Source of the DNA: Escherichia coli
Lineage (GTDB): Bacteria; Pseudomonadota; Gammaproteobacteria; Enterobacterales; Enterobacteriaceae
Length of the DNA: 64,000 bases
NCBI RefSeq assembly: GCF_013122565.1
Contig: NZ_CP053258.1
Reading direction: 5' to 3' (one strand)
The position numbers and the translations under genes were made by a program. Positions 1 to 64,000 of this stretch are shown here, one piece after another. Numbering within the stretch: the stretch's first letter is position 1; each line of letters starts with the position of its first letter. The notes below the pieces were generated by a model. The model was not told the DNA's origin, searched no databases, and worked only from the letters and a program-made list of their open reading frames with translations.

Positions 1-551
1 GGGCAATGAATATCGCGTTTGGCATTTTGTTTATCACCGTCTTTTTCTACGCCGTGTCGTTCACGCTGGCGATGGGACATGACGAAGCGGTAAAAGCCTA
101 TGAGCAGAATATTTCCGCGCTGGCGATTGCCGCACAGTTTATTAGCGGTGACGGCGCAGCGTGGGTGAAAGTGGTCAGCGTCATTCTCAATATCTTTGCT
201 GTCATGACTGCATTCTTTGGCGTCTATTTAGGCTTTCGCGAAGCAACGCAAGGGATCGTAATGAACATCCTGCGTCGCAAGATGCCTGCCGAGAAGATTA
301 ACGAAAATCTTGTTCAGCGCGGCATCATGATTTTCGCCATTTTGCTGGCCTGGAGCGCCATCGTACTGAACGCACCGGTGTTGAGCTTCACCTCTATCTG
401 TAGCCCGATTTTCGGCATGGTAGGGTGCCTGATCCCGGCGTGGCTGGTTTACAAAGTACCGGCATTGCACAAATACAAAGGGATGTCTTTGTACCTGATT
501 ATCGTCACTGGTTTGTTGCTTTGTGTTTCTCCGTTCTTGGCATTTTCTTGA
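1..551 (+). CDS. yhaO: C-terminal part of HAAAP-family amino-acid transporter (putative cysteine transporter); 5' end lies outside the window
   Basis: Open frame runs from the window edge to a stop at 551; hydrophobic multi-helix translation; sits directly upstream of and co-directional with the cyuA/yhaM homolog as in the K-12 yhaO-yhaM operon. Confidence 0.8.
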   Translation, partial: AMNIAFGILFITVFFYAVSFTLAMGHDEAVKAYEQNISALAIAAQFISGDGAAWVKVVSVILNIFAVMTAFFGVYLGFREATQGIVMNILRRKMPAEKINENLVQRGIMIFAILLAWSAIVLNAPVLSFTSICSPIFGMVGCLIPAWLVYKVPALHKYKGMSLYLIIVTGLLLCVSPFLAFS

Positions 552-578
552 TTTACCTGAAATTTTAAGGTTTTTAAT

Positions 579-1889
579 ATGTTTGATTCGACTTTAAATC
601 CGTTATGGCAGCGTTACATCCTCGCCGTTCAGGAGGAAGTAAAACCGGCGCTGGGATGTACTGAACCGATTTCACTGGCGCTGGCGGCGGCGGTTGCTGC
701 GGCAGAACTGGAAGGTCCGGTTGAACGTGTAGAAGCCTGGGTTTCGCCAAATCTGATGAAGAACGGTCTGGGCGTCACCGTTCCCGGCACGGGAATGGTG
801 GGGCTGCCGATTGCGGCGGCGCTGGGGGCGTTAGGTGGAAATGCTAACGCCGGGCTGGAAGTGCTGAAAGACGCAACAGCGCAGGCAATTGCCGATGCCA
901 AAGCACTGCTGGCGGCGGGGAAAGTCTCAGTTAAGATCCAGGAACCTTGCGATGAAATCCTCTTCTCACGCGCCAAAGTCTGGAACGGTGAGAAGTGGGC
1001 GTGTGTCACCATCGTCGGTGGGCATACCAACATTGTGCATATTGAGACGCACAATGGTGTGGTGTTTACCCAGCAGGCGTGTGTGGCAGAGGGCGAGCAA
1101 GAGTCTCCGCTGACGGTGCTTTCCAGAACGACGCTGGCTGAGATCCTGAAGTTCGTCAATGAAGTCCCGTTTGCGGCGATCCGCTTTATTCTCGATTCCG
1201 CGAAGCTAAATTGCGCGTTATCGCAGGAAGGTTTGAGTGGTAACTGGGGGCTGCATATTGGTGCGACGCTGGAAAAACAGTGCGAGCGCGGTTTGCTGGC
1301 GAAAGATCTCTCTTCATCCATTGTGATTCGTACCAGCGCGGCATCCGATGCGCGTATGGGCGGCGCCACGCTTCCGGCAATGAGTAACTCCGGCTCGGGT
1401 AACCAGGGGATCACCGCAACAATGCCCGTGGTGGTGGTAGCAGAACACTTCGGAGCGGATGATGAACGGCTGGCGCGTGCGCTGATGCTTTCGCATTTGA
1501 GCGCAATTTACATCCATAACCAGTTACCGCGTTTGTCTGCGCTGTGTGCCGCAACGACCGCAGCAATGGGGGCCGCCGCCGGGATGGCATGGCTGGTGGA
1601 TGGGCGTTATGAAACCATCTCGATGGCGATCAGCAGTATGATCGGCGATGTCAGCGGCATGATTTGCGATGGTGCGTCGAACAGCTGCGCGATGAAGGTT
1701 TCGACCAGTGCTTCGGCTGCGTGGAAAGCGGTATTAATGGCGCTGGATGATACCGCCGTGACCGGCAATGAAGGGATCGTGGCGCATGATGTTGAGCAGT
1801 CGATTGCCAACCTGTGTGCGTTAGCAAGCCATTCGATGCAGCAAACCGATCGGCAGATTATCGAGATTATGGCGAGCAAGGCCAGATAA
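579..1889 (+). CDS. cyuA: L-cysteine desulfidase (UPF0597 family), 436 aa
   Basis: 436-aa ORF beginning [21 protein letters not shown], recognised as YhaM/CyuA; length and position match. Confidence 0.85.
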
Positions 1890-1907
1890 ACGCCAGGTTT
1901 TGAGTAT

Positions 1908-2172
<265 letters not shown>

Positions 2173-2177
2173 TGTCT

Positions 2178-2342
2178 TTACGCGGTAGCTTCATCCTCGG
2201 CTAAACGCGTTTCGGCATCCGCGACGATGGCTTCCAGCTCGCTCAACATCTCTTCATAGCCAAAATTTTTGGCGGTGCGAGCAGGTTCTTTCGCCACCAC
2301 GGGCTTCACTGGCTGACGCTTTTTGGCCGATTTTTTACTCAT
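2178..2342 (-). CDS. yhaL: Small conserved protein YhaL (54 aa); below the ORF-track length cutoff
   Basis: Manual minus-strand translation from ATG at 2342 gives MSKKSAKKRQPVKPVVAKEPARTAKNFGYEEMLSELEAIVADAETRLAEDEATA, stop at 2178-2180; lies immediately downstream of yhaK. Confidence 0.7.
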   Translation of the reverse strand: MSKKSAKKRQPVKPVVAKEPARTAKNFGYEEMLSELEAIVADAETRLAEDEATA

Positions 2343-2364
2343 CATCATCTCCCTGTTAAAACAA

Positions 2365-3066
2365 CTAGACAGGCAAATCTATCAGCAAAGCGCGCAGTGG
2401 GGAATCGGCAACCAGCGTAATGTTAGCCTCGTCACGAATAAACGCCCCATCACCGCAGGTTAGCGCCGCTTTCTCTTCATGATGCGTAAGCGCATGAAAT
2501 TTCCCGTGAATCGATTGCAAATACGCGCGTGGCCCATGCAACTGGAAATTCGCACTTTCGCCTTTGTCGAGCACGATATGGTGCAGCCACACTTGTTGGC
2601 GTAATTGCAGGCTTCCCATCGCACCCTCTGGCGAGGCGATCAATTGCTGTTTGTCCATATTAAGCGCCAGCTTTTGAATCAGCGGATTCTCTCGCTGCGG
2701 GCAGGCATCTAGCCAAAGCTGCATTCGCGTTAACGGTTTGTCTTTGCTGAGATTGTGTTCGCTATAGCTGACACCCGGCTGGGTAGAGAGCAGCAACGCC
2801 TCACCGGCGCTCGCCTGAACATGATTGCCTTCGCTGTCGCGATACTCTGCTTCTCCATCCAGAATCACATTTAAAATATCGACTTTGGGATAGGTTCGCG
2901 GCTGAAAGGCAGCACCTGGGGCCAGCACTTCCTGGTTCAGCACGCGCAGGGAGGCATAGCCTAACAATTTCGGGTCGAAGTAGTGTCCAAAGGAAAAAGT
3001 ATACCGGGCCTGCAACCATCCGTAGTCTGCTTGTCCACACTGCCTGGCAGTTCGGGTAGTAATCAT
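2365..3066 (-). CDS. yhaK: Pirin-like bicupin protein, 233 aa
   Basis: 233-aa ORF; length and synteny between yhaJ and yhaL match K-12 yhaK. Confidence 0.85.
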   Translation of the reverse strand: MITTRTARQCGQADYGWLQARYTFSFGHYFDPKLLGYASLRVLNQEVLAPGAAFQPRTYPKVDILNVILDGEAEYRDSEGNHVQASAGEALLLSTQPGVSYSEHNLSKDKPLTRMQLWLDACPQRENPLIQKLALNMDKQQLIASPEGAMGSLQLRQQVWLHHIVLDKGESANFQLHGPRAYLQSIHGKFHALTHHEEKAALTCGDGAFIRDEANITLVADSPLRALLIDLPV

Positions 3067-3170
3067 AATTCTTGACCTCTCTTTACTTCCTTTTATGGTA
3101 AGGGGCTGGACGCTACATTGTTAGCCAGATATTCTGCCCGGTATGTTCAAATTTCCTGAATGAGAACGAA

Positions 3171-4067
3171 ATGGCCAAAGAAAGGGCATTAACGCTGGAA
3201 GCACTACGGGTTATGGATGCGATCGATCGCCGGGGCAGTTTTGCGGCGGCGGCGGATGAGCTGGGACGCGTGCCTTCCGCACTTAGCTACACCATGCAAA
3301 AACTGGAAGAAGAGCTGGATGTGGTGCTGTTTGACCGCTCGGGCCATCGCACCAAATTCACCAATGTCGGGAGGATGTTGCTGGAGCGAGGGCGCGTTTT
3401 GCTGGAAGCCGCAGATAAACTGACTACCGATGCGGAAGCTCTCGCGCGCGGTTGGGAAACGCATCTCACCATTGTGACCGAAGCGCTGGTACCGACACCT
3501 GCCTTTTTCCCGTTAATTGACAAACTGGCGGCAAAAGCCAATACCCAACTGGCAGTCATCACCGAAGTGCTGGCGGGGGCATGGGAACGGCTGGAGCAGG
3601 GGCGGGCGGATATTGTTATCGCGCCGGATATGCATTTTCGCTCCTCGTCGGAGATCAACTCGCGCAAGCTCTATACGTTAATGAACGTCTACGTTGCCGC
3701 GCCTGATCACCCGATTCATCAGGAGCCGGAACCGTTATCTGAAGTGACGCGCGTGAAATATCGTGGAATTGCGGTAGCGGATACCGCTCGTGAGCGCCCG
3801 GTGTTGACCGTACAGCTGCTGGACAAACAGCCGCGCTTAACGGTGAGCACGATTGAAGATAAACGTCAGGCATTACTGGCGGGGCTTGGCGTGGCGACGA
3901 TGCCGTATCCGATGGTCGAAAAAGATATTGCGGAAGGGCGGTTGCGTGTCGTCAGCCCGGAATCGACCAGCGAGATCGATATTATTATGGCCTGGCGTCG
4001 TGACAGTATGGGGGAAGCGAAATCCTGGTGTCTGCGGGAAATTCCAAAGTTGTTCGCTGGAAAATAA
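3171..4067 (+). CDS. yhaJ: LysR-family transcriptional regulator, 298 aa
   Basis: 298-aa ORF with N-terminal HTH region (LTLEALRVMDAIDRRGSFAAAADELGRVPSALSYTMQKLEEEL) typical of LysR regulators; divergent from yhaK. Confidence 0.85.
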   Translation: MAKERALTLEALRVMDAIDRRGSFAAAADELGRVPSALSYTMQKLEEELDVVLFDRSGHRTKFTNVGRMLLERGRVLLEAADKLTTDAEALARGWETHLTIVTEALVPTPAFFPLIDKLAAKANTQLAVITEVLAGAWERLEQGRADIVIAPDMHFRSSSEINSRKLYTLMNVYVAAPDHPIHQEPEPLSEVTRVKYRGIAVADTARERPVLTVQLLDKQPRLTVSTIEDKRQALLAGLGVATMPYPMVEKDIAEGRLRVVSPESTSEIDIIMAWRRDSMGEAKSWCLREIPKLFAGK

Positions 4068-4071
4068 TCGA

Positions 4072-4098
4072 TTAAGCACCTTTCACAAGGTGCTTAAT
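4072..4098. terminator. Bidirectional stem-loop between convergent yhaJ and the DUF805 gene
   Basis: Inverted repeat ttaagcacct / aggtgcttaa around a short loop, flanked by A/T-rich sequence. Confidence 0.5.
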
Positions 4099-4100
4099 TA

Positions 4101-4469
4101 TTATTCCTGTTCCAGTTTTGGATCAGGTCCAAAGCGGTTTTCGCCTGGCGTACCCGCCTGGCAGTTAAAGACGATGATAATAAGCCAGCCGATAAACGGG
4201 ATTAAGAACAGCAGTGCCCACCACGCCGAGCGGTCGGTGTCGTGCAGGCGGCGGAACTGAACCGCCCACCACGGTAAAAACACCAGAATACCGTAGATTG
4301 TCGTCAGGATGCCTTCGCCACCAGCGCGTTGCCAGCCTAACATTTTATCCAGCAGCCCCAACACGAACGTGAAGATGATGTTGACCAGAATAAACATCCA
4401 GTACTCTTTGCGCCGCGCACGACCCCGGAAACCGACATAATTTTTTAGTACTTTCAGATACCAGTCCAT
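4101..4469 (-). CDS. DUF805-family inner membrane protein (YhaH/YhaI type), ~122 aa
   Basis: ORF-track frame 4101..4490 begins at a TTG; ATG at 4469 has a GAGG ribosome-binding site 7 nt upstream and gives MDWYLKVLKNY...; two predicted transmembrane helices. Confidence 0.75.
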   Translation of the reverse strand: MDWYLKVLKNYVGFRGRARRKEYWMFILVNIIFTFVLGLLDKMLGWQRAGGEGILTTIYGILVFLPWWAVQFRRLHDTDRSAWWALLFLIPFIGWLIIIVFNCQAGTPGENRFGPDPKLEQE

Positions 4470-4660
4470 TTTTGCCTCAATTTTGCTCAATCACTTGTTT
4501 TTAAAGCAGCAAATTAAGAATAGACGTGAATGAAATGGCAGTAAATATTCGCTCAATGAATTAATAAGGTGCTGTGAAGGATAAGGGCAAGCGCAAAATT
4601 GCCAGAAGCGCTACGTTTATCTGGTCTGCGCGGTCATGGCAACATATTGAATATAAATGT

Positions 4661-4715
4661 TTTGTAGGTTGGAGAAGGCGTTCACGCCGCATCCGACATT
4701 AATAACACGCACTTA
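4661..4715. repeat. REP element
   Basis: tgtaggttggagaaggcgttcacgccgcatccgaca matches the REP consensus core (gcgttcacgccgcatccg). Confidence 0.7.
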
Positions 4716-4751
4716 GCTAATAATCAGAGGCACCTCGTAAGGTGCCTTTTT

Positions 4752-5738
4752 TTAACCGAAGCGAACATCTCTTCCATGCGGTTCATCGAGATCCTGCCAC
4801 GGACCAATTGAAATAATCCCCGTAGGGTTGATGGTCTTATGGCTGCGGAAGTAATGATTACGGATGTGATCGAAATTGACTGTTTCGGCAATTCCCGGCA
4901 TCTGGTAGATATCACGCAGGAAGCCATACAGATTAAGGTAATCGCTGATGCGGTGCTTATCACACTTGAAGTGGGTCACATACACTGGATCAAAACGGAC
5001 CAGCGTGGTCCACAGGCGAATATCGGCTTCGGTTAGCTGGTTGCCGGTCAGGTAACGATGCTGACCTAAAATCTGCTCCAGTCGCGCCAGCGATTCAAAC
5101 ACTTTCTCCACCGCTTCGTCGTAGGCTTGCTGGCTGGTGGCAAAACCAGCTTTATACACGCCGTTGTTAACGGTGTCATAAATCCAGCCGTTAAGTTCGT
5201 CAATTTTCGTTTGCAGGGCTGGTGGGTAGTAATCACCCGCTTTCGCGCCCAGCGCATCAAACGCGGTATTAAACATGCGGATGATTTCTGCTGATTCGTT
5301 GCTGACGATGGTGTGGTTCTTTTTGTCCCACAGCACGGGCACAGTAACTCGTCCGCTGTAGTGTGGATCGGCGTGGAGATAAAGCTGATACAGAAATTCA
5401 TGTTGATAGAGCGTGTCTCCGGTTGCTCCCGGAAAACTGTCATCAAAGGTCCAGCCGTTTTCAAGCATCAGCGGGTTCACTACAGAAACGGAAATAAAGG
5501 GTTCCAGTCCTTTGAGTTTGCGCATGATCAGCGTGCGGTGCGCCCACGGGCAGGCGAGTGAAACATAGAGATGATAACGATCTTTCTCTGCGATAAAACC
5601 GCCTGTGCCAGTGGGGCCAGGAGCGCCATCGGCAGTGAGCCAGTTACGAAATGCGGAAGCTGAACGTTGAAATTTACCGCCGGTAGATTTGGTATCGTAC
5701 CAGGTGTCATGCCAGACGCCGTCAATCAGTTGACCCAT
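4752..5738 (-). CDS. yqjG: Glutathionyl-hydroquinone reductase (Xi-class GST), 328 aa
   Basis: Start taken at MGQLIDGVWHDTWYDT inside the 335-aa track ORF; length and sequence recognised as YqjG. Confidence 0.85.
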   Translation of the reverse strand: MGQLIDGVWHDTWYDTKSTGGKFQRSASAFRNWLTADGAPGPTGTGGFIAEKDRYHLYVSLACPWAHRTLIMRKLKGLEPFISVSVVNPLMLENGWTFDDSFPGATGDTLYQHEFLYQLYLHADPHYSGRVTVPVLWDKKNHTIVSNESAEIIRMFNTAFDALGAKAGDYYPPALQTKIDELNGWIYDTVNNGVYKAGFATSQQAYDEAVEKVFESLARLEQILGQHRYLTGNQLTEADIRLWTTLVRFDPVYVTHFKCDKHRISDYLNLYGFLRDIYQMPGIAETVNFDHIRNHYFRSHKTINPTGIISIGPWQDLDEPHGRDVRFG

Positions 5739-5756
5739 TTTTCTCTCCTCCAATAG

Positions 5757-5788
5757 CAAAAACGAGGAGCGTTTCTCCTCGTTTTAAA
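5757..5788. terminator. Stem-loop flanked by A- and T-runs upstream of the yqjG start
   Basis: aaaaacgaggag cgtttc tcctcgtttt: perfect 7-bp stem with A-run before and T-run after. Confidence 0.45.
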
Positions 5789-5805
5789 ATTGCTGGCAAA
5801 CGAAA

Positions 5806-5912
5806 AACTGCCTGATGCGCTATGCTTTTCAGGCCTACGAGGTTTCTGCAATATATTGAATTTGCATGCTTTTGTAGGCCGGATAAGGCGTTCACGCCGC
5901 ATCCGGCATGAA
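5806..5912. repeat. RIP/BIME-like element: two REPs around an A/T-rich core
   Basis: gcctgatgcgctatgc...ggcctacgagg then tgcaatatattgaatttgcat then gtaggccggataaggcgttcacgccgcatccggca. Confidence 0.7.
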
Positions 5913-5985
5913 CAACGCGCACTTTGTCAACAATCTGAAACGAGGAGCTTCCTCCTCGTTTTTTATCGTTAAGTATAGCGCGTGC

Positions 5986-6378
5986 TTACCACTTTTTATT
6001 CAGCAGGCGGTCGATGCTATACGCGCCCGGACCGGTAATTGCCAGCAGCAGGAATCCGCCAGAAATTGTCAGGTTTTTCATGAACATCAGCGAGTTGACG
6101 CCTTCAGCAAAGTTGCTGTGAAATAAAAATGCCGTCAGCAGCGTAAAGCCCGCAGTAAACAGGGCTGTGGTGCGAGTCAGGAAACCGAACAGGACTGCCA
6201 GACCACCACCGAACTCAAGCAGAATCACCAGCGGCAGCATAAAACCCGGGACGCCCATCGCTTCCATATATTGTTGGGTACCCGCGTAGCCAGTAATTTT
6301 TCCCCAGCCTGCGGTAATAAACAGAATCGGCATTAAAATGCGCGCTACCAGTACACCAACATCTTCTAATTTTTTCAT
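5986..6378 (-). CDS. yqjF: DoxX-family inner membrane protein, 130 aa
   Basis: Start at MKKLEDVGVL inside the longer track ORF; hydrophobic; synteny. Confidence 0.8.
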   Translation of the reverse strand: MKKLEDVGVLVARILMPILFITAGWGKITGYAGTQQYMEAMGVPGFMLPLVILLEFGGGLAVLFGFLTRTTALFTAGFTLLTAFLFHSNFAEGVNSLMFMKNLTISGGFLLLAITGPGAYSIDRLLNKKW

Positions 6379-6564
6379 CATACTCTCCACTGCGCCACTC
6401 AGGCTGCTGATTGTTTTTTTGTGCAAGGGCGCGGTATTAGCGTCGTTGCTGTCGATGGAGAGAATCATAAACGTGGTGAATGATGATTGTTAGCAAGGAA
6501 AACTGTCAAAAATCTTCAAAAAATTTGAGGTATAAGGCCGGAATGGCTCCGGCCAGAAAGGAAG

Positions 6565-6864
6565 TTAACCGCGAAGCTGTTGCTGCTTGAGGGTCGTTTT
6601 CACCAGACGCCAGGCGCTCCATACGCCAAAACCGCGTCTGGCCCAGCGGACCAGCATATTAGGATGGCGAATCGTCCAGATCGCCATCACACTACTGCCA
6701 ACCAGCGCCCAGGAGCGCAGACTTAGCAGCATATTCCAGCGACGATCGTAAGCGCCTGTTGCCTCCAGCCATTCACGACGACTGGCAGAAAGATCCAGCC
6801 GTTGTTGCTGGATCTGGCTAAGCAGTTGCGCCTTACGTCGTTCACGTTCGACTTTACTGCTCAC
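6565..6864 (-). CDS. yqjK: Small membrane protein YqjK, 99 aa, GTG start
   Basis: GTG at 6864 preceded by GAGGAGG; product begins (V)SSKVERERRKAQLLSQ; overlaps the 3' end of yqjE by 11 nt. Confidence 0.75.
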   Translation of the reverse strand: MSSKVERERRKAQLLSQIQQQRLDLSASRREWLEATGAYDRRWNMLLSLRSWALVGSSVMAIWTIRHPNMLVRWARRGFGVWSAWRLVKTTLKQQQLRG

Positions 6865-7258
6865 GGGACTCCTCCTCGAGCAGCTGCCGATCGTTTGCCA
6901 GCTCATGGCGTGTATGGCGCAGCAAGGTGGATTTACGCGATTTACGTAGCGTCCAGATACCGCCAATCAGTGCCAGTAGCAGCAACACCACGGTGGTGGC
7001 AATCATCGCATTCAGGCGATATTGCGGATCAACCGCCCAAATAATTAGCACCATCAGGCTCATAAGACCAAATGCAGCGAAAAGCATCGTCAGGCCCAGC
7101 ATCAGTAAAAGTTGAAAGAGATTAGCTTTTTCCTCTTCCAGCTCCACCACCGCCAGCCGCAGACGTGTTTCCACCATTTCAACCATGATGGAAACAATTC
7201 GCTGCCCGATGCCCAGAACGCTTTTACCGGGCCCTTGCGCGTGATGAGTGTCCGCCAT
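6854..7258 (-). CDS. yqjE: Inner membrane protein YqjE, 134 aa
   Basis: Start at MADTHHAQGPGK inside the 157-aa track ORF; synteny in the yqjCDEK cluster. Confidence 0.8.
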   Translation of the reverse strand: MADTHHAQGPGKSVLGIGQRIVSIMVEMVETRLRLAVVELEEEKANLFQLLLMLGLTMLFAAFGLMSLMVLIIWAVDPQYRLNAMIATTVVLLLLALIGGIWTLRKSRKSTLLRHTRHELANDRQLLEEESREQ

Positions 7259-7260
7259 AA

Positions 7261-7566
7261 TTAACGACGCGACAGCAGAACGCCGAGCACTACACCGATT
7301 GCAGCGCCAATGCCCACGCCCGTCCATGGATTTTCACGCACATACTCATCGGCACGCGCCGCCGCGACACGGGTTTGTTTGGCGATGGCATCACCGGTTT
7401 CACCCAGGCGATAACGGCTCTGTTTCAGTGCCTGCTCCGCTTTGCTACGAATCTTACTCAACTCTTCTTTCGACTTCTCGCCAGATGAGCTAAGCACCTC
7501 TTCCAGCGTATCGGAAAGGGATTTCAACTCAGCACGCAGATGTTCCGTAGTGTGTTCTTTCGACAT
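7261..7566 (-). CDS. yqjD: Membrane-anchored ribosome-associated protein (ElaB/YqjD family), 101 aa
   Basis: Start at MSKEHTTEHLRAELK; C-terminal transmembrane anchor (WTGVGIGAAIGVVLGVLL); synteny. Confidence 0.8.
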   Translation of the reverse strand: MSKEHTTEHLRAELKSLSDTLEEVLSSSGEKSKEELSKIRSKAEQALKQSRYRLGETGDAIAKQTRVAAARADEYVRENPWTGVGIGAAIGVVLGVLLSRR

Positions 7567-7603
7567 AGTTTTCTCCAAGTGAGTAAGTAGTGACTATTGT
7601 GAG

Positions 7604-7972
7604 TTAGTAGTCGCGCGCTTCCAGCTTTTTCAGCTCTTCCTGCGCTTCTGCCAGTTTCCGTTCGCGTTTGGCAATCTTATCGGCATCGCCTTTTTGCTTC
7701 GCCTCGGCTAAATCTTGCTGGCGTTCCGCCACCTCATCTTTCTGCTTTGCGATTTTCTTCTGATGATCGGCACGCAGCTGGCTATCTGAACAGTTGGCCC
7801 GGACTTCACTCAGGGCTTTATTCAGACCGTCAATACGATTCTGGTTTTGGTGTTTTTCGGCATAGCTGATTTCCTTAAGGATATTTTGCTCCTTTTCCTG
7901 ACACAGGGTAGTGGCATAACTACCGGCACTAAGAGCAAAAAGAGAAACAGCTAAAGCGATGCGGTATTTCAT
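7604..7972 (-). CDS. yqjC: Periplasmic DUF1090 protein, 122 aa
   Basis: Start at MKYRIALAVSLFALSAGSYA (signal peptide); coiled-coil, charged mature region; synteny. Confidence 0.8.
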   Translation of the reverse strand: MKYRIALAVSLFALSAGSYATTLCQEKEQNILKEISYAEKHQNQNRIDGLNKALSEVRANCSDSQLRADHQKKIAKQKDEVAERQQDLAEAKQKGDADKIAKRERKLAEAQEELKKLEARDY

Positions 7973-8118
7973 TCTTGAACCTTCCATTGTGATTCGGACC
8001 TATTACAAAGGAACGATTGTCCAGACAACGAAGCGGTAGTGTTAACCACCGCCTCATTAATCATAGACAGTTACGGTGAAATCACCAAAGTGAGTGATCT
8101 GTTTCGGATAACAGGAAG

Positions 8119-8502
8119 TTATCCGAAGCGATGAGAGTTATCCCGTAGCCGGGTCAGCCACTGCATAGCCTGACTGTTATTGTCCTGCTGCGCAATGATG
8201 TAGCCTTGGGGCAATGTTCTGTCGAGGACCGCTTTTGCAGCGGCGCTCTGGTCGCTGGAGTCAAAGGTAATTAACAGAGTGTCGTTTTTGGGGGTGATAC
8301 TTTTGAAAGGAATGCCATGAGCGTCAAGGTGATGCCAGATTGAAAAACCGTCTGGCATCGTTGTGCCTTGATGAACGGCACGAATCGCCAGCGTAGACTC
8401 TTGCTGGCGAACCGCGGACCAGGCTAGCAACAGCGTGCCGACCAGAAGTAAAACAGCGCCGGACCAGGCTAGCTGGCGAAGCGACATGCGAGGTATTTGC
8501 AT
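8119..8502 (-). CDS. mzrA: Modulator of EnvZ/OmpR (MzrA), 127 aa
   Basis: 127-aa ORF with an N-terminal transmembrane segment; position immediately downstream of yqjA. Confidence 0.8.
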
Positions 8503-8505
8503 CCC

Positions 8506-9168
8506 TTACCCCCGATTTCCATATTTCTTTTTCCATAACACGACCAGAGAACCTGCCAGGCCAAACACCAGCAGCACCACCGGGAGCAGCATCAGGCATG
8601 ACATCAGCTGGTCCTCGTACTTTAAAAATACCGGCGTTTTGCCGAGCATGTAACCCAGAGTTGTCAGGATCAATACCCACAGCAGACCGCTCATCCAGTT
8701 GAAGAACTGAAAGCGCGCGTTATTCAGCCCTGATAACCCGGCAATCGTCGGCAGCAGTGTTCTGACAAACGCAATAAAGCGACCAATTAACAGCGCCGAT
8801 AAACCGTGTTTATGAAAAAGATGGTGTGCGCGTTGATGATAATGCGCGGGTAAATGAGATAGCCAGTTTTGTACGGTGCGGGTATTGCCCAGCCATCGCC
8901 CCTGAATATAGCTGACCCAGCAACCGAGGCTGGCGGCAACGGTCAGCAGCAGAATCGTTTGCGGGTAACCCATCGCGCCTTTCGCAATCAATACGCCGAC
9001 CAATACCAGTAAACTGTCGCCCGGTAAAAAGGCCGCCGGAAGCAAGCCGTTTTCAAGGAACAAAATTACAAACAAGACAAAATACAACATGCCAATCATC
9101 GATGGATTGGCCAGGGTTTCAAAATCCTGCGCCCACAGGGCTTGCAGCAATTGGGTCAAAAGTTCCAT
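8506..9168 (-). CDS. yqjA: DedA-family inner membrane protein, 220 aa
   Basis: 220-aa polytopic membrane ORF; synteny upstream of mzrA. Confidence 0.85.
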
Positions 9169-9512
9169 TCATTATTCCTGGTGAATCGGTTAACGCCACG
9201 CTGGTTTTAAAAGATGCACTACCGCAATGTTATTGCTGTTTTGGTATGTTCTGCGGGTTTGATACATCAACACAGCCTGAACTATTCCCTGTTAAATCGT
9301 GAGATAAGAAAGCATTCAAAAGCATAAATTCAAATTGAATCTAATTGTAACAAAGGTCAACGTTGTTCGTTATCAAAATTACATGTCCGTGGAGTCTGAT
9401 TTTGCTGAATGCAGGGGAGGGTGGCGAGAGGATTTACACAGGCTGACACTTTATACTTTTCGCTTACCGACGAGACAAACAGGCGCATTGCAGCGCCTGT
9501 CGGACAGGAATT

Positions 9513-10289
9513 TCATTTACTGCCGCTGGTGGCTGTATCGAGATGCACCACCGGGTTTTCGGCGAATAGATAGCGGTCGGCATTGAACTCGAAGTCGTCG
9601 CTGGTTTCGTTAAATAACATGATCTTGGTGTTTTCCAGGTGCTGCCACATTGCCAGCTTAGCAGCATGAGGATCTTTGCGAATCAGCGCCTTGAGGATTT
9701 GATCGTGGTCATCACACCAGTTATCGACGGTACGGGAATCAATGTGTTCATGCAGTTTTTTCCAGTACGGGTTATGACTACGCTGGGTCCACATTTTTTC
9801 AACGATGGCCGCCAGGGCGGAGTTCTGCGTTGCCAGAGCTACCTGAATGTGGAACTGCAAATCCCACTCGGAATCACGGAAACATTGTTCGCCGCGCGCC
9901 TGCTCCTGAATGGCCATCAGTTTCATGATGTCCTGTTTCGTCACCTGAGTTGCCGCGAACTCGGCAATATTACTTTCGATAAGCTGGCGAGCCTGGAGCA
10001 ACTCAAACGGACCGTAATTGGCGAATTCCATATTATTGTCCGCCGCCTGCTGATGGCGCGGCTGGTTGGAAACTACATGAATACCTGAACCTTTACGCAC
10101 CTCCACATAGCCTTCAACTTCCAGCATGATGATGGCTTCACGAACTACTGTACGGCTGACATTCTTTTCATCGGCAATAAAGCGTTCGGCAGGTAGTTTA
10201 TCACCCACCAGATAGACGCCCTGTTCGATGCGCTCTTTCAGGTCAGCGGCAAGTTGTTGATACAAACGGCGTGGTTCAGTGATTTCCAT
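9513..10289 (-). CDS. exuR: GntR-family repressor of hexuronate utilisation, 258 aa
   Basis: 258-aa ORF with N-terminal GntR-type HTH ([28 protein letters not shown]) and FCD-type C-terminal domain; synteny. Confidence 0.85.
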
Positions 10290-45532: not shown

Positions 45533-46297
45533 ATGAATAACTCCCCCCGCTACCCGCAGCGCGTTCGCAATGATCTGCGCTTCCGTGAACTGACTGTGCT
45601 ACGCGTTGAGCGTATCAGCGCCGGTTTTCAGCGCATTGTCCTTGGCGGCGAGGCGCTGGACGGTTTTACATCGCGCGGCTTTGACGATCACAGCAAACTC
45701 TTCTTTCCTCAACCTGACGCTCACTTTGTGCCGCCAACGGTAACGGAAGAGGGCATCGTCTGGCCGGAAGGACCACGCCCACCGTCGCGTGACTATACGC
45801 CACTGTATGACGAACTACGCCATGAACTGGCGATTGATTTCTTTATTCACGAAGGCGGCGTCGCCAGTAGCTGGGCAATGCAGGCGCAACCGGGCGATAA
45901 ACTCACGGTGGCAGGTCCGCGCGGTTCGCTGGTGGTGCCGGAAGATTACGCGTATCAGCTGTATGTCTGCGATGAATCCGGAATGCCCGCACTGCGCCGC
46001 CGCCTGGAAACGTTGAGCAAACTTGCCGTTACACCGCAAGTTAGCGCGCTGGTTAGCGTGCGGGATAACGCCTGTCAGGATTATCTCGCGCACCTTGATG
46101 GTTTTAATATCGAATGGCTGGCGCATGATGAGCAGGCGGTAGATGCGCGTCTGGCGCAGATGCAAATCCCTGCCGATGATTACTTCATCTGGATAACCGG
46201 CGAAGGCAAAGTTGTTAAGAATTTAAGCCGCCGCTTTGAAGCGGAACAGTATGACCCACAGCGGGTACGTGCAGCGGCTTACTGGCACGCAAAGTAA
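45533..46297 (+). CDS. yqjH: NADPH-dependent ferric-siderophore reductase, 254 aa
   Basis: 254-aa ORF; FAD-binding siderophore-interacting family; synteny. Confidence 0.85.
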   Translation: MNNSPRYPQRVRNDLRFRELTVLRVERISAGFQRIVLGGEALDGFTSRGFDDHSKLFFPQPDAHFVPPTVTEEGIVWPEGPRPPSRDYTPLYDELRHELAIDFFIHEGGVASSWAMQAQPGDKLTVAGPRGSLVVPEDYAYQLYVCDESGMPALRRRLETLSKLAVTPQVSALVSVRDNACQDYLAHLDGFNIEWLAHDEQAVDARLAQMQIPADDYFIWITGEGKVVKNLSRRFEAEQYDPQRVRAAAYWHAK

Positions 46298-46305
46298 CTG
46301 ATATA

Positions 46306-46342
46306 TAAAAAGAAAAAGGCTGACGATTTCTCGTCAGCCTTT
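46306..46342. terminator. Stem-loop between yqjH and ileX
   Basis: aaaaaggctgacga tttc tcgtcagccttt: perfect 9-bp stem with flanking A/T runs. Confidence 0.6.
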
Positions 46343-46350
46343 GCTATATC

Positions 46351-46426
46351 TGGTGGCCCCTGCTGGACTTGAACCAGCGACCAAGCGATTATGAGTCGCC
46401 TGCTCTAACCACTGAGCTAAGGGGCC
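46351..46426 (-). tRNA. ileX: tRNA-Ile2 (CAU anticodon, lysidine-modified)
   Basis: Minus-strand 76-nt sequence ggccccttagctcagtggttagagcaggcgactCATaatcgcttggtcgctggttcaagtccagcaggggccacca: cloverleaf, CAU anticodon, 3' CCA. Confidence 0.9.
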
Positions 46427-46550
46427 ATGGTAGCGGATTATAAAGTAACTCCGTGTCGCAATCCAGCCATTACCGCGCGCCTGCTGTTTTTATAAACAAT
46501 GTATTTTCAATCCGTTATACTTTTCCTGGTGATGTTAGAAAGGAGTAAAT

Positions 46551-47057
46551 ATGGTTGAGGATATTTTGGCTCCAGGGTTACGGGTCGTGTTTTGCGGTAT
46601 CAACCCTGGGCTTTCATCCGCCGGGACTGGTTTTCCCTTTGCTCATCCGGCAAATCGCTTCTGGAAGGTGATATATCAGGCCGGGTTTACCGACCGTCAG
46701 TTGAAGCCGCAGGAGGCACAGCATCTGCTGGATTATCGTTGTGGCGTCACCAAACTGGTTGACAGGCCAACGGTGCAAGCCAGTGAAGTTTCAAAGCAGG
46801 AGTTGCACGCAGGTGGGCGTAAGTTGATTGAAAAAATTGAGGATTATCAGCCGCAGGCGTTGGCGATTCTGGGCAAACAAGCATATGAACAGGGATTCAG
46901 CCAGCGCGGTGCACAGTGGGGGAAACAAACGCTCACCATTGGTTCGACGCAGATTTGGGTGCTGCCAAATCCCAGCGGTTTAAGTCGCGTTTCACTGGAG
47001 AAACTGGTTGAAGCGTATCGCGAGCTGGACCAGGCGCTGGTGGTGCGTGGGCGATAA
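46551..47057 (+). CDS. mug: G/U mismatch-specific DNA glycosylase, 168 aa
   Basis: 168-aa ORF with GINPG motif near the N-terminus; synteny. Confidence 0.9.
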
Positions 47058-47061
47058 AAAA

Positions 47062-47086
47062 CGCCACCGAAAAGGTGGCGTTTGTG
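47062..47086. terminator. Stem-loop after mug
   Basis: aaaaaacgccacc gaaaa ggtggcgtttgt: 7-bp stem plus T-run. Confidence 0.6.
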
Positions 47087-47097
47087 CAAAGAGACAG

Positions 47098-47132
47098 GTG
47101 CCGGGTGCGGCGTAACGCCTGATCCGGCCTAC
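47098..47132. repeat. REP element between mug and the rpoD 3' end
   Basis: gtgccgggtgcggcgtaacgcctgatccggcctac. Confidence 0.6.
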
Positions 47133-47135
47133 CGA

Positions 47136-48977
<1,842 letters not shown>

Positions 48978-49171
48978 AAGACGGTATCCACACTTATTTC
49001 ATGAGGTTGGTGTTGGGCGATTGACCCGATGTCCTTCAGCCGTTAACGCTGAAATCCAACGGTTGTTTACCGCCAACGATAATTACGAGGGCGTACTTAT
49101 ATATTTGCCGCTGCCTCTCAGTGCGGCTGTCGGGGGCTTCCCGATCGCTATTCGGCACTTAAGCCGTTAAA

Positions 49172-50917
49172 TCACTTTTTCGCCAGCTCCTGGTTTAATG
49201 TCCAGAGCTCCAGGCGTTCTTCGTTGCTTAAACCATGCGTGCGCTCACGAGCGATTAACTCTTCCTGGCGCAGTTCAAGCAGCGAATCAAACATATGGTT
49301 GAGTGAGTCGGTGAAGGTTTGCTCAGCAATATTCTTATCTGCTATATCGTCCCACATCGACAGTTTTTCAAGGGTGGCAGCATTATTTGTACCACGATAG
49401 TGCTCTAAAAGTTGCCCGGTGGTCAGACCTGGCTGGGAGAGACAAGTGTTGACCAGTTCTCTGAATAAGCCAAGTCCAGGGAGCTTATTTTCATCCAGAT
49501 TCTCAAGCGGCGGGACCAACGTCGCTAATTCTGGATTTTGCACCAGCAACCCTATAAGTATACGCATGGTCGTGCGTTTTAGCTGCGGAACAGGGCGAGA
49601 AACGCCGCTCTCTGCCGCTTTTGGCATTAATCGTTCAAGCTGGCTGTCATCAAGTATGCCTAATTTGTTGCCTAATTCCTGACGAAGATATATTCGCAGC
49701 GTTTCGCCCGGCACTTGCGATATCAATGGCAGTGCCAGCGTACTCAAACGTGCGCGCCCGTCAGGGGTACTCAGATCAACTTGCGGCATCAGGCTGTTAA
49801 ACAGAAATGTGGAAAGCGGCATCGCCTGCTCCATCCGCGCTTCAAACGCCTCTTTACCTTCTTTGCGCACCAGCGTGTCAGGGTCTTCGCCATCAGGCAA
49901 AAACATAAAGCGTAGCTGACGGCCGTCTGTCATGTAAGGCAGCGCCGTTTCCAGCGCTCGCCATGCGGCATCACGGCCTGCACGGTCGCCGTCATAACAG
50001 CAAATGACATTGTTGGTCGCGCGGAACAACAGTTGTATGTGATCGGCGGTGGTTGACGTACCTAACGACGCAACGGCGTAATTAATGCCGTATTGCGCCA
50101 GCGCCACCACGTCCATATAGCCTTCGACCACAAGCAGACGATTGGGTTCAGCGTTATCCTGCTGCGCTTCATAAAGACCGTAAAGCTGGCGGCCTTTATG
50201 GAAAATGTCTGTTTCCGGCGAGTTCAGGTATTTGGGGGTATCGTTGCCCAGCACACGCCCGCCAAAACCAATCACCCGACCGCGTTTATCGCGAATGGGG
50301 AACATCACCCGCTCGCGGAAACGATCGTAACTGCGTCCCTGATCGTTAGTGACCAACATCCCCGCATCAATCAATGACTGGCGATTTTCTGGATTGCCGC
50401 CAAACCGCTTCAGGACGTTGTCCCAGCCGGGGGGCGCAAAACCAATCGCAAAGCGAGCGATAACCTCGTGGCTTAATCCGCGTTTTTCCAGATACTGGCG
50501 CGCAGACGTGGCAACAGGTTGCTGTAAAGATTGTTGGTAAAACGTATTCAGACCGTCCATCAACTGATAAAGCGTTTGCCGCTGATGGCGTTCGATCTGG
50601 CTGGGGCCGCTGCCTGCTTCAAATGGCACTTCAAGATTGTGCATTGCCGCCAGCTCTTCGACCGTTTCGACGAACTCAAGCTTGTCGTAGTTCATCAGGA
50701 AGTCAATCGCGTTGCCGTGCGCACCACATCCAAAGCAGTGGTAAAACTGTTTCTCACCGTTAACGGTGAATGACGGGGTTTTCTCGTTGTGGAATGGACA
50801 ACACGCGTGGAAATTCTTGCCCTGCTTTTTCAGCTTAACACGGGCATCGATCAGATCGACGATGTCAGTGCGTGCCAGCAGATCATTAATGAATACGCGT
50901 GGGATTCGTCCAGCCAT
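49172..50917 (-). CDS. dnaG: DNA primase, 581 aa
   Basis: 581-aa ORF with zinc-binding CHC2 motif (CCPFHNEKTPSF...CFGCGAHG) and TOPRIM domain. Confidence 0.95.
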   Translation of the reverse strand: MAGRIPRVFINDLLARTDIVDLIDARVKLKKQGKNFHACCPFHNEKTPSFTVNGEKQFYHCFGCGAHGNAIDFLMNYDKLEFVETVEELAAMHNLEVPFEAGSGPSQIERHQRQTLYQLMDGLNTFYQQSLQQPVATSARQYLEKRGLSHEVIARFAIGFAPPGWDNVLKRFGGNPENRQSLIDAGMLVTNDQGRSYDRFRERVMFPIRDKRGRVIGFGGRVLGNDTPKYLNSPETDIFHKGRQLYGLYEAQQDNAEPNRLLVVEGYMDVVALAQYGINYAVASLGTSTTADHIQLLFRATNNVICCYDGDRAGRDAAWRALETALPYMTDGRQLRFMFLPDGEDPDTLVRKEGKEAFEARMEQAMPLSTFLFNSLMPQVDLSTPDGRARLSTLALPLISQVPGETLRIYLRQELGNKLGILDDSQLERLMPKAAESGVSRPVPQLKRTTMRILIGLLVQNPELATLVPPLENLDENKLPGLGLFRELVNTCLSQPGLTTGQLLEHYRGTNNAATLEKLSMWDDIADKNIAEQTFTDSLNHMFDSLLELRQEELIARERTHGLSNEERLELWTLNQELAKK

Positions 50918-51027
50918 AGGCCCCGATTTTTAGCAATTCATAAACGAAAATAAGCCGCGCATTCCTTTCGGAAGCACGGCCTTACAACTACAACTCGGTC
51001 TGATCGGAGAGCAACGCTCTCGGGGAA

Positions 51028-51282
<255 letters not shown>

Positions 51283-51480
51283 TCAACGCCAGCTTATTTC
51301 AAAATGGTGCGGAATTTTACTGCAATTGCTGCTGCTTTGTAAAGCACCGCGGCCTTTTTTGAAAGGGACTTTTATAAGGGTGAGGAGTATACACGAGGCT
51401 TTCTCCAGGGGCGAACAAAGTTTTACATCAACCCGCATTGGTCCTACACTGCGCGGTAATAAAGCGAGGTAAAACAAGTC

Positions 51481-52494
51481 ATGCGTGTACTGGGTATTGA
51501 AACTTCCTGCGATGAAACCGGCATCGCCATTTACGACGATGAAAAAGGTTTGTTAGCCAACCAATTGTATAGTCAGGTGAAATTGCACGCTGACTACGGT
51601 GGCGTCGTGCCTGAACTGGCCTCCCGCGATCATGTGCGTAAAACCGTACCGTTGATCCAGGCGGCGCTAAAGGAGTCTGGTTTAACGGCAAAAGACATTG
51701 ATGCTGTGGCCTATACCGCAGGCCCTGGATTAGTCGGGGCGCTGCTGGTTGGCGCGACCGTGGGGCGTTCTCTGGCGTTTGCCTGGGACGTTCCGGCAAT
51801 CCCGGTACATCATATGGAAGGGCATCTGTTAGCGCCGATGCTGGAAGATAACCCGCCGGAATTTCCGTTTGTCGCGCTGCTGGTTTCCGGCGGTCATACG
51901 CAGTTAATCAGCGTGACTGGCATTGGTCAGTACGAGTTGCTCGGCGAGTCTATCGATGATGCTGCTGGTGAAGCGTTTGACAAAACCGCGAAGCTGCTGG
52001 GGCTGGATTATCCTGGCGGGCCGTTACTGTCGAAAATGGCGGCTCAGGGTACTGCCGGGCGCTTTGTCTTCCCGCGTCCGATGACCGACCGTCCGGGGCT
52101 GGATTTCAGCTTCTCCGGCCTGAAAACCTTCGCGGCAAATACCATTCGTGACAACGGCACCGACGACCAGACGCGTGCTGATATCGCCCGCGCCTTTGAA
52201 GATGCGGTGGTCGATACGTTGATGATTAAGTGTAAGCGTGCGCTGGATCAGACGGGCTTTAAGCGACTGGTCATGGCCGGCGGCGTGAGTGCTAACCGCA
52301 CGTTACGGGCGAAGCTGGCTGAAATGATGAAAAAACGCCGCGGCGAAGTGTTCTACGCGCGTCCGGAATTTTGTACTGATAACGGCGCGATGATCGCCTA
52401 TGCCGGAATGGTGCGGTTTAAAGCAGGCGCGACGGCGGATCTCGGTGTTAGCGTGCGTCCGCGCTGGCCGCTGGCGGAGTTACCGGCTGCGTAA
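51481..52494 (+). CDS. tsaD: tRNA N6-adenosine threonylcarbamoyltransferase, 337 aa
   Basis: 337-aa [22 protein letters not shown]... (Kae1/YgjD family); divergent from rpsU. Confidence 0.95.
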
Positions 52495-52503
52495 AACTAT
52501 TGG

Positions 52504-52527
52504 GTGCCGGAGAGCAATTTCCGGCAC
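52504..52527. terminator. Bidirectional stem-loop between convergent tsaD and ttdT
   Basis: gtgccgga gagcaatt tccggcac: perfect 8-bp stem. Confidence 0.55.
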
Positions 52528-52536
52528 CGTCCTCAC

Positions 52537-54000
52537 TTAAAGCAACACCACGGGCATCCACAGTAAGCCGGTAATCACCAGCAACACGAGGAATATCAGC
52601 CCAAAAATCGCCCCCAGTCGCCAGTAATCCGCCGTTGGCAGATAACCACTACCGTAGTAAATCGGACTGGGTCCGGTGGCGTATGGTGTAAGAATGCTCC
52701 CCAGACCAATTGCCGCGCCAACCATCAGGCAGAACACCGGCAGCGGGATTTCCGGCATCGCCAGCGCGGCGGCGATCATCATCGGTGCGAGGGCGGAAGT
52801 ATACGCCGTGGCGCTGGCAAAAAAGTAGCGCAGTAGATAAAACACCACAATCAACGCCACCATCACCATCGTTGGCGAATAACCGCTTAAGCTGCCTGCT
52901 AACAGTTTGCCAAACCAGCTAATAAAACCGGTGTTGTTGAGTCCGGTAGCGAGGGTGATAAGCGAGGCCAGCCAGAAGAAAACGTTCCACGCCGCTTTAT
53001 TACTGACAATGTCGTCCCAACTGATAATGCGCAGAAGCAGCATCAGCGCCACCACGCTGTAACCGACCATCGCGGCATCGATATAATCACCGCCGAAAAT
53101 CCACAGCACCAGCGCGCCTACCATCAGCCCCAGCATCCGTTTTTCACGCGAACAGAGCGGGCCCATTGCCTGCAGTTCCGTCTCTGCCCAGCGCGGCACC
53201 TGATCGCCTGACTTCAGTACTGGCGGATACAGCACGTAAGCCAGCCAGGGAACCAGCAGGACCAGTAAAATACTGAGCGGCAACATCCCGAGGAACCAGT
53301 CGCCCCAACTTAGCGTGGCGTGAGATGCACTTTTCATCAGTCCAATTAACAGCAAGTTAGGTGCCATCGCTGTCAGGAAAATGGCGCTGGTCACGCAGTC
53401 GGCAACAATCCCCATCCACATGATGTACGAGCCAATGCTGCGCGAACTGCTGTCGTTTGGCTGTGATTGATAGAGCGGCGGCAGGTTACGGATGATGGGA
53501 TAGATAATCCCCGCACCACGCGCCGAGTTGGACGGTGTTACAGGTGCCAGGATCAGCTCGGAGAACATCACCGCATAGCCGAGAAACAGCGTGCGATGCC
53601 CCATCTTTTTCACCAGAATCAGCGCAATGCGGCGTCCAAGCCCGGTTTTTTCATAGCCTGTGCCAAACATAAAGGCGGCGAAAATGAGCCAGATAACCGA
53701 ATTAGAAAAACCAGAAACTGCCCACGAGAGGGATTTGGCGGTGAACTTAAAACCTGGCTGGGCGAGCTGCTCCGGGCTGAACAGCAGCCAGGGAGAGAGA
53801 ATGGCGATGATGGAGATACCCACCATCGCCACCACGGCACCCGGCACGGGTTCGAGGATCAGTCCAACGATCACGCCAGTAAAAACGGCAAAGTAGAGCC
53901 AGGTATGATTCTCCAGCCCTGCGGGAACCGGAAGTAGAGCAATAATGGCGATGACCGCCAGCGGCGCAAGATATCGCCACCATTCAGTGGAAGGTTTCAT
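52537..54000 (-). CDS. ttdT: L-tartrate/succinate antiporter (DASS family), 487 aa
   Basis: 487-aa polytopic ORF; downstream of ttdAB. Confidence 0.85.
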   Translation of the reverse strand: MKPSTEWWRYLAPLAVIAIIALLPVPAGLENHTWLYFAVFTGVIVGLILEPVPGAVVAMVGISIIAILSPWLLFSPEQLAQPGFKFTAKSLSWAVSGFSNSVIWLIFAAFMFGTGYEKTGLGRRIALILVKKMGHRTLFLGYAVMFSELILAPVTPSNSARGAGIIYPIIRNLPPLYQSQPNDSSSRSIGSYIMWMGIVADCVTSAIFLTAMAPNLLLIGLMKSASHATLSWGDWFLGMLPLSILLVLLVPWLAYVLYPPVLKSGDQVPRWAETELQAMGPLCSREKRMLGLMVGALVLWIFGGDYIDAAMVGYSVVALMLLLRIISWDDIVSNKAAWNVFFWLASLITLATGLNNTGFISWFGKLLAGSLSGYSPTMVMVALIVVFYLLRYFFASATAYTSALAPMMIAAALAMPEIPLPVFCLMVGAAIGLGSILTPYATGPSPIYYGSGYLPTADYWRLGAIFGLIFLVLLVITGLLWMPVVLL

Positions 54001-54047
54001 CGTGTTATGCCTGCGAAAAAGGAGAGGGGTGAGCCTCTCCTTGAGGG

Positions 54048-54653
54048 TTATTTGATGTAATGGACGTGCTCGCAGATCTCTTCCACGATGGGATCGCGGC
54101 GTTCGGCGAACAGCTTTTTGTTTTCGGCTATCAGGTTGTTTCCGTGGGTATCAATAGAGACAATCAGCGGACCGAACTCTTTGACCCGGCAGACCCACAG
54201 CGACTCCGGCATCCCGAGTTCTGTCCAGTGCACTTCTTCAATCTCTTCTACCTGGGTTGCCGCCAGCACCGCGCAGCCTGCCGGGAAAATCACATGTAGC
54301 GCCTTGAATTTCTGGCAGCCTTCTTCGGTCAGCGGCCCCATTCCGCCTTTGCCAACCACCAGTTTCACGCCGGTCTGCTCGATAAATTCACGTTCAAAAC
54401 TTTCCATACGCATACTGGTTGTCGGACCGACGGAAACCATCTCCCATTTGTCGCCGTTTTTGCGCACGATGGGGCCAGCGTGGAAAATCGCTTTGCCGTT
54501 GAGATCGTAAGGGATCGGACGTTTCAGTTCGATCAATCGGCGGTGACAAACGTCACGGCAGGTCACCAGCGTACCGGTCAGATAGATCACATCGCCGACG
54601 TGAATATCTTGCAGATCTTCAGCTTTGATCGGGGTTGTCAGGATTTTTTTCAT
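54048..54653 (-). CDS. ttdB: L(+)-tartrate dehydratase beta subunit, 201 aa
   Basis: 201-aa ORF; start overlaps the ttdA stop (ATGA); fumarate hydratase class I C-terminal-like. Confidence 0.9.
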
Positions 54654-55561
54654 AACGCGCTCCGGGTGTGAGACAGATTTTCAAAGGTGAGATCGGCATG
54701 AACCAGCAGTGTGCCGCGACGATGCGCCCAGCAGCCGGTAGAAACAGCAACGCCGATGGTTGACGGATGGCGGGCGGCAGATTCGATATGCACGCCCATC
54801 ACTGAACTGTTGCCAGTCAGCCCTTGTGGACCAATCCCCAGACGGTTGAGTCCTTCTTCCAGGCGTAGCTCCAGCTCTGCCGCTTTTGGATTGGGGTGGC
54901 GGCTGCCAATCGGGCGCAAAATGGCTTTTCGCGAGAGCACGGCGGCGGTTTCCACCGAGGTGGCGATGCCCACGCCCACCAGTACCGGTGGACAGGCGTT
55001 TACGGCGAGGGTGGAGATATTTTCGAAGACGAATTTCACTACGCCTTCGTAGCCTTCTGACGGCATTAACACTTTCGAGCGGCCTGGTAGCGTGCAGCCG
55101 CCGCCTGCCATGTAAACTTCGATTTCCGCATCGTCACCGTCGGGGACGATATCCCAGGTGACCCACGGTACGCCGCTGCCGGTATTTTTGCCTGTGTTCA
55201 CTTCGTCAAAAATTTCTACCGCATTGTGACGCAGTGGCGCTTTGACGGTTGCCTCTTCCACGGCTTGTTTGAGTATGCTTTGCAGCTCGCCAAGCAGTGG
55301 GAAGCGGGAACCGACTTTAACGAAGAACATAATCTCCCCGGTGTCCTGACAGGCAGGACGATTCAGGTCAATCGCTTTTTGCATGTTGTCGAACATCGTA
55401 TGGTAGATAATTTTCCCCATCGACGACGTTTCGGCATCCTTTAGCTGTTTTAGTTTATCCACCACGTCATCAGGCATTCGGGTAGAAATCATGGCGGTAA
55501 AGTTAGCGACAATCTCCGTCAACTTATTCACTGCCTGTTGCTTATTACTTTCGCTCATCAT
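54650..55561 (-). CDS. ttdA: L(+)-tartrate dehydratase alpha subunit, 303 aa
   Basis: Start at [14 protein letters not shown] inside the 321-aa track ORF; synteny. Confidence 0.9.
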
Positions 55562-55767
55562 GGCAACTCCAGTTTCTGTATTTGTCTGGAAAAATTCACC
55601 GCCACAAACTACCACTAAAAATGTGGTTTTATATTTTTTGCCACCGTGAATATGTAATTAACAGTTCGTGAATCAACGCGAAAATAAGAATGAATATTGC
55701 GCCAGAGCAGGGAATGGCAATGTTTTGCGAAATACACTGCGCTTATCACAACTGCGGATAATTAACG

Positions 55768-56700
55768 ATGCTGAATAGCTGGCCTTTAGCCAAAGACTTG
55801 CAGGTACTGGTAGAAATCGTCCACAGCGGGAGTTTTAGTGCTGCAGCGGCGACGCTTGGGCAAACGCCTGCATTTGTCACCAAGCGGATCCAAATCCTTG
55901 AAAATACGCTGGCAACAACGCTGCTGAACCGCTCCGCTCGCGGCGTGGCGCTGACTGAAAGTGGCCAACGTTGTTACGAACATGCGCTGGAAATCCTCAC
56001 CCAATATCAGCGACTGGTCGATGACGTCACGCAAATCAAAACGCGCCCGGAGGGGATGATTCGTATTGGTTGCAGTTTTGGTTTTGGGCGCAGCCATATT
56101 GCGCCAGCCATTACCGAACTGATGCGCAATTATCCTGAGTTACAGGTGCATTTTGAATTGTTCGATCGACAAATTGATTTAGTGCAGGATAATATTGATC
56201 TGGATATTCGTATTAATGACGAAATTCCTGATTATTATATTGCGCATCTTTTGACAAAAAATAAAAGAATATTATGCGCAGCACCTGAGTATCTGCAAAA
56301 ATATCCGCAGCCACAATCCCTACAGGAATTAAGTCGTCATGACTGTCTGGTGACCAAAGAGCGCGATATGACCCACGGAATATGGGAGTTGGGGAACGGT
56401 CAGGAGAAAAAATCGGTGAAGGTAAGCGGGCATCTTTCCTCCAATAGCGGCGAGATTGTGCTGCAATGGGCGCTGGAGGGCAAAGGGATTATGCTGCGTT
56501 CCGAGTGGGATGTGTTGCCGTTTCTGGAGAGTGGCAAACTGGTGCAAGTATTGCCGGAGTATGCACAAAGCGCCAATATCTGGGCTGTTTACCGGGAGCC
56601 GCTCTATCGCAGCATGAAATTACGTGTCTGCGTGGAATTTCTGGCGGCATGGTGCCAGCAACGGCTGGGCAAGCCCGATGAAGGCTATCAGGTCATGTAG
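55768..56700 (+). CDS. ttdR: LysR-family activator of ttdABT, 310 aa
   Basis: 310-aa ORF with LysR HTH ([26 protein letters not shown]); divergent from ttdA. Confidence 0.9.
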
Positions 56701-56712
56701 ATCCACCAGAAA

Positions 56713-57330
56713 TCACTCGGGATCCTTTTCGCGCTTTCTTTTGAATTTCGTCCAGATTTTTGTCTCCTGACGACGCCACAGACGCTGAATGTTGTCATGA
56801 TGGCGCAGCAGGATCAGGCAAGAGAGCATCGAAACCGGGAAGGTGAATTGTGGCTTGAACCACCAGACATAAAACGGGGCAATCAGTGCGCTGACAATTG
56901 CCCCAAGCGACGAATAGCCACTTAATAACACGGTCAGTAACCAGGTTCCCGCCATTACTCCGGTGAGATCCCAGCCAATTGGTGCGATGGCACCAAAAGC
57001 GGTGGCAACACCTTTTCCCCCTTTAAAACCGAAGAATATGGGCCAGATGTGTCCAAGACAGGCGGCAATAGCAATTAATCCCAGCCAAAAGGGGCTGACA
57101 CCTAATTCATATGCTCCCCAGACAGGTAACATTCCTTTCAGAACGTCAAAGATCAGCACTGCTAAGGCTGCTCCTTTGCCACCCATGCGTAAAACGTTGG
57201 TTGCGCCAGGATTACCGGAGCCGCTGGTTCGCGGGTCGGGTAAGCCACACAGGCGGCAAACCAGAATGGCACTGGAAATGGAGCCGCAGAGGTACGCGAA
57301 GAGGATCATTCCAGGCGCGATTGCACTCAT
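56713..57330 (-). CDS. plsY: Glycerol-3-phosphate acyltransferase PlsY, 205 aa
   Basis: Start at [19 protein letters not shown] inside the 248-aa track ORF; membrane protein. Confidence 0.9.
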
Positions 57331-57435
57331 AAGCTGTTCCGTTTTGAAAATGTCGTGTTTAACGATGAATCTGTGGATAATACGCACATTTCGCCGGAAG
57401 TGGTATCCGGTTAGCCAAAAAGCAGGCAGGACGTG

Positions 57436-57804
57436 ATGGATATTGTATTTATAGAGCAACTTTCGGTAATAACCACTATTGGTGTTTACGACTGGGAACA
57501 GACCATCGAACAGAAGTTAGTGTTCGATATCGAAATGGCGTGGGATAACCGTAAAGCAGCGAAAAGCGATGATGTTGCGGATTGTCTCAGCTACGCTGAT
57601 ATCGCAGAAACGGTAGTCAGCCATGTTGAGGGAGCGCGTTTTGCGCTGGTGGAGCGCGTGGCGGAAGAGGTGGCAGAATTACTGCTAACACGCTTTAACT
57701 CCCCGTGGGTACGTATCAAACTCAGTAAGCCAGGCGCGGTGGCACGTGCCACGAATGTCGGCGTCATTATTGAGCGTGGCAATAATCCTAAAGAAAATAA
57801 TTAA
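57436..57804 (+). CDS. folB: Dihydroneopterin aldolase, 122 aa
   Basis: [37 protein letters not shown]... Confidence 0.9.
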
Positions 57805-57894
57805 TTTTACAGTTATAAAACCAAACGGCTATAACCGAGTCTTATTGCAGTATTTTTGACGAGCAATACATTTTTATTATTTAGGGGTTTATTG

Positions 57895-58716
57895 ATGAGC
57901 GATATGCACTCGCTGCTGATAGCGGCAATATTGGGTGTGGTCGAAGGATTGACAGAATTTCTGCCGGTATCCAGCACAGGCCACATGATTATTGTCGGTC
58001 ATTTGTTGGGATTTGAGGGAGACACGGCGAAAACCTTTGAAGTGGTGATCCAGCTTGGGTCAATTCTGGCTGTGGTTGTCATGTTCTGGCGACGTCTGTT
58101 TGGGCTGATAGGTATTCACTTTGGTCGCCCGTTGCAGCACGAAGGAGAAAGCAAAGGTCGTTTAACGCTGATCCACATTCTGCTTGGCATGATCCCGGCG
58201 GTGGTGCTGGGGTTGTTATTCCATGATGCTATCAAGTCCTTGTTTAACCCGATAAATGTGATGTATGCGCTGGTGGTTGGCGGTCTGTTGCTGATTGCCG
58301 CCGAATGCCTGAAGCCGAAAGAGCCGCGCGCACCGGGTCTGGATGATATGACCTATCGTCAGGCATTTATGATTGGCTGCTTCCAGTGTCTGGCGCTGTG
58401 GCCGGGTTTCTCCCGTTCCGGGGCGACCATTTCAGGCGGGATGCTGATGGGTGTGAGCCGTTACGCGGCTTCCGAGTTCTCGTTCCTGCTGGCGGTGCCG
58501 ATGATGATGGGCGCAACGGCGCTCGATCTCTACAAAAGCTGGGGCTTCCTGACAACCGGCGATATCCCGATGTTTGCCGTTGGGTTTATCACCGCTTTTG
58601 TGGTGGCGCTGATAGCGATTAAAACCTTCCTGCAATTGATTAAGCGCATTTCGTTTATCCCGTTCGCCATTTATCGCTTTATTGTGGCGGCTGCGGTGTA
58701 TGTTGTGTTCTTTTGA
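57895..58716 (+). CDS. uppP: Undecaprenyl-diphosphate phosphatase, 273 aa
   Basis: Start at [30 protein letters not shown] inside the track ORF; polytopic membrane protein. Confidence 0.9.
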
Positions 58717-58732
58717 TTGAGGGATAGTGTCG

Positions 58733-58790
58733 GATATGACGCATGTGCGTCTTATCCGACCTGAACGGTGTTTGCAATATATTGAAATTC
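58733..58790. repeat. REP-like element with A/T-rich core after uppP
   Basis: gtcggatatgacgcatgtgcgtcttatccgacc followed by tgcaatatattgaaattcaa, the same core as in the 5806–5912 element. Confidence 0.5.
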
Positions 58791-58796
58791 AAGTGC

Positions 58797-60035
58797 TTAA
58801 TCAGACTTTGGGCAACGTTGTTCCTTCCAGCTGGCTACCGCCGCAATCCGCCGTCGGGTCAGCTCCTCGCGAATCTCCACACCTTTAAATCCCGCTTCAA
58901 CGACGGCTTTTGTCGGCACTGACTGCGCCACTTCCCAGGCTTCGCGCAACCAGCGGCCTTGCGGGTAGTCCGCCGATTCAAAACCGGTTCTGCCGCGCAC
59001 GTCAGCTTCGCTGGTCAGCGCCAGTTGCTCGACACGCTGCGGTTTACGCCAGGCGTCAATGGAATCAAACAATTTAACAATGGTTTTCGGATTCAGCATT
59101 GGGAAGGTGTGGATGAGATCGTGAAACTCAGCCACCAGTCTGGCTAAATGGCGAATTTCATTTGGCACGCGCAGACGCTGACAGAGTTGTTCCACTAACT
59201 TAACACCCGCCGGGCCATGACCATGATGACGCGGCCAAAGTTCTGGCGGCGTCAGTCCTTTACCGAGATCGTGGCATAAAGTTGCGAAACGGACATCGAC
59301 CTGCGGACTCAGCATCGCCGCCATTGAGAGCGTCATTAAGGTATGAATACCGGTGTCGATTTCCGGATGCCACCTGGCAGGGGCCGGAACGCCGAATAAT
59401 GCGTCAATTTCCGGGAATAAAACGCGCAGTGCGCCGCAATCGCGCAGTATCTGGAAGAACACCTGGGGATTGCGGGTGGTTAGGGCGCTTTCCGTCTCTT
59501 TCCACACCCGTTCAGGCGTCAGATGTTCCAGTTCACCCGCGTGGGTCATCTCGCGCATTAGCGTCAGAGTTTCATCGGCAATACGAAAACCGAGGTGGGC
59601 ATAACGCGCAGCAAAACGCGCCACGCGCAGCACGCGTAGCGGATCTTCACCAAAAGCCGGGGAAACATGGCGCAACAGACGATTTTGCAGATCGCCCAGA
59701 CCGTTGTACGGGTCGATAATCTCGCCGTTATCGTCCTGGGCCAGCGCATTAATGGTCAGATCGCGACGCTTAAGATCATCTTCCAGCGTGACATCCGGTG
59801 CGGCATAGCAGGTAAAACCGGTGTAACCGGAACCGGATTTCCGTTCGGTACGTGCCAGCGCATACTCTTCATGCGTTTGCGGATGCAGAAAAACAGGAAA
59901 ATCGCGGCCTACCTGCTGGTAGCCCGCGTCGAGCATCTCCTGTGGCGTACTGCCGACCACCACCCAATCTCTGTCTTTGACCGGTAGCCCTAACAACGCA
60001 TCCCGAACAGCACCACCGACCAGATAAATCTTCAC
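58797..60035 (-). CDS. cca: tRNA CCA-adding nucleotidyltransferase/phosphohydrolase, 412 aa
   Basis: [28 protein letters not shown]... with C-terminal HD domain. Confidence 0.95.
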
Positions 60036-60098
60036 GCCATCATCCCTTCGTCAAATACACAATTCCTAATAATAAGACAGTGCAACGAAGAAGGCGAT

Positions 60099-60719
60099 TT
60101 AGTTCATCCAGCGATCTTTGCGTTTGCGCGTTGGGATCAGGTGCGGCAGTACCAGACCGAGCAGCAAGCCAAGCCCCAGCACGCCACCGCCATACATAAA
60201 CCATTGCATGATGATGGTGCGCTGTTTGTCATCCAGCTGTACGCTGGCGGCATCGACCTTTTTCTGCGCGACAATCAGCTCGTTTTTCAGTTTCTGATTT
60301 TCTTCTTTTAACCCGTTGATCACGCTGTCGCTCTGCGCCACTTTTTGCTGCATTTCTGCGGTGCGCTGATTCCAGGTGTTATCGATATTGGTGAGTTTAT
60401 CGGTCAGGGTTTTGACCTGATTTTCCAGATCTGGCACACGGGAGCGCAGGCTTGGTTCAGTGCTAAGTTGTTTCAACGGGATCCAGGCGGTACGGCCAGA
60501 GCTGTCTTTCACCTGGGCATAATTGGTGTTGGCGTCAGTTTGTAATAAGGTCACTTCCTCGCCGGCGTTAACCGTGCCCACGAGGCGATAATGATCTCCC
60601 GGACCGCTGCGGACCCAGGTATTCAGTTCGTCGGAAACATAGCGCGTTTCTTCAGCGTGTGAGACGGCAGTCGCGCTAAGTGCGAGTAAAGTTAATCCGA
60701 TCAGGCGTAATTTTGGCAT
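60099..60719 (-). CDS. ygiM: SH3-domain membrane protein, 206 aa
   Basis: 206-aa ORF with signal peptide, coiled-coil region and C-terminal transmembrane segment; synteny. Confidence 0.85.
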   Translation of the reverse strand: MPKLRLIGLTLLALSATAVSHAEETRYVSDELNTWVRSGPGDHYRLVGTVNAGEEVTLLQTDANTNYAQVKDSSGRTAWIPLKQLSTEPSLRSRVPDLENQVKTLTDKLTNIDNTWNQRTAEMQQKVAQSDSVINGLKEENQKLKNELIVAQKKVDAASVQLDDKQRTIIMQWFMYGGGVLGLGLLLGLVLPHLIPTRKRKDRWMN

Positions 60720-60960
60720 CAGGCTGTCGTTATTGTCATGGAAAGTGGAACGATAGTAGTGGCATCAGTGTCGCTACGCAAAGCATTCGACATCAATCGG
60801 AATCCTCTGTGTCAGGTCTTGCCACTGCTTCAAACTTTTACGCCCGTCAAATTGCCCGTTGCATGGCAATTTGGCGCAAAATACTATCTACTGACAAAAA
60901 AGATCGCATTAAGTTCGCCGTTCATCGTCACTTATGTGACATAACCGATAAGTAAAGGCT

Positions 60961-62262
60961 ATGGCTCAGGAAATCGAATTAAAGTTTATTGTTAATCACA
61001 GTGCCGTTGAGGCGTTGCGTGACCATCTCAATACGCTGGGCGGCGAGCACCATGACCCCGTGCAGTTGCTGAATATTTACTACGAAACGCCGGATAACTG
61101 GCTGCGTGGGCACGACATGGGCTTACGTATTCGTGGCGAAAACGGTCGCTATGAGATGACCATGAAAGTTGCAGGAAGAGTGACAGGCGGCTTACACCAG
61201 CGCCCGGAATATAACGTGGCGTTGAGCGAATCGACGCTCGACCTGGAGCAGTTACCGACGGAAGTCTGGCCGAACGGCGAATTGCCCGCCGATCTCGCCT
61301 CCCGCGTACAACCGCTGTTCAGCACCGATTTTTATCGCGAAAAGTGGCTGGTAGAGGTTGATGGTAGCCAAATTGAAATCGCCCTCGACCAGGGGGAAGT
61401 GAAAGCGGGTGAATTTGCTGAACCTATCTGCGAGCTGGAACTGGAACTGCTTAGCGGCGACATGCGTGCGGTGCTGAAACTGGCGAACCAACTGGTATCG
61501 CAAACCGGATTACGCCAGGGCAGCCTGAGCAAAGCGGCGCGTGGCTATCATCTGGCGCAGGGCAATCCGGCGCGTGAAATCAAACCGACCACCATTTTAC
61601 ATGTTGCGGCAAAAGCGGATGTCGAGCAGGGGCTGGAAGCGGCGCTCGAGCTGGCGTTAGCGCAATGGCAGTATCATGAAGAGCTGTGGATACGCGGCAA
61701 CGATGCGGCGAAAGAGCAGGTGCTGGCAGCCATTGGCCTGGTCCGTCATACGCTGATGCTGTTCGGTGGCATTGTGCCGCGTAAAGCGAGCACTCACTTA
61801 CGTGATTTACTGACTCAATGCGAAGCGACCATAGCTTCTGCGGTGTCTGCCGTGACGGCGGTCTACTCTACCGAAACGGCAATGGCGAAGCTGGCGTTGA
61901 CCGAATGGCTGGTAAGCAAAGCCTGGCAGCCGTTTTTAGATGCCAAAGCGCAGAGTAAAATGAGCGATTCCTTCAAACGCTTTGCCGATATCCATCTTTC
62001 CCGCCATGCCGCTGAACTGAAAAGCGTTTTCTGCCAGCCGTTGGGCGATCGCTACCGTGACCAGTTGCCACGCCTGACGCGTGATATTGACTCAATACTG
62101 TTGCTGGCGGGTTACTATGATCCTGTCGTCGCGCAAGCCTGGCTGGAGAACTGGCAGGGGCTGCGTCACGCTATTGCGACCGGGCAACGCATCGAAATTG
62201 AACATTTCCGTAATGAGGCAAACAATCAGGAACCGTTCTGGTTGCACAGCGGAAAACGTTAA
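60961..62262 (+). CDS. ygiF: Inorganic triphosphatase (CYTH plus CHAD domains), 433 aa
   Basis: [24 protein letters not shown]... CYTH N-terminus; synteny upstream of glnE. Confidence 0.9.
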
Positions 62263-62284
62263 TCAGGCAAGGATAAAATCGCTT

Positions 62285-64000
62285 ATGAAGCCGCTCTCTT
62301 CACCGTTACAGCAGTACTGGCAGACCGTTGTTGAGCGGCTGCCAGAGCCTTTAGCCGAGGAATCACTTAGCGCACAGGCGAAGTCAGTACTTACTTTCAG
62401 TGATTTTGTGCAGGACAGCATAAGTGCGCATCCAGAGTGGCTGACGGAACTGGAAAGCCAACCGCCGCAGGCCGACGAATGGCAGCATTACGTTGCATGG
62501 TTGCAGGAGGCGCTCATTAATGTGAGTGACGAAGCCGGGTTAATGCGCGAGCTGCGACTGTTCCGTCGGCGCATCATGGTACGTATCGCCTGGGCGCAAA
62601 CGCTGGCACTGGTTACTGAAGAGAGCATATTGCAGCAGCTCAGCTATCTGGCGGAGACGCTGATTGTTGCGGCGCGTGACTGGCTATATGACGCCTGCTG
62701 CCGCGAGTGGGGAACGCCGTGCAATGCGCAGGGCGAAGCGCAACCGCTGCTGATTTTAGGCATGGGTAAGCTGGGCGGTGGGGAACTGAATTTCTCCTCT
62801 GATATCGATCTGATTTTTGCCTGGCCGGAACATGGTTGTACGCAGGGGGGACGCCGGGAACTGGATAACGCGCAGTTTTTTACCCGCATGGGGCAGCGGC
62901 TGATTAAAGTGCTGGATCAACCAACGCAGGATGGCTTCGTCTATCGCGTGGATATGCGGCTGCGTCCGTTTGGCGAAAGTGGCCCGCTGGTGCTGAGCTT
63001 TGCGGCGCTGGAAGATTATTACCAGGAGCAGGGGCGCGACTGGGAGCGTTACGCGATGGTCAAGGCGCGGATTATGGGCGATAGCGATGGTGTCTATGCT
63101 AACGAGTTGCGTGCGATGCTGCGCCCGTTTGTTTTCCGCCGTTACATCGATTTCAGCGTGATTCAGTCGCTGCGCAACATGAAAGGAATGATTGCCCGTG
63201 AAGTGCGTCGACGCGGTTTGACCGACAACATCAAACTCGGCGCAGGCGGCATTCGCGAAATTGAATTTATCGTCCAGGTGTTCCAGCTCATTCGCGGCGG
63301 GCGCGAACCGTCGCTGCAATCGCGCTCTTTACTGCCCACACTCAGCGCCATTGCCGCGCTACATCTGCTTTCTGAAAACGATGCTGAACAATTGCGAGTG
63401 GCGTATCTGTTCCTGCGGCGTCTGGAAAACCTGCTGCAAAGCATTAACGACGAACAAACCCAGACGCTTCCTTCTGATGAGCTTAACCGTGCGCGGCTGG
63501 CGTGGGCGATGGACTTTGCTGACTGGCCGCAACTGACCGGGGCGCTGACCGCACATATGACCAATGTGCGCCGGGTGTTTAATGAATTGATTGGCGACGA
63601 TGAAAGTGAAACTCAGGAAGAGTCGCTGTCGGAACAGTGGCGTGAGTTGTGGCAGGATGCGTTGCAGGAAGATGACACCACGCCAGTGCTGGCGCATCTT
63701 AGCGAGGATGATCGCAAACAGGTGCTGACGCTGATTGCCGATTTCCGCAAAGAGCTGGATAAGCGCACAATCGGGCCGCGAGGACGTCAGGTGCTCGACC
63801 ATCTGATGCCGCATCTGCTAAGTGATGTCTGTGCGCGTGACGACGCTGCTGTCACGCTGTCGCGCATTACCGCCTTGCTGGTGGGGATTGTTACCCGCAC
63901 CACCTATTTAGAATTGCTCAGTGAATTCCCTGCGGCGCTTAAGCATTTGATTTCTCTGTGTGCCGCATCGCCGATGATTGCCAGCCAGCTAGCGCGTTAT
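62285..64000 (+). CDS. glnE: Glutamine synthetase adenylyltransferase; N-terminal part, 3' end outside the window
   Basis: ATG at 62285 gives [21 protein letters not shown]...; open frame continues past the window end. Confidence 0.9.

Follow-up and report, generated by a model that had tools for sequence, protein, structure and literature searches.

Many characterised small proteins of Escherichia coli are membrane helices. The small accessory and regulatory proteins of this species (about 50 amino acids or less), which modulate larger proteins, are comparable to YhaL, which is similar in size, has a single helix and shows stress-linked expression, and like YhaL they slip under length thresholds. 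With 54 amino acids, YhaL stands just over the usual 50-aa definition of a small protein and, by its sequence, it is soluble and acidic, in contrast to the membrane helix of many of the characterised members of this class.

The second system that bears on YhaL is the small subunit of exonuclease VII, XseB (PF02609, TIGR01280; PDB 8TXR, 1VP7). XseB is an 80-residue helical hairpin, six copies of which grip each XseA stalk helix to give three-helix bundles (PMC10835039). XseB and YhaL are alike in that an acidic helix comes after an N-terminus of the M-x-K-K type; both begin with M-(S/P)-K-K and the helices share the motif (F/Y)-E-x-x-L-x-E-L-E-x-I-V. They differ in that YhaL has one helix in 54 amino acids, whereas XseB forms a helical hairpin of about 80 amino acids, and in that YhaL carries a variable linker of ~20 residues inserted before the helix. 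In addition, YhaL adjoins yhaK instead of xse genes and is restricted to Enterobacteriaceae, whereas ExoVII is ubiquitous in bacteria (PMC10835039).

Regarding the genes beside yhaL, the activity of the yhaK promoter depends on YhaJ; hydroquinone induces it strongly, and it responds to DNT metabolites as well (PMC5031710). The same paper cites an earlier report of nitrite induction of yhaK, and regulation of this promoter is also covered by PMC7315121. Both yhaK and yhaJ were recovered in an overexpression screen for HOCl resistance (PMC8228696), and a yhaK deletion strain (Keio deletion) showed 66-fold higher yqjF induction (PMC5031710). The yhaL gene itself was placed among the uncharacterised E. 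coli genes in a y-ome survey, where it is described as 'followed by repeat sites' (PMC11551758). Its RNA has been detected and is raised in long-term stationary phase (PMC7406224), and yhaL and cyuA are given as convergent genes whose transcripts overlap (PMC12288877).

Identity of yhaL and its surroundings

The window, i.e. the whole stretch of DNA that was analysed, comprises 64,000 nucleotides of E. coli contig NZ_CP053258.1. The features of the locus, in window positions, are as follows.

2140-2169, minus strand: REP hairpin with no U-tract, beginning about 8-10 nt past the yhaL stop (RNA fold centroid and inverted repeats)
2178-2342, minus strand: yhaL coding sequence, 54 codons plus a TAA stop (2178-2180); protein MSKKSAKKRQPVKPVVAKEPARTAKNFGYEEMLSELEAIVADAETRLAEDEATA
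2181-2264, minus strand: codons 27-54 of yhaL, conserved acidic helix FGYEEML(S/T)ELEAIVADAE.RLAE(D/E)EA (alignment A2 and AlphaFold2 prediction)
2265-2342, minus strand: codons 1-26 of yhaL, variable, mostly basic N-terminal tail rich in Pro, Ala, Gln and Thr (alignment A2 and AlphaFold2 prediction)
2343-2364, minus strand: yhaK-yhaL spacer, 22 nt, without a terminator (promoter and terminator scan)
2349-2353, minus strand: Shine-Dalgarno sequence GGGAG, 6 nt upstream of the third ATG (2340-2342)
2365-3066, minus strand: yhaK, pirin-family bicupin (Pfam Pirin and Pirin_C_2; RefSeq annotation)
3067-3170, no strand assigned: control region between the divergent yhaK and yhaJ genes (position between genes)
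3171-4067, plus strand: yhaJ, LysR-type activator, divergent from yhaK-yhaL (Pfam HTH_1 and LysR_substrate; RefSeq)

The protein translated from the window was identical to RefSeq WP_001295544.1 ('protein YhaL') as encoded in NZ_CP077519.1, in which the coding sequence measures 165 nt and has the same neighbours (cyuA, yhaK and yhaJ) as its counterpart in the window. The K-12 protein (b3107; WP_001345966.1) differs from the window protein at a single position, S5L. Megablast located the yhaL stretch in 5405 of the 5426 complete E. coli genomes, and 'yhaL: protein YhaL' was annotated beside 'yhaK: pirin family protein' in each of 42 sampled records (30 evenly spaced rows of the E. coli megablast plus the 12 best rows of a wider search). 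Positions 2178-2342 are an already known and named E. coli gene, yhaL.

The first-pass annotation had read a 54-codon minus-strand frame at these positions, named it yhaL, placed it directly downstream of yhaK and attributed its absence from the ORF track to a length threshold. Both the ORF listing and the RefSeq annotation agree with the frame at exactly these coordinates, the name is corroborated by the identity to WP_001295544.1 and by the sampled annotations, and the gene indeed starts 22 nt past the yhaK stop. The explanation given for its absence is plausible, because the yhaL ORF, which measures at most 56 aa, is shorter than the 60-aa default cut-off of the ORF tool.

The cyuA-yhaL spacer (1897-2170) contains three tandem 78-nt units of the REP/BIME type at 1897-2138, which are 88-100% identical and are followed by the inverted REP hairpin. 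An RNA fold z-score of -2.4 was obtained for this hairpin, which probably serves to stabilise the 3' end and is less likely to be an intrinsic terminator. Analysis of the REP region with Rfam yielded only sub-threshold naRNA4-like matches. The best E. coli matches to the window were 77 nt shorter and aligned in two pieces, and therefore the REP copy number varies between strains. The repeats also give rise to a spurious 84-aa ORF (1950-2204, plus strand), which overlaps the 3' end of yhaL and whose translation is internally repeated, with …LLMLLCFVPDAGCDAGASYPAYGVFN… occurring twice. Hence, yhaL is a routine case of a genuine small gene lost under an ORF-length cut-off, and within the same 300 bases a spurious ORF made by repeats passes the 60-aa cut-off that yhaL fails.

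Evidence that yhaL encodes a protein

In the window, 298 ORFs of at least 54 aa were counted, of which 109 were 54-70 aa long; shuffled sequence gave 262 ± 16 ORFs of at least 54 aa. The length of the yhaL ORF alone is no more than chance gives; yhaL stands above chance because of its conservation and the selection acting on its codon positions, not because of the bare ORF. One alternative that has to be weighed is that there is no protein at all, either because the ORF is a chance frame or because what is conserved is a non-coding element at the RNA or DNA level, for instance an sRNA derived from the 3' UTR or an element belonging to the REP array. The chance frequency of ORFs of this size is in line with this alternative, and so are the REP array and the sub-threshold naRNA4-like matches, which abut the 3' end of yhaL, whereas the absence of any Rfam family inside 2184-2342 is not.

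A word-indexed search retrieved 77 relatives of YhaL in Escherichia, Salmonella, Citrobacter and Klebsiella. By means of a pattern scan across Enterobacteriaceae (one genome per species), 78 yhaL loci were matched in the genera Escherichia, Salmonella, Citrobacter, Klebsiella, Raoultella, Kluyvera, Kosakonia, Phytobacter, Trabulsiella, Superficieibacter, Atlantibacter, Franconibacter, Pluralibacter, Buttiauxella, Cedecea and Dryocola. The yhaL frame was open in every one of the 75 species loci amenable to scoring. For the ungapped 22-codon core of yhaL in 74 distinct DNA sequences, diversity was 0.128, 0.122 and 0.505 at the first, second and third codon positions, respectively, and pN/pS was 0.20. 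The other five frames over yhaL were interrupted by stops in most species, and purifying selection was detected in the yhaL frame only. The check that the first-pass annotation had proposed, conservation across enterobacteria, thus came out positive. Its description of the gene as conserved holds across the 75 species but cannot be extended to the whole group, since several enterobacterial genera carry yhaJ-yhaK without yhaL (see below).

This codon-position pattern, with substitutions concentrated at third positions in the yhaL frame alone, effectively refutes the alternative without a protein as far as comparison of sequences can do so, and an RNA element as the cause of the conservation was rejected on the same pattern. 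Moreover, the N-terminal half of yhaL diverges by indels and the reading frame is kept, so that the ORF remains intact in 75 species despite these changes. The start site also argues against a non-coding origin: a GGAG or GGGAG sequence is located 5-9 nt ahead of the M/V/L-S-K-K start in nearly all genera, and the start codon that precedes S-K-K switches between ATG, GTG and TTG while its position is kept. We give the absence of a protein hardly any credence.

The longest ORF in the yhaL frame (2178-2348, minus strand) encodes 56 aa and begins with MMMSKK, and the 54-codon version starts at the third ATG. The 54-aa start is favoured over that of the 56-aa ORF because of the Shine-Dalgarno spacing and because no other start position is conserved across genera. 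A TTG start was observed in the Citrobacter freundii complex (L020-L025, L031, L054) and a GTG start in Klebsiella and Raoultella (L024, L035, L037, L039, L043 and others), in both cases near position 4001 of the loci and with the Shine-Dalgarno sequence kept. TTG and GTG starts combined with a retained Shine-Dalgarno sequence suggest that the translation of yhaL may be weak or tunable relative to that of yhaK. Judged by its evolution, yhaL is a genuine protein-coding gene of Enterobacteriaceae.

Gene neighbourhood and loss of yhaL

In the 75 loci, yhaL was always found directly downstream of yhaK, with yhaJ divergent, although this complete synteny is conditional, the loci having been chosen for containing YhaL. 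The neighbour on the far side varies, cyuA being present in some loci and absent from others. In most of the 75 scored species, some 20-40 nt separated the yhaK stop from the yhaL start, and no minus-strand terminator-like site was detected between yhaK and yhaL in the window. Two candidate sites at this junction were discarded, namely a weak promoter-like site, which occurs at chance frequency, and a terminator-like site, which lies on the wrong strand. A short spacer lacking a terminator is consistent with co-transcription, and most simply yhaL would form the second cistron of a yhaK-yhaL transcript that is activated by YhaJ. The published phenotypes of yhaK deletion could include polar effects on yhaL, which lies only 22 nt downstream, a point not addressed in PMC5031710. 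As for YhaK itself (2365-3066), Cys10, Cys122 and Cys204 were invariant in 34 diverse enterobacterial sequences (alignment A3), consistent with the name 'redox-sensitive bicupin YhaK' used by one source.

Genera outside the yhaL set were sampled through YhaK homologues, among the matches listed (at least 82% identity). Loci with yhaJ-yhaK and without yhaL were found in Pseudescherichia, Scandinavium, Pseudenterobacter and Cedecea lapagei (L080, L081, L082, L084, L085); in these loci YhaK was 82-84% identical and the region downstream of yhaK was located at about 2200-3300 in each. In Pseudescherichia (two loci) and Scandinavium there is no room for yhaL, because cyuA ends only 45-50 nt past yhaK, or overlaps the end of yhaK (L085). 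The spacer after yhaK is filled with a different repeat family in Pseudenterobacter (L082), and no YhaL-like frame was found in the 1.1 kb that follow yhaK in C. lapagei. On the other hand, one Atlantibacter-type locus sampled through YhaK has yhaL, and within the genus Cedecea the gene is present in C. colo (L068) and absent from C. lapagei. This distribution indicates that yhaL was lost repeatedly while yhaJ-yhaK persisted. Since at least four genera carry yhaJ-yhaK but no yhaL, yhaL is an accessory gene and not one encoding an obligate subunit; by this phylogenetic pattern, YhaJ and YhaK can fulfil their core function in its absence.

YhaL protein, its likeness to XseB and its proposed role

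An exhaustive profile search among 1.84 billion representative proteins returned only 75 matches at E ≤ 0.001. Nearly all of these matches were 40-70 aa long and plainly belonged to the YhaL family, the exceptions being fusions that are assembly artefacts and two long repetitive proteins, which match the profile through short repeated stretches. On these matches, the family is small and confined to Enterobacteriaceae. No Pfam family was found for the window YhaL or for any of the 75 members; the RecQ-1-like HTH, FAM180 and other Pfam matches shown by some members were scattered chance matches that do not define a family. Searches against PDB sequences, with the single sequence and with the profile, gave nothing meaningful, and PHROGs and PADLOC gave no match at E ≤ 1. 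A toxin-antitoxin or defence role for this small acidic protein was rejected, because there are no PADLOC or PHROG matches and no toxin-like neighbour. A literature search for 'yhaKL' retrieved only unrelated matches inside other words.

The length of YhaL ranges from 46 to 65 aa in the family. The Superficieibacter protein (L010, L012; 4001-4198) measures 64-65 aa and has a C-terminal extension of ~10 residues (…IPDGAALSRTV) past the helix. The N-terminal tail shows high column entropy (alignment A2), varies in length and is usually lysine-rich, with an average net charge of +4.1 (range -1 to +8 in 75 species), and its basic motif is absent in Kosakonia. AlphaFold2 assigned no secondary structure to the N-terminal 28 residues (pLDDT 57-73). 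With the 75-row alignment, this program predicted one helix at residues 29-53 (pLDDT 90-94), which falls within the C-terminal 27-28 residues, whose net charge is -7.9. The window YhaL carries the family core motif ML(S/T)ELEAIV..A..R, and ten positions (M32, L33, E35, L36, E37, A38, I39, V40, A43 and R46) were invariant in 75 species, with zero column entropy. When plotted on a helical wheel, these positions span every face of the helix over two turns. Neither a signal peptide nor a transmembrane stretch is visible in the sequence, according to which YhaL is a 54-aa protein of cytoplasmic type. The helix keeps its polar and small residues unchanged on every side, in a protein that otherwise drifts, and this makes it probable that a single specific partner encloses it.

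The only signal that recurred in searches with curated models was a weak one, to XseB. The window YhaL matched the XseB models NF002140 and NF002141 with E = 0.03-0.05, 45 of the 75 members matched NF002141 (best E = 1.4e-4), and the four NCBIfam families matched by most members were all XseB. Alignment of YhaL with enterobacterial XseB by hhalign gave a probability of 41.8% and P = 2.7e-4, FGYEEMLSELEAIVADAE being aligned with ASFEKALSELEQIVTRLE. Real YhaL proteins scored an average of 8.7 bits on the XseB HMM, in comparison with -0.4 ± 3.6 for composition-matched shuffles; the mean of the real proteins was reached by about 0.07% of the shuffles, or by 0.03% when the comparison was run the other way round, although these YhaL-XseB P-values would fail correction for a search of ~19,000 families. 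The likeness, as measured by these profiles, goes beyond composition and yet is weak.

Despite this likeness, YhaL fails XseB membership on both score and architecture. It reached 14.3 bits with NF002140 and 13.5 bits with NF002141, whose cut-offs are 71 and 92 bits, respectively. Pfam PF02609 (XseB) gave no YhaL match even at E ≤ 1, BLASTP produced no alignment between YhaL and E. coli XseB, and the exhaustive YhaL profile search returned no XseB-sized proteins. The XseB helix-1 motif F-E-x-x-L-x-E-L-E-x-I-V is present in YhaL, but the hairpin of two long helices (~70-80 aa) is not, a single helix being predicted at residues 29-53.

These data bear on the possibility that YhaL is a truncated paralogue of XseB, reduced to helix 1, which would occupy or compete for the XseB sites on the XseA stalk of ExoVII and would link the YhaJ stress regulon to the repair of DNA-protein crosslinks. 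Apart from the matches to XseB families, the hhalign and shuffle values and the common M-(S/P)-K-K N-terminus, this possibility is favoured by the label 'exonuclease VII small subunit' that one source (JGI) gives to a YhaL orthologue, by a truncation of yhaL listed for a strain evolved under fluoroquinolone (PMC12363166) and by the repair of quinolone damage by ExoVII (PMC7929499). That mutation is, however, one of many in the evolved strain. Scores of about 14 bits against cut-offs of 71-92, the blank PF02609, BLASTP and exhaustive searches, the low hhalign probability and the correction for multiple families all weigh against paralogy, and so does the absence from YhaL of the second helix of the hairpin, which XseB requires for the three-helix bundle. 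The adjacent neighbour of yhaL is, moreover, yhaK and not an xse gene. We consider a truncated paralogue acting on ExoVII very unlikely. Common descent of YhaL and XseB is possible from the sequence likeness and, by analogy, YhaL may share the mode of action of XseB, i.e. the packing of a helix on partner helices.

A different explanation is that YhaL works independently of its neighbours, either as a self-associating coiled coil or as a stress peptide that binds nucleic acids or the ribosome, its link to yhaK being just a shared promoter. The lysine-rich tail, with a charge of about +4 in most genera, would suit this explanation, as would the increase in yhaL RNA in long-term stationary phase (PMC7406224) and a Tn5 screen that puts yhaL among the genes under selection in Salmonella (PMC3487940), although transposon-fitness calls are unreliable for very short genes. 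Furthermore, a hydrophobic stripe formed by M32/L33, L36, I39/V40, A43 and L47 is compatible with self-association. However, the basic tail is not conserved, since it drifts freely and is missing in Kosakonia, and the invariant part is instead an acidic helix that is conserved all the way round, polar residues (E35, E37 and R46) included, a pattern seldom expected of a generic coiled coil. The strict adjacency to yhaK wherever yhaL occurs also argues for a functional link. We consider an independent peptide unlikely.

Our preferred role, put forward tentatively and short of probable, is that YhaL would be a partner-binding modulator of the YhaJ/YhaK module of quinone and redox stress. YhaJ would switch on the promoter in response to hydroquinone-like compounds, nitrosative stress and oxidants, and YhaK and YhaL would be made together. 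The invariant helix of YhaL would then insert into a helical groove or bundle of its partner, in the manner of the XseB helices that clamp a partner helix. The highest-ranked candidate partner is YhaJ, the activator, on which YhaL would exert negative feedback; YhaK comes second and a different conserved protein third. Across the yhaL-bearing genera, identity is 90-99% for YhaJ and 75-87% for YhaK; the higher conservation of YhaJ better fits a helix that never changes, and we infer from this a slight preference for YhaJ over YhaK. Binding of an acidic helix could also plausibly disturb a surface used for DNA binding or oligomerisation. The neighbourhood of the gene does not by itself identify the partner. 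An AlphaFold2 model of a fusion between YhaK and YhaL (linker GGGGSx5, genome-paired rows) had a mean pLDDT of 64, with residues 1-40 of YhaK poorly modelled and no contacts or PAE reported; in this mediocre model, which speaks neither for nor against docking, the pLDDT of the YhaL helix was ~73, versus 90-94 for YhaL alone. Taken as a whole, the best explanation is the annotated gene yhaL as a second cistron after yhaK, encoding a tail and an acidic helix, with partner modulation as the suggested role, and we consider this account highly probable.

A more speculative version would combine both lines: a one-helix descendant of XseB, arising in an ancestor of Enterobacteriaceae and captured by the YhaJ regulon, might, once induced, slot into the XseB sites on the XseA stalk or into an analogous helical target and retune the assembly and activity of ExoVII. 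We regard this version as very unlikely; if true, it would couple quinone and nitrosative stress to the repair of DNA-protein crosslinks and to quinolone tolerance. The characterisation of yhaL now has three concrete handles: a tail and a single helix that is invariant on all its faces, pointing to one specific partner; a gene that, by its evolution, is a dispensable add-on to the YhaJ-YhaK module; and a helix resembling helix 1 of XseB.

Follow-up and report, generated by a model that had tools for sequence, protein, structure and literature searches.

A single, intact yhaH gene between yhaJ and yqjG in Escherichia coli, in what is very probably the ancestral Escherichia arrangement

In E. 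coli K-12 MG1655, the interval between yqjG and yhaJ carries two tandem paralogues of the DUF805 family, yhaH (b3103) and yhaI (b3104), and the 64-kb stretch of E. coli DNA analysed here (the window) carries one such gene at this position and no other DUF805 gene along its length. The question raised by this locus is what the single gene represents, the original prediction having given the K-12 pair correctly and proposed that the gene is either one survivor of that pair or a recombinant hybrid of the two. The gene (4101–4469, minus strand) is convergent with yhaJ (3171–4067, plus strand), which encodes a LysR-type regulator with Pfam HTH_1 and LysR_substrate domains and is 98–99% identical in nucleotides to RefSeq yhaJ. 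It lies on the same strand as its upstream neighbour yqjG (4752–5738, minus strand), encoding a glutathionyl-hydroquinone reductase of the GST type (Pfam GST_N_2 and GST_C_2) that is also supported by RefSeq homologous regions. Beyond these genes lie the pirin family gene yhaK (2365–3066, minus strand) and the DoxX family gene yqjF (5986–6378, minus strand).

Translation from the ATG at 4469 gives a product of 122 aa from 369 nt of the minus strand, the length originally proposed, and direct reading of the sequence places a GAGG Shine-Dalgarno element (4475–4478, minus strand) 5 nt upstream of this codon. The program-made open reading frame begins at a TTG at 4490; RefSeq homologues use the start equivalent to ATG 4469 (369 nt, 122 aa). 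The protein matches the Pfam DUF805 profile (PF05656) over positions 1–111 of 111, with 120.9 bits against a cut-off of 25.7 (E = 4.6e-35). In protein alignments, 120 of the 121 residues of K-12 YhaH are identical to it (99%), as opposed to only 56% identity with K-12 YhaI, and the protein annotated as YhaH in strain VE-T9 (WP_001314179.1) is 100% identical, with 99% identity for the Nissle 1917 protein WP_001305122.1. Along its whole length the product is thus nearly identical to YhaH; it is more similar to YhaH than to YhaI and falls in the YhaH clade of a neighbour-joining tree, and its gene occupies the position and strand of yhaH between yhaJ and yqjG.

At the nucleotide level, four substitutions and the last codons distinguish the gene from K-12 yhaH. 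The four substitutions are synonymous, since the two proteins are identical across that stretch, and the sole protein difference is a C-terminus reading LEQE* in the window and LEP* in K-12, which arises because the boundary of the indel described below falls inside the last yhaH codons. Comparison with E. albertii, in which 25 codons differ synonymously and 5 non-synonymously, shows purifying selection on yhaH. Two window-specific synonymous changes equal the base found in yhaI and were considered as a trace of gene conversion; two such sites fit chance, and the candidate was dismissed.

Unequal crossing-over between tandem yhaH and yhaI could in principle produce one chimeric gene, since the paralogues retain conserved blocks (up to ~0.8 nucleotide identity, in the first 100 nt) in which they might recombine, and beyond this the gene count is all that favours such an event. 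The alignment to both paralogues revealed no chimeric breakpoint: each 45-nt window along the gene is 0.95–1.00 identical to yhaH, and none switches to yhaI, to either allele of which the identity per window is 0.24–0.82. The product follows YhaH from end to end, and neither boundary of the indel falls within the paralogous region, one being at the yhaJ stop codon and the other in the last yhaH codons. The hybrid half of the original prediction is therefore refuted and such an origin is hardly credible; the gene is an intact, ordinary yhaH orthologue and is not chimeric. It is just as far-fetched that the assembly merged two tandem paralogues, an error to which short-read assemblies are prone in tandem repeats, but one that would not affect paralogues whose proteins share only 56% identity and that have unique AT-rich DNA between them, and the single-gene junction recurs in more than 1,000 complete genomes and in other Escherichia species. 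An identical protein is already present in RefSeq, and the polymorphism is already represented in annotated public genomes.

YhaH is predicted to be an integral inner-membrane protein with three long hydrophobic helices. In its AlphaFold2 (AF2) model (mean pLDDT 77.5), a short N-terminal helix (residues 2–12) is followed by long helices at residues 20–44, 54–77, and 81–103, and an invariant RRLHD motif (residues 73–77) sits at the end of the second long helix, leading into the short loop before the third. Structural comparison of this model with Foldseek gave no PDB match below E = 1, a PDB sequence search gave only chance matches to cytochrome b (E about 0.09), and an NCBIfam search gave only sub-threshold matches. 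None of the papers found to mention DUF805 gives the family a function, and both yhaH and yhaI were still listed as uncharacterised in a 2024 survey of the E. coli K-12 “y-ome” (PMC11551758). In a published dataset, the three genes are listed as CpxR-modulated, with values of 1.9-fold for yhaH, 3.2-fold for yhaI (40.3 in parentheses), and 2.0-fold for yhaJ (Bury-Moné et al., 2009, Table 6; PMC2731931). Because yhaH and yhaI show Cpx-dependent induction in this dataset, a working guess is that YhaH is a small envelope-associated inner-membrane protein, with low confidence attached to any specific activity. A scan for CpxR boxes gave one site with a single mismatch in the AT-rich DNA upstream of K-12 yhaI and sites with two mismatches upstream of yhaH, all too weak to use.

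The difference between the window and K-12 is concentrated at the junction of yhaJ and yhaH. By collinearity, a 40-nt segment of the window (4069–4108), made up of the yhaJ/yhaH spacer and the last codons and stop of yhaH, has as its K-12 counterpart 652 bp that carry yhaI; the bounds of this allele-specific segment are window position 4068, which equals position 1669 of the K-12 locus and lies one base past the yhaJ stop, and window position 4109, which equals position 2322. The K-12 segment consists of yhaI, a 241-nt AT-rich region upstream of yhaI, and two different hairpins, and its GC content of 0.373 (0.448 in the yhaI coding sequence and 0.278 in the yhaI–yhaH spacer) compares with ~0.52 in the flanking genes and the whole window. 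In the window, a repeat search found a perfect inverted repeat of 12 bp with a 4-nt loop (4071–4098, 100% complementary) between the convergent stop codons of yhaJ and yhaH. The 12–13 bp stem (4070–4099) is terminator-like on both strands, though with only moderately T-rich tails and only 4 G-C pairs, and is a candidate bidirectional terminator for the two genes.

K-12 YhaH (b3103, NP_417574.1) resembles its window counterpart in its upstream neighbour yqjG, its BIME-containing upstream spacer, and its strand, and differs on its 3′ side, where the window gene shares a hairpin with yhaJ and the K-12 gene has another hairpin, with yhaI beyond it. K-12 YhaI (b3104), for its part, has the Pfam family, the predicted size, and motifs such as GRARRKEYWMF and RRLHDTDRS in common with the window protein, but is set apart by its 56% identity, its separate deep clade, and its lower GC content, and its gene is absent from the window.

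The junction sequence of the window, TTAAGCACCTTTCACAAGGTGCTTAA, is found, intact or split by a BIME, in E. albertii (locus L005), in the Escherichia lineages L006–L009, and in strains Nissle 1917 and VE-T9. The 40-nt hairpin segment is intact, as in the window, in L009, Nissle 1917, VE-T9, and LHM10-1; the hairpin is split by an inserted BIME in L005, L006, and L008, and in L007 yhaH has been lost and the hairpin kept. VE-T9, LHM10-1, and Nissle 1917 share with the window the order yhaJ, hairpin, yhaH, BIME, and yqjG. Next to this junction, the last 25 nt of yhaJ (4043–4067) are dimorphic across species boundaries, one haplotype, with the protein end FAGK, being common to the window, LHM10-1, VE-T9, E69, and E1V33, and the other, with ~6–9 differences, to K-12, Nissle, E. 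albertii, and two other lineages. This pattern in the aligned sequences suggests old recombination at the junction.

The comparison across E. coli genomes that the prediction called for was made with junction-specific megablast searches of 5,426 complete genomes, a set that lies outside Shigella and for which the counts are approximate, depending as they do on coverage of short queries. The K-12-type yhaJ–yhaI junction was found in 4,366 genomes (80.5%), and the remainder are mostly single-gene, with the Nissle-type single-gene junction in 1,008 genomes (18.6%), the window-type single-gene junction in 20 (0.4%), and an unclassified junction in about 32 (0.6%, by subtraction). A spread sample from a 1-kb search, in which 8 of 40 rows were single-gene, agrees with these proportions. 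Phylogroup B2 includes two of the single-gene strains, Nissle 1917 and ATCC 25922.

A wider survey of the family, based on a YhaJ scan with one genome per species, returned 80 Enterobacteriaceae loci extending 4 kb to either side of yhaJ; E. fergusonii and the main GTDB representative of E. coli are absent from these loci. Most of the 80 carry exactly one YhaH-like gene (70–90% identity) between yhaJ and yqjG, in the order yhaK, yhaJ, DUF805, yqjG, and yqjF, the one-gene genera including Salmonella, most Citrobacter, Klebsiella, Raoultella, Enterobacter, Leclercia, Lelliottia, and Atlantibacter. Kosakonia and Phytobacter have one copy that is more divergent. Five of the loci lack a DUF805 gene between yhaJ and the adjacent yqjG, and two DUF805 genes were seen outside E. 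coli only in Citrobacter sedlakii, Huaxiibacter, and Lelliottia WAP21. Within Escherichia, a single yhaH gene is present in E. albertii and in the divergent lineages L006, L008, and L009. The neighbour-joining tree groups the YhaH copies in a single clade, broadly in line with taxonomy, and places K-12 YhaI on a deep separate branch alongside the one Intestinirhabdus copy and the second copy of C. sedlakii; the YhaI-type cassettes of K-12, Intestinirhabdus, and C. sedlakii have similar GGGGC...GCCCC hairpins adjoining yhaJ.

Taken together, the gene at 4101–4469 is very probably an intact yhaH orthologue in the ancestral Escherichia arrangement, with the yhaI-bearing state of K-12 the later one. 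The single-gene state is most likely ancestral, and yhaI a later insertion, a direction of change that we infer from the junction, because deletion of yhaI could not recreate the hairpin sequence shared among these lineages. The one gene at most Enterobacteriaceae loci, the low GC content of the K-12 segment, and the tree are in line with this direction. The original prediction thus stands in so far as the gene corresponds to a K-12 paralogue, yhaH; calling it a survivor, however, implies a loss, and the evidence points the opposite way. In the ancestral state, a single hairpin common to the convergent yhaJ and yhaH genes would have lain between them, and a second paralogue would have been absent. 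The low-GC segment of 652 bp, bringing yhaI, the AT-rich region upstream of it, and hairpins of its own, would then have replaced the 40-nt junction, and its arrival would have rewritten the last yhaH codons from LEQE* to LEP*. Most likely, recombination in the conserved genes on either side brought the segment in, the donor already having a YhaI-type paralogue in the same position. Against this order of events, the occurrence of YhaI-type paralogues at the same position in several genera could reflect an ancient tandem pair that was repeatedly lost, and the dimorphic 3′ end of yhaJ shows that recombination has shuffled the junction.

The opposite course, in which a K-12-like two-gene ancestor of the window lineage lost yhaI by deletion or, more plausibly, imported a single-gene junction from another Escherichia lineage by homologous recombination, is unlikely, though it has some support in the flanks. 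The yhaK, yhaJ, and yhaH genes of the window are 98–99% identical in nucleotides to those of K-12 and 96–98% identical to those of Nissle, the window-type junction is rare (20 of the 5,426 genomes), and the patch at the 3′ end of yhaJ and the variant of the hairpin are those of the divergent lineages E69 and E1V33, not those of K-12 or Nissle, as expected of an imported patch. A plain deletion, on the other hand, cannot restore the 40-nt hairpin junction common to the outgroups, and the junction bears no trace of yhaI or its AT-rich flanks; even if the loss took place, the allele would be of the ancestral type and the gene pure yhaH. Because the flanks are closer to K-12 while the junction haplotype matches E69 and E1V33, the window lineage may have retained the ancestral allele throughout or, having come from a yhaI-bearing ancestor, may have regained it by recombination.

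Several observations were made on yhaI itself. A mobile origin was considered from tblastn searches of a plasmid collection and set aside, as the high-identity matches were mostly chromosome-sized records (4.8–4.9 Mb) filed as plasmids; matches on true plasmids in this collection were at most 53% identical. Within E. coli, yhaI is strongly dimorphic, the K-12 allele (L001, 1719–2075) and that of strain 2013C-3277 (L086/L087, 1390–1746) differing at 56 of 357 nt and 18 of 118 residues, with all of the residue differences between positions 6 and 104 and all but one from position 48 on. The yhaH genes adjoining these two alleles differ by only 4 nt. In strain 4621, yhaI has a premature stop.

The result reverses a K-12-centred assumption for the yhaJ–yqjG locus, at which the K-12 reference would represent the derived state. 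It presents yhaH as a conserved core gene and yhaI as an accessory, fast-varying paralogue, a division that is useful when choosing which DUF805 gene to study and when reading YhaJ and Cpx regulon data across strains, since strains without yhaI miss a gene in one published CpxR-modulated set. The polymorphism is an ordinary one of presence and absence, and involves neither a new kind of element nor a new mechanism. As the yhaI cassette would have replaced the hairpin common to yhaJ and yhaH, strains with and without yhaI would be expected to have different yhaJ transcript 3′ ends and different convergent transcription into them. EHEC have two genes at this locus, and UPEC belong to phylogroup B2, as do Nissle 1917 and ATCC 25922 with their single gene. 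YhaJ dosage is reported to differ between EHEC and UPEC for unexplained reasons, the promoters being identical (PMC7315121), and it is conceivable, albeit a long shot, that the yhaI indel contributes to this difference.

On the other side of yhaH, the 282-nt spacer that separates it from yqjG (4470–4751) contains the REP element that had been noted in this gap. It takes the form of a BIME-like element with two REP units in inverted orientation (4586–4728; direct-repeat families D1/D2), and these paired, inverted, intergenic units bear the repeated REP core AAGGCGTTCACGCCGCATCCG, which the window contains 6 times where 0 are expected. The pair is 73–83% identical to a second copy at 5795–5938. 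K-12 yhaH has likewise been described as “surrounded by repeat sites” (PMC11551758). A GC-rich hairpin with a terminator-like score (4728–4747) lies directly past the yqjG stop codon and is likely the yqjG terminator.

The spacer and BIME of the window are only 92.6–94.3% identical to those of VE-T9, LHM10-1, and Nissle 1917, and the yhaH–yqjG spacer accounts for most of the local divergence. Several substitutions in the REP units (4586–4700) are absent from VE-T9, Nissle, and K-12, for example GCCAGAAGCG...TTTATCTGGT replacing GCCAGATGCG...CTTATCTGGC, and these window-specific changes weaken the palindromes. The second BIME, between yqjG and yqjF (5786–5937), is not found in K-12, Nissle, or LHM10-1; it is present in 77 of the 5,426 complete E. 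coli genomes and, judged from spacer length, also in E. albertii and Escherichia sp. E1V33.

Overall, the window is collinear with K-12 positions 3,197,926–3,257,229 at a mean identity of 97.8%. It has no near-identical counterpart among the 5,426 complete E. coli genomes, in which identity reaches at most 97.3% over 3900–4900 and 99.0% over 34000–42000. At 27964–28454, 321 bp are missing relative to K-12, which removes the promoter and first 79 codons of the higB toxin gene; HigB residues 80–105 alone remain (27964–28041), and the intact higA antitoxin gene (28038–28454, 97% amino acid identity) is left as an orphan antitoxin. An insertion of 5.46 kb (10303–15760) separates exuR from exuT in the window, in place of the 102 bp of K-12, consisting of a four-gene alternate chaperone-usher fimbrial operon that encodes a PapD-like chaperone, a CS1-type major subunit, a TcfC-type usher, and a CblD-like initiator, and a fimbrial chaperone is annotated at this insertion in many other E. 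coli.

Follow-up and report, generated by a model that had tools for sequence, protein, structure and literature searches.

Among prokaryotes, about 15% of co-directional gene pairs overlap in most groups, according to a survey of 720 prokaryotic genomes (PMC6728339). When 14 overlapping gene pairs were tested, five of them from E. coli, 13 were found to be strictly coupled in translation (Huber et al. 2019; PMC6728339). The closest described counterpart of the locus considered here is the yqjE-yqjK pair of E. coli K-12 MG1655 (b3099/b3100), in the yqjCDEK operon, which shares with our sequence the GTG start of yqjK, the GAGGAGG ahead of it, the 11-nt overlap of the two genes and a YqjK of 99 aa. 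For PatA, the crystal structure uses a 459-residue numbering, and a helix of residues 10–22 contributes to the dimer (PMC4244111). Also described are the CfaA and CooB chaperones of the class 5 (CS1/CFA-I type) fimbriae, with which the fimbrial chaperone found here shares the PapD_N domain.

The stretch of DNA analysed, 64,000 nucleotides in length and referred to as the window, is Escherichia chromosomal DNA with an identity of 97.6–98.2% to complete E. coli genomes. It spans yhaK to glnE and is collinear with the corresponding region of K-12, in reverse orientation. There are two departures from this collinearity: exuR and exuT flank a four-gene fimbrial operon of the CS1 type, and yhaI is missing. 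In the equivalent K-12 region, 43 of the 46 coding sequences start with ATG, two with GTG (yqjK and yqiM) and one with TTG (patA), and overlaps are found in four of the 31 co-directional neighbour pairs (13%), three being of 4 nt and one of 11 nt. Start codon usage and overlap frequency in the region are in line with the published genome-wide values and there is nothing unusual about them.

An earlier note on the window singled out six features of this kind, comprising start codons of conserved genes and gene overlaps. All six are ordinary and, with the exception of the start of the fimbrial chaperone, are known from the reference annotation of E. coli K-12, with which PGAP annotation of other strains agrees for yqjK, patA, yhaH and ttdA/ttdB. 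They are very probably the ordinary translation-initiation features of conserved enterobacterial operons; their positions, conservation and annotation status are shown below, while the coupling and the codons that ribosomes use are inferred. The small gene yqiM (9190–9273, minus strand), which encodes 27 aa from a GTG at 9273 and is identical to K-12 b4787, is a third non-ATG start among the conserved genes and was not listed, nor were the ATGA stop/start overlap of ebgA and ebgC (36357–36360, minus strand) and a rival in-frame ATG for yqjK at 6906. In K-12, higB/higA also overlap as ATGA; a 20-nt exact match to the 5' end of K-12 higB was not found in the window.

The yqjE/yqjK junction

The features of the junction are these:

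6565–6864, minus strand: yqjK coding sequence, 99 aa from a GTG start, Pfam family YqjK (PF13997)

6854–7258, minus strand: yqjE coding sequence, 134 aa from an ATG start, Pfam PF07332; the K-12 annotation agrees

6854–6864, minus strand: yqjE/yqjK overlap of 11 nt, GTGAGCAGTAA, from GTG 6864–6862 to TAA 6856–6854; the same overlap is annotated in SMS-3-5 and K-12 MG1655

6871–6877, minus strand: GAGGAGG, Shine-Dalgarno site of yqjK, inside Glu codons of the yqjE 3' end

6904–6906, minus strand: rival ATG in the yqjK frame, 14 codons ahead of the GTG; it would yield 113 aa and was rejected as the start

Across the junction the minus strand reads ...CTCGAGGAGGAGTCCCGTGAGCAGTAAAGTC... The 3' end of yqjE is GAG GAG GAG TCC CGT GAG CAG TAA and the 5' end of yqjK is GTG AGC AGT AAA, the GTG being placed 8 nt ahead of the yqjE stop codon. 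Between this GTG and the GGAGG core of the Shine-Dalgarno site (6875–6871) there is a spacer of 6 nt. At its own 5' end, yqjE begins with an ATG 2 nt past the yqjD stop (TAATTATG), and the YqjE N-terminal peptide MADTHHAQGPGKSVLGIGQR in the TRAINSPOTTER N-terminomics table (PMC13245402) matches the window translation. Start-site data for yqjK, patA, yhaH and ttdB were found in none of the supplements of TRAINSPOTTER (PMC13245402), INRI-seq (PMC9825163) and Salmonella riboproteogenomics (PMC11005335), the search of which yielded only the N-termini of YqjD and YqjE. The starts of yqjK, patA, yhaH and the fimbrial chaperone are supported by comparison and by annotation.

The 99-aa product of the GTG form is a member of PF13997, scoring 88.3 bits against a gathering cut-off of 28.1 (E = 4.5e-25), with positions 1–73 of the profile aligned to residues 14–86. 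As the profile begins at residue 14, the next ATG, at residue 45, was ruled out as a start. In the other direction the frame is open as far as TTG 6966, and the single other plausible start within it is ATG 6906.

Is GTG 6864 the start of yqjK? Or, is the gene translated from ATG 6906 in strains like that of the window, giving a protein of 113 aa in which GTG 6864 is merely an internal valine codon? As a start codon ATG is intrinsically stronger than GTG, the frame between the two codons is open in the window and in SMS-3-5, and the exact 113-aa YqjK has been annotated on 12 contigs (e.g. ABJ02606.1). Yet the same DNA is recorded with the 99-aa form on at least 1000 contigs, and ATG 6906 is without a Shine-Dalgarno site. 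The 14 additional codons are open solely through a synonymous change in yqjE from TTA to CTG, which is the single difference between the window and K-12 in the 40 nt before and the 24 nt after the GTG. Where the window has TGG in the yqjK frame (CTG for Leu in yqjE, not TTA), leaving the upstream ATG open, the K-12 frame is closed by a TAG, 12 codons ahead of the yqjK GTG and two codons past the rival ATG. There is likewise an in-frame stop at codon -12 in locus L004. Locus L012 does not have the rival ATG at all, and E. albertii has GTG at that position and ATG at the conserved start.

The set assembled for the yqjK junction consisted of loci from 80 Enterobacteriaceae species and the window, giving 81. 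The codon homologous to the window GTG is the start codon in every one of them (GTG in 52, ATG in 26 and TTG in 3), and GGAG, GAGG or AGGA is present within 20 nt upstream of it in 77. An in-frame stop is found no more than 3 codons upstream in 55 of the 81 loci, against the 113-aa form, and no more than 12 codons upstream in 63. Over the first 13 codons after the start, entropy at the three codon positions of the yqjK frame is 0.52/0.54/1.14, a coding pattern, versus 1.48/1.13/0.95 upstream. The third-position wobble pattern thus begins at the start codon, which supports the GTG. Residues S2, E6, R10, K11 and A12 of YqjK are invariant in 18 aligned homologues.

This comparison of related sequences supports GTG 6864 as the genuine start of yqjK, and the reference site would then hold in this divergent Escherichia sequence. 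The earlier note had placed the start of yqjK at a GTG that overlaps the 3' end of yqjE and has a GAGGAGG site, and this is borne out by the sequence, by the K-12 annotation and by the 81 loci. We consider translation from ATG 6906 alone to be extremely unlikely, and the 113-aa records of YqjK are unsupported by cross-species comparison.

Evolution of the junction and probable translational coupling

Across the 81 loci the start of yqjK is fixed and the stop of yqjE moves. The genes overlap by 4 nt (GTGA, ATGA or TTGA) in 48 loci, by 1 nt in 12, by 11 nt in 11 and by 8 nt in 6, and in four (L026, L059, L072 and L077) the yqjE stop is 2 nt ahead of the start codon. The 11-nt class is made up of Escherichia and some Citrobacter. 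None of the 81 loci has a junction outside the range of -11 to +2 nt, and the frame of one gene relative to the other varies among the classes. That the junction is tight despite the moving yqjE stop and the frame changes is the pattern expected from selection for coupling. Programmed frameshifting to a YqjE-YqjK fusion is implausible: the relative frame of yqjK differs among genera, and its difference between junction classes argues against such a mechanism.

We infer that translational coupling by termination-reinitiation is the most likely mechanism at yqjE/yqjK. A ribosome would end translation of yqjE at TAA 6856–6854 and remain on the mRNA, where the nearby Shine-Dalgarno site would capture it and re-initiation would follow at the GTG a few nt back. 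Alternatively, the ribosome on yqjE might only unwind local structure, with a new 30S subunit binding. By either route the yqjCDEK mRNA would yield coordinated amounts of YqjE and YqjK, which are small inner-membrane proteins. The same mode may operate at the ATGA junctions of ttdA/ttdB, whose products are subunits of one enzyme, and of the fimbrial usher and adhesin genes. All three pairs combine a stop/start overlap, of 11 nt in yqjE/yqjK and of 4 nt in each of the others, with a Shine-Dalgarno site inside the upstream gene.

It is also conceivable that yqjK is initiated independently of yqjE, through de novo binding at GGAGG and possibly on a separate intra-operon transcript, in which case the overlap would reflect genome compaction. 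The Shine-Dalgarno site of yqjK is strong and well spaced, and global transcription-start mapping has placed predicted start sites ahead of both yqjE and yqjK (PMC10746276). Additionally, how much the Shine-Dalgarno site contributes to coupling differs widely among genes (PMC6728339). However, independent initiation sits poorly with a junction that stays within its narrow range in every locus although the yqjE stop and the relative frame shift, and also with the strict coupling of nearly all of the overlapping pairs tested by Huber et al. (PMC6728339). On balance independent initiation is possible but rather unlikely, and termination-reinitiation is preferred.

A hairpin is predicted at 6835–6885 on the minus strand, in which GCUGCUCG is paired with UGAGCAGU together with two G-C pairs. 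It partly covers the Shine-Dalgarno site and the GTG of yqjK and has a z of -2.16 versus shuffled sequences. Its pairing is possible in approximately 75% of cells across the 81 species, which is explained by conserved columns. RNAalifold predicted no consensus RNA structure at the junction from the 81 sequences, and pair counting over the same 81 found no covariation for the hairpin helix above that of shuffled controls. The hairpin was rejected as a conserved element on these two results, and, as it shows no covariation, the structure-opening version of coupling is left without specific support. A proposal in which, in lineages where the yqjE change has removed the TAG of K-12, some ribosomes start at ATG 6906, giving a strain-specific, N-terminally extended YqjK of 113 aa beside the 99-aa form, and in which, separately, the predicted hairpin over the Shine-Dalgarno site and GTG makes translation of yqjK strictly dependent on yqjE, is in our view very unlikely.

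The yqjE-yqjK junction, kept tight across the Enterobacteriaceae, fits the co-production of two small membrane proteins from the stress-induced yqjCDEK operon.

The TTG start of patA

41209–42588, minus strand: patA (ygjG) coding sequence, 459 aa, with TTG 42588–42586 and GGAG at 42598–42595, 6-nt spacer

The longest open reading frame of patA runs from ATG 42699 and would encode 496 aa. A TTG start is annotated in K-12 (NP_417544.5) and by PGAP, and the context of the start in the window is identical to that of K-12. Klebsiella, Salmonella and Citrobacter koseri all retain the TTG and the GGAG 6 nt ahead of it, and in the first two a TAA at codon -19, in frame, excludes the upstream ATG. Variable sites are distributed over the three codon positions as 2/2/18 in the 120 nt after the TTG versus 2/5/4 in the 27 nt before it. 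The third-position substitution pattern thus starts at the TTG, which indicates that coding constraint begins there. The translations of the first 40 codons after the TTG are identical in the window and K-12. The start of patA has reportedly been established experimentally by Samsonova et al. in 2003. The product is a class III aminotransferase with the 459-aa N-terminus (Aminotran_3, PF00202, E = 5e-102).

There is also a GTG nine codons upstream of the TTG that is conserved in all five sequences compared (the window, K-12, Klebsiella, Salmonella and C. koseri). The only grounds for excluding it are that it has no Shine-Dalgarno site and that substitutions between it and the TTG follow a non-coding pattern.

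The patA TTG, like the yqjK GTG, is supported by these comparisons as a genuine and conserved, weaker start codon. A TTG start had been proposed for patA in the earlier note, and the K-12 and PGAP annotations and the conservation of TTG and GGAG in three genera agree with it.

Upstream of patA, TGGCGCAATCCCTGCA or a sequence close to it is found in K-12, Klebsiella and C. koseri, and at this place (42625–42650, minus strand) the window reads TGCCGCAATCCCTGCA. The former resembles a sigma-54 promoter (-24 GG, -12 GC). In the window the putative -24 GG has become GC, which might weaken the promoter; Salmonella likewise does not have the GG.

yhaH and ttdA/ttdB

4101–4469, minus strand: yhaH (DUF805) coding sequence, 122 aa, with ATG 4469–4467 and GAGG at 4478–4475

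54650–54653, minus strand: ATGA, ttdA stop/ttdB start, with GGAG 6 nt upstream of the ttdB ATG; the same in the K-12 and PapRG-04-4 annotation

All 39 loci examined have ATG as the homologous start of yhaH, preceded by a GAGG-type site; in most of them an in-frame stop is found 2–8 codons upstream, and yhaH of K-12 is annotated at the same ATG. The TTG at 4490, in frame and seven codons ahead of the ATG, was rejected as a start, having no Shine-Dalgarno site and being present at codon -7 in only four of the 39 loci. The choice of the ATG over this TTG for the DUF805 gene, as made from the window alone, is upheld by the 39 loci and by the K-12 annotation. The ATGA overlaps that had been described for ttdA/ttdB and for the fimbrial usher and adhesin genes are present in the sequence and are the same in all of the records examined.

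The second DUF805 gene of K-12 and SMS-3-5, yhaI, is absent from the window at 4068–4100. From the yhaJ stop to the yhaH stop there are only 33 nt in the window versus 648 nt in K-12, and this 33-nt spacer holds an inverted repeat, AAGCACCTT...AAGGTGCTT.

The fimbrial operon and the start of its chaperone

10584–11285, plus strand: coding sequence of a CS1-type (CooB/CfaA-like) fimbrial chaperone, 233 aa from GTG 10584, with a predicted signal peptide of residues 1–22 or 23

14595–14598, plus strand: ATGA, usher stop (TGA)/tip-adhesin start, with GGAGG 7 nt upstream; the same in SMS-3-5 and in L089–L092

The CS1/CFA-I-type operon lies within 10300–15700 on the plus strand, between exuR and exuT, as in SMS-3-5, and is absent from K-12. 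Between 10584 and 15689 the Pfam domains of a class 5 operon are found in order: PF00345, then PF04449, then PF17271 with PF16967 and PF15976, then PF07434; of these PF15976 (CooC_C), at 27.1 bits, is slightly below its 29-bit cut-off. PGAP gives the fimbrial genes the same names in SMS-3-5.

The 5' part of the operon is approximately 80–85% identical to alleles in complete E. coli genomes. The exact 364-aa tip adhesin is present in public records, and the adhesin falls in a 90%-identity cluster that is represented by the adhesin of Escherichia sp. E4742, a clustering that may be the outcome of recombination with a cryptic lineage of Escherichia. For the major subunit, the longest open reading frame (11285–11812, plus strand) opens with ATG 11285, which overlaps the chaperone stop as TAATG, and probably starts too early; the exact protein in public records has 166 aa from ATG 11312, with AAGGA upstream. 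The longest open reading frame of the usher (11896–14598, plus strand) also has an ATG, at 11896, that is probably too early, the usher of related loci having 894 aa, equivalent to a start at ATG 11914.

GTG 10584 is the first canonical start past the in-frame TAA at 10542–10544 and has no convincing Shine-Dalgarno site. Judged by eye, residues 1–23 of the chaperone from this GTG (MKCIKVPFILACILFFWSIPGQA, followed by NMTVYP) resemble a signal peptide in their arrangement of basic, hydrophobic and small residues. Three CfaA structures, 4ncd, 4y2o and 6k73, are homologous to the chaperone (E about 1e-30). The mature N-terminus is aligned at ANMTVYP, and the alignment of the mature CfaA chains 4y2o_A and 6k73_A starts at residue 23 of the GTG form. 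The GTG is invariant in six of six alleles, which are fairly similar to one another, whereas codon 4, an ATA in the window, is TTA in L092.

The exact chaperone is present in public records in other forms: with 209 aa from ATG 10656 (QJU26898.1, WP_171460323.1), which has no signal peptide, and with 230 aa from ATA 10593 (WP_350502066.1). The public protein collection searched did not contain the exact GTG form of 233 aa, and for related alleles internal ATGs have been taken as starts, giving 212 or 218 aa. Does the chaperone start at the ATA or at the ATG of these records and not at the GTG? Both are starts in existing records of the exact protein, the GTG is without a clear Shine-Dalgarno site, and the ATA form would keep most of the signal peptide. 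The 209-aa form, however, opens with MTVYP, one residue into a mature protein whose N-terminus is NMTVYP, and has no signal peptide at all. The mature CfaA chains align with the GTG form from its residue 23 onwards, and the alleles with an ATG start have a signal peptide of 25 residues that ends at the same NMTVYP. As for the ATA, it has been replaced in L092 by TTA, no start codon, and the GTG is found in all six alleles. We know of no established native ATA start codon in E. coli. Either of the recorded starts is unlikely.

The chaperone should probably start at GTG 10584, which would supply the secretion signal, and this is the sole item that goes beyond existing annotation. The public records found have probably mis-annotated this chaperone allele recurrently, with the start set too far downstream. 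The GTG named for the chaperone in the earlier note finds support in its invariance in six alleles and in the alignment of the mature CfaA chains from residue 23. The accompanying remark that automated annotation often errs at such starts has proved right twice, for the 113-aa yqjK on 12 contigs and for the chaperone at 209 or 230 aa.

Comparison with known systems

These start codons and overlaps have little biological consequence, the reference starts of yqjK, patA, yhaH and ttdB holding in a divergent Escherichia sequence. Their practical value is for annotation, where records of the chaperone either lack the signal peptide (lengths of 209, 212 or 218 aa) or start at an ATA (230 aa).

In operon order the fimbrial genes are as in class 5 fimbriae, with chaperone, major subunit, usher and tip adhesin. 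The window chaperone allele shares approximately 80–85% identity with those of complete E. coli genomes; unlike the common E. coli alleles, to which its signal-peptide region is unrelated, it has a GTG start where they have ATG. Compared with other E. coli genes that start with GTG or TTG, patA and yqjK are alike in having a canonical GGAG or GGAGG 6 nt upstream, and there is nothing distinctive about them, nor any hint of autoregulation through the start codon as in infC (AUU).

The overlapping pairs of the window resemble the coupled pairs of Huber et al. (2019; PMC6728339), which include ATGA and TGATG junctions, in being co-directional, with stop and start overlapping or almost in contact and a Shine-Dalgarno site inside the upstream gene. 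The partners in the window are subunits of one enzyme (TtdA/TtdB) or membrane proteins predicted to interact (YqjE/YqjK). In contrast to the common overlaps of 4 or 1 nt, and to the 4-nt GTGA or ATGA of most other genera, the yqjE/yqjK overlap of Escherichia is 11 nt, and the pair is a candidate for coupling of the kind described.
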